From sequence record OP079919.1: 64,000 nucleotides of DNA. The stretch is one strand, 5' to 3'. This document shows positions 1 through 64,000 of the stretch, one piece after another. The number at the start of each line of letters is the position of its first letter. Positions within the stretch are counted from its first letter, which is position 1. The position numbers and the translations under genes are program-made. The notes below the pieces were generated by a model. The model searched no databases. It saw only the letters and a program-made list of their open reading frames with translations, and had not been told where the DNA came from.

Positions 1-3
1 GTT

Positions 4-276
4 ATGCCTAAAAGTGTGGCTTTAGCCGAACTGGATCCTCCTGTTTTTAGCACCAACGAATATACGTTCCTGGAAGTAGAGGAACGCGTTTATCAGCTCA
101 TAGCGATGCAAATAGGTATAACGCTCACTACCGAAATGGGTGTCATTCCTGGCTCGGTTGAACTGATTGATGTGGATGACTCTCGTCCACATCCCGACAA
201 TGTCGTAGGTTACTGCCTGACATTAGAAAATCCACCGCGGTATTTCTTGAAAGTTAAGAATAAAGGAGTTCGGTAA
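4..276 (+). CDS. hypothetical protein (90 aa)
   Basis: ORF whose TAA overlaps the next ATG (TAATG); no recognisable motif. Confidence 0.55.
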   Translation: MPKSVALAELDPPVFSTNEYTFLEVEERVYQLIAMQIGITLTTEMGVIPGSVELIDVDDSRPHPDNVVGYCLTLENPPRYFLKVKNKGVR

Positions 277-1061
277 TGTTAGAGACCCAGCTTAAAGATC
301 GCCTGACCATCCTGAATACTTTCGAATGGTTTACCTACTTCTGGAATAAATTCGAGGAAGGCATGTATGATGTAAGGCGAACCATGCATAGCGCGTCGGT
401 TGCGATTAATAACGGCGATTGTGCGGTAGCCGCCTTGGCAGTAGGTTCTGTTTTGAATCGTCGACTGGATGTTAACGTTGGAATGGCTCGCAACACTCTT
501 CACGCCTGGGTCACTATCGGTAGCGATATCTTCGATACCGAATACCCCACAGGACACGATATATCAAGTTTTAAATCTAAATGGGGCGATCGTATCAGTG
601 AGGTGGTTTTAACACCTGAGACCCTCGTAGAAGAGTTTATGCCGTGCGATCTGGTAGGCGCTTATCTCGTAAAAGAATTCTGCGGGATAATGTGTGAACC
701 GCATCCTAAAGAAATCGATTTTCTCCTGAATAATCCTACCGAATACGAATCACGGGAGGGTGTTCACAAAATCGAAAAGGCTATTGCGTTCGCAGTAGAG
801 GAAACTCTGAAAGCTCGCCGGGTAGTAACCACCATCAAACACGAGTCTTACTTCACTGCTAAAGAAGCCACGATGGATCATGAACTCAAAGATCACGTCA
901 GGGATATCTATTCCGGTATTCTGATCTGCGTACTGGTGGATAAGAACGATTACAAAGTGATCGGAGAGTCTTATCGCAAAGGACCAGAAACAGAACGCAC
1001 ACTCCTGGCGAGATCAAGAGCCAAGTTTATCGCTCTGGATAAACTTAAAGACGTAGCGTGA
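276..1061 (+). CDS. transglutaminase/papain-like Cys-His-Asp domain fused to Phage Gp49_66-like domain
   Basis: NNGDC49..LH76AW..IFD87 triad spacing; C-terminal IKHESYFTA..ICVLVDKNDYKVIGES resembles Gp49_66 (EHYFTA..FCVLVLRNGFTVTGES). Confidence 0.55.
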   Translation: MLETQLKDRLTILNTFEWFTYFWNKFEEGMYDVRRTMHSASVAINNGDCAVAALAVGSVLNRRLDVNVGMARNTLHAWVTIGSDIFDTEYPTGHDISSFKSKWGDRISEVVLTPETLVEEFMPCDLVGAYLVKEFCGIMCEPHPKEIDFLLNNPTEYESREGVHKIEKAIAFAVEETLKARRVVTTIKHESYFTAKEATMDHELKDHVRDIYSGILICVLVDKNDYKVIGESYRKGPETERTLLARSRAKFIALDKLKDVA

Positions 1062-1086
1062 TCATTCAATTTTAGGAAATAAAATC

Positions 1087-2799
1087 ATGAACGAAGAAAA
1101 TAAAATCGCGATCGTTTCTCATGGGGAGGTTGTTGAGTTTGATCCTAACAACGCTGAGCATCGAAAGATTCTTGAGTCGGCAAATAGGAAACTTATAACG
1201 AACGAACTCTACCAGCGGGATTTAAAACGCTTTAAAGATCTGGTTTTGTTTTATCAAAGTGCGGTTAGCAAAGAAACCATCGATGATAAAATTGAGGAGT
1301 TCTTAAGGGCTACCGGGATAAGGTTGGACTATTCCGATCTGGCCATTTTTAACTACGGGTACCCGGACATAGATGGATACTTCGGTACTCTCTATAACCG
1401 CGCAATGGGGATTGAACCTCCTTCTGTGTCAGCTGATGAAAATCCGATTGTTGGACTGAAGGAGAAGAGCTTGGACCCTCAACATTCATCAACCAACACT
1501 GGCGGTGGGTTATTATACGGCATTCTGCTCCGTAAATTTAACCGTTTTATGCAGAACGTAACAGCCGACCTTTTATTATTAGTGGACGTAAAATCGTTAA
1601 CGGCACAATGCCGGATTGAGACAAACATCCTCAGAAAAATAGAGGGGTTTAATAAAGAAACAAATCTGGAACTGGATCGCGTCGGTATAGGTCGGTCAAT
1701 CGATGAAAATACGCAACCCGAGTATTTTAATGTTCTTTTCGCAGACCTAATTAAACGATCAGAAGAATTCAGAATACAGACGATCCCTCTTTCTGAGAAA
1801 ATTCGGTTTTATCAATCAGACTGTGGTGAAATCAGGATTGGCGGAATTGACAAATCTTCAGCGGATATACCGCTGGTGCTGGTTACCGATAAAGAAGGAC
1901 GGGTTCGTTGCCGTCAGGTCGGGGAACTATTGCGTGGCGACAAACCATTCCCATGTTTTATCTGTAACGGCTCGCCGGATAAAAAGGAATCAAGAAATGA
2001 ACAACCTACTGGAAGATTAAGGACAGCCTCGCGTTATTGGTACGATCGTTTCGGTCACCCTCATCTTTTAGAGTCTGGCGGGCCAATGCACGTAAACTCT
2101 ATTAAATGCGAACCGGCGCGTGGTAAAATTTTGGAGGTATCGGTCAACAAGGACCCGATTCCTTCTCCTGATCCCCGCGATGAAAGTGTAAGGAGTAAAG
2201 ATACCGTTATTCAAAACAGTATTTCGATTACCACCGGGAAAGTTAACATGCATGCGCTTGAGGCGGCATGTCGGACAATGGCCGAAAGTATGAAAGTCAT
2301 GCACCGCAAGCCCGTCTCTGATGAATTTCGCAATAAACTTTACGAGGCGCTGGCCGCCTTTTATCATCGACATCACTCTCTAGGAAATGTTTCAAGAGAG
2401 TTCCTATACGGGGATGTTATTTGCATCGAACGGTTTAAGCGGGAGTTTGGAATTGTTTTCTCCGCTAGGGACGTGGACGCTTTTCTTAATGGAGTTATGA
2501 CTATCCCTGTGTTACTCGGCAAATACGTTAGAGAACGCCATCCCGGTGAAAAGAAAATCACAACTTACTCACAATACGCTTTAGCTCTAAACACATTAAC
2601 CTCGTTATTGTGTTTGTTTCCCTCAAACGTAAGGACGAGAGAAGATATTGAACGTGCTAAAGCATTACACGTTCAATTCAATATTCGTTTTGACATTGAT
2701 ATGTCCGAAGAGGATTTCTTAGCGATTATCTATCGTCATGGCACCCCCCGCCATTTTCTCAAAAAACACGCTACCACTGAAGCCACTAAAGGTGAATAA
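1087..2799 (+). CDS. hypothetical protein (570 aa)
   Basis: long ORF with TTTAGGA RBS; no family recognised. Confidence 0.8.
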   Translation: MNEENKIAIVSHGEVVEFDPNNAEHRKILESANRKLITNELYQRDLKRFKDLVLFYQSAVSKETIDDKIEEFLRATGIRLDYSDLAIFNYGYPDIDGYFGTLYNRAMGIEPPSVSADENPIVGLKEKSLDPQHSSTNTGGGLLYGILLRKFNRFMQNVTADLLLLVDVKSLTAQCRIETNILRKIEGFNKETNLELDRVGIGRSIDENTQPEYFNVLFADLIKRSEEFRIQTIPLSEKIRFYQSDCGEIRIGGIDKSSADIPLVLVTDKEGRVRCRQVGELLRGDKPFPCFICNGSPDKKESRNEQPTGRLRTASRYWYDRFGHPHLLESGGPMHVNSIKCEPARGKILEVSVNKDPIPSPDPRDESVRSKDTVIQNSISITTGKVNMHALEAACRTMAESMKVMHRKPVSDEFRNKLYEALAAFYHRHHSLGNVSREFLYGDVICIERFKREFGIVFSARDVDAFLNGVMTIPVLLGKYVRERHPGEKKITTYSQYALALNTLTSLLCLFPSNVRTREDIERAKALHVQFNIRFDIDMSEEDFLAIIYRHGTPRHFLKKHATTEATKGE

Positions 2800-2976
2800 A
2801 TGCAACCACTGATCAGTCTTAAAGAGTTAGCCAAACTTCTGGGTATTTCCGTTAAAACCCTGAAAATTCGTATTAGCAAAGGTACTGTTCCCCAGCCTTT
2901 CGTTAGCGAGGGGAAAAATATGCGTTGGATGCGTTCTGACGTTGAGCATCTCTTCTCTAAAGAAGAAGTCGTTTAA
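2800..2976 (+). CDS. AlpA/excisionase-like small HTH DNA-binding protein (58 aa, not in ORF track)
   Basis: hand translation MQPLISLKELAKLLGISVKTLKIRISKGTVPQPFVSEGKNMRWMRSDVEHLFSKEEVV; AlpA-type pattern; abuts previous stop. Confidence 0.7.
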   Translation: MQPLISLKELAKLLGISVKTLKIRISKGTVPQPFVSEGKNMRWMRSDVEHLFSKEEVV

Positions 2977-2978
2977 GT

Positions 2979-2992
2979 TGTAAATATTTACA
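2979..2992. promoter_or_regulatory. perfect 14-bp palindrome TGTAAATATTTACA, candidate operator
   Basis: self-reverse-complementary; lies between the AlpA-like gene and the 3051 gene. Confidence 0.35.
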
Positions 2993-3050
2993 GCCCTGTA
3001 CTATTGTAATGGTTAACCGACCGTAAACTTTAATTAAAGGAAAAGAAGTT

Positions 3051-3332
3051 ATGTCTAAAATCAAACTGACCGAAGAACAACTCGCCGCCCTGAATGGTTC
3101 GGAATCCTTCGTCGTCTCCGGCCTGGCTGCCGGCAAAGTCTCCCTGGCAACCGACGTGTCGGTCATCACCCTCGATCTCGATCCGGGTCAGCTGACCATC
3201 GGCCAAACCCTGAAGATTAAAGACGGCGTCCTCGTCACGGACAAAGCCCAAGAACAAAAGGCCGAAAAAGCCAAAGGTAAAAACAACCCGTCTCCGGAAA
3301 TGGCGGCCAAACTTGCCGGCAGCGCCTGCTAA
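3051..3332 (+). CDS. small hypothetical protein, likely highly expressed (93 aa)
   Basis: AAAGGA RBS, about 56% GC by hand count with C-ending codons, own downstream hairpin. Confidence 0.8.
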   Translation: MSKIKLTEEQLAALNGSESFVVSGLAAGKVSLATDVSVITLDLDPGQLTIGQTLKIKDGVLVTDKAQEQKAEKAKGKNNPSPEMAAKLAGSAC

Positions 3333-3342
3333 GTTAAGGTAA

Positions 3343-3370
3343 AGTAGGAGGGGGGTTTCCTCCTCCTACT
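3343..3370 (+). terminator. intrinsic terminator-like hairpin
   Basis: AGTAGGAGG..CCTCCTACT stem followed by T-rich tract. Confidence 0.7.
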
Positions 3371-3401
3371 CCCTCGTGTTTATTTTTTGGGAATTTCGTT
3401 A

Positions 3402-3965
3402 ATGACCATAAAGACTCTTTCCGGGAGATTATTTCTTAACCGAGATAAATCTAATCTCAACAGCGTAAGTTGGTCGGCTAAAGTCACCATTGTCGATTAT
3501 GAAACGAAAAAGAAAGAAAAAATCCATAACGAGATTTTTGACGCTAATCTTACCATTCGTAAAGGGAATTCAAGCATAGTCCTCCATACCAATAATGACG
3601 GGGTAGACAAAAATTTTGAATCTTTTTTGTCTAAGCTTCGGCTCATCAGCACTCACGTTCGTGATTTCGTTGAGCAATGCGAGATTAAGCGCAGTAAACC
3701 AACCCAGGTTAAAACCGAGCGCTACTGGTTAAATGACCCTGAAGGAATCGATAAATCATTTACTGGGTCACTGGTAAAGATATACGATACTTATAGCGAC
3801 ACCATAGAAATAAGTTCCTGTGAGCGATCAGCGCGTTGGTATATCAATAGTTACCTTAATCGAGGGAAGTCCGAGATTGGCGAACTTATTGTTTTACAGC
3901 GCGCCATAGATCGGCTCATTAGAGATATTGGTATTGTTTTAAAAGAGGTTAAAAATGGGGCGTAA
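3402..3965 (+). CDS. hypothetical protein
   Basis: ORF; ATG 3402 preferred over the track's TTG 3387. Confidence 0.7.
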   Translation: MTIKTLSGRLFLNRDKSNLNSVSWSAKVTIVDYETKKKEKIHNEIFDANLTIRKGNSSIVLHTNNDGVDKNFESFLSKLRLISTHVRDFVEQCEIKRSKPTQVKTERYWLNDPEGIDKSFTGSLVKIYDTYSDTIEISSCERSARWYINSYLNRGKSEIGELIVLQRAIDRLIRDIGIVLKEVKNGA

Positions 3966-4374
3966 GAGTCACGGGGAAGATTATTCCGACGCAGAGCTTG
4001 ATTTTATCGCAAGCGTGGCGCACAGCGTGCAGTGTGGGATAGACTATGCCTTTGGTCTGCCGGAATTGCATCAATGGGGGTTAATGGGTGACGGGTATAA
4101 AGCCCAAATGAAAGCATCCGTCAGAGCCGTTCTGGTTCATGACAAATCACCAAAATCTCTCCATGGCAGTTGGCTTAGTCGACTAACCCAAGAAGGTTGG
4201 GTTCATGGAGAAGTAAAGGATGCGGAAAAGAAAACTCATCCGTTATTAGTTCCATTCGACGAACTTCCTATCGAATGGAAACTTCGTCTTCGTCAATTCA
4301 GAGCAGCGGTCATTCCTTTTAGAAAAACCAAAAATACAGTGAGATCTAATCTCATTACCTTTTCAACAAAATAA
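3955..4374 (+). CDS. RyR (ryanodine receptor repeat) domain protein
   Basis: LHGSWLSRLTQEGWVHGEVKDAEKKTHPLLVPFDELP is the typical RyR motif. Confidence 0.85.
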   Translation: MGRKSHGEDYSDAELDFIASVAHSVQCGIDYAFGLPELHQWGLMGDGYKAQMKASVRAVLVHDKSPKSLHGSWLSRLTQEGWVHGEVKDAEKKTHPLLVPFDELPIEWKLRLRQFRAAVIPFRKTKNTVRSNLITFSTK

Positions 4375-4398
4375 CCTCACTAATTTAGGGCTACGATT

Positions 4399-5142
4399 AT
4401 GAGCGAAAACATTCCTTACGTTTACCTTCCTTCCGACATTAAAAATGATCCGGGTGTTGTTTTGAATCGCACTAAGATCAATCGTTCGAAAACCATCATT
4501 AAAATGTTGGGGGTCAAAATAAAAGACCATAACAACACCGTAAAGATGTTTGATAAAGCGATGTCCGGCGAGATTTATCAAACCAAGGAGGGGAGAAAAT
4601 ATCGTTCGGTAACTTTCAAGTTACACGCCAAGCGAAAGAAGGAACTTTTGGAAGCGCTTAAAGCGGAAGAGAAAGTATTACAAGCAATGAAAGAATTTGG
4701 TGTAATTCTTCAACAGAACATCTACGACGCTCAGTCGATGAGTTTCTCTCCTTTCTCTTTAAAAGGTTTTCTCGACTCTAAAGCACTCGGGAGCATTCCG
4801 GGTAAATCCGAATTACGGGATCTTCGTCAGTCACTGGGTGCATTAATTGAAGCGGATCCTAATGCCGTTATCTGGATTGCAAAAAGAAATCTGGACGGGG
4901 TTCCGGTTGCTTTTATCGCCGGGCGAGACAAAGGCGATGACGCCTTCGACATGTCTATTTTCTATTCACACACTGAGGATGCAGAACGGCATAATGAGGT
5001 AATGAAATATCTCATTAAGCGTCTAAAATCGATAGGGGTGACCCCTATCAGTCTGATCTCGATTTCTCCTGATTTTAGTGCAGCGGGTCACGCAATGGAG
5101 AAAATGGGCGGGCGCATGACTTCAGCACAGTTTGACTTTTAA
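4399..5142 (+). CDS. hypothetical protein with possible degenerate GNAT fold at C-terminus
   Basis: VIWIA..PVAFIAG..AAGHAMEKMGG pattern; no acetyl-CoA GxG loop visible. Confidence 0.4.
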   Translation: MSENIPYVYLPSDIKNDPGVVLNRTKINRSKTIIKMLGVKIKDHNNTVKMFDKAMSGEIYQTKEGRKYRSVTFKLHAKRKKELLEALKAEEKVLQAMKEFGVILQQNIYDAQSMSFSPFSLKGFLDSKALGSIPGKSELRDLRQSLGALIEADPNAVIWIAKRNLDGVPVAFIAGRDKGDDAFDMSIFYSHTEDAERHNEVMKYLIKRLKSIGVTPISLISISPDFSAAGHAMEKMGGRMTSAQFDF

Positions 5143-5154
5143 GGGTGATTAAAC

Positions 5155-5829
5155 ATGGGTGTAAATTCTAGAACGATCCCGCTTTCTTACTACAAGACAA
5201 AAACGACAGATGAAAAAGACGAGTTTCCTATTGACTCCGATATCAATACTGTCATCTTTGATTTCGAAACCGCTTCGCTTGGCATTAATCCAGCGATCCT
5301 CAGTATGGGTGCGTTTGCATTCAACCGGTTTAGTTTAGAGACCACACAACGTCGAATGAAGAATCCTCAGGATAAGGATACGTTTTATCGTAATCTTAAT
5401 CTAAAGGAATCGTTCTTCTTGGGTTTCGACATCGCCAAAGAAACCGGGGAATGGCATTACAAAAAGAACGGAACGAACCTCGGCAAGATGTTAGAGAACG
5501 AGGTTTCTCCATACGCGGCCTTACGGGAATTCAAACGCTTCATCATGTCTTATCGTCGTAAGACCGAGGACATGGTTATTCTGATTCGTCGCACTCACGC
5601 AGATTACATTTGGTTAGAGAATCTGTGTAAGCGATTGGATACAGAGATGTTCCTCAGACACAACGACGTGATTGACATCCCAAGCATCGTGTTTGCTAAA
5701 ACAGGCGACGTTAAAGGGCATTACACCCTGGAAGAAAGTTTGTTTGAAGGTCTTGTAAGTCATCATGCGCTGACCGATTGTTATTTAGACGCGCTTCGCA
5801 TTTGTTCGCTGTACCAAGAAACGAAGTAA
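5155..5829 (+). CDS. DEDDh 3'-5' exonuclease (Rv2179c-like)
   Basis: IFDFET motif I, ILSMGA, HHALTDC motif III. Confidence 0.85.
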   Translation: MGVNSRTIPLSYYKTKTTDEKDEFPIDSDINTVIFDFETASLGINPAILSMGAFAFNRFSLETTQRRMKNPQDKDTFYRNLNLKESFFLGFDIAKETGEWHYKKNGTNLGKMLENEVSPYAALREFKRFIMSYRRKTEDMVILIRRTHADYIWLENLCKRLDTEMFLRHNDVIDIPSIVFAKTGDVKGHYTLEESLFEGLVSHHALTDCYLDALRICSLYQETK

Positions 5830-5835
5830 AAACGT

Positions 5836-5855
5836 AGAGGGGTTAACGCCCCTCT
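5836..5855 (+). terminator. intrinsic terminator
   Basis: AGAGGGG-TTAACG-CCCCTCT then T-rich tract. Confidence 0.75.
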
Positions 5856-5885
5856 CTTATTTTGTCTTTTTTAGGAATTAACATC

Positions 5886-6182
5886 ATGAGCTTAGAATCT
5901 TTCTTTCGTCAATTACTAGATTGGCCGGAATACGAAACACCATCGTACTTTATTAAAAACGGGGTATGCACGATTATAGACGGCGAAGACCAAATCAGTT
6001 TTCGCATAAGAGATATCGCCCGAATACGTTTGGTTAACCGTACTGTTAACCTCTACAGCCGCACGGGAATAGAGATCGCGTTCTACGGAAAGAAACCTCG
6101 CATCCACGTAGAGAGCTCTTCTGACTTTAAAGAATATTTCGTTAAAATGATGTCCGATATCTTCGCTGGAAGGGAATGCTGA
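5886..6182 (+). CDS. hypothetical protein
   Basis: start moved to ATG 5886 by TTTAGGA-ATT-AACATC RBS. Confidence 0.7.
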   Translation: MSLESFFRQLLDWPEYETPSYFIKNGVCTIIDGEDQISFRIRDIARIRLVNRTVNLYSRTGIEIAFYGKKPRIHVESSSDFKEYFVKMMSDIFAGREC

Positions 6183-6745
6183 TGAAAAGTATCAAACGTA
6201 AGTACGTAACAGCTAACGAACTTAAGAATAGTAAGTTCATTATCTTCGGGGAAATGCATACATCAGAAGATCGCGATGAAGTCGAATTTTTGATTCGACG
6301 GGCTCACACGCTAAAGCCGTTTAAAGTCCTCTTTAGTGAGGAATGCGGAAGTGAAGTGTTCCTCACACCTAATGCCATTAAACGAGGACTGGAATTAGAG
6401 AAATGGTCAATTAGCGATCGTTCCTTTAAATTAGCGTTAGAGCTCGGGTTACAAGTCGTAGGGTGCGATCTTTGGGATAAATCCGTTTACGCCTGGGATA
6501 AGAAAGACGAGAACGGAATCTACACAGATTGTCGACGTAGCTTCGCATTAAGAGAGCAGTTTATGATCGATCAGATCATGGGGCTGTGCAACCCTAACAA
6601 TCCACATGTGCGTGGCTGTATGATCGTAGGAGACAGTCACCTAAGGATGACAAAAAATCCCGTTATGGGAGATGCTAGTGCGCTCGGTAAGCTTGTTTAT
6701 AATCGGGGTTTAATTCTTCGCAGTGACATTGGGGAAGTGACATGA
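6176..6745 (+). CDS. TraB/ChaN/EreA-fold putative metallohydrolase
   Basis: FGEMH, FSEE, LREQFM, VGDSH motifs in family order. Confidence 0.55.
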   Translation: MLMKSIKRKYVTANELKNSKFIIFGEMHTSEDRDEVEFLIRRAHTLKPFKVLFSEECGSEVFLTPNAIKRGLELEKWSISDRSFKLALELGLQVVGCDLWDKSVYAWDKKDENGIYTDCRRSFALREQFMIDQIMGLCNPNNPHVRGCMIVGDSHLRMTKNPVMGDASALGKLVYNRGLILRSDIGEVT

Positions 6746-7170
6746 GAATATTCTTAATTCAGGAAAATTTTTGTAGTCGTGAGTTCTTTTCTCTTTTAAA
6801 GGATTACGGAGTTCCTAAGGGGAATCTGGATACGAATAAGGATGGATATATCTACGTTCGTACCGGGATAGAACCAAAAGAAATTATCCGGCGTATTAAG
6901 CTGGCTGATAGTCGCAAAATGAAAGTCGTTTTCATTATTCCGCATTATCTCAACCAGAGTAAAGAGCTGTACGCAGCTCTCAAGGACGATGGTCACAATT
7001 GGGAGAATCACCTAAGCATAGTCGGAAATCATTTGGAAGAAGCCGATTATGTTGATTTTGTCAGAGACGACAACCTCACAGATATTGTAAAGATCATTCA
7101 GCGTGTTAAAACTGAGTGGGGTCGGGTCACCCATCCCGCTTATTCGTCTATTTTTGGTTCAGTTAACTGA
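6742..7170 (+). CDS. hypothetical protein
   Basis: ATGA overlap with upstream gene. Confidence 0.7.
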   Translation: MRIFLIQENFCSREFFSLLKDYGVPKGNLDTNKDGYIYVRTGIEPKEIIRRIKLADSRKMKVVFIIPHYLNQSKELYAALKDDGHNWENHLSIVGNHLEEADYVDFVRDDNLTDIVKIIQRVKTEWGRVTHPAYSSIFGSVN

Positions 7171-7178
7171 AAACCCAA

Positions 7179-7214
7179 TACTCGCCACCTTTATGTTTAA
7201 AGGTGGAGTGAGTA
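7179..7214 (+). terminator. hairpin with bulge; terminator or RNA stability element
   Basis: TACTC-GCCACCTTTA..TAAAGGTGG-AGT-GAGTA; weak T tract. Confidence 0.45.
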
Positions 7215-7230
7215 GAATAATTGGTCGGAG

Positions 7231-7659
7231 ATGATCATGAGACTATCCCAGTATAAAGATCTATTACAAAGTGTTTCGGCTGAGCCGATTCGGTTTAACT
7301 CTGAGTTCTACGAAAAAGTTATCCCTTTCCCTATTACAGGGAAAGACTCTACTAAGGCGCATTGGAGTTTGGTATTAAATCGCCCAGTTTCGGTAGAAGC
7401 GGCTTTCCTCAAATACGCGACTGGGGTCTTCGTTGATTTCGGGGAATACTTTACGATAAAGGAGCCGTTATCCTTAGCGGACTTCGTATTCCAATATAGC
7501 CGTAACGGCGGGTTTCAGTTAACGGAGTATTTCACTCACTTTATTCCCGCCCCCGATATCACCAGCCCATACGGCTGGGCTACGGTATCACGTAACCCCT
7601 TAAATATTAAAGCGCACTACGATCTGTTCGTGGGGAACCCCAAGTTCATTAAAAAATAA
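7231..7659 (+). CDS. hypothetical protein
   Basis: ORF with GGAG upstream. Confidence 0.7.
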   Translation: MIMRLSQYKDLLQSVSAEPIRFNSEFYEKVIPFPITGKDSTKAHWSLVLNRPVSVEAAFLKYATGVFVDFGEYFTIKEPLSLADFVFQYSRNGGFQLTEYFTHFIPAPDITSPYGWATVSRNPLNIKAHYDLFVGNPKFIKK

Positions 7660-7682
7660 TCACATATTTAATTGGAGGGATT

Positions 7683-8090
7683 ATGGCTAGATTTAAAAGA
7701 CGCGGCGGTTACCGTTCCGATCATGGGCCGGAAGCCGAGTCCCTGAAGATAGAATTAATTCTCAATACGGGGTTGATTAACGAGCTTACAGAAGCGATAA
7801 AAGAGAGAAAATATTCAAGATTGCAACTCCAAATAGCTTACCACAATTACCGTCGGAGTCATTTAAATAAAACACAGCCATTGACCGAATTGGAAAAGAA
7901 CGCCCACATCGCAAAAATAGATCGGGTGAACCGGATCCTCGCGGGGCTTTGCCTGCAGCATAAAGCCGCCGTCGCCAGACAAATCACACTCAAAAATAAA
8001 TACCGAGAGGCATACACTGAGTATTATCGGGCTAACGGAATCAACGCACATTTAATAATAGGGAGTTGGGGTTACATCCCGGCCTCCTAA
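7683..8090 (+). CDS. basic hypothetical protein
   Basis: GGAGG RBS; Arg/Lys-rich helical sequence. Confidence 0.7.
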   Translation: MARFKRRGGYRSDHGPEAESLKIELILNTGLINELTEAIKERKYSRLQLQIAYHNYRRSHLNKTQPLTELEKNAHIAKIDRVNRILAGLCLQHKAAVARQITLKNKYREAYTEYYRANGINAHLIIGSWGYIPAS

Positions 8091-8114
8091 GAAAACCTTT
8101 TAGGAACTAACATC

Positions 8115-8912
8115 ATGACAGACCAATGTGAGTGGAAAGACGTTTATGTGACTGGCTGCAATCATGTAAACGATAAGATCATGTTAAAATATCGCCCTCA
8201 GTTTCGTACGATGGAAGAACATGATAACGAAACCTGGGGCCTTCTCGACCAAGTGCCAGAAGATAAAATCGTTATCTTCTTAGGTGACAACTTCCTCAGT
8301 CCAGAAAGTCTAATAAGACTAAAACAGTATAAGTTTTACAAAGTCCACGTACTCGGTAACCACGATCTCCAAAACGGGGTGAATATAAAAATGATTACCG
8401 ACGTGATGGATGAAGTCCATGGTAGCATTAAAATGGACGGGATATGGTTCTCGCACATCCCGATGCATAAACACGCTTTAGGACATGGTTATATTAACAT
8501 CCACGCTCACATGCACACCGACACGTTATACGACGATCGTTACGTTAACGTAAGTATGGATGCGACCAATTATCGTTTAATCTCTGTCGATGAAATACTG
8601 AACGGCAAGTACGTTCCTTTTTCCTTCCTCCCTAAAGGAAAAACAGAATCCTTAGATTTAACTGTCCCGATAAACGTTACTCGGTTTATTCTCGACGAAG
8701 AGATCTTTGATCAGGAAGGTAACTTAGTCGCAGAAATTAAATCAGTTGACGCCAGCCGCCCAATGAAGATAGACGTGAATATAAAAATGTTGCTCAGTGA
8801 GTTTAAAGCACATTTTAAATCACCTACCCAGTTCAAATTCGTCGCAGGTAGGGGCCAGGTTCACTCTAAAATTGTTTTCAACAAAATATCAACTCAGGAG
8901 TTACCATCGTGA
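8115..8912 (+). CDS. calcineurin-like metallophosphoesterase
   Basis: LGDN, LGNHD, FSHIP, IHAHMH motifs. Confidence 0.85.
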   Translation: MTDQCEWKDVYVTGCNHVNDKIMLKYRPQFRTMEEHDNETWGLLDQVPEDKIVIFLGDNFLSPESLIRLKQYKFYKVHVLGNHDLQNGVNIKMITDVMDEVHGSIKMDGIWFSHIPMHKHALGHGYINIHAHMHTDTLYDDRYVNVSMDATNYRLISVDEILNGKYVPFSFLPKGKTESLDLTVPINVTRFILDEEIFDQEGNLVAEIKSVDASRPMKIDVNIKMLLSEFKAHFKSPTQFKFVAGRGQVHSKIVFNKISTQELPS

Positions 8913-9265
8913 AAGAGGAAAGATTACTGCAGCTCATCGCTTCTTCTAAAGTTCTTGAAGTCGTCACAATCACCCATAAAGAACTCCTGGAAATTGCAGA
9001 GTGTCGGATTCAGGTAAAAACCTTTTATCCCGACATTGTTGATCGTTACCTCGGTTACCTCAAAAACTCTCCTGAACTGGGTACGGGTAAAACAAAAACG
9101 TCGCATCTCATCTGGATGCTGGAGAGTATAAGGGATAATTCTGAAATGTCCCTTACCAAGAAACATCGCTGGTTGGGGTATATTCAGGGCATCATGGTCA
9201 CTCACGGCATTCTTGATGTAGATGAGGAACGTGATAATACTAGAGAAATTTTCAGGGGATTATGA
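8909..9265 (+). CDS. hypothetical phage protein
   Basis: GTG start with CAGGAG RBS; KKHRWLGYIQG motif. Confidence 0.7.
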   Translation: MKEERLLQLIASSKVLEVVTITHKELLEIAECRIQVKTFYPDIVDRYLGYLKNSPELGTGKTKTSHLIWMLESIRDNSEMSLTKKHRWLGYIQGIMVTHGILDVDEERDNTREIFRGL

Positions 9266-9636
9266 TGGACGAAAATAACGTAATAGGTCAGACTTACGAA
9301 AGTATTATGTCAGATCGTTTCAAGATGTACGAGTTTAGAACCAAATTGGGTTATGCTCGGTATAACGACCTTTCAGCTAAAATATTTTTTACTATTAAGA
9401 AGATAAGGGCGTTAAAAAAAGAAATCAAAAAATGTCAACGATTAGGCGCCGAGTTGGGTATTTCGGGTAAAACGGTTTATCGGTTAGGGACTCGCAGTTT
9501 TATTGCCGAGCTTAACATGGAACTTGCGTCCCTGCGAATGCTAATCGGTAAAAGAAAAGAAAAAATGGAAGAGTTAAGAAGATTAATTGGCGAGCGCAAC
9601 GACGCTTACAATAAACTTAATAACCTGGAGAAATAA
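9262..9636 (+). CDS. coiled-coil hypothetical protein
   Basis: heptad-like basic sequence, ATGA overlap. Confidence 0.7.
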   Translation: MMDENNVIGQTYESIMSDRFKMYEFRTKLGYARYNDLSAKIFFTIKKIRALKKEIKKCQRLGAELGISGKTVYRLGTRSFIAELNMELASLRMLIGKRKEKMEELRRLIGERNDAYNKLNNLEK

Positions 9637-9637
9637 A

Positions 9638-10231
9638 ATGGCAAATATTGAATTAATAAAGCAAACCAACGAAGAAGCTTTCAATGACCCACACCCTGGC
9701 GATCTCTGGCACGAGATGTTTAACGAGCAACTCCGGGTTATTAAGGTTAATGACGACGGGTCCTTATTTATCAGATACTCCCCATCTGGAATAAACCAGA
9801 TCTTGAAGATTAATCGCTCGCAGTTCGCCCTTATGTTAAAGTACAAGCATAATGATAATTTTTGTCTTGACGTGATAAGGGGCAAGAGTGTTTTCGATCT
9901 CCCAAGAAAGATCAGTAACGGTTTATTCGTTAAATTTGAAGACAGCGGTTTAAGCTGCCGGGTGGTGGAAGTCTTTAAAGACGTTTACGTTGTTGCAGAC
10001 GCTAGCGCGCTGACTAACCTTTGCCTGGAAGTTGGGATGAAGAAGCCGTTAGTTCCCGATAATTTGCGTTATCCTTTAATTGTTCATCTTGGCGGGGTAG
10101 GTCAAGCCGATGAGTTACTAAAAGAAACCTCTCTAGCAAAAATTAATCGCATCTTTGACTCGGTCAATTACAATAACTCGGTCAAAACGATTTACAGCTA
10201 TAATCACTGGTTGCTGTTCCGTAATTTTTAA
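9638..10231 (+). CDS. hypothetical protein
   Basis: start moved to ATG 9638 (GGAG RBS). Confidence 0.7.
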   Translation: MANIELIKQTNEEAFNDPHPGDLWHEMFNEQLRVIKVNDDGSLFIRYSPSGINQILKINRSQFALMLKYKHNDNFCLDVIRGKSVFDLPRKISNGLFVKFEDSGLSCRVVEVFKDVYVVADASALTNLCLEVGMKKPLVPDNLRYPLIVHLGGVGQADELLKETSLAKINRIFDSVNYNNSVKTIYSYNHWLLFRNF

Positions 10232-10240
10232 GGATTCGAT

Positions 10241-10678
10241 ATGAGTTTACGTGCTTTGTATTGCGGTGGTGTTGTTAAAAATGGAATAGTGGCTTGGGGG
10301 AACCATATCCCAGTTACTCATCGAGAAACTTTCCTTCAATTTAAATTTCAACTCAAAGGATGTAAATCGGCTGGGTTCTTAGGGGACGAAGAAGGGTATT
10401 TGAAAATTTATGGTAAGAGTATTAGTCTCGGTATCGAGGCTAATGATTTTACTAATAAACGAATCAGGGCGGGTCAAGACAACTACCGGTTCTTCCGTTG
10501 CATGGTGACCGTAGGTAACTACGAATTCCCGTTATTATTTTGCGGAACTTACGAACCTGAGTTCTTTGAGTTACGTAAGGAAATCACCAGAGACGAGCTT
10601 GGCGATGCGTTAAGTCAGCTCGAACAACTGGGTTGCAATTATGTCAGCAACGATCGCAGAACCGTTAACTGGCTTTAG
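10241..10678 (+). CDS. hypothetical protein
   Basis: TAAGGA RBS. Confidence 0.7.
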   Translation: MSLRALYCGGVVKNGIVAWGNHIPVTHRETFLQFKFQLKGCKSAGFLGDEEGYLKIYGKSISLGIEANDFTNKRIRAGQDNYRFFRCMVTVGNYEFPLLFCGTYEPEFFELRKEITRDELGDALSQLEQLGCNYVSNDRRTVNWL

Positions 10679-10687
10679 GAAAATGAA

Positions 10688-11911
10688 ATGTTCGAATATC
10701 TCATTCAGATAAATCAGGTTCTCTCTTCTGTCCCTATTATCGGTGGGAGTTTAGCGGTAGCCTTAGGCGGCGGGATCATTGCCGCCTTCTGGAAAGGTCC
10801 AGCGTTACTCTCGAGGATTTTTAACTCCACTGTTGTGGTTTCCTTCACTCTTAATAACTCAGGGTGGGGCAATAATACCAAGCACTACATTGCGTTTATT
10901 AAATGGTTTAACCGTTCAGATATTCTTAAGATAACGCGATCTACTGGTTACGAGGCCGTTTACGACAGCTCTGGTAAAGGGCCTAGTGTCGGCAGTCATT
11001 TATTTCGATTTAAGAATAAATGGTACTATCTCAAAATCAAAGAACTCCCTTCTACGGGAAGCGAGCGTGAGAAGAAAGAGATATGTATAAAGACGTTAGG
11101 GTGTTCTGTCAGCATTTTCGACGATCTCTTCGAGGCCTTTAAGGATAAGACGGATGACGACGGAGAACTCAAAGTAAAACGGTTCAGGGACAATTACTGG
11201 TACGACGCCTGTCTTCTCAGCAGAAGGTCGTGGGATACCGTCATCTTAAACAAAGAAAAGAAGGTGGAAATAGTCGAACTCATCGAAGAGTTTTACGCGT
11301 CGAGGGAGTGGTACCGAGAAAGAGGAATACCGTATAAACTCGTTATTGTTTTGTACGGCCCGGCCGGGACGGGTAAGAGTACTGTTATCAAAGCGTTAGC
11401 ACGCTTGTTTAACAAAAACCTTAACCTCATTTATCTTCACCAAATGACGGATAACACCTTCCCGGCCAGCATAGAGACGGTAGAGCAAGATTCTTTTATT
11501 GCCATAGAGGATTTTGATACGGTTTCTTCTATAGGGTCGAGGACCAAACCTAAGGAGGAAAAAGATCCGTTCCAAATAGACCTTTCAGACGGAGGATTAA
11601 ACCTGACCACTGTTTTAAATACATTGGATGGGATCGCCGAATTGAATGGTCAGGTCATCTTTATGTCAACCAACCATCTTGAAAAGATCGACAGTGCGCT
11701 GATCAGAACGGGTAGGGTGGATGCAAAAATCCACATCGGGTTTTTAGGTAAAGAAGAGGTCGGAGACTTTATTCAAATGATGTATCCCGGAACAGAAACT
11801 GATTTGGATTTTGTTACAGAAATCTCTGGGTCGGATCTTCAGTCGTATGCGTTAGCCAACAAAAGAAATTCGGAAGGTTTCTTAAAAGAGCTTAAGGACC
11901 ATTTTAAATAA
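10688..11911 (+). CDS. BCS1-like membrane-anchored AAA+ ATPase
   Basis: N-terminal hydrophobic segment, BCS1_N-like region, Walker A GPAGTGKS, Walker B IEDFD, LNTLDG, STNH, LIRTGRVD. Confidence 0.85.
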   Translation: MFEYLIQINQVLSSVPIIGGSLAVALGGGIIAAFWKGPALLSRIFNSTVVVSFTLNNSGWGNNTKHYIAFIKWFNRSDILKITRSTGYEAVYDSSGKGPSVGSHLFRFKNKWYYLKIKELPSTGSEREKKEICIKTLGCSVSIFDDLFEAFKDKTDDDGELKVKRFRDNYWYDACLLSRRSWDTVILNKEKKVEIVELIEEFYASREWYRERGIPYKLVIVLYGPAGTGKSTVIKALARLFNKNLNLIYLHQMTDNTFPASIETVEQDSFIAIEDFDTVSSIGSRTKPKEEKDPFQIDLSDGGLNLTTVLNTLDGIAELNGQVIFMSTNHLEKIDSALIRTGRVDAKIHIGFLGKEEVGDFIQMMYPGTETDLDFVTEISGSDLQSYALANKRNSEGFLKELKDHFK

Positions 11912-11935
11912 CCTTTTATTTTAGGACAAACATCG

Positions 11936-12490
11936 ATGATTTTACAAGCAGTTAGCGTCGGTGGTAAGAAAACCACCATAGAAATAGAAGAAGGGCTTGT
12001 TAATGTTTGGCTGTTAGCTAAGCACGACGTCTTCTTACAAAACTTACCTCCTCTGGTTTGTCATGCATTGATTAAAGAGCATATCGAACGCAATATTACC
12101 CGTCGACCTGACATTCCTTTAACAGCCCAAGTACGCGAGCTGATGTACCGCGATATTACCATTAAGCTCAACGGTAAACCAAACTCGGTCATTCCCGTAA
12201 TTAAAGTAAGGCCGAGTAAAACCAGAAACCAGCTGAACCGAATCGTCAAAGAGTACTTCACGGTAAACAGCATGGAGTTCGATAAGAAACTCACTGTTGG
12301 TGAAATGCGTAAATTGGAGAAATACCTCCTTTCCTTTTACAAAGAACCCGTGCAGATTCACAAGAAAGAATTCCCTAATGGGGTTTATAAACTCATCGGC
12401 GTGGAATACGAAAATGAGCGGTTTGAAATAACCTTCTCTGACGATTTCTTCTTCGCTTTATATAAGGGCCCAGAATACCATGTTCAATAA
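11936..12490 (+). CDS. hypothetical protein, possible DNA-binding
   Basis: TTTAGGA RBS; weak RHH-like N-terminus. Confidence 0.6.
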   Translation: MILQAVSVGGKKTTIEIEEGLVNVWLLAKHDVFLQNLPPLVCHALIKEHIERNITRRPDIPLTAQVRELMYRDITIKLNGKPNSVIPVIKVRPSKTRNQLNRIVKEYFTVNSMEFDKKLTVGEMRKLEKYLLSFYKEPVQIHKKEFPNGVYKLIGVEYENERFEITFSDDFFFALYKGPEYHVQ

Positions 12491-12899
12491 TGTCATTTTA
12501 TTTGTCTATGACGATAGTGAGCTCGCTACCCAGTACACCGTGGCTAATAAAGGTGGAACAAGAAGATTAACAACCCCAGGTCACAGTGTTCTCTTATCTG
12601 ACGTCAAAGATAGAGTGGGGAAAAGCAGTTTCCATAACAGCATTGTGGTATTTGTACGAGGAGGGGCTTTCTTTGTTTTCATGTGCGGGTCCGTTCTATA
12701 CGGATTGGTGGGTGATCTCGATCACCTTCTGGATCACTTGTTGAAGATCAGGGACGAACTCAATACTCGGGCAGACATACGCAATCGGACAATACTGCAT
12801 ATCTCCGAGGCAGGATTCGGGCGGTACGACATCATTCCGACCATCGATCCCGTCGCGCACAAGGCATTGGCTGATTACCAAAATAATAAATTATTCTAA
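12480..12899 (+). CDS. hypothetical protein
   Basis: ORF overlapping upstream stop. Confidence 0.65.
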   Translation: MFNNVILFVYDDSELATQYTVANKGGTRRLTTPGHSVLLSDVKDRVGKSSFHNSIVVFVRGGAFFVFMCGSVLYGLVGDLDHLLDHLLKIRDELNTRADIRNRTILHISEAGFGRYDIIPTIDPVAHKALADYQNNKLF

Positions 12900-12902
12900 C
12901 AG

Positions 12903-12934
12903 TTACTGGAGTGGGGATGACCCCACTCCAGTAA
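12903..12934 (+). terminator. intrinsic terminator
   Basis: perfect 14-bp stem TTACTGGAGTGGGG/CCCCACTCCAGTAA, long poly-T. Confidence 0.85.
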
Positions 12935-12964
12935 GTTATTTTTTTTTTCATATTATTTTAAAAC

Positions 12965-12972
12965 TATATTAC
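12965..12972 (+). promoter_or_regulatory. phiKZ-type early promoter core TATATTAC
   Basis: exact match to phiKZ early consensus, T-rich upstream, 43 nt before ATG 13016. Confidence 0.7.
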
Positions 12973-13015
12973 CTAAACGTATAGACAACTTCTTTTATTT
13001 AACTGGAGTAGTAAA

Positions 13016-13264
13016 ATGATTTATTTCGATTTAGATTTTTTACTCGGGTCTAAGATCACGAAAGAAGAATTTAAGGAACTATTTCCGGATGCGGATCCCG
13101 ACCACCTATCCTGTTCTTCTACCGAGGAGGAAATCGATTTCGAAAATGCTTTTTGTGCGGAAGATCCTTATGATTCGGAAATCCTTCACCGATCTGTACC
13201 CATAATCGAAGGATCAAAATCAGATTTAATTTCGTCATACAAATTAGCGGAGGATGAGATATGA
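13016..13264 (+). CDS. small acidic hypothetical protein
   Basis: GGAG RBS, D/E-rich. Confidence 0.7.
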   Translation: MIYFDLDFLLGSKITKEEFKELFPDADPDHLSCSSTEEEIDFENAFCAEDPYDSEILHRSVPIIEGSKSDLISSYKLAEDEI

Positions 13265-14253
13265 TTATTGCTTTAAAAACGTTTGTTGGTAGTAAACTGT
13301 TTGGATTAGAAACAGAGAATTCGGATACGGATATAAAGGGAATTTATATTCCTTCTGCTAAGGATATTCTTCTGCATCGTTATCACCCTGTGATCGATAA
13401 ATCTTTTAATAAGGGGACTTATCGAGCCAACAAGCCGGAAGATACAGATGAAGTCTATTTCTCTTTGGACAAGTTTATCGAGCTTCTCATAAAAGCCGAT
13501 ACAACGGCTTTCGATATGCTGCACGCACCAGAAAGTAAAATCCTCATCTCCACTGACATTCATCACGAGCTTTGGAGAAACCGGTCCAAGTTTTATACTA
13601 GCCGATTGGATGGTCTGTTCGGCCAGGTTATTACCGAAGCGAATACTTACGGTGTTCGGAGTATGCGAGCTGCCGTTTTAAAAGAGGTCGTTGAAATCGT
13701 TTCTTCGTGGGATGATTTTAAATTGTCGGGATGCAGATTGGGCGGACTGATTTCTCAGCTCCCAGTCGATAACGTGTACACGCGTATAACGCGGGATGAG
13801 ACACAGAGGGCTGGCTGTCAGGATTTCTATGAAATTCTAGATCGTAAATTTCAGTACACCATCTCGGCTTTGAAATTCAAAACTGCTATTCTGGAATTAT
13901 GGTCTTCCTACGGAGAAAGGGTTAAGAAGGTGGAGTTATCTGGGGGTAATGATTGGAAGGCGTTAAGTCATGCTTTCAGAATCGGATATCAGCTGTTAGA
14001 TATCTACCGAGAAGGCGATTACACTTTTCCTTTAAAGCAAAGCTCTACGATTATGAAAATTAAACTCGGGGAGGTTTCAGAAGAAGAATCAAGAGAAATG
14101 CTGAATCAACTCATTTCCGATGTTAAAACTGCAGCAGGTAAATCCGGACTTCCCACTGAGGTTGACCCAGAACCCTGGTACGATTGGGTCGCGGACGTTT
14201 ACGCTGGAGTAGTTAAGAAAGCTTACTTACCTAAGGGGTTTAGATTGTCATGA
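13261..14253 (+). CDS. Pol-beta-superfamily nucleotidyltransferase (RlaP/Nuc-transf-like)
   Basis: VGSKLFGLETENSDTDIKGIY motif; C-terminal helical domain (WKALSHAFR..LMKIKLG). Confidence 0.85.
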   Translation: MIIALKTFVGSKLFGLETENSDTDIKGIYIPSAKDILLHRYHPVIDKSFNKGTYRANKPEDTDEVYFSLDKFIELLIKADTTAFDMLHAPESKILISTDIHHELWRNRSKFYTSRLDGLFGQVITEANTYGVRSMRAAVLKEVVEIVSSWDDFKLSGCRLGGLISQLPVDNVYTRITRDETQRAGCQDFYEILDRKFQYTISALKFKTAILELWSSYGERVKKVELSGGNDWKALSHAFRIGYQLLDIYREGDYTFPLKQSSTIMKIKLGEVSEEESREMLNQLISDVKTAAGKSGLPTEVDPEPWYDWVADVYAGVVKKAYLPKGFRLS

Positions 14254-14438
14254 CGCCGACGATGATTTTAGGAAGTTGTTTTGTGGTAGGGGGTTTTATC
14301 TTCCTTTACGTCTTAATCAGAATCTTAATTAAGAACAGCTTAGATGGCTTCGACCGAATGTTTATTGCGGGGGCTGGGTTAACAGCCGTCGGCTTTATTA
14401 TTTTCTCAGCAGGGTTGATACAGGGGGTTGCGCCGTGA
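14250..14438 (+). CDS. small two-TM membrane protein
   Basis: two hydrophobic segments, coupled overlaps. Confidence 0.65.
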   Translation: MTPTMILGSCFVVGGFIFLYVLIRILIKNSLDGFDRMFIAGAGLTAVGFIIFSAGLIQGVAP

Positions 14439-14722
14439 ACGAAGAAACCATTGCGATTATTTTGACAAAAGATAAAGTTATTAACGATCTTCCATGTGAG
14501 CTTCGAGAATGGGTGACTTGCTGGAACCACGAAGGTTTCTTTGTATTAGGTCGATCAGGTCAGTTTCCCTGGGGTACCATTTGCTGCATTGGGGAGGGTA
14601 TTCCCGAGTTTATTACTTCGGAAGAAGCTGAGAAAATATTAATCAAAGCAAAGGCGGTCGCCAAGGTATTAGAAGAGGCATATCACGATTTTGCCAAGAC
14701 GTCTTTCCTTACCCCTGAGTAA
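14435..14722 (+). CDS. hypothetical protein
   Basis: GTGA overlap. Confidence 0.6.
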   Translation: MNEETIAIILTKDKVINDLPCELREWVTCWNHEGFFVLGRSGQFPWGTICCIGEGIPEFITSEEAEKILIKAKAVAKVLEEAYHDFAKTSFLTPE

Positions 14723-14814
14723 AGATTCGGCATTCAACACATCAGGTGGTTACGAACACTACACCGCCAAACGTAGTTTAAAGCCCAGTGGGCTAAGATT
14801 AAGGAATCATTGAA

Positions 14815-15081
14815 ATGAAATATTTCTTAGGGTTGTTAGTTTTGTGTTGCAGTCTGTCCTATGCGAAAAACTCCACATTAAACGGGAGTTGTGTCGCAAT
14901 GGATCATTACGAAAAGACGGTTTATCAGTGCAGTGATGGAACGGTAACCGTCATGGACCAAGACAATGCGACCATTTGTCGTCCTAATGATTCAGCTGTT
15001 ACCGGGGGTGCTCAGCGCTGTTACCGGGTGGATTTAAAAACTGGTGAGTCGCATGAAGTAGAAAAAGGAGTTAACAAATGA
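14815..15081 (+). CDS. secreted Cys-containing small protein
   Basis: signal peptide MKYFLGLLVLCCSLSYA; four Cys in mature part; TAAGGA RBS. Confidence 0.7.
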   Translation: MKYFLGLLVLCCSLSYAKNSTLNGSCVAMDHYEKTVYQCSDGTVTVMDQDNATICRPNDSAVTGGAQRCYRVDLKTGESHEVEKGVNK

Positions 15082-15290
15082 TTGATTTCTTTTTCGCTCC
15101 GGTTTCTAAGGGATGGTTTATCGTTCAGGTCATGTGTACGGTTTACATTTTACTAAAATGCGTAACGTCCTATATCGAATACTGCAAGAACCCGAATAAA
15201 ACCGATCTGATCATTTATTGGATTCAGGCGGGACTCGGGATAATCGTAACAACAAAAACGATTTGTTTCTTGGCGGCTGGAAGTTTCTAA
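15078..15290 (+). CDS. small membrane protein
   Basis: two hydrophobic segments, AAGGAG RBS. Confidence 0.65.
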   Translation: MIDFFFAPVSKGWFIVQVMCTVYILLKCVTSYIEYCKNPNKTDLIIYWIQAGLGIIVTTKTICFLAAGSF

Positions 15291-15366
15291 ATGAAAAGCG
15301 TTCCCAGTCAACCAGGGATAAACTCAGACGCTTGAAAATCCACAGCACCCTGGAGGTTCCTTTGGT

Positions 15367-15705
15367 ATGGAACATGAATTAAAAATAGCTTTAGCGAGTT
15401 ACGGAAGATTAACTATATTAAACCCACTCAGGGGGATCATAGGACATTTTGTCCCAAGATTAATAGTAGAGTGGTCAGTAGAAGAGAGAACGCTCAGATT
15501 CCGTCCTAGCGGCACTGAGGGGAATAAGTATTATAAAGGGTTTATTAAGTTAAGTCCTACCGCATGCGTCCATTTAATAGCACCTATTCTTAGAAAAGCA
15601 GAATACGGTAAAAAGATGGATAATCCAGATATCGTTGAAGTTCTCGGACACACTGTTACAATCAAAGTCAAAGAACAAGACGGCTGGTATTGCGCACAAT
15701 TTTAA
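15367..15705 (+). CDS. hypothetical protein, paralog of 16192-16599
   Basis: GGAGG RBS; shared VE..RT.RF..S..GN and DGWY motifs. Confidence 0.7.
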   Translation: MEHELKIALASYGRLTILNPLRGIIGHFVPRLIVEWSVEERTLRFRPSGTEGNKYYKGFIKLSPTACVHLIAPILRKAEYGKKMDNPDIVEVLGHTVTIKVKEQDGWYCAQF

Positions 15706-15732
15706 CTCGAGTATCAATTTAGGAAAAATATC

Positions 15733-16182
15733 ATGCAATTAGATAACATTTGGTTTTTCGGTATAGACGCAGAAGATCTAGAAAATTTTAAAGCGATCTT
15801 TACCGTAGAAGGGTTAAAGGAACCCTTTGATTTTAATTTCATTCCCTTCACCATTTCGCCTCAGTCGATGGTCGCTCACACTAAAGAACTGACGATCACG
15901 CTTTACCCCGTTAAAGAGAAAATTTTATTAAATGGTAAAGTAGAACAAACGATCTTTAAAGGTTCCGACGGAAGGTTGTATTTTAACCTGGGTTCGATTA
16001 TCCAGGTGATGAATAGCCAAATAGCCGCCTTTGTAGCCAAATCCTTTTCTGGGTTTAATAAACTAGGCTGGTTTATTAAAGAGATCGACGGAAGTTTTAT
16101 CCTATTCAACGTCCAGAGCTTCAGTGACGAGGGGTTGATTAAACTGTATCGATCCTCTAGCGTAACCGATAGCTCCAATTAA
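15733..16182 (+). CDS. hypothetical protein
   Basis: TTTAGGA RBS. Confidence 0.7.
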   Translation: MQLDNIWFFGIDAEDLENFKAIFTVEGLKEPFDFNFIPFTISPQSMVAHTKELTITLYPVKEKILLNGKVEQTIFKGSDGRLYFNLGSIIQVMNSQIAAFVAKSFSGFNKLGWFIKEIDGSFILFNVQSFSDEGLIKLYRSSSVTDSSN

Positions 16183-16191
16183 GGAAACTTT

Positions 16192-16599
16192 ATGTTCGTT
16201 CCAATAAACTCCGTGGTGGATGATCGCCCCAAAATAACAGATGACGTTATCAGTATTTCTAAGACCGGACTATGTCGGTTTTACGAGGCCTTTGGTAAAA
16301 AGATCACGGCCGACGGTAATAGTTTGGTGGTAGAGTACGATCCCCTTCTCCGAACTATTCGATTCAAATCTTCGGCTACGGGAAACCGAAAAATAAAAAA
16401 CATGGCGTTTACTATTAAGGGTCGGATCGCTAAAGAGATAGTGGGGTCTATCCTTACTTCTTTCTTACACGGGGCGTATTTCGAGAAGTGTAAACGAACT
16501 GGTTTCAATACCGTGGCTTTTATACCCACTCTAAAAAGCGATGGTTGGTATTATATCGAACCAGGTAAAAGGGTAGGAAAAGGAGAATCATCGTGGTAA
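16192..16599 (+). CDS. hypothetical protein, paralog of 15367-15705
   Basis: TAAGGA RBS; motif match by eye. Confidence 0.7.
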   Translation: MFVPINSVVDDRPKITDDVISISKTGLCRFYEAFGKKITADGNSLVVEYDPLLRTIRFKSSATGNRKIKNMAFTIKGRIAKEIVGSILTSFLHGAYFEKCKRTGFNTVAFIPTLKSDGWYYIEPGKRVGKGESSW

Positions 16600-16784
16600 T
16601 CTCAAATGCCGTTATTGTTTTAGTAGTTTGGCTCACCGTTATCCCTCTCCTAATCTGGGAGACACGTAACGACGGTTACAAGCCGTTGAAGCGCTATATC
16701 TTCATCGTCATATGGCCTATCTCTGCGGTAGGGATATTCGTACATATCGTCTGGCAACTCCTGAAATATAAAGGATGGAAATAA
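16593..16784 (+). CDS. small two-TM membrane protein
   Basis: AGGAG RBS, GTG start, two hydrophobic segments. Confidence 0.65.
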   Translation: MVISNAVIVLVVWLTVIPLLIWETRNDGYKPLKRYIFIVIWPISAVGIFVHIVWQLLKYKGWK

Positions 16785-17131
16785 TGGGAATATTCTACGC
16801 CGGATTAATCCTTATTACCGGCCTTTTATTCGGGGTGGGATACTTTCTCTTTAAAAAGAGAAAAGACCCGCAGCTGGTATACTGGGACGACTGGATAAAA
16901 CTTCATTGGAAGAAGTTTTTAATCGTCTTAACAATCACGCTGGGTGTTTATACTCTAATTTGTATCAAGCCCCTTTATCACACAACCAAATGTTATTTCT
17001 ACGGTAAAACGTATAAGACGTATACTGAATACAGTTGGATTCTTGGTGAGTGTTTGTATAAAGGTAAGACGGGGGCGATGTTGCCTTTGCAGATCACTCG
17101 GGATAATCCAGACGGAGACGTCGAGGAGTAG
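16784..17131 (+). CDS. membrane protein
   Basis: two TM segments; TAATG coupling. Confidence 0.7.
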   Translation: MGIFYAGLILITGLLFGVGYFLFKKRKDPQLVYWDDWIKLHWKKFLIVLTITLGVYTLICIKPLYHTTKCYFYGKTYKTYTEYSWILGECLYKGKTGAMLPLQITRDNPDGDVEE

Positions 17132-17134
17132 AAC

Positions 17135-17572
17135 ATGATTTGGGTAAAACAAGCCTGTTCGTTATGGTACGAAAAAAGAACATTGAAGGACTGGGGAGAA
17201 ATCCTTACTTTTATTAGTATGTTCTGTTTGATTGTAACACTATGTGCGAGTTTTGCAACTAGTTCAGTTCTTTGGCTAACATTGTGTGCGATCAATATAG
17301 TACTGATGATTTCTTTAGGGCCTTTGTTCGACTGGTTACACAAAAACAAATCCACGATCGTAATGAGGGTAGAGCGCGAAAGGATGTTAAAAGATCCTTT
17401 CGATAGCATGATCCATGCTTATCTGGAAACAGACGGCGCTGATATTGAAGAACTGTTGGACGTACTGCGAATGGATTCGTTTACGTTACACAATCAAATT
17501 AAAAACACGGAGCTTAAAAGTAGGGTGTCTGACGCTATCGCCAAGATGCAGCGAAAACAAAGCTCAAATTAA
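17135..17572 (+). CDS. membrane protein
   Basis: GAGGAG RBS; two TM segments plus soluble tail. Confidence 0.7.
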   Translation: MIWVKQACSLWYEKRTLKDWGEILTFISMFCLIVTLCASFATSSVLWLTLCAINIVLMISLGPLFDWLHKNKSTIVMRVERERMLKDPFDSMIHAYLETDGADIEELLDVLRMDSFTLHNQIKNTELKSRVSDAIAKMQRKQSSN

Positions 17573-17584
17573 TTAGGAAAACAA

Positions 17585-18448
17585 ATGAAAACAGCAGAAC
17601 AACAGTATTTGGATTTAGGGTCTCGCATTGTCGAAGAAGGTGTGTGGGTAGAAAACAAACGAACCGGTGTGCGGTGCTTAACCGTGGCTAATGAGACCCT
17701 TCATTACGACGTGGAAAACGGGTTGACTCCTGTTCTCTCCACTCGCCCCGTCCCTTATAAAGGAGGGTTAGGCGAATTCATCGCTTACCTGCAAGGGAAA
17801 GGGAACGCTGCTGAATTCCGCGAACTGGGTTCCAACACCTGGAACTCCAATGCCAATGAGAACGAAGCCTGGTTGAAAAATCCTAACCGTAAGGGCGAGG
17901 ATGACATGGGTCGGGTCTATGGCGTTCAAGGTCGAGATTGGACCAACCAATTCGGTGCTAAGTTAGACCAGCTGAAGAAAATCATCGACAACCTTAATCG
18001 AGGAATCGATGATCGCGGAGAGATTCTGACTTTCTGGAATCCCGGAGAATTTGATTATGGGTGTTTGCGTCCTTGTATGCACACGCACCAGTTTACCCTA
18101 CTCGGCAATAAACTCCACCTCACCTCGGTGCAAAGAAGCTTCGATTGGGCGTTAGGTGGACCGGCAAATATGCTTCAATGTTATTTCTTCTTACAGCTGA
18201 TGGCTCAGGTCACGGGACATATCGCCGGTCAGGTCACTCATCACGTGGTCAACGCGCATATCTACGAGAACCAGCTGGAGTTGGCTAAAGAGCAACTCAA
18301 AAGAACTCCTCACCGAACAGATACTCAGTTCTGGGTTAATCCAAATATCCGCACCCTGGAAGATATCGATAAGATGACTAAGAACGACGTCAAACTTATC
18401 GGTTACTTCAGTGACTACGACCCGATCAAATATCCGTTTACGGTGTAA
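17585..18448 (+). CDS. thyA: thymidylate synthase
   Basis: RTG, VYGVQGR, catalytic LRPCMHTHQF, QRSFD..N, NAHIYENQ, IKYPFTV. Confidence 0.97.
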   Translation: MKTAEQQYLDLGSRIVEEGVWVENKRTGVRCLTVANETLHYDVENGLTPVLSTRPVPYKGGLGEFIAYLQGKGNAAEFRELGSNTWNSNANENEAWLKNPNRKGEDDMGRVYGVQGRDWTNQFGAKLDQLKKIIDNLNRGIDDRGEILTFWNPGEFDYGCLRPCMHTHQFTLLGNKLHLTSVQRSFDWALGGPANMLQCYFFLQLMAQVTGHIAGQVTHHVVNAHIYENQLELAKEQLKRTPHRTDTQFWVNPNIRTLEDIDKMTKNDVKLIGYFSDYDPIKYPFTV

Positions 18449-18467
18449 CTTGCAATAAAACAAAAAC

Positions 18468-18500
18468 TTTATCCTACCTGGGAATCCCAGGTAGGATAAA
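18468..18500. terminator. bidirectional terminator between convergent genes
   Basis: perfect 15-bp stem, A/T tracts on both sides. Confidence 0.85.
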
Positions 18501-18506
18501 TAAAGT

Positions 18507-18887
18507 TTATCTTTTTTGGATGACGTTGCCCTCAGCTTTACGTTTGGTAAAATGAGAGGATCCGCAGAGTCGGACGAATACCCACATTACAAGCCAGTAG
18601 CGCCAGCTGAGTTTTAAACGATAACGCATATTGTCTCGGAAGAGATTGTCACACTCTTTCCTTTCGTATAACCCGGAACCGTACATGTAATCGTGCACAG
18701 CTGCAGCCGGGAAATATTTATAGTAAGCTGGGTATAAACCCTGTAGCCAACGAGGAACACTCGCCCCGTCCGTTACCAAGCCTTTAGGGACGGTGACCTC
18801 TGGGGTCGGGTAATCTTCTCTGAACCGAAATTTATCCTCGGTTATAACGTAGTCAAGCGGGATGTCGGTAAAACTAAATTCTTCCAT
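18507..18887 (-). CDS. DUF1353 family protein
   Basis: VPKGLVTDGASVPR..AAAVHDYMY..CDNLF motif. Confidence 0.85.
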   Translation of the reverse strand: MEEFSFTDIPLDYVITEDKFRFREDYPTPEVTVPKGLVTDGASVPRWLQGLYPAYYKYFPAAAVHDYMYGSGLYERKECDNLFRDNMRYRLKLSWRYWLVMWVFVRLCGSSHFTKRKAEGNVIQKR

Positions 18888-18963
18888 TTCGCTATTCTCT
18901 GAATTAGTTAGTAATAAACGATCATAGCATTTTAGACTTTCGACACATAGAAGTTTTCAGTTC

Positions 18964-18971
18964 TATATTAC
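18964..18971 (+). promoter_or_regulatory. phiKZ-type early promoter core TATATTAC
   Basis: exact match, TTTT upstream, 38 nt before ATG 19010. Confidence 0.7.
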
Positions 18972-19009
18972 CGTTATGTAAACACAACCTATCATTTAGG
19001 AAAGCCATC

Positions 19010-19492
19010 ATGGAACTCGTTAATCAAAAAGTTTATATTGTTAAGCCAGGCGATACTCTGTCAGAGATAGCAAACCATTTTTGTGGGAATCCTGCTATCG
19101 GATACGATATAGCTGAGGACAACGGCATTATCAACGCCGGACTCATCTATCAAGGGCAAAGAATCTGGATAAGGGAGGGATTCCTAAAGGAAGAATTTAA
19201 GGGCGCTCCTAATACCCAACCCAAAGAAGAACCTTTCAGAGAAGGGCAGCATGTTCAAATCACCCCATCTGGTAAATTAACAAGACTGGATCTTCATGAC
19301 TTGTGTTGGAATACCGAACCATTAGCTAAGGGTTTCTTCGTGATTGTCGAAATACATCCAAATCAGACAGAGCTTTTAGTGCAAGATAATAAGAACCGCC
19401 ATTATTACTTCAATCTAAATGAATTGAAGGAACTTATTCGGGTTCGTGGGGCGATAGAAATTTCCCCTAATCGTTTTATGCCGTTTAGCTAA
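19010..19492 (+). CDS. LysM domain protein
   Basis: YIVKPGDTLSEIA..IAEDNGI..LIYQGQRI. Confidence 0.85.
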   Translation: MELVNQKVYIVKPGDTLSEIANHFCGNPAIGYDIAEDNGIINAGLIYQGQRIWIREGFLKEEFKGAPNTQPKEEPFREGQHVQITPSGKLTRLDLHDLCWNTEPLAKGFFVIVEIHPNQTELLVQDNKNRHYYFNLNELKELIRVRGAIEISPNRFMPFS

Positions 19493-19507
19493 ATCCCCGA
19501 GGTTCGC

Positions 19508-19924
19508 ATGAAAAAGATTGTCTTATATTTATTCCCTCGATCTTCGCTCATCCCACCCATGAGTGTTCCACCTACTCGCAAGGCAGACCTCCTAAAAGAG
19601 TTGGAGGATGTTGACGGGTGGATCTCGGATATACAAGAGATCACGGAACTCGGTATTGAAGTTCGACAACACGAATTCCTGATTACCGATGACGGGTTTA
19701 ACGTTATCGCCAAAGAGTGGGAAGTTCACTTTAATGATCCCGACATTTATTGCATGCTCGAAGTATACGGGCTTCCAAAAAATATACGGGATAAAATTAT
19801 TGTCGGACTGAAAGGAATTAAGGAATTATTTACGTCGAGGGTTTGTTCGTTCCTCTCGGTGATTCCTGAAGAAACGATGGTTTTAATCGAAGCTCAACCC
19901 GTCGAAGAAGACGAACAACTTTAG
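19508..19924 (+). CDS. acidic hypothetical protein, paralog of next gene
   Basis: GWISDIQEI vs GWVEDIEDI; similar C-termini. Confidence 0.7.
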   Translation: MKKIVLYLFPRSSLIPPMSVPPTRKADLLKELEDVDGWISDIQEITELGIEVRQHEFLITDDGFNVIAKEWEVHFNDPDIYCMLEVYGLPKNIRDKIIVGLKGIKELFTSRVCSFLSVIPEETMVLIEAQPVEEDEQL

Positions 19925-19935
19925 GATTTAACATC

Positions 19936-20313
19936 ATGTATGAGGTTACTGTTTACCATTGCTCCAGACAAGAACTGGAAAAGAAAGATCAGGATTTCTT
20001 CGAAGACCTGACCAAGAACGAAGGTTGGGTAGAAGACATCGAAGATATTGAAATGGCGCTGGGTTCCAGGGAGGATTGCATTGAAGGTCAAGAATTCAGA
20101 TTACCCGTCTCTGCTTTAGATATCCTGGAAATGAAATGGGAGGGGCGTTTTGACTCTGGCATTTGCATGTGTTCCGCCATTTACTATTTCTCGCCTGAAT
20201 GCATTGAATCCGTATGTCGTGATCTTTCCGATCATGGTACTCGGGAGGCCGCTCTCTTAGCAGAGTACCTGCGGGACATCCCCGATACCGAAATTGTCGT
20301 TATCGAAATCTAA
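19936..20313 (+). CDS. acidic hypothetical protein, paralog of previous gene
   Basis: TTTAGGA-TTT-AACATC RBS. Confidence 0.7.
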   Translation: MYEVTVYHCSRQELEKKDQDFFEDLTKNEGWVEDIEDIEMALGSREDCIEGQEFRLPVSALDILEMKWEGRFDSGICMCSAIYYFSPECIESVCRDLSDHGTREAALLAEYLRDIPDTEIVVIEI

Positions 20314-20340
20314 TTGCTGTGTAGTTGTGGTAGTTCTTTT

Positions 20341-20365
20341 GGGGGCCTTCGGGCCCTCCTTTTTT
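20341..20365 (+). terminator. intrinsic terminator with cUUCGg loop
   Basis: GGGGGCC-TTCG-GGCCCTC then poly-T. Confidence 0.75.
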
Positions 20366-20377
20366 AAGGAAAGTAAA

Positions 20378-20818
20378 ATGCGGGAAGACAGAAATATTTA
20401 TCGTAACACAGCTTATATCAACGATCGATATGAGAGGATGGGTGATGCAATAGAAGTAACACTATTTTCTTTTTCGACGTTTGAAATGGATCAGGAAATT
20501 GTGTTTGAATGGGTTAAGAAAAATCCCGCCATCAAACTCGAACTTTATCGAGGTCTGAGTGATAAAGATTCTCCAGTAAATATCTGCGGGTCCGTTACTA
20601 ATATAAGGATCAACCCCCTAGATTTCAAAGTCACCGGTACGCTTCGACCAGAAGGAAGAATGCGCAAAATACTGGAAGATACCATCAATCGGCATCAGCC
20701 CGTCACCATTAACATGCGAGGGATATTTGATTTTAGACATTCCGTTTATCGTTGTACCGAAATCAAAGGCCTGGTGCTAATGTCTGACTTTAGTGCCTTT
20801 CGTAAAAGGAGTATTTAA
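20378..20818 (+). CDS. hypothetical protein, possible degenerate prohead-protease fold
   Basis: start moved to ATG 20378 (TAAGGA RBS); ICGSVTNIRI..LRPEG..TINMRG pattern. Confidence 0.6.
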   Translation: MREDRNIYRNTAYINDRYERMGDAIEVTLFSFSTFEMDQEIVFEWVKKNPAIKLELYRGLSDKDSPVNICGSVTNIRINPLDFKVTGTLRPEGRMRKILEDTINRHQPVTINMRGIFDFRHSVYRCTEIKGLVLMSDFSAFRKRSI

Positions 20819-20838
20819 CTTCCATAATTTTTTAAATC

Positions 20839-20846
20839 GATATTAC
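20839..20846 (+). promoter_or_regulatory. early promoter-like GATATTAC
   Basis: 1 mismatch to TATATTAC, poly-T upstream. Confidence 0.4.
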
Positions 20847-20907
20847 CACAGTGTCTCAAACATAAAACTTTTAGGTCTTCATCAACATCACCAAGGAGTA
20901 CGCCCGT

Positions 20908-21282
20908 ATGCGTTATCAACATTTTTCTATCGTCTCTTCCAAAGAAGCATTTTCCATTCGTCTTTCTTACATCCTGCAACATCTGAACAAAACAGAAACT
21001 CAGCGCTCCATCGCGGAGTATTGTGGGGTGAGTACGAGCACCATCTCCGCCATCTGCAACGAGCACGTCCAGTACGTATCCCTCAATACGCTGATGAAAA
21101 TCGCGGATAAACTGAAACTTAACTACGAGGTTGTCTTTAAAGGCAATCGCGGTAAAGTGAGTAACTTTGTTACTGTTGAATCCGCCGTGGATTACATGAA
21201 GCTCGGCAAGTTGAACCCCGTTCGTAAAAATGTGATGAAGGGTAACTCCCCTGCATTTAAAGGACGGGTGGCGACGCATTAA
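20908..21282 (+). CDS. XRE/Cro-C1 family HTH transcriptional regulator
   Basis: TQRSIAEYCGVSTSTISAI..SLNTLMKIADKL; AAGGAG RBS. Confidence 0.85.
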   Translation: MRYQHFSIVSSKEAFSIRLSYILQHLNKTETQRSIAEYCGVSTSTISAICNEHVQYVSLNTLMKIADKLKLNYEVVFKGNRGKVSNFVTVESAVDYMKLGKLNPVRKNVMKGNSPAFKGRVATH

Positions 21283-21287
21283 TCATG

Positions 21288-21311
21288 GTGGGAGTCCGCA
21301 AGGGCTCCCAC
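21288..21311 (+). terminator. intrinsic terminator, GCAA loop
   Basis: GTGGGAGTCC-GCAA-GGGCTCCCAC then T-rich tract. Confidence 0.75.
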
Positions 21312-21343
21312 GCTATTTATTAATTTATTTTTTAGGATAAAAC

Positions 21344-21901
21344 ATGACCATTATCGTAGGGGTTGTAAAAGAAAAATCGTTAAGTGCGGACCGTTATATA
21401 CTGGATTACAAGCAGATCAACAAAACAGTATCTTCGGTTTCACGCTACACCGAGAGTAAATTAAAAATATCTCCGGACAATCATTTCTGTTATGTCTTCT
21501 GTGGCGAACAAAAAGAAGAGATCGTTCCATTGGTTCTTAACTATTTACTCAGATTCGAAAAAGGTCTGGTGAAGGAAGACGAATTTATTCATTGCGGACT
21601 TAAATCCTGCGACTCCCTCATTGTGATGTCCGCGAGACATTTTTACTCAATTCAGTTAAATGAAAAACAGGGTGTTTTAGAAGTTCAAATTCGTTTAGAT
21701 GGCGCAGTCACCTATCCTTTTTTAAACAACCATATGGTCGCCGGTCTCGATCTCCCAGGGGAAGTAATTCGTCAAGCACTGATGGAAGCCAATCTCATTC
21801 TCCACACCGATGAAAATGAAGTTGACGTGGTCCATCAAAAAGACCTCACTCTTATTAAGAAAGCCACCAAAAAGGAAATTAAAAATGCTCTTTTATCTTA
21901 A
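21344..21901 (+). CDS. Ntn-hydrolase (HslV/proteasome-beta-like) fold protein
   Basis: M-T-I-I-V-G..ADR..SKL..CG N-terminal pattern with Thr2. Confidence 0.5.
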   Translation: MTIIVGVVKEKSLSADRYILDYKQINKTVSSVSRYTESKLKISPDNHFCYVFCGEQKEEIVPLVLNYLLRFEKGLVKEDEFIHCGLKSCDSLIVMSARHFYSIQLNEKQGVLEVQIRLDGAVTYPFLNNHMVAGLDLPGEVIRQALMEANLILHTDENEVDVVHQKDLTLIKKATKKEIKNALLS

Positions 21902-22343
21902 CAAGCGGGTTATCGTTGACAGCGTAGCAAACATCTTTATGTTAGCGGACGATACTCCTCACGTCGAGTTCTTATTGGATGGTGACAAACGATGGGCTTT
22001 CATTCCCTATCATGAAAATAACGGCAATACGTTATCCGCAGCCATCTCGGTGAATGAACACGGTGTTTGTTATAATGCGTATTTCAACTATAAAACGTTA
22101 AGTCTCGATCGTCGTATTCCGTTACCCTCTAATTTGTTAAAAGCCTTTCAAACAGGGGGAGACTCCGACTACTGTAACAACATGCACGTCGCTAAGGCCG
22201 CTTTCTATTACCATAACTGCACCTTTGACGAATTCCAAGCGCTGCTAAACAAATCAGGTCGGGGGTACAAAATGTTTGATTTATTAACAGTCTCTAAAAG
22301 ACTTAAGGCGATGCAACCGGAACAATTTAACTGGGTTATTTAA
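21885..22343 (+). CDS. hypothetical protein
   Basis: start moved to ATG 21885 (AAGGA RBS). Confidence 0.7.
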   Translation: MLFYLNKRVIVDSVANIFMLADDTPHVEFLLDGDKRWAFIPYHENNGNTLSAAISVNEHGVCYNAYFNYKTLSLDRRIPLPSNLLKAFQTGGDSDYCNNMHVAKAAFYYHNCTFDEFQALLNKSGRGYKMFDLLTVSKRLKAMQPEQFNWVI

Positions 22344-22381
22344 AACCAAGATTCCTATTATACGTTAAAGAATTTTGGATC

Positions 22382-22389
22382 TATATCAC
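22382..22389 (+). promoter_or_regulatory. early promoter-like TATATCAC
   Basis: 1 mismatch, TTTT upstream, 44 nt before groEL start. Confidence 0.45.
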
Positions 22390-22433
22390 CGTCTTGATGC
22401 ACTAACCATAATCTTTTTAGGAGTATTAACATC

Positions 22434-24011
22434 GTGAACGTTCGTGGCGTAAAAGTAAAAGCAGAAACCCGTCAAATTATTGATAACACCGTAGAGCTCG
22501 TTGCAACCGCGGTAACCTCGACCATGGGCCCTAACGGCAAGCTGGTTGTTATTGACGAAACGGGTAATCCTAAAATGACCAAGGATGGGGTGACTGTAGC
22601 GCGCTCTATCCGTTTGGATGATCGGGCAATGGACATCATCGCCAAGATGATCACCGAAGCCTCGATCAAAACGGATGCCGAATGTGGCGATGGGACCACC
22701 ACCACCGTATTCTTAACAAGAGCGTTTTATAACGCCTTTAAAGATAAACTGGATTTCATGACCAAACGCCGGGTGGAAGAGTTAACGAAAGAAACGATCG
22801 AAATGCTCAAAGGAATGACGAAGGTTATTTCTCTTGATAGCCCAGTCCTTCACAATCTGGCGTTAACAACCAGTAATAACGATCTGGATATCGTGAATAA
22901 GCTCTACGATATCTTTAAGACCATACCCGATCCCATGATTGATTATCGTCGGGGTGTAACAGGTATTGACGAGATCGAATACAGTAAGGGCAAGGAATTC
23001 ACAGGCGGGTACGCGCACCCTACTTTCACTAAAGATGGAAGTGGAAGCCCGATTACGATCGAATCGGGTTATGCGTGCATCTTTGAAGGGAAGTTCAGTA
23101 TTCCAGATGACGAGTCGGAATTCCTGAGGCTCTTCGATGAGATCACTAAAAGGGGATATCGTCAGACTATCGTTATCGCACGTGAATTCGACGAACACAC
23201 CCTGATGGTGATGAACAAAATGAATCACGTTATGCTGAAGCAGAAACTGGCGGAGGAACCCGTTTTCATTCCTGTGCGGGTTCAGGCTATCGGAACAGCG
23301 GGAGTGGGGATCATTGGAGATATTGCAACCGTACTGGGGTTAAGTCCTGATGTGGACTATTTAGGTTGGAAGTCTCGTGACTATGAGGTACACTGTATTG
23401 AAAACATTACGGTAAAGGGCGCGGCATTCTTCGTGGGTAGTGTATCTGATGAAGTCTCGGAACGCACAGTAAAGCGCATCGGGCAAATTAAAGATCAAAT
23501 CGATAACTTGCCAGCTGCTCAGAAACACACGCCTTTGGCGAAGATCCTGAGACACCGTATCTCTACTCTGATGGGTAACCGAGTGACTGTAACCGTTGGA
23601 GGAGAAACCGCTTCCGACATCAAAGAACGACTGGATCGATTTGAAGACGTCGGTCGGGCTATCGCATCAGCGTTAACTAACGGCGTCCTTCCGGGCATTG
23701 GTTATTCATTGGCTTATGTTGGTAGTGAGCTGGTGAAGAAATATCCTGACGATTCTATAGTGAAACTGTACGCCGATGTATTGGGCGAGCAGCTTCACAT
23801 GTTGATGGGTCGGGAATTCAATGATCCTGAATTAGTCTATGTCAATCTGGCTACTGGGGAAACCGGTAAGCATCCTCAAGACATCAACGTCTGGGATGCG
23901 CAGTTAGCCACAGTCACTGCGTTAAGGGCTGGTGTCAGCACTGCTATCTCTTTGGCGAGCACCGATACGTTAATTATCGGTAGTCGTGCAGGTGGTGCGG
24001 ATATTCCCTGA
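22434..24011 (+). CDS. groEL: phage-encoded GroEL-like chaperonin
   Basis: TMGPNG, TKDGVTVARSI, GDGTTTT, RFED; GTG start with TAGGAG RBS. Confidence 0.95.
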   Translation: MNVRGVKVKAETRQIIDNTVELVATAVTSTMGPNGKLVVIDETGNPKMTKDGVTVARSIRLDDRAMDIIAKMITEASIKTDAECGDGTTTTVFLTRAFYNAFKDKLDFMTKRRVEELTKETIEMLKGMTKVISLDSPVLHNLALTTSNNDLDIVNKLYDIFKTIPDPMIDYRRGVTGIDEIEYSKGKEFTGGYAHPTFTKDGSGSPITIESGYACIFEGKFSIPDDESEFLRLFDEITKRGYRQTIVIAREFDEHTLMVMNKMNHVMLKQKLAEEPVFIPVRVQAIGTAGVGIIGDIATVLGLSPDVDYLGWKSRDYEVHCIENITVKGAAFFVGSVSDEVSERTVKRIGQIKDQIDNLPAAQKHTPLAKILRHRISTLMGNRVTVTVGGETASDIKERLDRFEDVGRAIASALTNGVLPGIGYSLAYVGSELVKKYPDDSIVKLYADVLGEQLHMLMGREFNDPELVYVNLATGETGKHPQDINVWDAQLATVTALRAGVSTAISLASTDTLIIGSRAGGADIP

Positions 24012-24020
24012 TGCGTTTTA

Positions 24021-24038
24021 GGGGAAGGAAACTTCCCC
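24021..24038 (+). terminator. hairpin with GAAA loop, no immediate U tract
   Basis: GGGGAAG-GAAA-CTTCCCC. Confidence 0.4.
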
Positions 24039-24053
24039 ATTGGGAGAATTTTT

Positions 24054-24311
24054 ATGGACGTTAACACTTCGTCAATTAAAAATTCTAATAATAGACAACA
24101 TAATAATTACAGCGATTCATCCTCCGCTCCGATTCAGTTGGATCGTTCGGGGGAAATTGTCGACGCCAGAACTAAGCTAACAGTTACTGGTGAAATTCCT
24201 CTTCGAAAGTTACCCACTTTCTCAAACCCACCGCAAAGAACAATAAGAGACGATAAAAAACCTTCATCACTCTGGGGGATGGTTAGAGCTCTGTTCTTTG
24301 TATTCATGTGA
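24054..24311 (+). CDS. small hypothetical protein with hydrophobic C-terminus
   Basis: GGGAG RBS. Confidence 0.6.
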   Translation: MDVNTSSIKNSNNRQHNNYSDSSSAPIQLDRSGEIVDARTKLTVTGEIPLRKLPTFSNPPQRTIRDDKKPSSLWGMVRALFFVFM

Positions 24312-24314
24312 TAC

Positions 24315-24344
24315 TATTCCTCTACCCACGTGGGTAGAGGAATA
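24315..24344 (+). terminator. perfect 30-bp palindrome / terminator
   Basis: TATTCCTCTACCCAC-GTGGGTAGAGGAATA followed by poly-T. Confidence 0.8.
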
Positions 24345-24379
24345 ATAACGCTTTTTTATTTTTTAAGGTTATCTCACTC

Positions 24380-24418
24380 ATGGCTAAAATCTATTTCTAT
24401 TACTCCTCTATTGTATAG
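24380..24418 (+). pseudogene. orphaned thymidine kinase 5' end (minigene MAKIYFYYSSIV*)
   Basis: TAAGGT RBS; first 10 codons match the TK N-terminus (cf. E. coli MAQLYFYYSAMN) and parallel the start at 25412. Confidence 0.7.
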
Positions 24419-25441
24419 TAGAAACTCTTATGGGGAAATAGAAATGTCGAAAATTAGTGGTTACAAAGAACATCCGGTAATAAAAAACCTTTTCATCCAT
24501 CCTACGGAAGATAATCACGTCCTGTATGTTAGGAAGAAAAAAGTATCTCGGATAAAGACCCATGTCGGTAAACGCGGATACGTTATTTTTACCATGTGGT
24601 TAAATGGGAAATCCAAGGGTTTTCGCTTCCACAAATTGAAAGCCGAAACGTATCTCAAGAAACCCAGTTCAGACCGCACCCTAGTCGTAAATCATAAGGA
24701 CCATGTTAAGATCAATAACGATCTCGATAACCTAGAATGGGGGACTCAGAAAGAGAATGTCGATCATTCATTAAATATCCGTCAAAAGCTTTGTCCTCTC
24801 TATCGGATAATGGATTTAACTACGGGGAGATGGTGTACAGCCGGTAGTCGTAAAGGGGTAATCGAAATGCTAGCTTGTACCCAACGACAACTCTCTAACC
24901 ATATTAAAGACCCTCGCTATCCATTGCTATTCAAGTGGGAAGTAACAAGGGGTTTTACTTGGAATCTTTCAAAAGATGACGTGGGTAAATATAACCCACG
25001 AGAGCTTCTTCCTTATGTGGTAGAAAAGAATGGCGTCGTTTTTTACCTGGCGACATTAGCTGAAGTTGGTGAATTGACAAAGATCACTAAATACAATATT
25101 ACAGTTGCTTTGAAAAATCAACCAATTCTGCATGCCAAGGGATTCAGCATTCGGTTTATTAATTCTTATGAAGAGTGGATGAAGACTGTTATTGGGAAGT
25201 CCTATATCGATACCATGTTAAATAAAAGTAATAGAAATAAAAAACGGATCGAGGTAATAAACACTCTTACGGAGGAGAAAACCACGTTAAACGGAATTAT
25301 GGAATTAATGGAACTGACTAATTATTCACGACCTACCATCGACAGGGCAATGAAAAATATGTGTGAAGATGGGTGGGTGACTTTCAAAAATCTAAAGATA
25401 AGGTTTATTTAATGGCTAAGGTATTTTTCAATTACGCTGCG
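24410..25441 (+). mobile_element. HNH homing endonuclease cassette with replacement tdk 5' end
   Basis: removing 24410-25441 joins MAKIYFYYSS to MNSGKTT in frame; boundaries approximate. Confidence 0.55.
24444..25412 (+). CDS. free-standing HNH homing endonuclease
   Basis: VNHKDHVKINNDLDNLEWGTQKENVDH HNH motif, NUMOD/HTH-like C-terminal repeats; start moved to ATG 24444. Confidence 0.9.
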   Translation: MSKISGYKEHPVIKNLFIHPTEDNHVLYVRKKKVSRIKTHVGKRGYVIFTMWLNGKSKGFRFHKLKAETYLKKPSSDRTLVVNHKDHVKINNDLDNLEWGTQKENVDHSLNIRQKLCPLYRIMDLTTGRWCTAGSRKGVIEMLACTQRQLSNHIKDPRYPLLFKWEVTRGFTWNLSKDDVGKYNPRELLPYVVEKNGVVFYLATLAEVGELTKITKYNITVALKNQPILHAKGFSIRFINSYEEWMKTVIGKSYIDTMLNKSNRNKKRIEVINTLTEEKTTLNGIMELMELTNYSRPTIDRAMKNMCEDGWVTFKNLKIRFI

Positions 25442-25999
25442 ATGAATTCGGGAAAGACTACTGGTTTGCTGCAATCAGCCTATAATTACGTTGAAAGAGG
25501 AATGTCAGTCTTACTTCTTAAACCTAAACTCGATAATAGAGAAGGAACCGATCCACTAATTAAATCAAGAATAGGATTAGAAAGCGAGTGCGTTTTTATT
25601 CCTGATGATGGGGATGAATTAGTCGACCTCATTCATAATAACAAAGGTGTTTCGGCGATATTCATCGACGAGGTTCAGTTCGTTCCAGTGCGGGTGCTTA
25701 GTGCCATCATGGTGATGTGTGACACCATGGATATTCCTCTTCTTTGCTACGGTCTCCGTAACGCTTATGACGGTAAGGGATTCCCGGGATCTGATTTCTT
25801 ATTACGTCACGCTGATAAACTGGTCGAATGCAAATCCATTTGTTGGTGCGGTAAAAAGGCCACTCACAACATGATGGTTGTCGATGGGAAAGTGGTAAGG
25901 GAAACCACATCAGGGGGAAATATGGTTGTCGGCGGTAATGAACTGTATCACGCCGTATGTCGTCAGCATTTCTTCGAAGGTAAATACAAAGACGATTAA
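25412..25999 (+). CDS. tdk: thymidine kinase
   Basis: AMNSGKT Walker A, IFIDEVQF, YGLR, zinc motifs CWCG and VCRQH; TAATG coupling to HNH. Confidence 0.97.
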   Translation: MAKVFFNYAAMNSGKTTGLLQSAYNYVERGMSVLLLKPKLDNREGTDPLIKSRIGLESECVFIPDDGDELVDLIHNNKGVSAIFIDEVQFVPVRVLSAIMVMCDTMDIPLLCYGLRNAYDGKGFPGSDFLLRHADKLVECKSICWCGKKATHNMMVVDGKVVRETTSGGNMVVGGNELYHAVCRQHFFEGKYKDD

Positions 26000-26018
26000 C
26001 TTATATTTATTTTGAGGT

Positions 26019-26033
26019 CTACATTATCATGGT
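26019..26033 (+). promoter_or_regulatory. conserved intergenic motif CTACATTATCATGGT (candidate phage promoter)
   Basis: 14/15 identical to 41468-41482; both 43-44 nt before a start codon. Confidence 0.45.
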
Positions 26034-26077
26034 GTAAGCATAGTACGTTTTTATTTTCCTTTTTAGGAGTTAACATC

Positions 26078-26572
26078 ATGATGAGCCAACTTGTAAATAT
26101 TCTGAGTGAACACAGATCGGCGTTTATTTGGCCTTCCAACATCCTTCAGTTAGAAGATGAATACTTCTATCTCTCGGTCAAGATTACGGAGAGTGGTGTG
26201 GTCAAATGTATCTTCCGGAACAAGCTCACCAAAGACGTCCGTAAGTTCGACTTCTCTGATAGCATTTTTGATAAAGAGGGGTTATGGGATTACTTCAATG
26301 CGATCGGCAAAGAAGTCTACGCCATTGGGATTGACTACGGTAAAGGGTTCCAGCTGAAGATGTTGTTTGAGCCGATTAAGGCGATGATCACCGATAAGGC
26401 GCATAAGCCTTATAATGGGCATCTTCCAAGAGACGTAAGAGCACCACTGTTTTCCCCGGTTAACGCCCGCAGTATTTATCTCGACGAAAACGGCGAAGTC
26501 ACACTCGATGGCTTCGAATGGGCTTCTCGTGGATTGCAATTAAAAATCATCGAAGAGCTCTTAATTAACTAA
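26078..26572 (+). CDS. hypothetical protein
   Basis: start moved to ATG 26078 (TTTAGGAG-TT-AACATC). Confidence 0.7.
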   Translation: MMSQLVNILSEHRSAFIWPSNILQLEDEYFYLSVKITESGVVKCIFRNKLTKDVRKFDFSDSIFDKEGLWDYFNAIGKEVYAIGIDYGKGFQLKMLFEPIKAMITDKAHKPYNGHLPRDVRAPLFSPVNARSIYLDENGEVTLDGFEWASRGLQLKIIEELLIN

Positions 26573-26615
26573 TTAATGTTATGCTAATTAGCTCATCACT
26601 GTAAAGAGGATTAAG

Positions 26616-27092
26616 ATGAAAAACCTGCTCGATTTAGTGCTCAAATTTTTCATTGGGCTTAACCCAGGCCTGGCCGTACTGATGGAAGGTGGTTCGATCG
26701 TCAATGTGGTTGAAAAACCAGAAATCGATCGTTACGCCGGTGATATCATGCGTCCGGACGGCACAACCAAGCTTCTGTCGGTAACCTGGAAACCGGGTAC
26801 ATTTAAAGGCGTGTTCGGCCTCGATCCAGCCTTTGCTCCCGTCACGCAGGATGAAGCAGGCACCACTGAAGGTATCTTCCTGAAGACCGACGGCACGCCT
26901 TACTTTGCGTTGACGGCTGAAAATGCTACCGAAGCCAAAATCGAAGAAATCCTCGGATATGCTTTCGAAGAAGGCACGGTCGCAGTAGACACCGAAACCA
27001 AAAAGGTCAGCTTCGCAACGTCTACTATCGTTGCTGAAGTCGATCTGGTCGTTATCGAAGCGGCTCCGGTGGCCGACGGCCAACTGCCGTAA
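26616..27092 (+). CDS. acidic hypothetical protein, possible virion/tail component
   Basis: AGAGGA RBS, biased codon usage, beta-rich sequence, followed by terminator. Confidence 0.65.
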   Translation: MKNLLDLVLKFFIGLNPGLAVLMEGGSIVNVVEKPEIDRYAGDIMRPDGTTKLLSVTWKPGTFKGVFGLDPAFAPVTQDEAGTTEGIFLKTDGTPYFALTAENATEAKIEEILGYAFEEGTVAVDTETKKVSFATSTIVAEVDLVVIEAAPVADGQLP

Positions 27093-27100
27093 TAAGTAAC

Positions 27101-27134
27101 CTACTCCTACGTCCTTAACGGGGCGTAGGAGTAG
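27101..27134 (+). terminator. intrinsic terminator
   Basis: CTACTCCTACGTCCT-TAAC-GGGGCGTAGGAGTAG. Confidence 0.75.
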
Positions 27135-27161
27135 TTCGTTAATTATAACTGACTTTTTTAA

Positions 27162-27169
27162 TATATAAC
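27162..27169 (+). promoter_or_regulatory. early promoter-like TATATAAC
   Basis: 1 mismatch, poly-T upstream, 28 nt before ATG 27198. Confidence 0.5.
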
Positions 27170-27197
27170 CACCAACGTTCATTTAGGACATAACACC

Positions 27198-27404
27198 ATG
27201 TTGTATGACGCAATTGAAGTTTGTTTTATCGTAATCTCCATTCTTTCCTTTATCTGGGTAATGAAGAAGAAAGGAACCGGGGCGATGTTAATTATTGCGT
27301 TTTCTATTGTTGTCGTGGCAGGATGTCGTTATCAAGATAACGCCGATACCGAACAAGCTTTAGAACATCCAAAATATACCAAATCTAACTGCGGCTGCTT
27401 ATAA
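27198..27404 (+). CDS. small membrane protein / possible lipoprotein
   Basis: two hydrophobic segments ending in VAG-C lipobox-like motif. Confidence 0.6.
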   Translation: MLYDAIEVCFIVISILSFIWVMKKKGTGAMLIIAFSIVVVAGCRYQDNADTEQALEHPKYTKSNCGCL

Positions 27405-27416
27405 GAGGAACTGATT

Positions 27417-27710
27417 ATGTTTTATGATTTAGTCAAGGTTTGCAAGGAACTCGTATTCTCCCACACTTTCAACGAAAGCAATCCTGACAAGGGTTACTTC
27501 GATACCTGGAAGTGGCGTAAGTTACTCATTAACGTGGTAAGCGTAACGTATCACACCCCTAAGCTTGCCGCGCTCAGTCCGCACTTAAAGGCCATTTCCA
27601 GTAAAGTAGACGGACTGACGATTTCCCCGCAAACTGACAGCCAAGGACGGGTCACGCGAATCACTGTGACACACAATAATAAATCGGTAGGTTTCAGATT
27701 CAAACGTTAA
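27417..27710 (+). CDS. hypothetical protein
   Basis: GAGGA RBS. Confidence 0.7.
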   Translation: MFYDLVKVCKELVFSHTFNESNPDKGYFDTWKWRKLLINVVSVTYHTPKLAALSPHLKAISSKVDGLTISPQTDSQGRVTRITVTHNNKSVGFRFKR

Positions 27711-27723
27711 AGGAATAAAGACC

Positions 27724-28296
27724 ATGGGATACATCGAGCTTAAACACGGAACTGATAAAGACTACGTTCCCTATCGCACCAACGACATCTACGAGTTAGA
27801 TGAAGATATCACCGTCTTAACCGACGACACTCGGGTTATTGACGAAAATAAAGAAACCTACTTTTTTGTGCCAGGGGTGGACGCAGAAAACATCAAGGTT
27901 AAGGTCGGTGACGTGAACCAGTTTTTACTATTCTGGTCTGTAAAGGAAGGTGTCGAGGTCAGACTCGTTTCGTTTGGAACTGGGAGAAAAACCACAAAAG
28001 TGGTTGGGTTCCTCATGACCGAGTTTCATCACCATTCCATTTACGCCAGCGTGTTCTCGTCCCTGCTGCATCGAGAATCGAAAATGAATCTCCGTAGCAA
28101 TAAGTTAGCGACGGGGATCATGTGTAAATTACTTCATCGTTGTCTCAAAAGTTTTAAGCTCCAGCATCCTTCGCTTGGACGGATCTGTCTCGATATCGTA
28201 TCTGATAATGGCGTTATCAAGTACGTTAACCAACACGGTAATTTCAGTGGATTGTATTATCGATTCAATCCAGGGTTTAAACCAGAATTACGCTAG
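27724..28296 (+). CDS. hypothetical protein
   Basis: AAGGA RBS. Confidence 0.7.
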   Translation: MGYIELKHGTDKDYVPYRTNDIYELDEDITVLTDDTRVIDENKETYFFVPGVDAENIKVKVGDVNQFLLFWSVKEGVEVRLVSFGTGRKTTKVVGFLMTEFHHHSIYASVFSSLLHRESKMNLRSNKLATGIMCKLLHRCLKSFKLQHPSLGRICLDIVSDNGVIKYVNQHGNFSGLYYRFNPGFKPELR

Positions 28297-28304
28297 GAAA
28301 AAAC

Positions 28305-28847
28305 ATGTCGGAAATCATCAGTTACAATAAAGCGCAGCTGGTTAATGGGTTCGAACTCGTTTGCCATCATCGCACCATTCACCTGTTCGAAGATGTTTTC
28401 GAAAAGGGCAGGTACAATAAAGAGTTCGTTGCTAAATTTGACGAACTGGAAGTATTTTTGGATGTTCGTTACGCGATCATCTTAGGGAGAAAAGATAAAG
28501 ATCTCACACTGCATCTAATTCGCAGTAATGCAGCTCGTGAGATCGTCAGCTGGGATTATCATTACAAGTCCAATGATAACCGATCTGACAATTGGAAGAT
28601 GGAGGCCATCGGGCAGTTTATCGTCAGTGACATGGAGCAGGGATATTTCTCCCTCTCCCCTGGTTATCGAAGTGATATCAACGACCTACTGACTTATATC
28701 GGTGGTCAAGAGAAAGAGGTCAATATTCGCAATACAGAAATCAGCGTCAGTGAAGGTAAATTTAACTTCGTGGGCCGTAACGGACAACTCGGCCCGGGTT
28801 TGTTGTCAGAGACCAAACCCGTTAACCTCATTAAGCTGTGGGCATAA
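28305..28847 (+). CDS. hypothetical protein
   Basis: TAGGA RBS. Confidence 0.7.
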   Translation: MSEIISYNKAQLVNGFELVCHHRTIHLFEDVFEKGRYNKEFVAKFDELEVFLDVRYAIILGRKDKDLTLHLIRSNAAREIVSWDYHYKSNDNRSDNWKMEAIGQFIVSDMEQGYFSLSPGYRSDINDLLTYIGGQEKEVNIRNTEISVSEGKFNFVGRNGQLGPGLLSETKPVNLIKLWA

Positions 28848-28886
28848 TAATAACTCCTACTCCCGATAAGGGAGTAGGAGTTATTA
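28848..28886. terminator. bidirectional terminator
   Basis: perfect 17-bp stem between convergent genes. Confidence 0.85.
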
Positions 28887-28898
28887 ACTTTTTTGTTT

Positions 28899-30953
28899 TT
28901 AGAACAAATCTAAAACTGAAGATGTGGATTTAGGAAGCGGCATAGTAGGTAATTCGAAATCCATTAACTCCAATGCCTCTTCCCCACCGATAGCCCTCAA
29001 TGAAGGATTATTCAGTGTACTCTGAGATAACAGCTCTTCAACGTTGTCCCTCGACCACTGTAGAATATCGATGGACCGGGTCATGATGTTAAGTTCTTTA
29101 CCGGTATCCAGCTCGATCATCCAGAAGAAGCAAGGTTTATCCTGACCTTGTCTGAAGATACGCGCCTTGGTTTGTTTCAGCTCGTAATCCCTCCAAGGGG
29201 CATCCATGAGGATCTCCTGGTTAGCTACGACCATGTGCGCCGATTCCCTCAAAGATCTGAAGGTGGTGACTGCTGGGTTCAAATCAGGTTCCGTATCAAA
29301 CCGTTTGATTAGAATGTCTTTAGACTGATCGGCATCACCGTAAATCAATAGCGGTTTAAACCCTTCCTTGTTAAGCACACTATAGACTTCATTCAGCACA
29401 TCCACATAAGACGTAAAGATCAGTGTTTTCTTCTCTACGTTGTTTATCATGGATGGAAGTCCTGCATGCGCAACAACTGCCCTTACGGCTTCTATACGGG
29501 CCTTACCCAACACATTACCTAAAGCCTCCCCTCTTATCTTCAAGCCAACGTACTTAACGGCCGATTTGATATTGCGGAACTGTTTCAGCTGCTCTCCACG
29601 TAATCGAGCTTCAATGTCGATTTCGACGTTCTTAGCGTACTGGGAATCAGCTGAGTCAGTAAAGTTGTTATAACCGTGAGTTCTGAACCGATTCACGATC
29701 TGTTTGTATTTAACCAGTTCACCCAGCTTACCGTTGTCATCTTTAACGTAGCTTTCGTAATCGTCTAAAACGTGATTAAAGAAAGCCAAAAAAATCGGCA
29801 TGTTTTGTTCGTAGAACTTGACTCGGTTCTGTATGTAAGAAAGCATTTCGAGTCTAATGGCTTTCAACGTGAATCGTTCGCCATTAGGAACGGTAACCGG
29901 AACCATTTCTACCGGTGGCTCCTCACCCATATCAAAGAGAGAATCAATGACGTAACGTGTTCTACCCAACCGATGGGCCAGAAGGGTGTTAAGTTTATCC
30001 CTGGATAGCCCGTAAGACTTCATGAAACGCTCTCTGGCGTTTCCTTTAAAGAAAGGATCTATCAGTGCAAAGATTGAATACGCTTCCCTTGCCATGGCTT
30101 TTAGAGGGGTTCCTGACATAGGAAGAGAATCATTGAAGGGATAATGGTCAGCGGCTTTAATGATATTCTGGGTTTGTTTAGAACTCAGCTCGTTAAAGTT
30201 GTGGGACTCATCAACAACGAGTGACACTCCGCCTTTACCAGCCGCCTCGAAAACCTGATCGAGAATCTTAAAGAAATCAGGGTTTCTTGTATAATCAATG
30301 TGAATAAGGAAGTATTCGCAAGAAGGATCAAACGGTTTATTTTGACGGGTACTCCAATACTTAGGAGGGTCAACAAAAACCTTTTCCTCCATGTGCAACT
30401 TCCAGACGGTATTGATTCCTGCGTCTGGGCAAATGATGATATGTTTTTTATTACCCGTTAATCTTGTCCACATCAAGCTAGTGTAGGTTTTTCCACTACC
30501 TGCCTTGGCGTCCAGCAAAAGCCCTTTAAGGTGGTGTGATTTCTTAACCATCTTGTAAGTGGATATAAAACCCCATTGAGTATCATAAGGTTTTATTTTA
30601 AACTGTTTTAAAAAAGAAGCTTTGTCTATCGGATAAGCTGTAGGGGTAACGGTATCCTTTATCCAGGTATCCGTTCTGAGTTTTATTTGGAGTTCGTTAA
30701 GGCTCTTGCGACTACTCCAAGTATTTCTTGACTGGAGGATCTTTGTTATTAGATGATCCAACTCCAATAAGAAAAAGTTATCCGTAACGAACTTATTGGA
30801 CCCAACACGTCTGAACATATAACGACCTGGCGTGCTTGTACCATACGCGGTCTGTATGTCGTCATTAAAGTTACGGAAGTTAACATGATTGATTTCCGTA
30901 ATAGTCGGTCCTTGTTTAACATCAGGCCCAAAGATATAGTTTAACATCACCAA
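28899..30953 (-). CDS. SF2 (SNF2-like) helicase
   Basis: AKAGSGKT Walker A, VVDESH Walker B, MSGTP motif III, C-terminal QTKARIFRQGQ. Confidence 0.9.
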   Translation of the reverse strand: MVMLNYIFGPDVKQGPTITEINHVNFRNFNDDIQTAYGTSTPGRYMFRRVGSNKFVTDNFFLLELDHLITKILQSRNTWSSRKSLNELQIKLRTDTWIKDTVTPTAYPIDKASFLKQFKIKPYDTQWGFISTYKMVKKSHHLKGLLLDAKAGSGKTYTSLMWTRLTGNKKHIIICPDAGINTVWKLHMEEKVFVDPPKYWSTRQNKPFDPSCEYFLIHIDYTRNPDFFKILDQVFEAAGKGGVSLVVDESHNFNELSSKQTQNIIKAADHYPFNDSLPMSGTPLKAMAREAYSIFALIDPFFKGNARERFMKSYGLSRDKLNTLLAHRLGRTRYVIDSLFDMGEEPPVEMVPVTVPNGERFTLKAIRLEMLSYIQNRVKFYEQNMPIFLAFFNHVLDDYESYVKDDNGKLGELVKYKQIVNRFRTHGYNNFTDSADSQYAKNVEIDIEARLRGEQLKQFRNIKSAVKYVGLKIRGEALGNVLGKARIEAVRAVVAHAGLPSMINNVEKKTLIFTSYVDVLNEVYSVLNKEGFKPLLIYGDADQSKDILIKRFDTEPDLNPAVTTFRSLRESAHMVVANQEILMDAPWRDYELKQTKARIFRQGQDKPCFFWMIELDTGKELNIMTRSIDILQWSRDNVEELLSQSTLNNPSLRAIGGEEALELMDFELPTMPLPKSTSSVLDLF

Positions 30954-30977
30954 TCACCCGTTATTAGGAGTAGTAAA

Positions 30978-32255
30978 ATGAATTCTGTCGACATCAACAC
31001 CTATAAGAAGTTCTTCTCTGCTGTTGCCGCTGAACTGTTCAGTAATCTGGAAGATCTCAAAATCGTTTCCCATCGTCACGCGCTGTTAAATATTCTGTTT
31101 ATCGACGGGATCAAAATCAGTACGGGTGAACGTCGCCGCTATGCCTTCCACGAAAAGCATCTGAAGGCGGTCAAAGAACGCATTAACCTGGGCGACTTCT
31201 CTTTCCTCGATGAGCAGGTTCGGGATAAAGATTTCCAGCCGCGACAGTATAAAGGCGTCGAAATCGATCACGCTTACGGCTATGTGGTCAGCGCGGTCCC
31301 GGTCTTCACTTCCATGGAACAGCGCGGCACCGGCGATAAGGAATTCGACAACATGACCACCGGCCAACTGGCACGTGTTGATCAGTGGTTCACCGACTAC
31401 GCTAAGAAAGAAACCGACCAGCTGAAAACCATCGCCGATCTTACCGAAGCCTGGGGTAAATTCACCACGACGGTCAAGGATCACGATCTCTACTTCGGAT
31501 TCGACATCGAAGATCATAAAATCAGTCTGACCCTGGATAAAGCGCCTCCTATCGCTGATGAGATCAAGATCCTTCGTCAGCCGGTTACCCTGGAACAGCT
31601 CGCTGAGTTCTCTGAAGATGACCAGAAACACATCGCCGGTGTTCAGGCTGCCATCGACAAGATGAACGAACTCACTTCAGGGTTCTTCGGCATCGAGCTG
31701 GGTAACAAATACCTCACCCAATTCCGTGAGCGTATTTGGGAGCAGAACTTCTCCATGCCGCTTCAATATCAGACCAACATCGTCTATGAGTTCACCGATA
31801 ACACGCCTGAAACTCGTGCCCTCGTAGAGGAACAAGTCGAAAAGGTTATCAGTCTGCTGAAAGATAAAGAAGCCGAGCTGGGTAATCGTGTCTATCTCGA
31901 CACTAACTCGCTGGCGACCTTCGTTGTTAACGAAGAAGGTGCTAACGAATACTACGACTACCCTGTGGTCCGTGAGATGTGGTCGAAGTTCGTTCGCTCG
32001 TTCGGTAAAGCGATCCTCAACCTGATGAACCAGACCGAATCGGTTTACTTCAAACCCTACATCTCTAAGGTAACCAAAGTGGAAACCGAAGAAACTCCTG
32101 CTGTTCGTAAACGTGGTGAAAACCCGCACCTGGTCGCAGTTGATGAATCGCCTTTTGTAGATGGCGATGCAGAAGTGGTAGTTGAAGACGATTCCGCCCA
32201 GGATGAAACCTATGCGCTCGAAGGCGACGCTCAGGCTCCTAGTCAAAACGTTTAA
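30978..32255 (+). CDS. acidic hypothetical protein, strongly biased codon usage
   Basis: TAGGAG RBS, D/E-rich tail, own terminator. Confidence 0.8.
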   Translation: MNSVDINTYKKFFSAVAAELFSNLEDLKIVSHRHALLNILFIDGIKISTGERRRYAFHEKHLKAVKERINLGDFSFLDEQVRDKDFQPRQYKGVEIDHAYGYVVSAVPVFTSMEQRGTGDKEFDNMTTGQLARVDQWFTDYAKKETDQLKTIADLTEAWGKFTTTVKDHDLYFGFDIEDHKISLTLDKAPPIADEIKILRQPVTLEQLAEFSEDDQKHIAGVQAAIDKMNELTSGFFGIELGNKYLTQFRERIWEQNFSMPLQYQTNIVYEFTDNTPETRALVEEQVEKVISLLKDKEAELGNRVYLDTNSLATFVVNEEGANEYYDYPVVREMWSKFVRSFGKAILNLMNQTESVYFKPYISKVTKVETEETPAVRKRGENPHLVAVDESPFVDGDAEVVVEDDSAQDETYALEGDAQAPSQNV

Positions 32256-32273
32256 TCGATAACGCAAAGAAAC

Positions 32274-32305
32274 TATTCCTCCTACCCGTAAGGGTAGGAG
32301 GAATA
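32274..32305. terminator. bidirectional terminator, GTAA loop
   Basis: perfect 14-bp stem between convergent genes. Confidence 0.85.
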
Positions 32306-32324
32306 TATTTCTGTTATTTTTTTT

Positions 32325-32984
32325 TTACGGCGTTTGTTCATTCTTAGCGGCTATTAACGCAGCCTCTAATTCCTGAATGTACAATTGTTGTTTGGTTATA
32401 GTTTCGGCCTGCTTAGCGAGTTTGATTTGATCCGTCTCTGCATTAGCGATAGCGTTAAGCCGAGTAGATTCAAATATTTCCGCGTCTTCTTTCGACACAT
32501 AAGCCCTGGTAGGAATACTACCGATGTAGCTCTTCGCGTTAGCAAGTCCGAAATTAGTTTTAGCGTAATCTTGGAAGTGATCGATCAACGTGTTAATTTT
32601 ATCCGCCATCTGAGGAGGGCATGCCCCCAGGTCGGTGTAAACAACAAATCTTTCAAAGATCACCCCGTCAATTAGGGGAAATGATTTGATATAGGTGCTG
32701 GGAATATAAACCGGAGATCCGTTTTTAGAGGTCAGGGTGATGATCGCCCCGTTATTCTCTTCTACCAGATCTAAGATACTTTCATAAGCATCTTCTGATA
32801 TCCCCACTGGTTCGAACATCAATCCCCAAACATCAATATTCCTGTTTCGGAACTGTGCCGCCGTACAGACGTCTTCCACTTTATAAAAGATGGACTCGTC
32901 GACCACTGTTGTAAAAGGTGTGATCGCGGTAAATTGTCCCGCGGCATAGAGTGAAGGAATGACGTTTTTATCAGTGTCTGCCAT
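32325..32984 (-). CDS. putative virion structural protein
   Basis: position in conserved phiKZ-like virion block; family from recall only. Confidence 0.6.
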   Translation of the reverse strand: MADTDKNVIPSLYAAGQFTAITPFTTVVDESIFYKVEDVCTAAQFRNRNIDVWGLMFEPVGISEDAYESILDLVEENNGAIITLTSKNGSPVYIPSTYIKSFPLIDGVIFERFVVYTDLGACPPQMADKINTLIDHFQDYAKTNFGLANAKSYIGSIPTRAYVSKEDAEIFESTRLNAIANAETDQIKLAKQAETITKQQLYIQELEAALIAAKNEQTP

Positions 32985-32994
32985 GGACTAACCT

Positions 32995-34332
32995 CTATTC
33001 GGTAATAATCCCGTCTTTAATAAACTGGGCCTTGGTCACCATTTGGAATCGGGTGGATCCCACTTGAATGGTTGCGAAGAGAATATTGTCCTTGACCAGA
33101 CGTTTGATCCCTGCCGGGACCAGACCGTCTTCAGTTAACACTTCTGCTCCGCTGATCAGTGTTTGCATGGCGGTGATGAAGTCGGTTGTGGCTGTAGACA
33201 TCCATGCGAACTGGGAATCGGTAGAAGGGATGAGCTGATAATCAGGGTAGAGTTCTTTGATTTTAGTCACGCCGTTAAAGTTCGTCGGTTTACCGGCGAA
33301 ACAGACTTTAGCGGATTTATAAAGGAAAGGAACGATCTGCGCTGATTTTATGATATTATCGGACGTATAACCTATAAGGTATTTCGTCGGATTTGTTAAA
33401 AGTGTTTCGTAGCTGGCAATCGGAGAGTACAGCGAACTTCCATCTGTTTTATTCTCCAAACCTAACTCATCCCAATAAGGGATCGCAACAAACTGCGTCG
33501 GGTTAAAAAGATCAGGGATGGCGTTCTCCCAATCCTCTTCACTTTCAGACGTTAATGCCAAAATGGCATTTGCTATCTCAGTGTAGATCTGATCTTCCTG
33601 ATCGTCGGCGTTACCGTAAACCAACACAGTGAAATAAACGGTGTTGTAATTCGCGGTATTTACCAGATCGTAGACTTTGAACGGATAGACGAAACGAGAG
33701 CTGTATCGGTATTCGCCGTCATTGGTTGCTGCTAAGACGCGTTGCTCGATCACGCTAGGGGTTTCTTGAGCAAGTCTAGTAGCGAGCTGCTGATAATTCA
33801 GTGTGACGAGTTTATCGATTTCGTCATCTGGAAGCACCAGGATAGGGACGATTTCGCAATAAGGATATTCCGCTTCAAAGTAAGCATTAGCGAACCAGAT
33901 TTTAAAATAAACGGTATCCCCGTTAGTCAGCGTCTGGGTACCCTCAATATGAGAAGGAAGATAAATGACACTATTCGTGACCATCGTTCCTACACCGCTG
34001 AATACTACCCCGGCGGTAAATTGTGCTTGCACTAACTGCAAACATGCTGTACTATCGTTAGTTAATACTCCGGCCACCGCCTGTTGATAAAGCCACTGAG
34101 CGATGTCCAGCTGTTTATTTTTTGTTTCATCCGGCATGATTTCGGCAACATCATCCTTCACACCATAAAAATTAATTAAGGTGGGGATGTGATCATCGCT
34201 GCGATAGAAACCCGGATCTTTCGAATACGCTCTCGTTTTGCTAGACAGCTCCCCTAACGGGGAAACCACTTTCTCGTGGTTATCACTTAGCGCCGCAATA
34301 GCACTAAATGAAAGGTATGAATATTTGCTCAT
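32995..34332 (-). CDS. putative virion structural protein
   Basis: VSPLGELS..YS N-terminus as recalled for phiKZ-like virion proteins; synteny. Confidence 0.65.
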   Translation of the reverse strand: MSKYSYLSFSAIAALSDNHEKVVSPLGELSSKTRAYSKDPGFYRSDDHIPTLINFYGVKDDVAEIMPDETKNKQLDIAQWLYQQAVAGVLTNDSTACLQLVQAQFTAGVVFSGVGTMVTNSVIYLPSHIEGTQTLTNGDTVYFKIWFANAYFEAEYPYCEIVPILVLPDDEIDKLVTLNYQQLATRLAQETPSVIEQRVLAATNDGEYRYSSRFVYPFKVYDLVNTANYNTVYFTVLVYGNADDQEDQIYTEIANAILALTSESEEDWENAIPDLFNPTQFVAIPYWDELGLENKTDGSSLYSPIASYETLLTNPTKYLIGYTSDNIIKSAQIVPFLYKSAKVCFAGKPTNFNGVTKIKELYPDYQLIPSTDSQFAWMSTATTDFITAMQTLISGAEVLTEDGLVPAGIKRLVKDNILFATIQVGSTRFQMVTKAQFIKDGIITE

Positions 34333-34352
34333 AATGTCGTCCGTTAAGGAAA

Positions 34353-34766
34353 GTGAAAATGTTTCCCATAGCCAAAGAACTGGTGGATAGGTTCATAGAA
34401 TGGCTCCTCAGGCGCGCGTCTGGAGAGACTTTAGAAGAAAAACAGAACTCGGCTATTCGGTATATTTCCTACGTTGCCGGGGGATTATTGTGGGCGGTTT
34501 TGACCCTCGTCGTCATCGATATTAATTTATCTTTACGTATACACGCAACTGAAGGCGCTGCAGCAGCGGTTAACAAAATGTTCTCTACGGATAGGAACCC
34601 TATAGATGAACTGATTAAAATCAACCGCACGTTAAGCGACAGGGTAGAATCGCTCAGGGAAGAAAATATTCTTTTAATCAAGGATAACTTGCGTCTATTG
34701 GATCAAACTAAAGTCATGGAAGATGTTGTAAAAACCTGCAAAAGACCGTCAACCAAAAAACAGTAA
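34353..34766 (+). CDS. single-TM coiled-coil protein
   Basis: TM segment followed by heptad repeats; TAAGGA RBS. Confidence 0.65.
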   Translation: MKMFPIAKELVDRFIEWLLRRASGETLEEKQNSAIRYISYVAGGLLWAVLTLVVIDINLSLRIHATEGAAAAVNKMFSTDRNPIDELIKINRTLSDRVESLREENILLIKDNLRLLDQTKVMEDVVKTCKRPSTKKQ

Positions 34767-34773
34767 TATTTTT

Positions 34774-34807
34774 ATACTAGGGATCCCAAATATGGGATCC
34801 CTAGTAT
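34774..34807 (+). terminator. 15-bp perfect hairpin
   Basis: ATACTAGGGATCCCA-AATA-TGGGATCCCTAGTAT; T tract lies on the 5' side. Confidence 0.55.
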
Positions 34808-34832
34808 TACACAATGACAAAGGCCTTGAACT

Positions 34833-36323
34833 ATGTCTGAGATTAATCTCGTTTATTATTTAGTGAGTCGAAAAGTAGAAGGTAAGAAAACAGAAAGGGC
34901 TTGCGCAGGCGCTTTCGGTTATTCTTACGACGTATCCGTGGTGGGTAAGAAAAAGTTACAGAAAGATGTCCCTACTACCGTAGGGTTTTATGTCGGAAAT
35001 ACGACGAGCAATGGAACTGTAGTAGAACCTATCGATTCCCTTTCTGTGGTTGTTTCGGATAGGGCTCTGGAAATAGAAGCTCAACTGGACTTACTCAAAG
35101 TTATTCTGGAGGATGCCGTAGAGCATGAGGATGTTAAGAACATCGGGTTAATTGGGAAATACCCGTTACTCGAGAAACTTCTTACGGTCGACCCTTCCAA
35201 AATCGTAGAAAAGGAATATAAGTTAGGTAAAACGGAATTTAATAAAGAAGCGGTTAAATCTCTTACAGATATCCAAGCCCTTATGGATAAACTAAAGGGA
35301 AGAAGCAAACTCATCTTTAACTTCACACTAAGTGTTGAAGGTGGGATGGGTCCTAAGATGGCATGGCAGTCGGCTGGCATCGCCGAGGTTGAAACGGTTT
35401 GGGGAATGGAACCCATTGCGGCTTTATACCGTCAACCGATGAAAACTTTCCTTAATCCGGAGAGTGACTTTAACCGTATCATTTGTGGTAGCCGGTGGTA
35501 TTTTAACACAGGCGAAGGCAACGACTTCTATGAACTAAAGGAAGGTTACCGCCGCTACGGCTTCGGTAAAGTCGAGAAAGATAAGAAGTATTACGGTAAG
35601 CTCACCCCAGACGTGACTTATTCCTCTTTCTACACAAAGACACCTATAGCGCTGTTGGATAAGCTTTATGATTATACCGAGAAAAGGACGCATAACCCTA
35701 AAGGTTTGATGCTCGCTGGGAACATGCAATTCGTCAAATCTAAGGAAATAGCCAGGCTTATCGATAACTGCCCTGGGGTAGTGAGAGAAAAGGATTTGAT
35801 CGTTCCGTTTAGAATGGGTTCTCAGGATGAGCCCACTTTGGTGGAGCTGATTGACCCACCTGGACTCACTTACCGGATTTCTGATGTCATGGAAGAACAT
35901 GACATTATCTTACACAGCTTCTTAAACAAAGATGAGTTCAATAAATTCGGGCAATATCAAAAGTTCTACGATATAACGAATGTCATTTTTGAGAAGATCC
36001 CAAATAAAAAAGGGGAGATCAAGTTAAAGCTTCAACCGGACTTCACCCAAAATACCCAAACGTTTAAAGTCAACGTAGAACACCGCAAAGCGGTTAAAGC
36101 GGTACCTATAACGTTGAGCGTCGGATACGATTTACCAGAGCGAAATGCATTTAACTCAGTAAAGGATCCCGATGTTCAAGTTTGGGTTAACATTGACGAA
36201 GCCAACGACGGATGTTTGATCTACCGCATCATTGTTAAAGCGGAAGACTGGATTTACATACATGCGTCTGGATGCGCTAATGTAAGGGTCTTGAATAAAG
36301 CCGAGCTAGGTAGAAAAGATTAA
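34833..36323 (+). CDS. RNase H-family protein (phiKZ gp155-like), catalytic residues apparently lost
   Basis: synteny next to uvsX; GYSY..PT.VG, GK..PD..YS and LPERNA motifs as recalled for the family. Confidence 0.65.
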   Translation: MSEINLVYYLVSRKVEGKKTERACAGAFGYSYDVSVVGKKKLQKDVPTTVGFYVGNTTSNGTVVEPIDSLSVVVSDRALEIEAQLDLLKVILEDAVEHEDVKNIGLIGKYPLLEKLLTVDPSKIVEKEYKLGKTEFNKEAVKSLTDIQALMDKLKGRSKLIFNFTLSVEGGMGPKMAWQSAGIAEVETVWGMEPIAALYRQPMKTFLNPESDFNRIICGSRWYFNTGEGNDFYELKEGYRRYGFGKVEKDKKYYGKLTPDVTYSSFYTKTPIALLDKLYDYTEKRTHNPKGLMLAGNMQFVKSKEIARLIDNCPGVVREKDLIVPFRMGSQDEPTLVELIDPPGLTYRISDVMEEHDIILHSFLNKDEFNKFGQYQKFYDITNVIFEKIPNKKGEIKLKLQPDFTQNTQTFKVNVEHRKAVKAVPITLSVGYDLPERNAFNSVKDPDVQVWVNIDEANDGCLIYRIIVKAEDWIYIHASGCANVRVLNKAELGRKD

Positions 36324-36333
36324 CTTGGTTGAA

Positions 36334-36369
36334 TATAACAGTTAGGGTCGTGAGACCCTAACTGTTATA
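36334..36369. terminator. bidirectional terminator, GTGA loop
   Basis: perfect 16-bp stem between convergent genes. Confidence 0.85.
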
Positions 36370-36373
36370 CTAT

Positions 36374-37171
36374 TTACTTTAATTTACCCAGTTCTGCTGT
36401 TTGAGATTCAAAAACAGCGGTCAGCTCATTTAAGAGAACCAACCCAGCACCAGTAACATTAATCAACGTATTATACGTATTGATGGTATCCTGAAGCGTT
36501 TTTAAACTATCCTTGTCGAAGACCAACTGGGACGTTTTGATCTTATCGACGATGATATTCCCCAGGTGATAAACTTCGTCAATACGATCAGCGAGGGAAC
36601 GAATGTCAGAGGACTTAATACCTGATACCGCTCCATTGAAATGCTCGACAGTATCGTAGAAGGATTTGAATGAATCGTAATACTGGTTAAGCCGATGATG
36701 AGTATTACGAGAAGACTGAATCCCTTCCATAAAGGACTGCAGATCGTTGGCCAGTGTATCCGTCTTGGTGACGCTGAACCAGAACGAAGAACCGACAGTC
36801 CCCGTCTTAGCAACGTCTTTCAGCCACTTGTAAATCCGACCGGATTCCGTTAACGCGGTAGAAAGCAGCAGCGCGGTGGAAGAAACCATTTTAACATAAT
36901 AGCTCCATTCGGTTTTCTCCGGATCAAAATAAGCTGGACCGGTCAAAGGAACCATTGTATGTTTAAAGTAATTTACTGTGGCGAGGTGTTTGGCTGTCTT
37001 GCCGTAATCGATAGTGTGGGCCGATGATTTAAGTTGACGAAACGCCTCTTTAAATCCACGTGATATTTCGGTCATTTTAAGTGAAAGAGACTCACCGACA
37101 GAAAGTTTTTCAGAACCGTCTATACCGAAAATAACAGGTTGCTTAACCTGTTCGATAAAACTGTTATTCAT
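36374..37171 (-). CDS. putative virion structural protein (phiKZ gp153-like position)
   Basis: synteny between RNase H-like and uvsX genes. Confidence 0.6.
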   Translation of the reverse strand: MNNSFIEQVKQPVIFGIDGSEKLSVGESLSLKMTEISRGFKEAFRQLKSSAHTIDYGKTAKHLATVNYFKHTMVPLTGPAYFDPEKTEWSYYVKMVSSTALLLSTALTESGRIYKWLKDVAKTGTVGSSFWFSVTKTDTLANDLQSFMEGIQSSRNTHHRLNQYYDSFKSFYDTVEHFNGAVSGIKSSDIRSLADRIDEVYHLGNIIVDKIKTSQLVFDKDSLKTLQDTINTYNTLINVTGAGLVLLNELTAVFESQTAELGKLK

Positions 37172-37230
37172 TACTGGCGCTCCGTATTATTAGGTCAATA
37201 GCGTTTTTCATAGAATCCAAGAGGTAAACG

Positions 37231-38685
37231 ATGAGTACCCCTTTTCAATTTTTACAAAATGTAAAAAGCAGCCCGATGGTTCACATCGGTTTTAACTATA
37301 GTCCGCTTTTTGATATGATCAATGGCCGGTTCTTTAAGGGATACGATGAACAGTATTACCTGAACGGTGGGATCATGGACAACAACGCCACAGTAGGAGG
37401 AAGCAACACGCAGAAAACTGGACAGTTGGTATTCGCCTGCCGTCGTTTCCTGCAACGTTTCCCTATGGGGGTAATCATCTATGTTGACAGCGAGTCCACG
37501 TTAGATATTGGACGATTGGCTGATGCTGTCGATGCTGATTTCGGTATCCCTGGGTACTTCTACGATGAGATCTTCGACAAACGGTTCATCTATAAAACGA
37601 GTAAAGATGAATTCGATGGCACCGCTTTCCACAATCTCATCAAAGACGCTTACAACAACTTCAAGGACAACAAAGACAACCCGGACATGTATGTCCAAAC
37701 TCCGTTCTTGGATAAAGAAAATAAACGGATCAAATGTATTGCGCCGATCATGGTTATCTGTGATTCTTTAAGCGACCTTCGTTTCACCGAGGCTTCCGCC
37801 AAATTCACAGAAGGTGACGTGGACGAGGGTGGTAAGAAACGTACTCGTGATATGGAGTTCGGTAACCTCAAGCGCGTCGTCTTTGAAGACTCCAGCAACC
37901 TGGGTGGTATCGCCGGCCTCAGACTGTGGTGGGTGGGTCAGATCGCCGACATGATTAACATGGACGGTAAGCCGATGGAGAAACAATCCACCTTCATCCG
38001 TCCGGGTAAGAAGATCGCCAAGTGCCCTAAAGCGATTCTCCAGCTCCCGAGCATCGGGTTCGAGATCATCAAAGGCAGTGGGTTGAAAGTCGATCAAGAA
38101 TGGATGTACCCGAATCCATTCGGTCGCGATGTTGTTATCGACGCCGACGCCAGAGAAAACCCCGATCTCTTACTTTACAGCTTTACAATGTATCGTAATA
38201 AAGGCGGGAGTTCCGGACTACAATGTTCTTTCATCGGTTCTCAGTCAGACGGCATCCAGGAAGGACTGAGTATGTATCACACCATTAAAACCGACGGTTA
38301 TTTCGGTTTAAGTGTTGGTAGTAAAGTCAGCCACGCCTGCGACCTTATACCAGACCTTAAGGTTGGCCGAACAACCATTCGTAAAATCGTTAATGAGAAC
38401 CACCAATTCTACAGGGCGATTACTATCTGTTACCAGATGTGGTTCATGCAGAACTATTGGATGCGTTTGGATCACAAATACCGCATGACGCCAGCCGAAT
38501 TATATGCGAAGGTGGCTGAAGCCGGTTACGACTGGACAGAACTATTGGAAAACTCCGTCGATTACTGGCATCTCAACCCGGACATCAAGAAACATACTCT
38601 GACCACCATGCAGCTGTTGGCTGTTGCGTGTGGCGAAGGTTCTATTCCGTGGGCTTCTAATCGTTTATTAAAGCAAGCGGCATAA
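37231..38685 (+). CDS. uvsX: UvsX/RecA-like recombinase
   Basis: Walker A variant GGSNTQKT, YVDSEST, VICDSLS; phiKZ gp152-type size and synteny. Confidence 0.85.
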   Translation: MSTPFQFLQNVKSSPMVHIGFNYSPLFDMINGRFFKGYDEQYYLNGGIMDNNATVGGSNTQKTGQLVFACRRFLQRFPMGVIIYVDSESTLDIGRLADAVDADFGIPGYFYDEIFDKRFIYKTSKDEFDGTAFHNLIKDAYNNFKDNKDNPDMYVQTPFLDKENKRIKCIAPIMVICDSLSDLRFTEASAKFTEGDVDEGGKKRTRDMEFGNLKRVVFEDSSNLGGIAGLRLWWVGQIADMINMDGKPMEKQSTFIRPGKKIAKCPKAILQLPSIGFEIIKGSGLKVDQEWMYPNPFGRDVVIDADARENPDLLLYSFTMYRNKGGSSGLQCSFIGSQSDGIQEGLSMYHTIKTDGYFGLSVGSKVSHACDLIPDLKVGRTTIRKIVNENHQFYRAITICYQMWFMQNYWMRLDHKYRMTPAELYAKVAEAGYDWTELLENSVDYWHLNPDIKKHTLTTMQLLAVACGEGSIPWASNRLLKQAA

Positions 38686-38691
38686 TTTGAA

Positions 38692-38709
38692 GGGGAGGGA
38701 GACCTCCCC
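38692..38709 (+). terminator. intrinsic terminator, GAGA loop
   Basis: GGGGAGG-GAGA-CCTCCCC then T-rich tract. Confidence 0.7.
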
Positions 38710-38740
38710 CTACTTTTATTATTTAAGGATTATTAGGGTT

Positions 38741-39109
38741 ATGATTAAACCAGAACTAACCATTTTGATTGTCTCGGATTCTAACTTTAAGAATCTTTGT
38801 GAAGACCCGACGAGTTATGTCGAAAAACTCTACGGCATCTTAAACAATCGGTATAAGGTTCCTATCAAGATCATTACGGTCAGTGGTCGTTACGGTCTCA
38901 GCGCAATCGATAGTAACATTGAGACGCTCGATGTTGAAGATCGCAATAAGACGCTGTTTACCCAAACTATCGAGAACCACGCTGCGGTATTTGACGAACT
39001 GCAGATCATTTCTTTAAGTAACATCGTGGATCCCTTTATCGAAGGTGTAGCGGATACCATGAGTGCGTTACAAAAGAACATTACTCGTTATTCGTACAAA
39101 CGTAAGTAG
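38741..39109 (+). CDS. hypothetical protein
   Basis: start moved to ATG 38741, downstream of the terminator. Confidence 0.65.
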   Translation: MIKPELTILIVSDSNFKNLCEDPTSYVEKLYGILNNRYKVPIKIITVSGRYGLSAIDSNIETLDVEDRNKTLFTQTIENHAAVFDELQIISLSNIVDPFIEGVADTMSALQKNITRYSYKRK

Positions 39110-39115
39110 GTTAAC

Positions 39116-39790
39116 ATGGGTAACAGAAAAGCTGCCGAAGACGTTATTTTGGATTTCGTGGGTAAACTCACTAAAGGTGGGTTTAACCTGAAGGTCTATA
39201 CCGACCTTTTTAAAAACATGAACGACGCTCAGTTTGAACAGTTTATCGATAAGATCGATAAACAAGGTGGTATGCCGCTATGGACATCCAACTGGGATAA
39301 GAACGAGCACATCGAATACGACACTGTCCTCGGACTAGCCAAAGAATACGGGGTGGAACTCGAGACCCAACTCATTATCACCGACGAAGACACTGGTGTA
39401 GAACTCATTACACCAGAAACTTATTTGGTTGGGATAGCCGAGATCCGTAAACAGCGTCAGATGCTCGTCAAAAAGTTTGGTGCTGCTAAAGACGACACCA
39501 GCACCGACGACTTAACGGGTCAGGTCGTTGGCGATAGCCGAGGGACGGGTATTTCCTCCCCAGAGATTAAGATCCTTATGGCGCTCGGGCTCAACACCGT
39601 GGCAAAAGAGATCTACGATGTCAAAGGCGGTGATGAAAAGGCATTGGACGTTTACAGAACAGAACTCATGGAGACTGGATCAACTAACGTTAACAACGCC
39701 TTGAAGCGGGGCAGTGGCGTCAAATCCCTTCAGACCACCCACTATCTGTTTAACGCCCGACACATCGAAAACAATATCGATAAGAGGTAA
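39116..39790 (+). CDS. virion RNA polymerase beta subunit, C-terminal part (phiKZ gp149-like)
   Basis: RKQRQMLVKK..DDLTGQV..ISSPEI..KGGD motifs of the beta C-terminus. Confidence 0.8.
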   Translation: MGNRKAAEDVILDFVGKLTKGGFNLKVYTDLFKNMNDAQFEQFIDKIDKQGGMPLWTSNWDKNEHIEYDTVLGLAKEYGVELETQLIITDEDTGVELITPETYLVGIAEIRKQRQMLVKKFGAAKDDTSTDDLTGQVVGDSRGTGISSPEIKILMALGLNTVAKEIYDVKGGDEKALDVYRTELMETGSTNVNNALKRGSGVKSLQTTHYLFNARHIENNIDKR

Positions 39791-39792
39791 CG

Positions 39793-40221
39793 ATGGAACA
39801 CATCAATCGAGCTGTAGAAGTCTGGGCTCAAGAATTTGCTACGCTGGCAGAAATCGACGAGCTCAAAGTTCTGCAAGATGCGATCAGTAATGCGATCATT
39901 ACGAAGAGCATCCTTTCTTTTGACGAAGGCGTTTCTGAGCTCGAGCAAAGTTTATCCGCCCAGCCGGAGTACTACGATCAAATCCATGGTGTGATCTTCC
40001 GGCTATTGGCTGAGGTTCCTTTGGATAAGCTTAAAGCTGAACTTAACGAGATCGTTACGGAAATGAATGAAACGGGGTATTTCAAACACTTACGCCCCAC
40101 TCTGGATACTCCGATGGATGTTTTCTGTTTCGTTTTAAAGATCTACTACAAACAGATCATTGCAGAGCTGGGCCGGCACATTCAAATCCCTACGAAGAAA
40201 ACTCGCCCTACCAACGTGTAA
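39793..40221 (+). CDS. hypothetical protein
   Basis: GAGG RBS. Confidence 0.7.
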   Translation: MEHINRAVEVWAQEFATLAEIDELKVLQDAISNAIITKSILSFDEGVSELEQSLSAQPEYYDQIHGVIFRLLAEVPLDKLKAELNEIVTEMNETGYFKHLRPTLDTPMDVFCFVLKIYYKQIIAELGRHIQIPTKKTRPTNV

Positions 40222-40230
40222 AGGATTCTC

Positions 40231-40929
40231 ATGAACACGCTTAACGTTTACACCGAACTCGATTCACTTTTTGATTCCCGGCGTGCGACTTTGGAATCAC
40301 TCCTCCCTAGTAATGAAACCTGGGAAGGTGTTTACGCCAAGCAGTATAAAGAACGTAAGCTGGATCTATTCGAACGAAAAGAACTCGGGATAACCCAATC
40401 CATTTACGAACAGGCTTATGACAAAAGAGACCTGTCTTTATTCACCAACATCAAACCGACTCAAGTACTGAGCAAGCTCCTGCTGTTAGTACTGGATAGC
40501 GAACAACTGGTCGGTAAACCAATCGCTTTAAACGTCGTCAATATCACCATTAATCTTTATCCCTACGATCTTGACGAAGATTTGGTTAACGAGTTAGAAA
40601 AAAATATCAAACAAGCTTTGGTTTTCAAAAACGAACTCACTTTTGTTTCCAAGCCTCCTACCGAACTGGACGCAAGGTATTTTAAAAACTTCGATAATGT
40701 TTTTAAATACGACATCCTGATCGGTAAAGATTCTAAAACGTTCATGGAATCCTTAGCGAAAACTCCTATTAAAGACACGAAGTTCTTCGTACCGGATCTT
40801 TACGTTAAACAACCGGATAACGGGATCGTTTGCTCCCCTGAAGAACTTGTTGAAAGTTTTAGTTTAGTGCTTGCGCCAGCGCTTACATTACTTTGCGTCC
40901 GACATAGCGTTTATGATTACATGGAATAA
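40231..40929 (+). CDS. conserved hypothetical protein
   Basis: VYTELDSLFDSR N-terminus; AAGGA RBS. Confidence 0.7.
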   Translation: MNTLNVYTELDSLFDSRRATLESLLPSNETWEGVYAKQYKERKLDLFERKELGITQSIYEQAYDKRDLSLFTNIKPTQVLSKLLLLVLDSEQLVGKPIALNVVNITINLYPYDLDEDLVNELEKNIKQALVFKNELTFVSKPPTELDARYFKNFDNVFKYDILIGKDSKTFMESLAKTPIKDTKFFVPDLYVKQPDNGIVCSPEELVESFSLVLAPALTLLCVRHSVYDYME

Positions 40930-40931
40930 CA

Positions 40932-40956
40932 GGAGAGAGGGCAATGCCCTCTCTCC
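40932..40956. terminator. bidirectional terminator
   Basis: GGAGAGAGGGC-AAT-GCCCTCTCTCC between convergent genes. Confidence 0.75.
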
Positions 40957-40960
40957 CATT

Positions 40961-41455
40961 TTATACTGATGGCTTAACAATTTCACCTTCAAAGTCAACT
41001 GATATGGCGCCCATATCAAGTTCTTTGTCTTTGATCCTGCCGATATCGGCGAGTTGTGAAAGAGGAACATTAGGATCCAGGAAGGTAGGTTGACCTGGCG
41101 CGAAACTAGGAAGTTTTAATTCACCGGTGCTTAATGACTGAAGTGCGTCGACCATTTGTTTGAATGAAACTTTATTGTCTTCATTCTCTTTTTTCTTCGC
41201 ACGTTCTTTTCGATCATCCCTTACTGATTTTTCAAGCTGAGTCAGCAAGGAGGAGATCGCTTCGAGTAGTTTAGGATCACCTGGTTTATTGGAGTAAGCC
41301 ATAGAGGCGATGTCCAGTATCATACTACGGTGCGACTGCACTGCCTGAATGAGCTGAGTCTGTTCAATATCTTCGTCAGTCGGATGGAGAGCAGCATTGA
41401 TTGCAGACATCACCTTTTCTATCCGTATCTGAACGGGTGCTTTTTCGTCCATCAT
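40961..41455 (-). CDS. hypothetical protein
   Basis: helical ORF converging on terminator. Confidence 0.7.
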   Translation of the reverse strand: MMDEKAPVQIRIEKVMSAINAALHPTDEDIEQTQLIQAVQSHRSMILDIASMAYSNKPGDPKLLEAISSLLTQLEKSVRDDRKERAKKKENEDNKVSFKQMVDALQSLSTGELKLPSFAPGQPTFLDPNVPLSQLADIGRIKDKELDMGAISVDFEGEIVKPSV

Positions 41456-41467
41456 AATTTTTTAAAC

Positions 41468-41482
41468 CTACATTATCAAGGT
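41468..41482 (+). promoter_or_regulatory. conserved intergenic motif CTACATTATCAAGGT (candidate phage promoter)
   Basis: second copy of the 26019 motif. Confidence 0.45.
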
Positions 41483-41525
41483 AGTGGAATAAATAAAATG
41501 TTTTTAGCCCTTAGGGAACGTTAAC

Positions 41526-42119
41526 ATGCTTAAGAAATTTTTCAACTGGCTGGGGTTTAAAAGCAAATCGATAGGTAAGGCAGATACCCCGTTAGACGTC
41601 ATAGAACGCATCAGGGAAGGCTTTCTTCCTAAGAACATGCGAAGCTTAGATAAACCGTTGTCTCTTCTATACGATTTAATTAAGACGCTTCCTGAGCTGG
41701 AATACAATGATTATAAAAAGTTACAGCGTAACACAGTTAAGGTTAGATCGCTGAGTTCGTTAGACATGTTCCATCTTTTAAAATCATCAGTTTTATCCAG
41801 CCAAGCGGAATATATGGATGCGGTGCAACGTTTAAATAGCGTCGCTACTGAAAGGCCCTTTCTTCATTGGTACTCTGGAGAGGAAAGCGCTGTCGCACTT
41901 AACGAATTGTTTTTAAAACTTCTACCTAAAATAATCCTTTTCCACCAACTTAACAACCAGAGTACATTTCAGCAGAATGAAGACATGGGTGGATTTACGA
42001 ATATCGAAATCCGGTTCTTTAGTTCTGTTCAGCTAAGATATATGGTCGAAGACTATATTAGCATGTTGGAAGTGTTACTCTCACATCATTTTGGAGGCTC
42101 GGTTGAAGAAGCCCACTAA
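41526..42119 (+). CDS. hypothetical protein
   Basis: ORF in core block. Confidence 0.7.
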   Translation: MLKKFFNWLGFKSKSIGKADTPLDVIERIREGFLPKNMRSLDKPLSLLYDLIKTLPELEYNDYKKLQRNTVKVRSLSSLDMFHLLKSSVLSSQAEYMDAVQRLNSVATERPFLHWYSGEESAVALNELFLKLLPKIILFHQLNNQSTFQQNEDMGGFTNIEIRFFSSVQLRYMVEDYISMLEVLLSHHFGGSVEEAH

Positions 42120-42519
42120 ACATCCCGTAGAACTTGAAATCTCTAAGTTGTCCAATAACTCATGTGCCGACAGTGATCTGGCCGACGAGCCCGCAAGGTT
42201 ATTCCGTAAGCTTTTACGTAAACTTAACATGAATGTTGACAAGCTCTGTTTGCTTATGAACGAATATGTTAAGTGGACCGTAACGGGAGAGGACGAGGCT
42301 GAAATCAGAAAAAGACGTTCCTACACAATGGGGAACATTAAGGATACTTACTTTAAGAACCCCACACTGACTTTCAGTAAACTTATCGAGGGATTAAGTA
42401 TCCTGAGAATGAGCAAAGTGGAAGTTATCCTACGGGTCTATGATAAGAAAGGTAACATGACCGAGGTCTCAGAAACTGTGAGAATCATCAGTAGCCCCGA
42501 CGACAAAAAAGACGATTAA
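42103..42519 (+). CDS. hypothetical protein
   Basis: TTG 42103 with GGAGG RBS. Confidence 0.65.
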   Translation: MKKPTKHPVELEISKLSNNSCADSDLADEPARLFRKLLRKLNMNVDKLCLLMNEYVKWTVTGEDEAEIRKRRSYTMGNIKDTYFKNPTLTFSKLIEGLSILRMSKVEVILRVYDKKGNMTEVSETVRIISSPDDKKDD

Positions 42520-42531
42520 TCTTATAGCCCG

Positions 42532-42559
42532 AATACTCCTACCTTAGGGTAGGAGTATT
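42532..42559 (+). terminator. intrinsic terminator
   Basis: AATACTCCTACC-TTAG-GGTAGGAGTATT. Confidence 0.75.
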
Positions 42560-42591
42560 TAACCCTATTATTTATTTTTTAGGATATCGTC

Positions 42592-43710
42592 ATGGACTTA
42601 AATCCCAGCACTATTTTCGACAATATCAATTTTAATTCTCCAGTAGAAGACATCAAAAAAGAAGCGGATACTAAACTCGCTGATTTAAAAGGTAGCGTTC
42701 TTAACCCTATCAGCTCTAGTACCGCAAGGATTAAAGATGGGATCGCCCTGTTAAACAACATGGACACTAAGTTTAAGCAAGCGGTGACGGAATTTAAATC
42801 TGACGTCATGGGCGTCGCCAACAGTATTATCGGTACCCTTCAAGATGGGTACTTCACCATTAATGAATTAGTAAGTATGGTCATAGGTGCTTATACCAGC
42901 CTGACTAATCTTGCTAACATTGGGGACGATCTAAAATCCATACTGGGGACTAACGTCAGCAATATCGACGGGTTCTTAGATCGGTTCAGCAACATCTTCG
43001 TCAACAGCATTAACACGAAGGTAAGAGCTAGCGGGTACAAATCCAACACGGTTAGTAAAGGTGGCGAATTCCTCACCATCACTCAGAGTAATAACAATCC
43101 GTCTTCTCAAGCCATCATCGCAGCGTTGGGCAAGCTGTCAGTAGGTGATCTTCAGGATTCTTACGATAGCTCAGTTTCTACCGCGGTATACAGCACCCTC
43201 TTAGCACAAGCCGTTTCCAGTGGATTGACTTCTTCCTACGCCGATCTTTATAACAAGATCACGGATAAAACCGAAGCCGATAAGGCAGTTGTCTCAGCAA
43301 TAGGTAACGCTCTTGCCAACGGCGATCTGACTTCAATTGAAAATCTCTTAGCGTTGATTACTAACAGCGGAGCGAAACTCACTATTGGTTCCACCTATCC
43401 CAATGCTGCCGAAACTCTGTTAAGTAAATATAAACCTCTGGATTCTCAAGATGTTTCAGATTACCCGGCTATCTCCGAACAGCTGAAAACTATCTTGGTT
43501 CTCTTTGGGGGAGTCAACTGGTGGAAAGTCTACACTTCATTAGGTTGGGTTCCTAATTTACTTATTGCTTCTAAGCTATCAAGCAGTGTCAGGGATATTT
43601 GGATGGAAGACTCTGAACTCTTTGCATTAGTGGCTTGCAAAGGTTTCTTTAAAGAGATGACCGCGCGTAAAGCCTTCTTAACCAACTTTCCACAAACCCC
43701 GATAAGTTAA
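42592..43710 (+). CDS. putative virion structural protein
   Basis: Ser/Ala/Asn-rich, located in tail gene block. Confidence 0.6.
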   Translation: MDLNPSTIFDNINFNSPVEDIKKEADTKLADLKGSVLNPISSSTARIKDGIALLNNMDTKFKQAVTEFKSDVMGVANSIIGTLQDGYFTINELVSMVIGAYTSLTNLANIGDDLKSILGTNVSNIDGFLDRFSNIFVNSINTKVRASGYKSNTVSKGGEFLTITQSNNNPSSQAIIAALGKLSVGDLQDSYDSSVSTAVYSTLLAQAVSSGLTSSYADLYNKITDKTEADKAVVSAIGNALANGDLTSIENLLALITNSGAKLTIGSTYPNAAETLLSKYKPLDSQDVSDYPAISEQLKTILVLFGGVNWWKVYTSLGWVPNLLIASKLSSSVRDIWMEDSELFALVACKGFFKEMTARKAFLTNFPQTPIS

Positions 43711-43745
43711 ATAACTACCGTCTCCCAAAGGGAGACGGTAGTTAT
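43711..43745. terminator. bidirectional terminator
   Basis: perfect 16-bp stem between convergent genes. Confidence 0.85.
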
Positions 43746-43760
43746 AATTAGATCATTTTT

Positions 43761-45911
43761 TTATCTTGGGAATTGTTGGTGGAAAAGGCGTCCAACATCA
43801 TTTAGGATCGAGTCGTTCACAATACCCGCGATATTACCCGCAGAAACAGACTGACTTATCGAGTTCTTAGCCGTGGTTAATCTCCTTGAGAGTTTGTTCC
43901 ATCTTAAAACGGTATCAAGGTAATCGGAACCGGACAATCTCGTAATGTAGTCGGTATATTTCCCGGTATCGATCAACATCCTGTTAACTGCTTCGGCAGG
44001 GTTCGTCATATCGAGTAAAGAGACTGCCCTGGAGATAGGAAGCGAGACATGTTTCTCTAAATCGACAAAGGAGATATCAACAGTACAGTTCAACGGTTTA
44101 CGGTCTTTCTTCCAACCACCAACACCTTGTCCAAAGGAGATCGTTGCGGAATCGACCATACACGTTCTCATGATGGCACGACTCTTAGAAAAGATCTTAC
44201 ACAGGAAGGGTGATGTGTGAGCTGAAGGACCTGCGCTTAACGGCAGAATGATCGGCATCAATAATGATAACGGAACCCAGATATTCATCAGCTGTGAATA
44301 AGGGTGTGCGTAAGTCGCCTCAAAATAGAAACGATAAGTTTCTTTATGTAGGTTTGCTGACGATTCGGCCCAGTGATCCGGAATGTTGATATAAGAGTTG
44401 TTCATTAACGCCATGGGAATGTTAGCGATCCCTATGGAGTTAATCCCGCCCATAGCAACTTCTTTCAATCCACTAATAACGCCGTCAACAACACCAACAC
44501 CCGTCATTCCTCCGGCTAAATCAAAACGAAGATCGTTAGCCGCCTTTGACATACTGTTGAATTTATCCGCTACAGCAGACTGAGTTGCAGAGCTAGAGAA
44601 GTTATCCGTTACTTCGCCAAGATGTTCTACTCGCCAAGTAATAGCATCTAGACCGCCGTACCAGGAAGTCTTAACGAGATCAGCAACTTGTCCCGCCCAC
44701 GAAGAGTCAGTGACATTATCCGTAGCCGCAGTTAATCTCGCTGTAACGGATTCCAGACTCTCCGAAGCAGAGGAGAACTCACCTTGCCCAGAAGAGGCCG
44801 TGGTGGTCGTTCCGCTTCCGTCAGTATTCATTGACGAAGCATCCGATGGTGCGGCAGTCGCCGTCCCCGTCCCGGTCGTATCCGTGGTAATCGCTTGCGG
44901 GAGTATGCTCGTGTAAGCATCTTGATCGGTAAACGCCGAGGCTTTCTCCGGGTAATACCCTTCTTCTTTAGCACGATATTTACCGGTGGCGTTCAATTCC
45001 TTTTGCATCAACTCATTGACACCATACTGTTTCCCAGAGAGAGTTTCAGCATTGAACTGGATGTTTTTGGCAATATCTGCCATCGCATCGTATTTTTCCT
45101 GGGCGGAGTTAATGGTACGTTCGTTGAGCTTCTCAATTTCGGATAAGAACTTCCGATATTTTCTCGTCCCTAGTGAGACCAGTCGAATAACGTCAATTGT
45201 TCCATCGTCATTGATGCAGTCCGGGAATAATGCGTTTAATCGCGCTATCTCATTATAGTAATTCCCGGCTTCTTCTGGATCAACACCATTGATAGGCGCT
45301 CCTGGTGGTTTCTTAATAGCAAGAACGGGTTTTATAAATCCTTGAGCTGTAGCGACGTCGTTTAAGAAGTTATTAGCTGCAGTCAGGTACATCCCCATGC
45401 TAGGCTTCACATAATAATACTGATTGCGCGGGGTATCCATGAGGAAGTCTAAGAACGTCATCCCGATACTGATCAGCTGGATGGGCCAGAATGCCAAAGT
45501 CCCTAACCCCTGACCGAAATAAAACGCCAGGCTGGGGCTACGACCTTTATTAGCCTGAATAGCCGCTACTGGGTCGAACATGCGTTCTAAGAAAGTCAAT
45601 ATCCCTGTGAATTCCGGAACCCCAACAGTGATGGTAAGAAGAGACGCATTATCGTCATAGATCTTCTTATATTGCGTTCCCATCCCGCCGTATGAGGAAG
45701 ACAAAAATTGGGAATAACGCGGGTCTGTCGCTGGACCGAATTGAGGGACTGGGTTGATGTACCGGTTATCCCCAATCGCGCTACTGAAAAAGTTGTAATA
45801 AAGGTCTTTGTTAAGGTGATCTCGGATAGTGACGTTATCTATCCCAGTGCACATTAATTTGAAAGACTTAGCGATGAGATTTCTATCTCGTAAAGATATG
45901 CTGTTAGCCAC
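43761..45911 (-). CDS. virion tail/baseplate protein (phiKZ gp182-like)
   Basis: INPVPQF..TDPR and TSPFLCK motifs as recalled; directly downstream of the gp181-like gene. Confidence 0.7.
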   Translation of the reverse strand: MANSISLRDRNLIAKSFKLMCTGIDNVTIRDHLNKDLYYNFFSSAIGDNRYINPVPQFGPATDPRYSQFLSSSYGGMGTQYKKIYDDNASLLTITVGVPEFTGILTFLERMFDPVAAIQANKGRSPSLAFYFGQGLGTLAFWPIQLISIGMTFLDFLMDTPRNQYYYVKPSMGMYLTAANNFLNDVATAQGFIKPVLAIKKPPGAPINGVDPEEAGNYYNEIARLNALFPDCINDDGTIDVIRLVSLGTRKYRKFLSEIEKLNERTINSAQEKYDAMADIAKNIQFNAETLSGKQYGVNELMQKELNATGKYRAKEEGYYPEKASAFTDQDAYTSILPQAITTDTTGTGTATAAPSDASSMNTDGSGTTTTASSGQGEFSSASESLESVTARLTAATDNVTDSSWAGQVADLVKTSWYGGLDAITWRVEHLGEVTDNFSSSATQSAVADKFNSMSKAANDLRFDLAGGMTGVGVVDGVISGLKEVAMGGINSIGIANIPMALMNNSYINIPDHWAESSANLHKETYRFYFEATYAHPYSQLMNIWVPLSLLMPIILPLSAGPSAHTSPFLCKIFSKSRAIMRTCMVDSATISFGQGVGGWKKDRKPLNCTVDISFVDLEKHVSLPISRAVSLLDMTNPAEAVNRMLIDTGKYTDYITRLSGSDYLDTVLRWNKLSRRLTTAKNSISQSVSAGNIAGIVNDSILNDVGRLFHQQFPR

Positions 45912-45927
45912 GCCGTGTCTCCTGATT

Positions 45928-45947
45928 GGTGGGGCTTTCGCCCCACC
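45928..45947 (-). other. GAAA-loop hairpin without U tract between co-oriented tail genes
   Basis: GGTGGGGC-GAAA-GCCCCACC on - strand, just upstream of an AGGAG RBS. Confidence 0.55.
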
Positions 45948-45953
45948 GTATGG

Positions 45954-48900
45954 TTATTTGCTCGTATACCCCATCCTAGGATCTGGAGCTTTCTGGTTCT
46001 GGATTTCTTTAAGCAATTGAGCGAGTAAATCGTTAGTTCTTCCTTGGGCCTGAACTTGAGCCGTTGCGACCGGATCGGGTTGCTGAACCGGTTTAGCCAA
46101 CGGAGTTGGCGGCGCAGAAGTACTTTGCTCAGTGGGGACCTTAACACGATTAAGTGGGTTAGCTGGATCGGATTTGTACGCGACCGATCCCTCACTCACC
46201 GGGGTAGAAGGCACAGCTCCGATAGGTTTAGGTCCTTGATTAACCGACGGAGTAGTAATCGCTGAAACTGCCGCGACACTGTTAGCTGTTCCTACGTTTT
46301 CCGATTTCATCGTAGGTGGTTTGGCGTCAGGGCTGACAGAGGAAACCGAACTCGGAGGAGTTTCCCCAGAAGAGGAAGGCGTCGCTCCAGCATTAGGATC
46401 CACCGTCAACTCATTGGAAGTCAAACGTTTCATATACTGCTGATAAAGTCTTGTCCTCGCCGGCATATCAGGTAAGCCGTTGGGGTTAAGTCCTTGAGCC
46501 GCATATTCAAACGAGTTGTTCTTCACAATGGACTGAAGTCGTTTACCGTTACTGCCGTTAGAGAGGTACCAGATCAAGGTTTTCGCCATGACTTCTGGAT
46601 CAGTAGAAACTAACTCTGGATTCTTAACGAGGTCTTTCCCCACATACTGAGAGGCGGCTCTGAAGTTATCCTTACCCGTAAGCTGAATGAACCCACGGCC
46701 TCTGTAAAGCCATCCGTCGTTAGGACCACTGTTACCCATCCTACCACCATAAACCGCGTTAGCGATGGCCTGAGGACCCCCAGCCACGATCTGCTGAGCC
46801 TGCGCCATGGACTTCACTCTACCTGGGAAAATTTCCAACAACCGACCTGGCTTGTAGTTCATGCCTTCCGCGGTATTTTTAAATCCTCCGCTTTCAAAGT
46901 TAGCCAGAGCCAACATTTCAGCAATAAGACGAGGATCCGTGAAGCCGGCCTTAATCATCTCCTTCATGATTAATTGCTCTGCGGCTTTCTGGGGAACGCT
47001 AACACCTTTGTCTCCACCTCCCGACCCGCCTACCGGAGTGACGCCAGAAAGATCAACTGTCGACGTATCGGTATTACCCGTAATAGGTTTATAGTTGATG
47101 ACTGGCTGACCACCCGCGATGACGTTATCGTCCATTGCAGCAGTCGCAACAGCCTGATTTAATCCACCCTCACCCATTGAGTGAGCCGAGGTATACGGAA
47201 CGACTTCTTTAGGTCCAGAAGCTTTAACTTCTTTATCACCAAAATTCAATTTCGCATTCTTCGCGGCGGTATCGAGGTTATTAACGATTGCTTTAACCTG
47301 AGGTGTGATCGACCCAGAAGTTGTATTAGGGAACGGCGACCATTTAACCTCCCAAACGGAAGTCGGGGTTTTACCGATATTCACTTTGAGCCCTAAAAGC
47401 TCTTTTGCGAAATCAAAAGCGTTAGTGGCAGTCATGGACTTCCAACCCGCGCTTGGTTTCACCCCCCTCATGATCCTCACGTATTTCACCCACGCCATGC
47501 AGACTGGGAGGAAGCGATCCCTGAACCACGTACACCATTGGTTAGCTTGGTCATCGGTTATTCTGAATGAGTTCTTAAAGAGGTTATACACCGCACCTGT
47601 GGTAGAAGTAAATCTTGCATCGTTACCGATTACACTGATGTAATCCTCACAATACCGTTCTAACTTCAACACAGCTTCAACACGCCATGGGATGTGTTCC
47701 GTATCACCGTAGGCTGCTAATCTCAATGCGGTTATCCCGGCCAGAGGTTTATCTCCCCCTGGTAAAAGATCGGTGATGTTAATTTCCATAACCGATTTTG
47801 TTACCGGATAACGTTTATTGATCTCTTCAATATCAGAACGATCCTCGTACGTCCCACCCACTCTCATTTTAAGACTAGACCACCAACCTGCCTTCTCAGA
47901 TTTTTCAACCTGTTCGGCGGAGGTCTTCATGGTCACGACGCCTTCTTTCTCTATCCCCTCAGCTGTTCTTCCGTGTCTTTCGTTAAAGCTTTTCAGTTCG
48001 TCCAAATACAGCCTAACCTGATTAATGGTTTGGTCTTTACCCATTATAGGCGTGGCTTCATCGAACTGCGTGGCTATCTGATAAGGATAAGGATTGATTG
48101 TCCCTATTCTGTCATTGATGGTGGAGACAGTAGAGTACAATTTAGCGTCGGTCGATTTATCGAACGTCTCAAAATCCCTGTACCCCGCGGTATCGATCGC
48201 AGAAGCATAAGTCAGGAAAATAGGTTTGAAACGAAGATTAAACCAAGTGAAGTAAGCCTGCTGCTGGCCCTTGTCATTGGCTTGAGGTATGAAGCTTTGG
48301 AATATCTGTTCGAGAGGAGCTGATTTAGCTATTGAAGCCACCCCAGCGGTTACGACGACATATTCACGTAATGCTTCTTCGGCAGATCTGATCTTAGCGG
48401 CTAAATCTGACTCGACGTCCTTGATACCATATTGAGCCATACGAAGTTTAAACTGCGACCCTTTGCCTTTGGCGTAATACTTATAGATCAAATACCCGGC
48501 GCCTGCGACCGCCCCAATCCCCAACGTTACTGGATTAAATAACAGAGGGGCGACGGCAGTAGCCAAAGCACCTGTACCCGACACAATAGCCGACCCGGCA
48601 GCACTCGCACCAGAAGCAATAGCTGATCCGATCCCGAGGTTAATCCCCATAGCCGACATGGCGCTAGAACCTAAAGATACTGCTGAGGCTGCAGTAAGCG
48701 TGTTGCTCGCTACATCCTTCCAGTTAGTGCCTTCGTGTTCTTCATTGGTGGCGTCGAGGTACATTCCTAATCCAGCGGTAGCCAAACCCGCTAAGCCGAA
48801 TTTAAATGCTCTTCCTCTACCTACCCTACCACCTCTGGTTCTTCTTCCTCTACGTCTCCCTGAAGCCCCTCCTGCGGCATCAACGATATCGTCAACACCA

Positions 48901-51900
48901 TCGGATGCCCTACGACCCAGCAGACCAACAGTAAGGATCTTAGCTAACGACGTTAACCCACCTACAATAGCGGGCAGAGTAGTAATACCGAGAGTTAAGA
49001 ATTTGGAGAGTTTAGCGCCAAGTCCGACGACTCCGCCCAAAATTGTTCCCATGGGGTTCTTAACAAGACCCAGAAGTCCATTAAGGAATCCGCCTTCTTT
49101 CTTCTCCCCATCTCGAGAACCAGAACCTCTCTCTCCCTCTCCATGACCAGCAAGATCGATGATGGCGTCCTGATACCGTGATTCACGTTCAGCTTTCGCT
49201 TTACGTTCCTTATCTTCTAAGGAGTTTAAGCGTACATCATCCGTGTTTCCCATTCGGCTTGTTTCATTAACAATATCAGCCTTGATATCCGGCATGTCGT
49301 TAATGTCATAACCAAACTTACGGCAAAGCAGAGCGTAAATACGATCGACCGAATTGGTAATAGGCGTATAGTCCGCGGTTACAAGATCATTGATCTTATC
49401 CCCAGCTCGCTTACCATAGCCTTTAGCTCGATCACCCAGTTTCCTACCCAGGTCAAGAAGTTTACCACCCATTACTCCCGTCATACGTTTGAGGGATTCT
49501 ATTTTCATCCCCCCAGATGTAATGAGCCCATCCTCGTATTCGGCTTGCGTAATAATAACGTCGCCGTTCTCGTCATACACCGGTCCGTCGATATCTCTCC
49601 AGCCCTTTACAGGAACAACGCTACCGTTCAAACGTTTGAAGTATTTGCCGTTCTCAAAACCCTTCCTTGTCAGAACAGGGGAATCCTCTCCGACTCGATA
49701 AACATCCATTTGGGTTATTCGATTGGTAATACCCTGACCTATGCCTTTCAATCGGTTAAGAGGATCCAGCCAGTTAAAGAGTTTTAACCCGGCTGATTTC
49801 ACCGCGTTTAAGCCACGAAGCACAACGGCCTTGCCTTCGGCACTGAACAGTTTACCCGAAAGACGTTTAGCGGAGATCACGACCTTGGTTCCGAGATCAA
49901 CGATCGACCCCTTGATCTCTTTCCAACTGGTAATAATTTTCTTTAACACTTTGTCGTAATACTGACGAGCTCTGAGTTTACGCGCTTCGAGTATTGGATC
50001 TTCACTCTCCCCATCGTAAATGTCTTCATCGTCACTGACGTCTCTGGCGTCTGCCATGCTACGAACTTTGGTATATAACGCCCAGGCTGCAGCACCACCA
50101 CCGATCAACGCCGCTGTTTTAGGATCGTGAATCGCCAATCCCGCTAACCCACCTAACATCCCACCCAGCATCAGTGGTTCGTGAGCCAGCAGTTTATCCA
50201 TGCCTGCACTGAAAATATCCTTAATCCCACCAAGACTTTTAATGCGGTCGAGGATGGTTTTCTTCTGTGCGGTATCAGCGGCATCTTCAGCATCAGTTTT
50301 GGGCTTATTCACCTCGGCTGGCTGACGAGAAAGGATTTGTTTCAGGACTTCCAATTGTTCCTGATTAATATCCCTTATTCCCATTACAGAATCCGTTAAA
50401 GATTTAACTTGCTCTGGGCTTAATGCATTTCCATCTTGTCTGCCGGGAATCCCGAGTTTAAGCTGCTCGGTGAGTTCCGATAGGGCGGTAACCAGTTTGC
50501 CGGAATCCTTCCCGGACAACCCGCGACGGTTATTGATAATGGTTTTCGAATTACCCCCACCCATTCCACCACTAGTAGGGAGAGGACCTACGTCATCCTC
50601 TTCGATAAGGCCTTCGTTACCATTAAGCTCTGATTTTAACCGGTCCCATATCGCATCGGTGTTAAAGAAATCTGACCCGTTTTCACTATTAATCAAATTC
50701 ATTTCTCTTAATAGTGGATCGTAACCAGCGTTTCGTAACAAATCGATTTGCTGAGAAATATTAGGGAGATAACCTTTGAGGTTCTTGGCTCGCAGACTAA
50801 GATCGGCCGCCAAACGTTTACTTTTAGCGGTCGGCATGTTCAACTGAGCTTTAATACCAGCCAGGCCGGATTTTTTAGCCGCTTCAATATGCTGGTCGGT
50901 TAGTCTGAACGACCCCCGCATCACTTGTTCAATTTCTTTACGAATCGATGGGGTTAGACCGTCTTCGTCTTCCATCCCGAAATAGTTGAACGGGTTAAAC
51001 CCTTTATCTTGGTCGACGTCTCTCGCCAAACGATAAGATAAGAAGCGTTTAGCCTCTGGTGACAACGTTCCATTTTTGTCAATGGCGGAAACCATGTCGG
51101 CTGTACCTGAGGCCAACCCACTAAATTCTCTCCCATTCAACAAATTACGTTTAACCGCATTTTGGGTTTGTTTATGGCTTAAGAACTTCCCACTGCGATA
51201 ATCGAAGCGCTCTTCTTTCAGGTTATCATTACCCGTGCGTATCTTTTCCAAGCTCAGATGAAGCTTAGCGAACCACCCAGGAATGATTTCATTTAACGTA
51301 CGATCGGATTGACTGCTCCAGTAGCTGGGCTGAGTCAAATCCATCAAGTTACGTTTCTTGAGTTCGTACTGTTTACCACGGGAATCGTTGATATTAAAAG
51401 AAAGATCGTTTAATCTATTTCCCAGGAAGTTTTTACCCGTTTGTTTTAAACGCCACGCTCTTTCACTTAACCGTTTTTCACCGGGAGCAAGTGAGTCAAG
51501 GTAATCGTCGTAGGTGGAAAAGTCTTCTTCGTAGTTAGCGTTATTGCGGAGAATCGTTCCTGCTAAACCAGCCGCGTTAGTTCCGGCGTATGACAGAACG
51601 CTACCCAACTGTTCCAACTTGCGGTATTGCCGGCGGATGTTTTTGGCTTCTTTTGGATAGAGGGTCGCAAGTTTATTAATAAGCTTAGCGCCCTGCCCGG
51701 ATTTAAAGAAAGCCGGTCCTCTCTCAATGACCTCGTTAGCTAGCATCTGCCCGATAATGGTTCCCATATTGAGACCCATTCCTTCGGACATCTCCATCCC
51801 CATTCTACCCGCGCCAACCATTCCGCTTAAACTAGAAAGCATCCCCTCTCTGGCTTCTTTACCGAACGTCTCGGACAGATAACCCATCACCCCACCGGAC

Positions 51901-52760
51901 CTACGTCCAATTGTGGAGAAGATAGAATCGCGTAATCTGCCTTTAGCCGCCATGGCCAGGGAAGTTTTCTCGTAATCACTCTTACCTGAATTAAGAGTAA
52001 TCTTTTTAAGCTCGTCAATCTGACGATGCATCGAGGCTTCCATGAACTTGTAGTATTTAGCGTTGGTTAAATGCATCCTGGCCAATAAGTTGATCTTAAC
52101 TGCATCGTTCTTAGCCTGGATTTTATTCTGGTAACGCAAAATGCCTTGAAGGGTGGTTGAGATTCCACCTAACAACGAATTGGTTGCTTGTTGCTGAGCT
52201 AATTGACGACCGCCAACTACCGCGGTCATGTTGTTGATAGCCCGCCCAATACCCACCATCGTTCCTGTCTGCTGGGCCGTAACTCCGCTTATAAAACCGG
52301 CTAAGCCATCTTCATCGACTTCTCCCATACTTGGATCAGAAGGTGTGTATCCTCCTTGATCCCAATGGCTAAAGTCCTTATTACTGAAGGTCTCCAACCC
52401 CTGGGCAATTTTATTAGGAACCTTGTCGCCGTGGCGGTCTAAGGTCATCTGAGCAATTGCCTGGAGATCTTCCACCATATCTTTTGATCCGGCTTTGACC
52501 TCGCTTAGGATCTCCTGCTTCTTCCAATCAAACTCTCTTTTTAAATCAAAGACGGTCCCAAATGATTTTGGGAGGAGCATTTTAGCCGTTCTCAACCTAC
52601 CTTCTGAACTTCCTATCGTACCGCTGTGGAGCTCACTGAGAAAACCACTCCCCATGCTCGCAAAGAAACCTTTTTTAGGTGCGTTATCGAAGTCGAAGTC
52701 GAAATCTATATCGCCGGCGAACGGGTCGTCTCCCCAATCGTCGAAATCATCTTTAGCCAT
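45954..52760 (-). CDS. large tail tape-measure-like protein with GH19 peptidoglycan hydrolase domain (phiKZ gp181-like)
   Basis: 2268 aa; DVYRVGE..P.L..G.Y repeat; hydrophobic Gly/Ala segments; LANFESGGF..EGMNY..YGGRMGN..DGWLYRGRGFIQLTGKDNF. Confidence 0.9.
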   Translation of the reverse strand: MAKDDFDDWGDDPFAGDIDFDFDFDNAPKKGFFASMGSGFLSELHSGTIGSSEGRLRTAKMLLPKSFGTVFDLKREFDWKKQEILSEVKAGSKDMVEDLQAIAQMTLDRHGDKVPNKIAQGLETFSNKDFSHWDQGGYTPSDPSMGEVDEDGLAGFISGVTAQQTGTMVGIGRAINNMTAVVGGRQLAQQQATNSLLGGISTTLQGILRYQNKIQAKNDAVKINLLARMHLTNAKYYKFMEASMHRQIDELKKITLNSGKSDYEKTSLAMAAKGRLRDSIFSTIGRRSGGVMGYLSETFGKEAREGMLSSLSGMVGAGRMGMEMSEGMGLNMGTIIGQMLANEVIERGPAFFKSGQGAKLINKLATLYPKEAKNIRRQYRKLEQLGSVLSYAGTNAAGLAGTILRNNANYEEDFSTYDDYLDSLAPGEKRLSERAWRLKQTGKNFLGNRLNDLSFNINDSRGKQYELKKRNLMDLTQPSYWSSQSDRTLNEIIPGWFAKLHLSLEKIRTGNDNLKEERFDYRSGKFLSHKQTQNAVKRNLLNGREFSGLASGTADMVSAIDKNGTLSPEAKRFLSYRLARDVDQDKGFNPFNYFGMEDEDGLTPSIRKEIEQVMRGSFRLTDQHIEAAKKSGLAGIKAQLNMPTAKSKRLAADLSLRAKNLKGYLPNISQQIDLLRNAGYDPLLREMNLINSENGSDFFNTDAIWDRLKSELNGNEGLIEEDDVGPLPTSGGMGGGNSKTIINNRRGLSGKDSGKLVTALSELTEQLKLGIPGRQDGNALSPEQVKSLTDSVMGIRDINQEQLEVLKQILSRQPAEVNKPKTDAEDAADTAQKKTILDRIKSLGGIKDIFSAGMDKLLAHEPLMLGGMLGGLAGLAIHDPKTAALIGGGAAAWALYTKVRSMADARDVSDDEDIYDGESEDPILEARKLRARQYYDKVLKKIITSWKEIKGSIVDLGTKVVISAKRLSGKLFSAEGKAVVLRGLNAVKSAGLKLFNWLDPLNRLKGIGQGITNRITQMDVYRVGEDSPVLTRKGFENGKYFKRLNGSVVPVKGWRDIDGPVYDENGDVIITQAEYEDGLITSGGMKIESLKRMTGVMGGKLLDLGRKLGDRAKGYGKRAGDKINDLVTADYTPITNSVDRIYALLCRKFGYDINDMPDIKADIVNETSRMGNTDDVRLNSLEDKERKAKAERESRYQDAIIDLAGHGEGERGSGSRDGEKKEGGFLNGLLGLVKNPMGTILGGVVGLGAKLSKFLTLGITTLPAIVGGLTSLAKILTVGLLGRRASDGVDDIVDAAGGASGRRRGRRTRGGRVGRGRAFKFGLAGLATAGLGMYLDATNEEHEGTNWKDVASNTLTAASAVSLGSSAMSAMGINLGIGSAIASGASAAGSAIVSGTGALATAVAPLLFNPVTLGIGAVAGAGYLIYKYYAKGKGSQFKLRMAQYGIKDVESDLAAKIRSAEEALREYVVVTAGVASIAKSAPLEQIFQSFIPQANDKGQQQAYFTWFNLRFKPIFLTYASAIDTAGYRDFETFDKSTDAKLYSTVSTINDRIGTINPYPYQIATQFDEATPIMGKDQTINQVRLYLDELKSFNERHGRTAEGIEKEGVVTMKTSAEQVEKSEKAGWWSSLKMRVGGTYEDRSDIEEINKRYPVTKSVMEINITDLLPGGDKPLAGITALRLAAYGDTEHIPWRVEAVLKLERYCEDYISVIGNDARFTSTTGAVYNLFKNSFRITDDQANQWCTWFRDRFLPVCMAWVKYVRIMRGVKPSAGWKSMTATNAFDFAKELLGLKVNIGKTPTSVWEVKWSPFPNTTSGSITPQVKAIVNNLDTAAKNAKLNFGDKEVKASGPKEVVPYTSAHSMGEGGLNQAVATAAMDDNVIAGGQPVINYKPITGNTDTSTVDLSGVTPVGGSGGGDKGVSVPQKAAEQLIMKEMIKAGFTDPRLIAEMLALANFESGGFKNTAEGMNYKPGRLLEIFPGRVKSMAQAQQIVAGGPQAIANAVYGGRMGNSGPNDGWLYRGRGFIQLTGKDNFRAASQYVGKDLVKNPELVSTDPEVMAKTLIWYLSNGSNGKRLQSIVKNNSFEYAAQGLNPNGLPDMPARTRLYQQYMKRLTSNELTVDPNAGATPSSSGETPPSSVSSVSPDAKPPTMKSENVGTANSVAAVSAITTPSVNQGPKPIGAVPSTPVSEGSVAYKSDPANPLNRVKVPTEQSTSAPPTPLAKPVQQPDPVATAQVQAQGRTNDLLAQLLKEIQNQKAPDPRMGYTSK

Positions 52761-52780
52761 TTTAACCTCGTGGTGCGAAT

Positions 52781-54394
52781 ATGCAACCTACTAATATTAC
52801 GTTATTGAACCCAAACAAAGTGGCTTGGGCTCTCATGAAAGCCGTGACGTCAACAGACGTCCATGAGGGGATGACCAACAACCTTCATGAAGATGGTTTA
52901 TACTCTCCAACAATCTTCGGTCGTGTCGGTACCGACCAACGAGATAAAACTCAATCTTACATCAATGTTAAGATTCCTGTCTTCAACCCGACTTATTTTA
53001 AGGCTTTGATTGGGTTAAAGGGTTTGTATCTCGGAATAATCAAAGGGACGGAATACGCCCTTTGGGACGCATCAGAACGCGACTTCATAAAATCAAACCT
53101 CCTGGAAGGAGAAACCGGCTACGGTTTCTTTATGCGTCACTTTTACGACTTAGAGCCTAAGTTAAACGAAAGTTATAAACGCAAACAGCGCGTAGAACTC
53201 TTTAATAAATTTAAAGACATCGCGTTGACTAAAAACATTATTGTGTTGCCGGCTGGTATTCGTGATATCCAGGTTGAACCCAACGGCCAGATCGTGGAAC
53301 CTGAAATAAATGATTTCTATCGTAAACTGATCTTCCGTAGTCGCAGCGTGGTTATCCAGGAAGGTGAAGAAGATAACCCGATTTACGATAACATCCGTTG
53401 GGCGATTCAAAGCGTGTTCAACGACATCGACGATTATATCTTCCGGCTGATGGAAGGCAAGCGCGGATTCTTACAGCGCCGAGTCTCAACTCGTGGTGTC
53501 GTCGGGGGTACTCGTAACGTTATTACCGCTCGTAAAGTTTCTGTTGCTGATGCGGATGATGATAATGGGGTTGACGTTAACACCACAGATATCGGGATGT
53601 ATCAAGCGTTGCTGGGTTTCCAATACGTTGCGCGATATGCGTTACTTAAAGGTTTCTTAAGCCGCGTGTTTACGGTAGGGTCAAGTACGGCTAAACTCGT
53701 CGACCCCAGAACCTTCGAATACCAATACGTTGAAGTTGAGAGCAACATTGTTGACAAATGGTTGTCGGCCGATGGACTCACCGCTCTGTTCAACGGATTC
53801 GGAACGAGGCACTTGCGTCATAAACCGATCAAAATTAATGGCTATTACATGGGCCTGACCTATGATGACGGTAAATATGTCAAGTTACTCGGTGACGTAA
53901 CCGAACTTCCTCCTGGGTTTGATAAGAAGTTCTGCAAACCATTGACTTACATGGAACTCTTCTATTTAAGTTGTGTCGAAGAAATAGAAAAGAGAATGCT
54001 TCAGGTTACCCGCTATCCGATCACCGGGATGGGTTCTATCTATCCCAGCCTCATCAAAATCAAAACGACAACTAACGCCGAAAAAAGAATCATCTTAGAT
54101 GATTACTGGGAAGAAGGTTATCGTTGCACATACTACCCAGTCCGAGAAACTAAACCAGATTATTTCGACGCCATGAGTGTCGATGGCAGTCGGTTAGGTT
54201 TATTGGGTGGGGACTTCGATGGCGACCAACTTAACAGTAACTCCATCAACGGAGAGGATGCTATTGCTGAAGCTAAAGCTTTAATGGGCAGACGCGATTA
54301 CTATATCACCGGCACGGGGCAGTTCCTTTACAGTCCAACGGTGGAACCTCACGAATTCTTATTCCGAAATCTCAGTAACGGACTCAACCTATGA
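52781..54394 (+). CDS. virion RNA polymerase beta' subunit (phiKZ gp180-like)
   Basis: GLYSPTIFG, TRNVIT, RYPITG, catalytic GGDFDGD. Confidence 0.92.
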   Translation: MQPTNITLLNPNKVAWALMKAVTSTDVHEGMTNNLHEDGLYSPTIFGRVGTDQRDKTQSYINVKIPVFNPTYFKALIGLKGLYLGIIKGTEYALWDASERDFIKSNLLEGETGYGFFMRHFYDLEPKLNESYKRKQRVELFNKFKDIALTKNIIVLPAGIRDIQVEPNGQIVEPEINDFYRKLIFRSRSVVIQEGEEDNPIYDNIRWAIQSVFNDIDDYIFRLMEGKRGFLQRRVSTRGVVGGTRNVITARKVSVADADDDNGVDVNTTDIGMYQALLGFQYVARYALLKGFLSRVFTVGSSTAKLVDPRTFEYQYVEVESNIVDKWLSADGLTALFNGFGTRHLRHKPIKINGYYMGLTYDDGKYVKLLGDVTELPPGFDKKFCKPLTYMELFYLSCVEEIEKRMLQVTRYPITGMGSIYPSLIKIKTTTNAEKRIILDDYWEEGYRCTYYPVRETKPDYFDAMSVDGSRLGLLGGDFDGDQLNSNSINGEDAIAEAKALMGRRDYYITGTGQFLYSPTVEPHEFLFRNLSNGLNL

Positions 54395-57300
54395 GCGTAT
54401 TATACCAACAGTTCTTCCGCAATTTTGTTCTTAGGAAAAAACAAGAAATTACAAATCCTAAGTTTCACCATCTGACGGATATGGTGTTGCCGAGAGAATC
54501 GGTAATGATGTATCTACCGAAGACTCAAGAGGATATCGGCCCGAGTACCGAGGAGCCCTTAATAGGGACTTACCCTGATGGGGTTAACATTTATTTCAAC
54601 AGTCTTTATGTAACCCCCATCGGAAGAACTCGGCCCGTTCCCTTTAACGAAAAGCAATCTATACAGCTTTATCGTAAAAGCCATTTCAAATACAACTGGG
54701 CGAGGACGTTGTCCAACTACCTGAGTCGTCGTCAGGAACTGTTGGTAAACAACATAGCGATGGGACCTCATCGTCACCGTTATGTCTTTACTCGCTTTGT
54801 TCAGTTCGAACGAGCTTACAACCAACTGGCTTCTGGGATTGAAGCGGTTAAACAAATGAGTAAGGAAACGACCCGCAATCAATACTGGCGAATAGAACTT
54901 CCTCCAGCCATCCCCGATTATCGTCAGCTACTGGTAGCGGTCGATCATTACAAGAAGGCGTTCAAAGACGGCGTTTATACCACGACTGACAATCAGGCGG
55001 TACTCCCGTTTAAGGGTTACGGCTCTTATTGGATCATGGACTGGTATCTCTTCTTGATAGGCGAAAAGAACTACAGCCTGTTTAATCGCTTAGATAAAGA
55101 AGAAATGGATAAACTCCACATCATCTTTAGTCATAATGGACTCAGCTGGGTAGTTAACCTTGGTATCGTCTCTCAATGGATGGAAGAACTTAACGACAAG
55201 CACGGCAATCCCACCAGTATGCGTGTTAACGCAGCTAAACGGTTCCTGCTTGGATTTAGGGCTCTGATAGCGGGCGGCACGCTAAGTGAAACCATAGAGG
55301 AGAAACCTCATGCCGCAGAGAATGTCGGATTGGGTACTGGAACGCCAGAAGAGGAAAGAAGAAGCCAGGAAGTTAATAAGGAATCAGAAGAAGAACCGCT
55401 GGATCTCGATGAGTCTGAAGAGATTACTGATCAGTCTGTTACTATGCTTGATCTTTTCATGGGCGGCAAAAAGGCTGATACAGAATCTGATGATGACCAA
55501 GGAGGAGAGGATCCAGGAGGAGCTGATGAGAATCACGGAGAAGAGTGGGCTGCAGCGGTCGACGATGAATTACTTTATAACGCCGAAACAGAAGGATTAG
55601 GGGAAACCAAGAAAGTTATTTTCAGTACCCCGGAATCTGGTATCCTGAGAGCCTTAGAACAAAGAGCCAAGGCCGGGACATTAACTGTTGCGGAACAACG
55701 TTATTACACTAATCTCGCGCAATCATACAAAACGATCAAAATGCCTAACGGTGAAAGTCTTGAAAGTTTTGTTAAGATCGATCAGGCCAAACTTCGCCAC
55801 CTTCCTGCTAAAATTGCTCCTGAGATGAGAGGGATCATCGACCCTTCTCAGCTACAAAGTAGAGCGACAAATCTTAAAACGAAATACTCTGAAGAATTCC
55901 TTAACCGGGATATTGCCGGGATGATACTGAACATTCAGAACGCCGGTATCGTTTTAACCGACCTGAAACGTGAACGTATCGTCAATGCGGAATCGGCTTA
56001 CGACGTTTATACCATGAACGTCCATCCTGTTGGCGGATCGCCTAAGACCGCAATGTTCCGTATCCCCAAAATTGACAAAGACGGAACCTTCACTGTCGAT
56101 GGGGTAAAACAACATCTTCAACTTCAGCGTATGGAAATACCGATTCGTAAGATAAACTCGGAGCAGGTTGCTTTGACGAGTTATTATGACCGCAAGATCA
56201 TGATGTCTCGTTCTACCAAGGTCGCCGACGATTACGGATTGTGGCTGAACAAACAGCTTATTCTGTTGGGTGAAGCCGGTAAAGTATCTGGGGTGTTGGG
56301 CGATGTCTATAATCGTAGTTACGCTGTTCCTCGTACTTATTCTGCGTTAGCCAAACGGTATCGGTCATTAAAGGCGGGCGGGATTGAATTCAACTTCGAT
56401 CTTTCTAGTCTTGTTGGATCAGAGAAAGAAATCAATAAGCTGATTTCTCCTAACTGGGTTCCGGTGGCTAAAGAAGGTGACGACTTCATCTTTATGGATG
56501 ATGGTGGTAACCTTTACAAAGATAAGACGCACATTGGTTCTTTCGAAAGCCGCTGTGGAATTGACACGACGAAAGCCCCAGTCGATATCGTTACAGTGAA
56601 TGTAAACGGATACGCTTTCCCTATCGGGGTAGTGCTCGCTTACTACTTCGGATTCGACGAACTTCTTAAAGCACTCAATGCTGACTATCGGACCGTTCCG
56701 GCCGGTGAGAAAGTTCGGATGGGTCAGGACGAATACGCGATAACCTTTAACGATGAAACGCTCATTTTCAACAGACGGGATAGTTTAACCGCACTCATTA
56801 TGGGTGGGTTCCGGAAGTTAGCGAATTTGAGTAACTTCTCTCGTTATGACCTAAACACGAAAGGTGTGTGGGTGCCGGCTATCGGGGATAAGAAAGTCAA
56901 ACCAGGTCATTTTGATGAAATGCGTTTGATGTTCGAAATGTTCATCGATCCTATCACCAAATCTGAGCTGGTTAAAAGGGGTTATCCGACCGAGCTTCAT
57001 TATCTCATGATCGAAGGCGTCAAAATGCTGAACACCGATCGGACTGCTCACGAGATAGAATTAACTGAGCAACGTTTCGTTGGGTATGAACGTTTCGCCG
57101 GACGGGTCTATAACGAAATTGTTAAGTCGACTCGTCAATTCAGAAATAAAGGTAATGACAAACGTTTCACCTTCGATATGAACCCTGAAGCGGTTATCAT
57201 GAGTATCATTACCGATACAAGTGTAAACCTAGTTGAAGAGGTTAACCCCATCCACGAAATCAAAGAACAGGAAGTTGTTACCTTTGGTGGTACTGGTGGG

Positions 57301-58647
57301 CGAAGTGAAACGACAATGGTCAGACGTACACGTGGTCAGCAAGAGAACTATGCTGGGGTTATCTCCGAGGCTGGTAAAGACTCCGGTAAAGTTGGGTTCG
57401 TGAGTTACTTAACGAGCAACCCTAAGATCGCCGATTTCCGTGGTAACGTCGACCTAAGCATGCCTGACACTCTGAGCGGCAGACTGTCGGTAACATCCAA
57501 CCTTTTAGCTCACTCGACCTCCGATGACCCCAAACGTGCTCTGTTCTCCGGGGTACAGCAAAGCCAGGGGGTATCTGCGACTAACTATCAAACCAACTGG
57601 TTACGTACCGGGGATGAATTGGTTATCGCACACCGGACATCCGAGCTTTATTCTAAACCAGCTAAACTCGACGGTAAAGTAATAAAGCTTACCAAAGAAG
57701 GCTTGGTGGTCGAATACAAGGATGGAACGACGGACAGTTATCCGTTAGGCTTAACCATCGGCAGTGCGTCTGGTGAATTCCACAGACACACAAGAGTCAC
57801 TGATTTAAAAGTCGGTGATAGTTTCAATGCCGGAGATATCATCGGTTGGGACGAAATGTACTTTGAAAGGGATTTGGCTAACCCTAATCAGGTGGCGTGG
57901 AAATGCGGGGTAATGGTGAGGATTGCCTTTGTTGAGAATCAGTTCACGTTTGAAGACTCCATTGAGGTTTCTAAAGACTTCGCTGAGCAGACGAAAACAC
58001 CTTATTTGAAGTTGAAAGAATTCTCTTTAGACTTCGAACAAACTCTCGTCCCTCACGTAGAAGTCGGGTCGGAAGTCGACATGGACGCGATTTTATGCTC
58101 GATAGAGGATCCCCACGTAAGTGGTCTGGACGATTCTGATGACACTTTCTCAGGATTAGAGCGTTTAGGGGTTAAACAAATTCGGTCTAACCATCATGGC
58201 CGTGTTGTTAAAATTGAGTGTGTTTATAACGGTTCAATTGAAGACATGTCAGATAGCCTGAAAGGGTTTGTGACTAAGTTAGATAAAGAACGTCAACAGC
58301 TCAATAAGGTCACTCACACCGGGATCGTTAACGGTAACGTTGGGGGAAACACGTATGTTAAGAAAGCCAGTGTTGAACCTAATCGGGTTACGGTTAAAAT
58401 CTTTATTGAGGATCTCAATAGCTCCGAAACCGCCGATAAATTTGTGGTCGGTAACCAGATGAAGGGTACCGTGGGGAATATCGTGAACTACACAATGCGT
58501 ACACTGGATGGCCGTATTGTCAAGATTCGATTCTCATTTAAATCGATGTTCAACCGTATGGTTCTGAGCTTACGAGATAAAATGGGTATCAATGAAGTTA
58601 ACGCCAACCGCACTTCGGCAGCAGTTAAAGCTTTCAGAGGAAAATAA
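54391..58647 (+). CDS. virion RNA polymerase beta subunit (phiKZ gp178-like)
   Basis: GTGGRS, DSGKVG, DDPKRALF..VQ, FEDS, DKFVVGNQMKGTV; 1418 aa. Confidence 0.92.
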   Translation: MSVLYQQFFRNFVLRKKQEITNPKFHHLTDMVLPRESVMMYLPKTQEDIGPSTEEPLIGTYPDGVNIYFNSLYVTPIGRTRPVPFNEKQSIQLYRKSHFKYNWARTLSNYLSRRQELLVNNIAMGPHRHRYVFTRFVQFERAYNQLASGIEAVKQMSKETTRNQYWRIELPPAIPDYRQLLVAVDHYKKAFKDGVYTTTDNQAVLPFKGYGSYWIMDWYLFLIGEKNYSLFNRLDKEEMDKLHIIFSHNGLSWVVNLGIVSQWMEELNDKHGNPTSMRVNAAKRFLLGFRALIAGGTLSETIEEKPHAAENVGLGTGTPEEERRSQEVNKESEEEPLDLDESEEITDQSVTMLDLFMGGKKADTESDDDQGGEDPGGADENHGEEWAAAVDDELLYNAETEGLGETKKVIFSTPESGILRALEQRAKAGTLTVAEQRYYTNLAQSYKTIKMPNGESLESFVKIDQAKLRHLPAKIAPEMRGIIDPSQLQSRATNLKTKYSEEFLNRDIAGMILNIQNAGIVLTDLKRERIVNAESAYDVYTMNVHPVGGSPKTAMFRIPKIDKDGTFTVDGVKQHLQLQRMEIPIRKINSEQVALTSYYDRKIMMSRSTKVADDYGLWLNKQLILLGEAGKVSGVLGDVYNRSYAVPRTYSALAKRYRSLKAGGIEFNFDLSSLVGSEKEINKLISPNWVPVAKEGDDFIFMDDGGNLYKDKTHIGSFESRCGIDTTKAPVDIVTVNVNGYAFPIGVVLAYYFGFDELLKALNADYRTVPAGEKVRMGQDEYAITFNDETLIFNRRDSLTALIMGGFRKLANLSNFSRYDLNTKGVWVPAIGDKKVKPGHFDEMRLMFEMFIDPITKSELVKRGYPTELHYLMIEGVKMLNTDRTAHEIELTEQRFVGYERFAGRVYNEIVKSTRQFRNKGNDKRFTFDMNPEAVIMSIITDTSVNLVEEVNPIHEIKEQEVVTFGGTGGRSETTMVRRTRGQQENYAGVISEAGKDSGKVGFVSYLTSNPKIADFRGNVDLSMPDTLSGRLSVTSNLLAHSTSDDPKRALFSGVQQSQGVSATNYQTNWLRTGDELVIAHRTSELYSKPAKLDGKVIKLTKEGLVVEYKDGTTDSYPLGLTIGSASGEFHRHTRVTDLKVGDSFNAGDIIGWDEMYFERDLANPNQVAWKCGVMVRIAFVENQFTFEDSIEVSKDFAEQTKTPYLKLKEFSLDFEQTLVPHVEVGSEVDMDAILCSIEDPHVSGLDDSDDTFSGLERLGVKQIRSNHHGRVVKIECVYNGSIEDMSDSLKGFVTKLDKERQQLNKVTHTGIVNGNVGGNTYVKKASVEPNRVTVKIFIEDLNSSETADKFVVGNQMKGTVGNIVNYTMRTLDGRIVKIRFSFKSMFNRMVLSLRDKMGINEVNANRTSAAVKAFRGK

Positions 58648-58648
58648 A

Positions 58649-59509
58649 ATGTCTATCGCCCTAACCAAAGCGATTAAAGATATCCAGGTATCTTTAAAAG
58701 AGGTGGGGCTTTATCCTTCTAAGATCGATGGTGTATGGGGGGATGGAAGTTCGACCGGCTTCCTTACCCTCATCAACTATTATGCGTCTAAAGAAGGTAA
58801 AGCGTCTCAAGTTAAAATCGGTCCTAAAGTCGGCAACGAAGTGGCCTTTAAAACAGTTCAGCAACAACTCCAAAACATCGGGCTTTACACCGGCACGATC
58901 GACGGACTTTGGGGTAACGGAACCAAAACCGCTTTGGCAACTCTGAACAGCGCCTTCCGTTTAGGTTATCAACTGCCTAAATACAGCGCATGCTGGAGTA
59001 AGAAGGTTGAACCGGCATTCGTTGCCCGTTGTAAGAAATGGGTGGACGACGAAGCTCTGGTTCCTGAATGCCTTGATTACGTCATGGCGATTATGTGTTT
59101 CGAATCAGGCGGTACCTTCCGACCAGATATTCAGAATGGTGCTGGTGCCAACTATTGGGGTTTAATCCAATTCGGTACTGCGGCCGCAACCGATCTGGGT
59201 ACTACTCTTGACAAACTCAAGAAGATGACTCAGATGGAGCAACTGGAGTATGTGTTTAAATACTTCAAGATGCGGATGAGATCGTATAAACTGAAAAGTC
59301 TGGAAGATTTCTATATGTCCGTATTTTACCCGGCCGCAATAGGTAAATCTCCTGACACCATGATCTTCGCCAATGGTTCTGTTGGCTATCGTCAGAACAT
59401 CGGTCTGGACGTTGACAAAGACGGTAAGATTACCGTTGGAGAAATCAGCGTTAAAATCTATCAAACTTACTACGACGGGATGCTACCCGTTAATCGGAGA
59501 ATTGTCTAA
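58649..59509 (+). CDS. modular endolysin: two peptidoglycan-binding repeats plus lysozyme-like domain (EL188-like)
   Basis: GLY..KIDGVWG and GLY..TIDGLWG repeats; MAIMCFESG..GLIQF; start moved to ATG 58649. Confidence 0.9.
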   Translation: MSIALTKAIKDIQVSLKEVGLYPSKIDGVWGDGSSTGFLTLINYYASKEGKASQVKIGPKVGNEVAFKTVQQQLQNIGLYTGTIDGLWGNGTKTALATLNSAFRLGYQLPKYSACWSKKVEPAFVARCKKWVDDEALVPECLDYVMAIMCFESGGTFRPDIQNGAGANYWGLIQFGTAAATDLGTTLDKLKKMTQMEQLEYVFKYFKMRMRSYKLKSLEDFYMSVFYPAAIGKSPDTMIFANGSVGYRQNIGLDVDKDGKITVGEISVKIYQTYYDGMLPVNRRIV

Positions 59510-59670
59510 TGGACGATACCATTAAAGAAGCGGTCGCTATCGCCAATTTGTTTGAATTGGTTAAAGCAACAACCGGGAAAGTCGGACTTGAATATATGGC
59601 CCCCATTGATGATTCTCGTGCCGACGAAATTATCAGCGGTGCTATCAACGCGGCAGTAAAAGGACAATAA
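59509..59670 (+). CDS. small hypothetical protein (53 aa, not in ORF track)
   Basis: TAATG coupling; fills the gap exactly; MDDTIKEAVAIANLFELVK.. Confidence 0.6.
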   Translation: MDDTIKEAVAIANLFELVKATTGKVGLEYMAPIDDSRADEIISGAINAAVKGQ

Positions 59671-59672
59671 CA

Positions 59673-61172
59673 ATGATCAAGCAATCTTCCGTTTTCATTG
59701 CGTTGCCTATCGCAGAAAGTTTGGTTGGTGTTAACAAAACCTTTGCTGATAAAAGTCATCCGCTCATCAAAGGCCTGAGCGATTGCAGCTATGGTCTGGT
59801 TCCTTATACCCTCGATAACCTTCCTTTGACTTTACCGGAAGTTACTCACGAGGAAATGGAACACGGCTTGCTGCTGGATGAAGCCAGTACAACGCTCGCC
59901 GAATCTGTCCGTAAAAGTTTCCAGCAGATCAGCCATTACCTCAAGCCTTTCGCGAAAAATCTCATCGAAGAAATCTACAAGGCCACGGATATCGATGAAG
60001 ACGCCACACGTCAGATTTTTGACCGTCTTCAGATTGAATACCGTAAGCTCGATTACGGTTTCTTCGACAGCCCGTTTTACCCGAAAGAGATCGACTCCAC
60101 TATCGACTACAGCAAGATCCCTCTGAAAGATCTGATGTTGCCGGATAACACAGTCGATAAAGACTTCACTGGGTTCGCTGAGTATATCCAGGCGCCTAAC
60201 GCAGAGATCAAAGAGATCTTCGAAGCATATCAGCCAGGCTGGGCGTTCGATAAATTTATTGGGAACAACAACTGGGCCGACGTCTTCAATATTTTCAACG
60301 GCTATGTTGATCTGACGACGGCTGGTTACAAAGACCCAGCTCCTCTGTTCAGCCTGTACGTGCTGTTTACGAAAATGAAAGCGGATGAAAATCCGGCTCC
60401 ATTCGTAAAAAATATCGAACTCCATCAGTATCGTGGTTACGTCAACCGGATGCACAATTTCCTGACTGTAGCACTTGTTTTTTGTTCTCGTTACTATCAG
60501 GGTTTGAAACTCACTCCAATGCCTGTTCTGTCTTTGGTGGGCAAAATGGAAATGGATCGTGGGATTAACCTTCTGCGCGGTAAAATTGTTGTAGGTCTTA
60601 CCAAAAAAGGTCTCGATATTTACGCAGCAGCGGCACCTGAAGGTTCTGTAAGTGAAGCACTGGTCGGTAAAGCCGTGGCTACGATCGCAACCAAGTCCGA
60701 TAAAGCCGGCTTGAACATCGTTGCAGGCGCAGAGTACTTCCAGGAAGTATTCCGCAATTACCTGGCTGGCGTAACGGGATCTCTGAACGCTAAGATCACT
60801 GAATCCTGTCGGGATGCAGTTGAGAATGCACTGATCAAGTTCCAGAACGAACACGCGGAACTCAAAGATACCGTGATGGGTCTCAATGACAAAATTGAAT
60901 TCCGTCGTCTGAGCCACGCTCTGCAGTCTGATGTGGATTCGTTCGTTGGTGGTTATAAATCGCAAGTTGTCGCTAACGGCGTCCCGCTGGATAAATACGT
61001 CATGGGATCTGATCTCGTTGCCTCTCTGGGTAGCCTGATGGGTATGACGTTCGCGGCGGATGTACTGCGCACCAGTTCTCGCTTGATCGGTTCAGGTGAG
61101 ATCACCGATGTTCAGAAACGCGAAGCGCTGACCGAAGCGGTTGTAAAATCTTTAGTTAAACATCTTGTCTAA
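59673..61172 (+). CDS. putative virion/head-associated protein (phiKZ gp177-like position)
   Basis: AAGGA RBS, strong codon bias, synteny upstream of protease. Confidence 0.7.
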   Translation: MIKQSSVFIALPIAESLVGVNKTFADKSHPLIKGLSDCSYGLVPYTLDNLPLTLPEVTHEEMEHGLLLDEASTTLAESVRKSFQQISHYLKPFAKNLIEEIYKATDIDEDATRQIFDRLQIEYRKLDYGFFDSPFYPKEIDSTIDYSKIPLKDLMLPDNTVDKDFTGFAEYIQAPNAEIKEIFEAYQPGWAFDKFIGNNNWADVFNIFNGYVDLTTAGYKDPAPLFSLYVLFTKMKADENPAPFVKNIELHQYRGYVNRMHNFLTVALVFCSRYYQGLKLTPMPVLSLVGKMEMDRGINLLRGKIVVGLTKKGLDIYAAAAPEGSVSEALVGKAVATIATKSDKAGLNIVAGAEYFQEVFRNYLAGVTGSLNAKITESCRDAVENALIKFQNEHAELKDTVMGLNDKIEFRRLSHALQSDVDSFVGGYKSQVVANGVPLDKYVMGSDLVASLGSLMGMTFAADVLRTSSRLIGSGEITDVQKREALTEAVVKSLVKHLV

Positions 61173-61187
61173 TCGGGAATTTAATCC

Positions 61188-61913
61188 ATGAACTATTCGG
61201 CTCTAACGAGAAATAAGGATCGGGTCTTTAAAGCATTAAAAGAGTTAGAGGACCATTCGGTTATCGCTCTGGAGCCGTTAGAGGTTCATATCCCCAAACG
61301 CTTTATCGAGCGATCACTAGCCGATATCGGTGATAAGGTTGAAACGATCGGTGTTCTGGGGATCGTCATTCCCGATGTCGCTTATTGCTGCATGTATCGC
61401 GTTGCTACCGTAACACTGTCGCCAAGTAACATCAGGGAAATCACAATAGACGGCGTAAGATATGTCGTATTGGATTTCGAGAAGGGCGATACAGTCTTTA
61501 ACAACATCGAGGTCGTTAAAGACGAACATCTCAACTATTCTTACTACATGGAGTTCGGGTATTTCGCAAGGATTCCTTGGTACGTTGACGTAACGATGGC
61601 ACCTAAGCTTTTCGATTACGCTGGACTGATCACCGGTAAGAAAGTGGGGACGAGTCCTCAGGTATTCAGGGTGCTTTACGGATTATCATATCGAGATCCC
61701 GATAACTACGAGATCGCTTATCGTTACGGTCCAGGAATTAAGGCCGGGAAGAAACCTCACCTGGTGGGGCTCAACAACGGCAGCATGTTGATAGATGGAA
61801 CATTCAACCGCCTCATGGGCGGATATCTGGCCGACAACACCATTGCGGCTATTCTTAATCCTGATACCAAAGTCACTGATTCAGAAAAAGTGATGAAGGG
61901 ATCGCCAGAATAA
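61188..61913 (+). CDS. conserved protein (phiKZ gp176-like position)
   Basis: synteny; TFNRLMGGY motif. Confidence 0.7.
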   Translation: MNYSALTRNKDRVFKALKELEDHSVIALEPLEVHIPKRFIERSLADIGDKVETIGVLGIVIPDVAYCCMYRVATVTLSPSNIREITIDGVRYVVLDFEKGDTVFNNIEVVKDEHLNYSYYMEFGYFARIPWYVDVTMAPKLFDYAGLITGKKVGTSPQVFRVLYGLSYRDPDNYEIAYRYGPGIKAGKKPHLVGLNNGSMLIDGTFNRLMGGYLADNTIAAILNPDTKVTDSEKVMKGSPE

Positions 61914-61927
61914 AATAAGGGTAAACC

Positions 61928-62791
61928 GTGAGTCAGTTTTCTTTCGGCAACATTATTCTTGCCAGCAACGGTAAGAAAGGACTACTAAAGCCGATTGATG
62001 ATTCTGGTTACTATCTGCTTAACGCGGGGGGATTTAACGTCCCTAACCGTAACGGGATTAAATATACTGCCAACCAGTATATTCAAGAGTGTATGTCCGA
62101 GGACTCCGATCTCATGCGTCGTATTAAACGCGGTGAGGTTTATGGGGAATGCGGACATCCTCCTATGTTCTTTTACGAACGCGTCAACGGTGTGATAGTA
62201 AGAACCAAGATCACCGATCTTTATCAATGGATCATGCGTCTTAAAACTATCGACATGGACAGGGCGGCTTTCCACATTCGCAATATCCATTTTGATACTG
62301 ACGCATGGACCCCTAACAACAACGGCCCGATCTATAACAGTATCGAAGTTAAACCTTACCTTTCAACCGTGTTTGGTAAGATGTTTGAAGAGAACCTGTT
62401 AACACCTGATATGAACACCTCTGTTTCTATCAGGACGGTCACCGCTCCTCAGCAATTCGGTCATAAGTCTCGTGAGGTTGAATACTTCACTGGTTACGAT
62501 TGGGTTTATGAGGCGGGCATGGATTGGGCTAACAAACACATGACTGCGGGATGCGAAGCCTTCCTGCAAGAAATGGTGTTTGATGAAAAACAATCCATGA
62601 CGCTGGATACCGATACAGCTATTCAGCTGATCGAAGCAGGGCTGGAGAAGGTAGACAATATTCGTAGCGTTGAGGGCGTCGAAGCCTTTGAATCTATCAA
62701 AGGACTGCTCGGGTCTCTTAAACGTCACAACGAAGATCGTAAACAGAAACACACCATTTCCTACGCTTCTAACTGTCTGGATTTATTCTGA
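61928..62791 (+). CDS. prohead maturation protease (phiKZ gp175-like)
   Basis: YGECGHPP (His), VSIRT (Ser), DWV (Asp); S/A/G-x-E motifs in C-terminal tail. Confidence 0.88.
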   Translation: MSQFSFGNIILASNGKKGLLKPIDDSGYYLLNAGGFNVPNRNGIKYTANQYIQECMSEDSDLMRRIKRGEVYGECGHPPMFFYERVNGVIVRTKITDLYQWIMRLKTIDMDRAAFHIRNIHFDTDAWTPNNNGPIYNSIEVKPYLSTVFGKMFEENLLTPDMNTSVSIRTVTAPQQFGHKSREVEYFTGYDWVYEAGMDWANKHMTAGCEAFLQEMVFDEKQSMTLDTDTAIQLIEAGLEKVDNIRSVEGVEAFESIKGLLGSLKRHNEDRKQKHTISYASNCLDLF

Positions 62792-62792
62792 T

Positions 62793-62824
62793 AATAACTG
62801 GAGGGGGAAACCCCTCCAGTTATT
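62793..62824 (+). terminator. intrinsic terminator, GAAA loop
   Basis: perfect 14-bp stem then poly-T. Confidence 0.85.
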
Positions 62825-62877
62825 TTTTACTCACATCCTATTTTTATGTCGACATAACACAATAAGCGAGTTTAACC

Positions 62878-63528
62878 ATGTTTAAGAAAGATCTCTCACT
62901 CACTCAACTTAACGATCTGGCAGCAATCAATTTTCTGGTAACCGCTCCTCTGGAAGTTAAATTGATCAGCAACCTTTACGGTGAGATGGAACGTATTTGG
63001 GGTCAGATGCGCGATCAATATGGCGAACATCTCATCGAACGCAATCTCGGGGGCGGGGTTAAATCTGACGGCGTAAGAGATTATGCCGAGAAACTCACCG
63101 TTCTCGTTTTTAACTCCATCGGATCATTCCAGCGTGGTCTGTCAAAGAAAACCATCGGTGATAAAAATGATGAAGCGACGACGCTCATTCGTCGTGTACC
63201 CGCATACACCGATCTGTCGAACGAAAAACTTTTCAAGATCTTCATGATCAATCTGTTCGGTTACGACGAAGATCTTATCGCAATCTCTTTTGCGACTAAC
63301 GATAAAGATCGTAGCAAACTGCTCTTCCGCTACATCCTCAATCGCTTTGACATCGTTCGTAACAATCCTGAGTCCGAAGAACTTATGGAAGGTTTCTATC
63401 CTGATAACTTCTTCGAGATCGTTGCCGAAAGACCAAGCGACGTTTATCAGGAATGTTTCGCGTACATCGTGGAACAGGGTTATCCGGTCATGAAAGCGCT
63501 GCAGTACTACGCGTCCTCTTTACGCTAA
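62878..63528 (+). CDS. conserved hypothetical protein
   Basis: ORF downstream of protease terminator. Confidence 0.75.
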   Translation: MFKKDLSLTQLNDLAAINFLVTAPLEVKLISNLYGEMERIWGQMRDQYGEHLIERNLGGGVKSDGVRDYAEKLTVLVFNSIGSFQRGLSKKTIGDKNDEATTLIRRVPAYTDLSNEKLFKIFMINLFGYDEDLIAISFATNDKDRSKLLFRYILNRFDIVRNNPESEELMEGFYPDNFFEIVAERPSDVYQECFAYIVEQGYPVMKALQYYASSLR

Positions 63529-63541
63529 AAGTTTTAAGACC

Positions 63542-63549
63542 TATATAAC
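63542..63549 (+). promoter_or_regulatory. early promoter-like TATATAAC
   Basis: 1 mismatch, TTTT upstream. Confidence 0.45.
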
Positions 63550-63550
63550 T

Positions 63551-63619
63551 AAGGTGAGGCAAACACAGACAAAACAGTCTGGGTGATGTTGTAACATCAT
63601 CTTTTCGTTTCCTCATCTT
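63551..63619 (+). ncRNA. predicted three-way-junction RNA (structured leader or sRNA)
   Basis: 13-bp outer stem enclosing 5-bp and 8-bp hairpins, found by hand pairing. Confidence 0.4.
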
Positions 63620-63658
63620 TCTTATTTTAACATCCAATTTATTATCGAGGACCGAAGA

Positions 63659-64000
63659 GTGAGCAAACTTAACAAAACTTATGCTGAATCCCAAACTGCC
63701 GCTATTGCCAATCTGACCGAACACGCGAGCTACGACAAAGCAACGGCGCACACTACCTTTTCAGCAGAAAAGTTTTCTTTGCCTGAAGGGGTAACCCCTG
63801 AAAGTATTAAGACGCACAAAGATCTCTTCATTGACATCACCGGTGCGATCGAAGAAGCTACCGCGCAACAAACGCTGGCAGCTCATAAGGCCGATGAAAA
63901 AATTCTCACCACCACGGGTTCTCTGGAACTGGGCGGGGTCGTCTTTACCTCTCAACACCACCTGAAACAAAAAGTAGGGGAGCACGAACTGTTCGGCGGG
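63659..64000 (+). CDS. hypothetical protein, truncated by window end
   Basis: GTG start, GAGG upstream, open for 114 codons (MSKLNKTYAESQ..LPEGVTPES..). Confidence 0.7.
   Translation, partial: MSKLNKTYAESQTAAIANLTEHASYDKATAHTTFSAEKFSLPEGVTPESIKTHKDLFIDITGAIEEATAQQTLAAHKADEKILTTTGSLELGGVVFTSQHHLKQKVGEHELFGG

What the first reader, a model, noticed from the sequence alone, without database searches (positions are those of the whole stretch)
24365..25460. Homing endonuclease inserted into the tdk start, carrying a recoded replacement 5' end
Upstream of the HNH gene, an RBS (TAAGGT) precedes ATG GCT AAA ATC TAT TTC TAT TAC TCC TCT (MAKIYFYYSS), a textbook TK N-terminus, then ATT GTA TAG. Downstream, the working tdk starts ATG GCT AAG GTA TTT TTC AAT TAC GCT GCG (MAKVFFNYAA), again behind TAAGGT. 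Deleting 24410-25441 fuses MAKIYFYYSS to MNSGKTT in frame. Inference: the element invaded codon ~10 of tdk and rescued the gene with a foreign start that lacks its cut site, needing no intron or intein. This resembles the gene-end replacement known for fungal mitochondrial HEGs.
Basis: partly seen in the sequence, partly recalled or inferred. Interest (0 to 1): 0.85.

Follow-up and report, generated by a model that had tools for sequence, protein, structure and literature searches.

The report
Nuclease gene carrying replacement tdk start
A selfish nuclease gene sits inside the first codons of a jumbo phage's thymidine kinase gene and keeps that gene intact by supplying its own ribosome-binding site, start codon and first ten codons, a trick documented at gene ends in fungal mitochondria but which I could not find described for phages.

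Summary
The window is Klebsiella jumbo phage KPN8. A 12-codon stub (MAKIYFYYSSIV*, 24380-24418) with the native tdk RBS is followed by an intact 322-aa HNH nuclease gene (24444-25412), then a full tdk (25412-25999) starting MAKVFFNYAA. With the 1032-bp insert removed in silico, KPN8 matches L019 at 99.6% over 2952 nt. The insert is present in 9 loci and absent from 7. It occurs as two nuclease types (about 93% identical) under purifying selection (dN/dS 0.12). Each type is 98-100% conserved while sitting in tdk bodies only 87-96% identical, so it spreads laterally. No intron or intein is involved. The nuclease's only structural relative is the nicking homing endonuclease I-HmuI. Three things are unproven: cleavage specificity, immunity of the new start, and its "foreign" origin. 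Its wobble bases match the clade, and the differences fall at non-wobble positions. The closest analogues are fungal mitochondrial endonuclease ORFs carrying replacement C-termini, and the T4 mobA and mobE split-gene cassettes. Verdict: real, interpretation supported, a new variant of a known kind.

The parts
24319..24364 (+). Terminator-like hairpin (CCTCTACCCAC/GTGGGTAGAGG) plus T-runs upstream of tdk. It belongs to the native locus and lies in the left homology arm.
   Evidence: Sequence. Annotated as a terminator in Miami. Nearly invariant in all 13 loci compared.
24364..24369 (+). Native tdk Shine-Dalgarno (TAAGGT), now serving the stub ORF.
   Evidence: The same sequence precedes the intact tdk in all HEG-less loci.
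24380..24418 (+). Stub ORF MAKIYFYYSSIV*. The first 10 codons (24380-24409) are the resident tdk 5' end. The last 2 codons and the stop come from the insert, and a second in-frame TAG follows at 24419-24421.
   Evidence: The stub differs from the isogenic empty-site allele L019 at only 2 wobble bases. Type A stubs match the YYSS native allele and type B stubs match the TYSS native allele.
24410..25441 (+). The 1032-bp insert, made of the nuclease 5' UTR, the HNH gene and 29 nt of replacement tdk start beyond the nuclease stop. The boundaries are ambiguous within about 8 nt (deletion start 24405-24412).
   Evidence: Present in 9 loci and absent from 7.
24410..24443 (+). Nuclease 5' UTR with a G-rich SD (GGGGA, 24432-24436). 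It is predicted to pair with stub codons 4-7, but the prediction is weak.
   Evidence: The pairing appears in all 6 copies folded, but z=-1.27, so it is not significant.
24444..25412 (+). HNH homing-endonuclease gene (322 aa): an I-HmuI-like catalytic domain followed by about 200 aa of repeated helix-turn-helix-like modules. It lies in a different frame from tdk.
   Evidence: Pfam HNH_3. I-HmuI 1U3E by sequence at E=9e-8 and by fold at E=4.7e-6. dN/dS 0.12, and intact in all 6 full copies checked. Modules M2/M3 are similar, 1/500 shuffles.
24540..24773 (+). HNH catalytic core (residues 33-110), including the motif VVNHKDHVKINNDLDNLEWGTQKENVDH.
   Evidence: Alignment to I-HmuI. Invariant H63, H84, K85, N96, N105 across distant homologues.
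25399..25404 (+). New tdk Shine-Dalgarno (TAAGGT), embedded in the nuclease's last codons ATA AGG TTT (the ...KIRFI* motif).
   Evidence: The IRFI motif also ends module M2, where the Arg codon is CGG, so it is genuine nuclease coding sequence.
25412..25441 (+). Replacement tdk start MAKVFFNYAA (type A). The ATG overlaps the nuclease stop as TAATG.
   Evidence: Codons 3-5 (AAG GTA TTT) are invariant in all 9 HEG+ loci. Codons 7-10 vary (NYAA, TFSS, TYSS).
25412..25999 (+). Functional thymidine kinase gene (195 aa): replacement codons 1-10 plus resident codons 11-195.
   Evidence: Pfam TK at E=4.9e-35 covering residues 3-187. The body is 99.8% identical to the HEG-less L019. dN/dS between HEG+ alleles is 0.05-0.12.
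25442..25462 (+). P-loop codons MNSGKTT, immediately right of the insertion point. This is the likely conserved core of the nuclease target, which is an inference.
   Evidence: The insertion point sits directly before the most conserved TK motif.

Best explanation
A free-standing HNH homing-endonuclease gene has colonised the coding sequence of the phage thymidine kinase gene between codons 10 and 11, immediately before the P-loop codons. It uses no intron or intein. Instead the mobile unit ends with a portable gene start. A Shine-Dalgarno sequence is built into the nuclease's own last codons, an ATG overlaps the nuclease stop (TAATG), and ten codons re-encode the displaced N-terminal beta-strand of TK. 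The resident RBS and first ten codons are left upstream as a 12-codon stub closed by two stop codons from the insert.

Shown: the architecture, the natural empty site, the presence/absence polymorphism, purifying selection on both the nuclease and the rebuilt tdk, and a nuclease history decoupled from the backbone.

Inferred mechanism: the I-HmuI-like enzyme nicks or cuts uninterrupted tdk alleles near codons 3-17 during co-infection. Repair uses the stub side and the tdk body as homology arms, and it copies the nuclease gene plus the new start into the recipient. This regenerates a stub from the recipient's own 5' end.

Inferred immunity: the occupied allele is immune because the target is split. 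The stub keeps the left half of the target but lacks the P-loop side. The new start keeps the P-loop side but differs at four fixed bases in codons 3-5 (tdk nt 9, 10, 12, 14) and in the 5' UTR.
For: Architecture and empty site. KPN8 minus 1032 bp equals HEG-less L019 at 99.6% over 2952 nt. The element is present in KPN8, BUCTxx100, phiKp_32, VB_ZK_P1, L021-L025 and absent from Miami, YC1, L016-L020.

Nuclease: Pfam HNH_3. I-HmuI is the only significant PDB relative, by sequence (E=9e-8) and by fold (E=4.7e-6). All 6 full copies checked are intact, with dN/dS 0.12 at dS 0.25 between types A and B.

Lateral spread: type B nuclease genes are 98.0-98.9% identical, yet they sit next to tdk bodies only 87.5-90% identical and in flanks 80-93% identical. 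KPN8 and phiKp_32 have 99% identical flanks but nuclease genes only 93% identical. The three type B loci are identical for only the first 26 nt to the right of the insert.

Stubs track native alleles: type A matches YYSS and type B matches TYSS, as expected if each homing event reuses the recipient's 5' end.

tdk is still selected in HEG+ genomes, with dN/dS 0.05-0.12. Codons 1-10 lie inside the Pfam TK domain, whose match starts at residue 3, so a replacement is needed.

No intron: Rfam is negative and only 34 nt of non-ORF insert exist.

Precedent for gene-end replacement by endonuclease ORFs: PMC3630166.
Against: No cleavage, nicking or homing experiment exists for this enzyme. Its target, its cut position and the immunity of the occupied allele are all inferred. 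I-HmuI-type enzymes are nickases, and how nicks drive homing is an open issue (PMC2988022). The excess conservation of the nuclease gene relative to its flanks could partly reflect ordinary homologous recombination in a highly mosaic population, since the tdk body itself is a recombination mosaic. The L021 and type B new starts differ from native alleles only at codons 3-5 (plus one base in codon 8 in type B), so immunity would have to rest on four bases plus the UTR. tdk is dispensable in some phages, so 'rescue' may matter less than assumed. The structural model is of low confidence (pLDDT 58.6).
Confidence: 0.75

Rival explanations
1. Origin variant A, a foreign start. The nuclease gene originally lay just upstream of tdk in a different phage. 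It entered the Miami clade together with the first ten codons of that donor's tdk, through homologous crossover in tdk on the right and an illegitimate join at codon 10/11 on the left.
For: The TAATG overlap and the SD embedded in a genuine nuclease motif argue for a long association between the nuclease 3' end and a tdk start. The type A new start ends in ...NYAA, whereas all clade natives end in ...SS, and ...YAA endings are common in other TK lineages. It differs from the isogenic native at 7 of 30 nt, whereas natives differ from each other at 2-5 of 30.
Against: No donor was found in the phage collection, IMG/VR, JGI metagenomes, GTDB genomes or the 5.8-billion-protein collection. Wobble bases of the new start match the clade at 8 of 10 codons, while a real ...NYAA orthologue (L078) differs from it at 7 wobble positions. 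Nothing beyond codon 10 is foreign, since the body is 99.8% identical to L019.
Confidence: 0.35
2. Origin variant B, duplicated and diverged. The RBS-proximal 5' end of a clade-native tdk was duplicated when the nuclease gene inserted. The downstream copy then changed at the non-wobble bases the nuclease reads, escaping re-cleavage while keeping a workable beta-strand.
For: 5 of 7 differences fall at codon positions 1-2, against 31% in the tdk body (Fisher p=0.043), and wobble bases are retained. The residue changes are conservative (I>V, Y>F, S>A). The L021 and type B starts differ from natives at only 4 and 5 bases.
Against: The numbers are very small. The 5' UTRs of the two copies differ in length and sequence apart from TAAGGTT. 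The graded series (L021, type B, type A) can equally be explained by crossovers inside the 30-nt segment during homing.
Confidence: 0.4
3. The HNH gene arrived with most or all of a foreign tdk gene as a cassette. In that case the working tdk would be the donor's gene and only the stub would be resident. This was my own intermediate hypothesis.
For: KPN8 versus Miami shows flanks at 99-100% identity but the tdk body at only 72-93%.
Against: HEG-less L019 and L020 carry the same tdk body as KPN8 (99.8%). HEG-less L016 and P0001 carry related bodies. The type B nuclease sits in a Miami-like body in L025. The divergent body is therefore pre-existing allelic mosaicism, not cargo.
Confidence: 0.03
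4. The insert is a group I or group II intron or an intein carrying the nuclease, and TK is made from the upstream start after splicing.
For: The insertion point lies directly before a conserved catalytic motif, which is typical of introns and inteins. The insert length is a multiple of 3.
Against: No intron family scores anywhere near threshold in 24200-25700. Only 34 nt of the insert lie outside the nuclease ORF. Two in-frame stops follow the stub. The nuclease is in a different frame with its own SD and ATG, and no Hint domain is found. A complete second RBS, ATG and ten-codon copy would be unexplained.
Confidence: 0.02
5. The HNH protein is no longer, or never was, a homing enzyme. It could be a domesticated nuclease used in competition or defence. 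The stub and new start would then be a fossil of one old insertion that spreads only by ordinary recombination.
For: There are no activity data. The two nuclease types are old (dS 0.25). The population is highly recombinogenic. Intron-encoded nucleases of nucleus-forming jumbo phages have been linked to inter-phage competition; this point is my own knowledge and was not checked here.
Against: The gene shows a fixed-site presence/absence polymorphism, strong purifying selection, and 98-100% conservation across backbones 87-96% identical, with sharp identity breaks at the junctions. These are the classical footprints of active homing, and competition and homing are not mutually exclusive.
Confidence: 0.12

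Closest known systems
Fungal mitochondrial mobile endonuclease ORFs (mORFs) carrying a replacement gene end: Allomyces macrogynus atp6, and Glomus sp. atp6, atp9, cox2 and nad3 (PMC3630166 and its reference 48)
   Same: An endonuclease ORF is inserted inside a conserved protein gene without an intron or intein. The element carries a diverged in-frame copy of the displaced gene end, so a hybrid gene stays functional. The native end is left beside it as a remnant that closely matches relatives. The inserted copy is markedly more diverged (64-81% in Glomus; 77% for type A here).
   Different: This case is a mirror image: the 5' end (RBS, start codon and 10 codons) is replaced, not the C-terminus. 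The order is remnant, nuclease, new end, rather than new end, nuclease, remnant. The nuclease is an HNH enzyme, not LAGLIDADG or GIY-YIG. The host is a bacteriophage genome, not organelle DNA. The replaced segment is only 30 nt. The nuclease is a separate cistron and is never fused in frame.
Phage split-gene cassettes: mobE in Aeromonas phage Aeh1 nrdA, and mobA plus the gene 60 bypass in the T4 topoisomerase gene (PMC2988022; bioRxiv 10.1101/2022.08.31.505936, citing Bonocora et al. 2011)
   Same: A free-standing HNH nuclease gene is inserted in a functionally critical coding region of a phage nucleotide or DNA metabolism gene. The mobile unit includes extra element-supplied sequence that keeps the host gene working, and in mobA blocks re-nicking. 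The downstream piece gets a new translation start from the element.
   Different: In those cases both gene halves are needed and the two polypeptides reassemble, helped by element-encoded N- and C-terminal tails. Here the upstream piece is a redundant 12-codon stub, and the element re-encodes the displaced residues, so TK remains a single polypeptide. No bypass or tails are involved.
I-HmuI (PDB 1U3E), the intron-encoded HNH nicking endonuclease of Bacillus phage SPO1
   Same: It is the only significant sequence and fold relative of the catalytic domain. It has the same HNH motif and an extended modular DNA-binding tail, and a weak match links the I-HmuI C-terminal domain to residues 191-238.
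   Different: The KPN8 protein has 322 aa against 174, with about three HTH-like modules. It is not inside an intron. Its target gene is tdk, not DNA polymerase. Identity is only about 27-30% and is confined to the core.
Intergenic free-standing seg and mob endonucleases of T4 (PMC2988022)
   Same: The nuclease is a promoter-less cistron that rides on the host transcript. Its stop overlaps the neighbouring cistron's start. Expression signals for the downstream host gene are embedded in the nuclease coding region, which favours retention.
   Different: Those elements sit between genes and cut a neighbouring gene. This one sits inside the ORF, and what it embeds is an SD plus a replacement N-terminus rather than a promoter.

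Membership tests
HNH homing endonuclease (I-HmuI-like) | HNH / beta-beta-alpha-metal catalytic motif present and intact | tested here: met
   Pfam HNH_3 at 28.1 bits, above the cut-off of 24.8. The motif aligns residue for residue with I-HmuI. H63, H84, K85, N96 and N105 are invariant among distant homologues.
HNH homing endonuclease (I-HmuI-like) | Fold similarity to a solved homing HNH enzyme | tested here: met
   In the Foldseek PDB search, 1U3E is the only hit with E<=0.001 (E=4.7e-6, probability 1.00, 133 columns). The model is of low overall confidence (pLDDT 58.6), but the core is modelled at 70-82.
HNH homing endonuclease (I-HmuI-like) | Presence/absence polymorphism at one fixed site among close relatives, with a natural empty site | tested here: met
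   There are 9 HEG+ and 7 HEG- loci, all at the same position. The isogenic pair is KPN8 and L019.
HNH homing endonuclease (I-HmuI-like) | Element phylogeny decoupled from the host backbone (lateral spread) | tested here: met
   The nuclease gene is 98-100% identical within each type, against 87-96% for the adjacent tdk body. There are two types on near-identical backbones.
HNH homing endonuclease (I-HmuI-like) | Site-specific nicking or cleavage of the element-less allele, and resistance of the occupied allele | not testable with these tools
   This needs purified protein and DNA substrates.
HNH homing endonuclease (I-HmuI-like) | Super-Mendelian inheritance in mixed infections | not testable with these tools
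   This needs phage crosses.
Group I / group II intron | Ribozyme core with conserved secondary structure flanking or containing the ORF | tested here: not met
   An Rfam scan of 24200-25700 at E<=10 gave no intron family. The best hits were unrelated families far below their gathering scores. Only 34 nt of the insert are non-coding.
Intein | In-frame fusion with the host protein, with Hint splicing domains and no internal stop | tested here: not met
   Two in-frame stops lie at 24416-24421. The nuclease is in another frame with its own SD and ATG. No Hint domain appears in the Pfam scan.
Gene-end-replacing mobile endonuclease ORF (fungal mitochondrial mORF type) | Endonuclease ORF adjacent to a diverged duplicate of the displaced gene end that is in frame with the host gene | tested here: met
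   The new start at 25412-25441 is in frame with codon 11 onward and is 77% identical to the native 30 nt. It is the mirror image, at the 5' end rather than the 3' end.
Gene-end-replacing mobile endonuclease ORF (fungal mitochondrial mORF type) | Native gene end retained as a remnant closely matching element-free relatives | tested here: met
   The stub differs from the L019 native at 2 wobble bases only.
Gene-end-replacing mobile endonuclease ORF (fungal mitochondrial mORF type) | LAGLIDADG or GIY-YIG nuclease in an organelle genome, replacing the C-terminus | tested here: not met
   This is an HNH nuclease in a phage genome that replaces the N-terminus. It therefore works like that class but is not a member.
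Genes-in-pieces / split-gene HEG cassette (mobE-nrdA, mobA-topoisomerase) | Both fragments encode non-redundant parts of the protein that must reassemble | tested here: not met
   The stub's 10 residues are re-encoded by the new start, and the downstream ORF alone spans the whole Pfam TK domain, residues 3-187.

The most novel reading that the evidence does not exclude
This would be a distinct, self-contained way for a homing endonuclease gene to live inside a coding sequence in a phage, which could be called gene-start replacement. The element's own C-terminal codons have been shaped into the host gene's ribosome-binding site. A ten-codon portable N-terminus is recoded at exactly the non-wobble bases that the nuclease reads, which gives self-immunity. 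The abandoned native RBS and stub are reused as a leader ORF, whose translation opens a hairpin over the nuclease's start and so couples nuclease expression to tdk expression.
Probability: 0.3. Interest if true: 0.8.

Novelty: new variant of a known kind. Interest (0 to 1): 0.62.

Why it matters
Homing endonuclease genes are thought to need an intron, an intein or an intergenic site to avoid killing the genes they target. In phages the only other documented escape is splitting the gene into two reassembling polypeptides. This locus shows a simpler route when the target motif lies near the N-terminus: discard the first ten codons and bring a replacement start.

Natural isogenic occupied and empty alleles exist, along with two nuclease types and three variants of the portable start. 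That makes the system ready for testing several questions:
- How an I-HmuI-type nickase recognises a coding target.
- Which bases confer immunity.
- How short co-conversion tracts can be.
- How such elements shape mosaicism in nucleus-forming jumbo phages.

There is also a practical point for annotation. In the KPN8 record the stub is unannotated, and both the nuclease and tdk are called from upstream GTG codons.

Tried and rejected
1. Cassette hypothesis (the nuclease arrived with a whole foreign tdk). The 72-93% identity of the KPN8 and Miami tdk bodies suggested it. It was rejected when HEG-less contigs with the KPN8-type body were found.
2. Intron. The Rfam scan was negative.
3. Donor search. 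None of the following found the nuclease in any other context or a tdk starting MAKVFF outside HEG+ loci:
   - tblastn of the nuclease and TK against 50,697 phage records;
   - IMG/VR protein-pattern scans;
   - the 5.8-billion-protein word search;
   - an exhaustive phmmer search of 1.84 billion representatives;
   - an 18-mer of the new start in IMG/VR, which gave 0 hits;
   - an 18-mer of the nuclease 5' end in JGI metagenomes and GTDB genomes, which gave 39 and 10 hits, all chance matches with no tblastn support.
4. RBS-sequestering hairpin between the stub and the nuclease start. It is predicted in all six copies folded but is not more stable than shuffles (z=-1.27). I keep it only as a hypothesis.
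5. Other copies or similar stubs in the window. tblastn found no second copy. Comparison with Miami found only small, mutually unrelated divergent patches.
6. Promoter and terminator consensus scan. It gave nothing informative for this phage, with 3 promoter-like sites against 7 expected.
7. Structure prediction of the full nuclease. Confidence was too low (pLDDT 58.6) to define the DNA-binding modules beyond secondary structure.
8. Literature. I found no phage or 5'-end precedent in 7 full-text searches. The library does not cover most subscription journals, so absence is not proof.
Full report
**Identity of the window.** The region 23900-26100 is 100% identical to Klebsiella phage KPN8 (OP079919.1, 256.6 kb). 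It is 99.1% identical to 'Stenotrophomonas' phage BUCTxx100 and 93-94% identical to Klebsiella phage phiKp_32 and Raoultella phage VB_ZK_P1. Klebsiella phages Miami and YC1 match in two pieces spanning only 1169 bp against 2201 bp in the query. Miami is the type species of Miamivirus. A preprint on the core genome of chimallin-encoding, nucleus-forming phages mentions Klebsiella phage Miami (10.1101/2023.02.24.529968; only its title and abstract were seen). The local gene order is a GroEL-like chaperonin (22434-24011), orf85 (24054-24311), a terminator-like hairpin, tdk, orf164 and orf158.

**Checking the observation.**
- TAAGGT at 24364-24369 precedes ATG GCT AAA ATC TAT TTC TAT TAC TCC TCT (24380-24409, MAKIYFYYSS).
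- ATT GTA TAG TAG follows.
- An ORF of 322 codons runs 24444-25412. Its stop overlaps, as TAATG, the start of a 195-codon tdk (25412-25999) beginning ATG GCT AAG GTA TTT TTC AAT TAC GCT GCG and then ATG AAT TCG GGA AAG ACT ACT.
- A second TAAGGT lies at 25399-25404.
- Pfam assigns the 322-aa protein to HNH_3, with weak winged-helix signals at residues 266-313. It assigns the 195-aa protein to TK (E=4.9e-35, residues 3-187), so the first ten codons belong to the conserved TK domain.

**The decisive comparison.**
- Miami and YC1 lack the nuclease gene and read ATG GCT AAA ATT TAT TTC TAC TTC TCT TCG | ATG AAT TCC..., which is MAKIYFYFSS fused to MNSGKTT behind the same RBS.
- The 90%-identity TK cluster has 39 members. 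Among the 15 listed, uninterrupted TKs carry three native N-termini: YFSS, TYSS and YYSS. TKs from occupied loci carry the MAKVFF start.
- P0132 is MAKIYFYYSS followed by a body identical in protein to KPN8 residues 11-195. Its contigs (L018-L020) have no nuclease gene.
- At the DNA level, KPN8 and L019 are 99.6% identical in the left flank (788 nt), 99.8% in tdk codons 11-196, and 99.6% in the right flank (1500 nt).
- Joining the KPN8 flanks in silico leaves 12-13 mismatches in 2952 nt. Any 1032-bp deletion starting at 24405-24412 fits equally well, so the junction is defined only to within about 8 nt of microhomology.

**What is and is not part of the insert.** KPN8 and Miami are about 100% identical up to the intergenic region and 99.1% identical after tdk, but only 72-93% identical inside tdk. 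I therefore first suspected that the nuclease had arrived with a whole foreign tdk. That idea is wrong. The KPN8-type tdk body exists without the nuclease (L018-L020). Related bodies exist in the HEG-less L016 and L017. A type B nuclease sits next to a Miami-like body in L025. The tdk body is a recombination mosaic in this phage population, independent of the element. The insert is only the 34-nt leader, the nuclease gene and 29 nt beyond its stop.

**Junction variation.** All nine occupied loci share the left junction ...TC(T/C) TCT|ATT GTA TAG TAG and the first six codons of the new start (ATG GCT AAG GTA TTT TTC).
- Stubs come in two forms that match circulating native alleles: type A is ...TAT TAC (YYSS, as in L019) and type B is ...ACT TAC (TYSS, as in L016). 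Each differs from its native counterpart at two wobble bases only.
- Codons 7-10 of the new start are AAT TAC GCT GCG in KPN8, BUCTxx100 and L022-L024. They are ACT TTC TCT TCG in phiKp_32, VB_ZK_P1 and L025. They are ACT TAC TCT TCG in L021, which is identical to the L016 native sequence.
- The only differences fixed between every empty-site allele and every new start are tdk nt 9 (A>G), 10 (A>G), 12 (Y>A) and 14 (A>T), plus the different 5' UTR.

**The nuclease is functional and mobile.**
- All six full-length copies checked are intact. Types A and B differ at dS 0.25 with dN/dS 0.12, which is as constrained as tdk itself (0.05-0.12).
- Within each type the nuclease genes are 98.0-100% identical, while the adjacent tdk bodies are 87.5-96.4% identical and the flanks are as low as 80-93%.
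- Conversely, KPN8 and phiKp_32 have 99% identical flanks but nuclease genes of different types (93.2%).
- The three type B loci are identical for only 26 nt to the right of the insert before diverging.

The sharp identity breaks at both junctions, the fixed insertion site and the presence/absence polymorphism are the classical footprints of homing with very short co-conversion tracts.

**What kind of nuclease it is.**
- The catalytic core (residues 33-110) aligns with I-HmuI (1U3E) by sequence at E=9e-8, including the HNH motif.
- I-HmuI is the only significant fold match (E=4.7e-6, probability 1.00). The AlphaFold model is weak overall (pLDDT 58.6).
- After the core, the model shows three beta-beta-alpha-alpha-beta modules. 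Modules 2 and 3 are significantly similar (1 of 500 shuffles), and both end in (S/K)IRFI. This motif aligned with the GYTFRY end of the I-HmuI DNA-binding domain.
- In an exhaustive search of 1.84 billion representative proteins, only the protein's own cluster matches over its full length. All other hits share just the HNH domain.
- I-HmuI-type and Mob enzymes are nickases with long asymmetric sites (PMC2988022). A multi-module tail is consistent with a footprint reaching from codon 3 to beyond the P-loop codons, but this is inference.

**How the host gene is kept working.** The new Shine-Dalgarno (TAAGGT, 25399-25404) lies inside the nuclease codons ATA AGG TTT, which encode the IRF of the terminal IRFI motif. 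The same motif in module 2 uses CGG for the arginine. So the tdk RBS is built from genuine nuclease coding sequence. The tdk ATG overlaps the nuclease stop, and ten codons re-encode the N-terminal strand with conservative changes (I4V, Y5F, Y7N, S9A, S10A in type A; only I4V and Y5F in L021). tdk remains under purifying selection among occupied genomes. The review of T4 elements notes an analogous arrangement, in which signals for downstream host genes are embedded in seg and mob coding regions and favour retention (PMC2988022).

**Not an intron or intein.** Rfam, searched permissively across 24200-25700, returns no intron family. Only 34 nt of the insert lie outside the nuclease ORF. Two in-frame stops close the stub. 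The nuclease is in another frame and has no Hint domain.

**Proposed mechanism (inferred).** During co-infection the nuclease nicks or cuts uninterrupted tdk alleles near the codon 3-17 region. Repair templated by the occupied allele uses the 5' region (stub side) and the tdk body as homology arms, and copies the nuclease gene plus the new start. The recipient's own first ten codons become the new stub, which explains why stubs track native alleles. The occupied allele would be immune because the target is divided. The stub retains the left half but is followed by ATTGTATAG instead of the P-loop codons. The new start retains the P-loop side but carries the four fixed substitutions and a different UTR. 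The graded series of new starts suggests that right-hand crossovers can fall inside the 30-nt segment.

**Is the new start foreign?** This is unresolved.
- For a foreign origin: natives all end in ...SS, whereas type A ends in ...AA, as many other TK lineages do. Type A differs from its isogenic native at 7 of 30 nt.
- Against: it keeps the clade's wobble bases at 8 of 10 codons, and 5 of its 7 differences are at codon positions 1-2, compared with 31% in the tdk body (Fisher p=0.043). A real MAKLYFNYAA orthologue (L078) differs from it at 7 wobble positions. No donor was found anywhere.

A clade-internal copy altered at the non-wobble bases that a nuclease would read is at least as likely as a foreign origin. 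The numbers are small.

**A possible regulatory use of the stub (weak).** In all six occupied loci folded, the minimum-energy fold pairs stub codons 4-7 with the nuclease SD-AUG region. The stability is not better than shuffles (z=-1.27). The stub keeps a strong RBS and start in every copy, which may simply reflect regeneration at each homing event.

**Comparison with what is known.**
- The closest functional analogue is the fungal mitochondrial mORF class: an endonuclease ORF plus a diverged in-frame C-terminal gene end, with the native C-terminus left as a remnant (Allomyces atp6; Glomus atp6, atp9, cox2, nad3; PMC3630166). The phage case is the mirror image at the 5' end, uses an HNH enzyme, and must also supply an RBS and a start codon.
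- Within phages, nuclease genes inside ORFs are documented as intron-borne, intein-borne, or gene-splitting. Examples of gene-splitting are mobE in Aeh1 nrdA and mobA in the T4 topoisomerase gene, the latter with element-supplied N- and C-terminal tails and a bypass cassette that blocks re-nicking (PMC2988022; 10.1101/2022.08.31.505936).
- In the tdk case the upstream fragment is redundant rather than required, so this is not a genes-in-pieces arrangement.
- The T4 mobile-element review contains no occurrence of 'duplicat', and my full-text searches found no phage or 5'-end precedent. The library is incomplete, so absence there is not proof.

**Verdict.** Enzyme specificity, immunity and the origin of the replacement start remain inferences. 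This is a new variant of a known kind of element. It is moderately surprising to a specialist and unusually testable, because natural occupied and empty isogenic alleles and several junction variants are already in hand.

Noticed in passing
window 24330-25412 and 25373-25999: The public KPN8 record appears to call the nuclease from GTG 24330 (360 aa, running across the stub in another frame) and tdk from GTG 25373 (208 aa). phiKp_32 also has the 208-aa tdk call. The stub ORF is unannotated in all five isolate records.
   Followed up: partly
window 25442-25999 (tdk body), strongest at about 25600-25800: The tdk body is a strong recombination mosaic across the clade. There are two haplotype blocks only 72-81% identical over about 200 nt, flanked by 99-100% identical DNA. 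The mosaic is independent of the nuclease's presence.
   Followed up: partly
window 23300-23500 (inside the GroEL-like chaperonin gene 22434-24011): A 200-nt patch where Miami is only 83-86% identical to KPN8, phiKp_32 and YC1, inside an otherwise 96-100% identical phage-encoded chaperonin gene. It is another short mosaic tract.
   Followed up: no
L005 (OR529409.1): The record 'Stenotrophomonas phage BUCTxx100' is 99.1% identical to Klebsiella phage KPN8 across this locus, including the same type A element. The host label looks surprising for such a close relative of Klebsiella and Raoultella phages.
   Followed up: no
window 24810-25409 (nuclease residues about 117-322): The 23 amino-acid differences between nuclease types A and B are concentrated in the DNA-binding two-thirds (20 in residues 117-322 against 3 in residues 1-116). 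The two types are associated with different new-start variants, A with NYAA and B with TFSS. This may indicate co-evolution of specificity and immunity.
   Followed up: no
window ~1814-2158, 9268-9612, 14405-14813, 16195-16593, 19250-19849: Five short segments (345-600 bp) have no megablast-level match in the collinear Miami genome. They are unrelated to each other and overlap small ORFs, so they look like ORFan replacements rather than mobile elements.
   Followed up: partly
L016 4589-5013: In this HEG-less metagenomic contig, no gene is called in the position of the 164-aa ORF that follows tdk in every other locus. There is a 425-nt gap before the 158-aa ORF, and the right-flank identity is only about 78%.
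   Followed up: no
protein P0125 (WP_275276238.1): A Miami-type TK is recorded under Klebsiella quasipneumoniae on a 251,651-bp contig. This is apparently a complete Miami-like phage genome sitting in a bacterial assembly.
   Followed up: no
phiKp_32 (LC768500.1), outside the fetched locus: tblastn of the nuclease finds three places in phiKp_32 but only one in KPN8. That phage therefore carries two further HNH-domain genes, and I did not check whether they use a similar gene-end replacement.
   Followed up: no

Follow-up and report, generated by a model that had tools for sequence, protein, structure and literature searches.

The question raised by this locus is whether a homing endonuclease gene that has entered the beginning of a phage thymidine kinase gene (tdk) is held translationally silent by the remnant of the gene it invaded, and, if so, what releases it. 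The locus lies in Klebsiella jumbo phage KPN8 (OP079919.1, 256.6 kb), from which a stretch of 64,000 nucleotides, hereafter the window, was analysed; window coordinates equal record coordinates minus 124,000, identity to KPN8 over the 2.4 kb surrounding the locus is 100%, and all features described below are on the + strand. The relatives of KPN8 are jumbo myophages of the Miami group. Miami has 124 proteins in common with the Erwinia phages RisingSun and Joad (PMC7844079), and a study of nucleus-forming phages that encode chimallin included Miami as a distant relative of the Erwinia phage RAY (bioRxiv 10.1101/2023.02.24.529968). For Chimalliviridae, transcription is described as uncoupled from translation (PMC12908238). 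Since the window contains multisubunit RNA polymerase beta-type genes (52781-58647), and given the phage type of the relatives, the promoter logic of T4 cannot be assumed in KPN8. Comparisons were made across eight genomes, comprising six HNH carriers (KPN8, BUCTxx100, phiKp_32, VB_ZK_P1 and two Logan contigs) and the HNH-less phages Miami and YC1.

Organization of the HNH cassette and the tdk stump

In Miami and YC1, a terminator-like hairpin, a U-run, an AAGG Shine-Dalgarno (SD) sequence and an ATG lead directly into tdk. The same elements are found in KPN8, with the 13-bp hairpin at 24315-24327/24332-24344 followed by a U-rich run at 24352-24364. This hairpin is native to the locus, as it precedes tdk in identical form in Miami and YC1 and carries the label 'terminator' in the Miami record. 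The original tdk SD, AAGGT at 24365-24369, is annotated as the tdk ribosome_binding_site in Miami, and the 80 nt upstream of the stump are invariant in all eight genomes. What follows the ATG in KPN8 is a stump consisting of the original tdk codons 1-10 (24380-24409), aligning base for base with Miami and YC1 with 5 differences in 30 nt, after which a mobile cassette of 1,032 bp (24410-25441) brings in a 34-nt leader, the HNH gene, a second SD for tdk and 10 codons that replace those left in the stump. On its left side, the exact junction is ambiguous by 2 nt (AT). The insert has exactly the same length in all six carriers and is absent from Miami and YC1, whose site is uninterrupted; the insertion point falls after tdk codon 10, immediately upstream of the P-loop codons. 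The proposal that a tdk remnant lies in front of the HNH gene is thus fully confirmed by the empty sites and the collinear stump, within which the 5' arm of the hairpin discussed below is wholly contained.

The stump is open for translation as a 12-codon upstream frame (uORF), MAKIYFYYSSIV (24380-24418), composed of the stump, two codons and a UAG stop from the insert. This frame, which had been predicted to be translatable, is intact in all six HNH-carrying genomes and retains the ribosome-binding site (RBS) used by tdk in phages without the HNH gene, the original tdk SD now serving the uORF. By homology, the RBS and ATG of the uORF are those serving tdk in Miami and YC1 and presumably still work. 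The UAG at 24416-24418 lies 13 nt before the HNH SD and 25 nt before the HNH AUG.

At the other end of the cassette, a cassette-borne tdk SD (AAGG, 25400-25403) precedes a TAATG overlap between the HNH stop and the tdk start (25410-25414). The thymidine kinase gene (25412-25999) is intact (Pfam TK, E = 4.9e-35), its codons 1-10 (25412-25441) being cassette-derived and unlike Miami at 9 of 30 nt, with the P-loop codons (MNSGKT) beginning at 25442. As the cassette supplies its own SD and ten recoded codons, tdk stays whole; and with this SD and an unoccluded AUG (predicted pairing 0.26 in KPN8), tdk need not rely on HNH translation.

Mobility of the HNH gene

The HNH homing endonuclease gene (24444-25412) encodes 322 amino acids with an HNH_3 domain (PF13392, residues 79-106, E = 1.6e-6, 28.1 bits against a Pfam cutoff of 24.8) and weak C-terminal helix-turn-helix matches. 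GenBank places the start at GTG 24330, probably in error, the ATG being annotated in relatives. The frame is free of stop codons in all six copies, and between the two cassette haplotypes the HNH dN/dS is 0.12 (0.06-0.23) at a dS of 0.25-0.29. To the left of the stump, essentially no mismatches to Miami are found for at least 300 nt, and to the right of the insert 8-21 mismatches per 60 nt occur, extending over donor-type tdk tracts of about 120, 240, 420 or 600 nt depending on the genome, beyond which mismatches to Miami fall to about zero. Judged from these alignments, the graded tdk divergence is the co-conversion gradient expected of repeated homing from a divergent donor, and the co-conversion tracts together with the dN/dS value indicate an active homing element. 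The segment 24392-24446 is the left junction of a free-standing HNH homing-endonuclease cassette in the tdk gene of a Miami-like, phiKZ-type Klebsiella jumbo phage.

To see whether the 3' arm of the hairpin is older than the tdk stump, the HNH gene was looked for in another context, by tblastn of 50,697 phage records and in IMG/VR, JGI metagenomes and 5.8 billion proteins, and only the six carriers were recovered; the next best match is 29% identical along its full length, or 45% in a fragment covering 22%. VB_ZK_P1 has a further mobile gene, which was considered as another homing-endonuclease case and rejected, the extra gene being a TnpB.

The predicted stem over the HNH ribosome-binding site

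The arms of the hairpin are TATTTCTATTACTCC (24392-24406), which corresponds to uORF codons 5-9, and GGGGAAATAGAAATG (24432-24446), which comprises an SD-like GGGG (24432-24435), an 8-nt spacer and the HNH AUG (24444-24446) and is invariant in the six carrier genomes. Their antiparallel pairing extends to 14 of 15 positions, with 12 Watson-Crick pairs, two G-U pairs and one A-A mismatch at 24402/24436, exactly as originally predicted in both sequence and coordinates, and a repeat search lists the same pair of arms (I4). The RNA folding proposed as a check was carried out with ViennaRNA, and the stem is present in both the minimum free energy (MFE) and the centroid structure in every context, namely 81, 104, 171 and 221 nt. 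The burial of the HNH SD and AUG is borne out at the level of prediction, the SD in KPN8 having a pairing probability of 1.0 and the AUG one of 0.91. Removal of the 5' arm, leaving a 40-nt leader, frees the HNH AUG (pairing 0.08). In folds with the uORF blocked, the RBS pairs anew, in part, with the U-run that lies upstream, and the SD is then paired at 0.66.

An attenuator-like alternative, in which stump nucleotides 24398-24410 pair with the 3' arm of the upstream terminator (-14.9 kcal/mol, repeat I3), was rejected, as it is confined to KPN8 and BUCTxx100, the other carriers reaching only -9.6 kcal/mol, and as the RBS stem persists against it in constrained folds. An Rfam scan of 24000-25600 gave no match at gathering score.

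A model for release by translation of the stump

The reading that we prefer, to which we attach an even chance, is a mask of the T4/Aeh1 type over the HNH RBS, opened mainly by translation of the stump uORF. On a polycistronic or read-through mRNA, uORF codons 5-9 would pair with the HNH SD and AUG, so that the HNH RBS is predicted to be masked by default and translation of the endonuclease would be kept low. Translating ribosomes act as helicases and occupy a defined footprint on the mRNA. A ribosome loading at the old tdk RBS would translate the stump, unwind the entire 5' arm and halt at the UAG, with its footprint ending just short of the HNH SD; the exposed SD and AUG could then be taken by a fresh 30S subunit, or translation could reinitiate 25 nt downstream. 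Through unmasking, reinitiation or both, HNH synthesis would thus be coupled to the signal at which tdk translation once began, and HNH output would amount to a damped fraction of the old tdk initiation rate. If a phage nucleus is formed, as may be supposed for this clade, mRNAs would be already folded on meeting ribosomes (cf. PMC12908238), and a thermodynamic mask would be more effective on transcripts that have folded fully beforehand.

A more far-reaching version of this model, which we put forward tentatively and regard as rather unlikely in its full form, is that the homing cassette has made the decapitated 5' end of its target gene into its own translational operator, with translation of the stump as the unmasking switch and expression of the HNH endonuclease limited to a fixed share of what the tdk initiation signal formerly drove, in a clade reported to separate transcription from translation.

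Is the complementarity more than a compositional accident?

Among the alternatives, the main rival is an accident of composition, whereas a T4-type switch and a DNA operator are minor ones. According to this main rival, which carries a substantial though minority probability, the complementarity is fortuitous and without regulatory role, reflecting compositional pairing at the young, undecayed scar of an illegitimate or short-homology left junction. On this view, tdk codons 5-9 (Tyr/Phe/Ser), being rich in pyrimidines, pair by composition with the HNH RBS, which is rich in purines and contains a GAAAU repeat, and this RBS finds a partner in the U-run too. The UACUCC-type sequence of the stump is a generic anti-SD, and its duplexes with three unrelated RBSs have energies of -14.2, -14.1 and -13.3 kcal/mol, within 1.5 kcal/mol of the duplex between the stump and the HNH RBS (-14.8 kcal/mol); part of the complementarity is therefore generic, of pyrimidine-rich codons to a purine-rich RBS. 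Similarly, the unmodified tdk start of Miami already reaches -12.8 kcal/mol with the HNH RBS, which is in the top 2% of segments, and much of the pairing may therefore predate the insertion, by accident.

Against a purely fortuitous origin, the duplex of the stump with the HNH RBS ranks first among 78 RBSs, and no more than 0.5% of 18,276 window segments pair as well or better. The 81-nt fold of -17.0 kcal/mol compares with -10.95 +/- 2.72 kcal/mol for dinucleotide shuffles (z = -2.2), just 4 of 200 of which fold as well. With RBS occlusion defined as the mean pairing probability over positions -13 to +3, in folds of -64 to +17 around the 78 annotated starts in the window, the HNH start (0.86) ranks second, the sole higher value belonging to a doubtful UUG start. 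A regulatory role also has precedents, since hairpins over the RBS are recurrent and experimentally shown at phage homing endonuclease genes, with I-TevI, I-TevII, I-TevIII, segB and Aeh1 mobE as the reviewed examples (PMC2988022). As a structure prediction, the stem is real and moderately improbable (roughly 0.5-3%), and it is not extraordinary.

Comparison among the carriers yields points in favour of the fortuitous explanation. The carriers fall into two haplotypes, with KPN8 and BUCTxx100 in one and the other four in the second. In KPN8 and BUCTxx100, the stem has its 14 of 15 pairs and folds at -17.0 and -17.3 kcal/mol (z = -2.2 and -2.5, respectively). In the remaining four of the six carriers, the stem is weaker owing to two to three substitutions within its 5' arm: TTTCACTTACTCT replaces TTTCTATTACTCC, by which two pairs are broken and one C-G pair is changed to U-G, with the 3' arm unchanged. 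The fold of these four, the phiKp_32 type, reaches -13.6 kcal/mol (z = -0.96) in a register slipped by 6 nt. In this slipped register the SD is still paired at 0.88, a point on the side of a maintained mask, whereas the AUG is paired at only 0.35. When covariation was looked for among the six carriers, none was found and there is no compensatory change, 11 of 15 pairs being constant, three only broken and one changed from C-G to U-G.

Nor does the 5' arm stand out as a constrained segment. The stump is the most divergent local segment between haplotypes, with 4 differences in 30 nt as compared to none in the upstream 80 nt and one in the 34-nt leader. The first 300 nt of the HNH gene are as similar between haplotypes as the leader (about 3%), and hence no specific constraint on the leader can be claimed. 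With a variable stump between near-invariant flanks, it looks as though homing had swapped this patch with the tdk starts of recipients, so that in terms of sequence the pattern resembles patchy gene conversion and not constraint on the 5' arm. The idea of an exapted host-gene stump holds in one part, in that the 5' arm is the tdk stump; the other part, selection for a regulatory role, is a conjecture that the missing compensatory changes and the weakened stem in four of the six carriers speak against.

Promoter-based and DNA-level alternatives

A T4-style temporal switch, in which early or read-through transcripts with the full hairpin are silent and a later internal promoter yields translatable transcripts devoid of the 5' arm, is improbable in KPN8, even though it has an exact precedent in I-TevI and Aeh1 mobE, correctly named in the original prediction (PMC2988022), and even though the HNH AUG is free in the 40-nt leader. 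The accompanying proposal of a promoter in the loop found no support. The promoter-like sequence (TATTGTATAGT / CTATTGTA, the latter being an 8-mer that the loop shares with position 3001) is not enriched, with 3 occurrences in the window versus 1.5 expected, and a sigma-70 promoter scan detected no sigma-70-like site in the hairpin, in a phage with its own RNA polymerase. The sole recurrent intergenic motif found, CTATAT(T/C)ACC at 12965, 18964 and 22382, is absent from the hairpin loop, where it was sought. In its sequence, this motif agrees with the AT-rich elements known from early promoters of jumbo phages that encode RNA polymerases (PMC7598289).

What keeps a later internal promoter under consideration is the late element of phiKZ, which is just T(-3)ATG(+1) (PMC7598289): a TATG that all six carriers share is present at 24429-24432, and its G(+1) opens the 3' arm. 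To judge by the short leader, the RBS would be free on a transcript begun at this point. As a 4-mer, TATG is expected 0.14 times per hairpin by chance, and upstream regions of genes show no enrichment for it (10 of 78, versus 10% of random windows). Moreover, middle and late promoters of RNA-polymerase-encoding jumbo phages are not predictable from sequence (PMC7598289). The TATG is thus compatible with a late promoter and serves as a lead, not as evidence.

The weakest alternative, which we consider very improbable, is a DNA-level operator in which the copy at the HNH start mimics part of the tdk homing site and the endonuclease binds it to repress its own gene, in the manner of I-TevI, which, like I-TevII and I-TevIII by inference, has a homing-site-like operator near its own start (PMC2988022); here tdk codons 5-9, adjoining the insertion site, have their reverse complement in the 3' arm, but the orientation is inverted, the similarity of at most 15 nt is already accounted for by the RNA stem, and there is no known promoter at this place to occlude.

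Relation to known systems

The preferred model, a mask opened by translation of the stump, has several features in common with the T-even hairpins (I-TevI/td, I-TevII, I-TevIII and segB, with Aeh1 mobE/nrdA), such as a stem, here predicted, over the SD of a homing endonuclease, a polycistronic message shared with a gene of nucleotide metabolism and an expected effect of low or delayed endonuclease translation (PMC2988022). The two differ in the manner of release, which in the T-even hairpins relies on a mapped late promoter inside the hairpin, whereas in KPN8, with its phiKZ-type RNA polymerases, no such promoter is identifiable. They differ further in the nature of the 5' arm, which in KPN8 is coding sequence from the start of a decapitated host gene and is provided with its own RBS, so that translation, rather than promoter choice, would be the likeliest opener. 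This translatable relic of the target gene as the 5' arm is the distinguishing feature of KPN8. At the same time, the KPN8 stem is weaker than the T-even hairpins and is not conserved across carriers, and for want of such conservation it is not filed as an established member of the I-TevI/segB/mobE group.

Translational coupling by unmasking, in which translation of an upstream ORF melts a structure over the next RBS, is exemplified by the coat and replicase genes of MS2. As in coupling of the MS2 type, the upstream frame of KPN8 overlaps the 5' arm, and its stop codon is 25 nt short of the AUG that follows; unlike it, the upstream ORF is a 12-codon relic without a product of its own, and the coupling is a predicted one.

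With respect to the insertion itself, fungal mitochondrial GIY-YIG and LAGLIDADG genes are associated with partial duplications of the atp9 N-terminus, atp6 and cox1 (PMC7487136), and there, as in KPN8, the insertion brings in a second host-gene end and leaves a pseudogene fragment (PMC7487136, PMC3045599). The KPN8 case differs from the fungal ones in that only 30 nt of the 5' end are duplicated, in a phage and not in an organelle, and in that the fragment keeps a live RBS. It also differs from Aeh1, in which mobE splits nrdA, in that tdk stays in one piece.

Within nucleus-forming, phiKZ-like jumbo phages, an active homing endonuclease is represented by gp210 of PhiPA3 (PMC11620839), and the HNH gene of KPN8 likewise resides in a phiKZ-type phage. 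The gp210 endonuclease is intron-encoded and located in an RNA polymerase gene, while the KPN8 HNH gene is free-standing, located in tdk and not accompanied by an intron; gp210 is set apart here by its description, and among the phage records searched the best match to any HNH outside the KPN8 clade is the one at 29% identity.

Should the mask work, it would be, to our knowledge, the first translational control of a homing endonuclease in phiKZ-type jumbo phages, which do not have the promoter classes of T4, and an invading selfish gene would reuse its own scar as a regulator. The hairpin aside, the locus constitutes a clean natural case of intron-less homing, in which the empty site, the exact insert, the substituted gene start and the graded co-conversion tracts can all be seen, and it marks the P-loop region of tdk in Klebsiella jumbo phages as a target of homing. 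Such homing elements are known to exclude markers of co-infecting relatives (PMC2330249), and exclusion of this sort could matter where related phages infect one cell.

Start codons and co-conversion at the HNH/tdk locus

In the record of Klebsiella phage KPN8, the start of the HNH gene is placed at a GTG at position 24330, within the terminator hairpin (24315-24327 / 24332-24344) that lies upstream of the tdk stump, and that of tdk at a GTG at 25373. Homology with phage Miami, an HNH-less relative with an uninterrupted tdk, together with the annotations of relatives, favours ATG 24444 for HNH and ATG 25412 for tdk as the true starts rather than the recorded GTG codons. The co-conversion tract in tdk varies in length among carriers, from about 120 to 600 nt (compared over 25412-26000 of the window and its counterparts in the carrier sequences L004, L005, L022 and L023). 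Four genomes have a replacement tdk start that is chimeric in its turn, the initial 18 nt being of donor type and the final 12 of recipient type.

Alternative pairing of the tdk stump

The stump is also complementary, at 12 of 13 positions, to the 3' arm of the terminator hairpin (24398-24410 with 24335-24347; -14.9 kcal/mol), a pairing confined to KPN8 and BUCTxx100, with a value of -9.6 in the other carriers. Stump, terminator hairpin and the stem over the HNH ribosome-binding site are thus arranged in an attenuator-like 1:2 / 2:3 / 3:4 order. As a candidate attenuator this pairing was rejected, as it did not displace the ribosome-binding-site stem in constrained folds.

Promoter-like and terminator-like motifs

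The motif CTATAT(T/C)ACC, which recurs in intergenic DNA upstream of plus-strand gene blocks, is found four times, with 0.95 occurrences expected, at 12965-12973, 18964-18972, 22382-22390 and 54302-54310. It probably serves this clade as its early promoter element, the one used by the virion RNA polymerase. TATG, the core of phiKZ late promoters, is present at 24429-24432 with its G(+1) being the first base of the HNH Shine-Dalgarno sequence, and is retained in six genomes; the presence of this 4-mer is statistically uninformative. Many intergenic terminator-like hairpins in the window, including those at 3333-3386, 27093-27197, 28848-28898, 32256-32324 and 42520-42591, have in common the stem core CTCCTAC ... 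GTAGGAG, which suggests that they are copies of one repeated terminator module and not hairpins of independent origin.

Neighbouring genes and related phages

Two genes upstream of the HNH/tdk locus lies a gene for a phage-encoded GroEL-like chaperonin (22434-24011; Cpn60_TCP1, E = 5e-19), within which a patch of Miami differs from both KPN8 and the other HNH-less relative, YC1, with 10, 17 and 4 mismatches per 60 nt; this divergence in sequence points to mosaicism. Raoultella phage VB_ZK_P1 encodes a 379-aa TnpB (L024, its sequence, 455-1594) with OrfB_IS605 (E = 3e-28), Cas12f1-like TNB and HTH_OrfB domains. The gene, which has KPN8_196 and KPN8_197 homologues on either side, places an IS605-type element in a jumbo phage of phiKZ type; KPN8 lacks TnpB and has the matching empty site at about 27405-27410. 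Phage BUCTxx100, whose recorded host is Stenotrophomonas maltophilia, is 99.2% identical to KPN8 over the HNH/tdk locus, and its host label, or else its host range, deserves a check.
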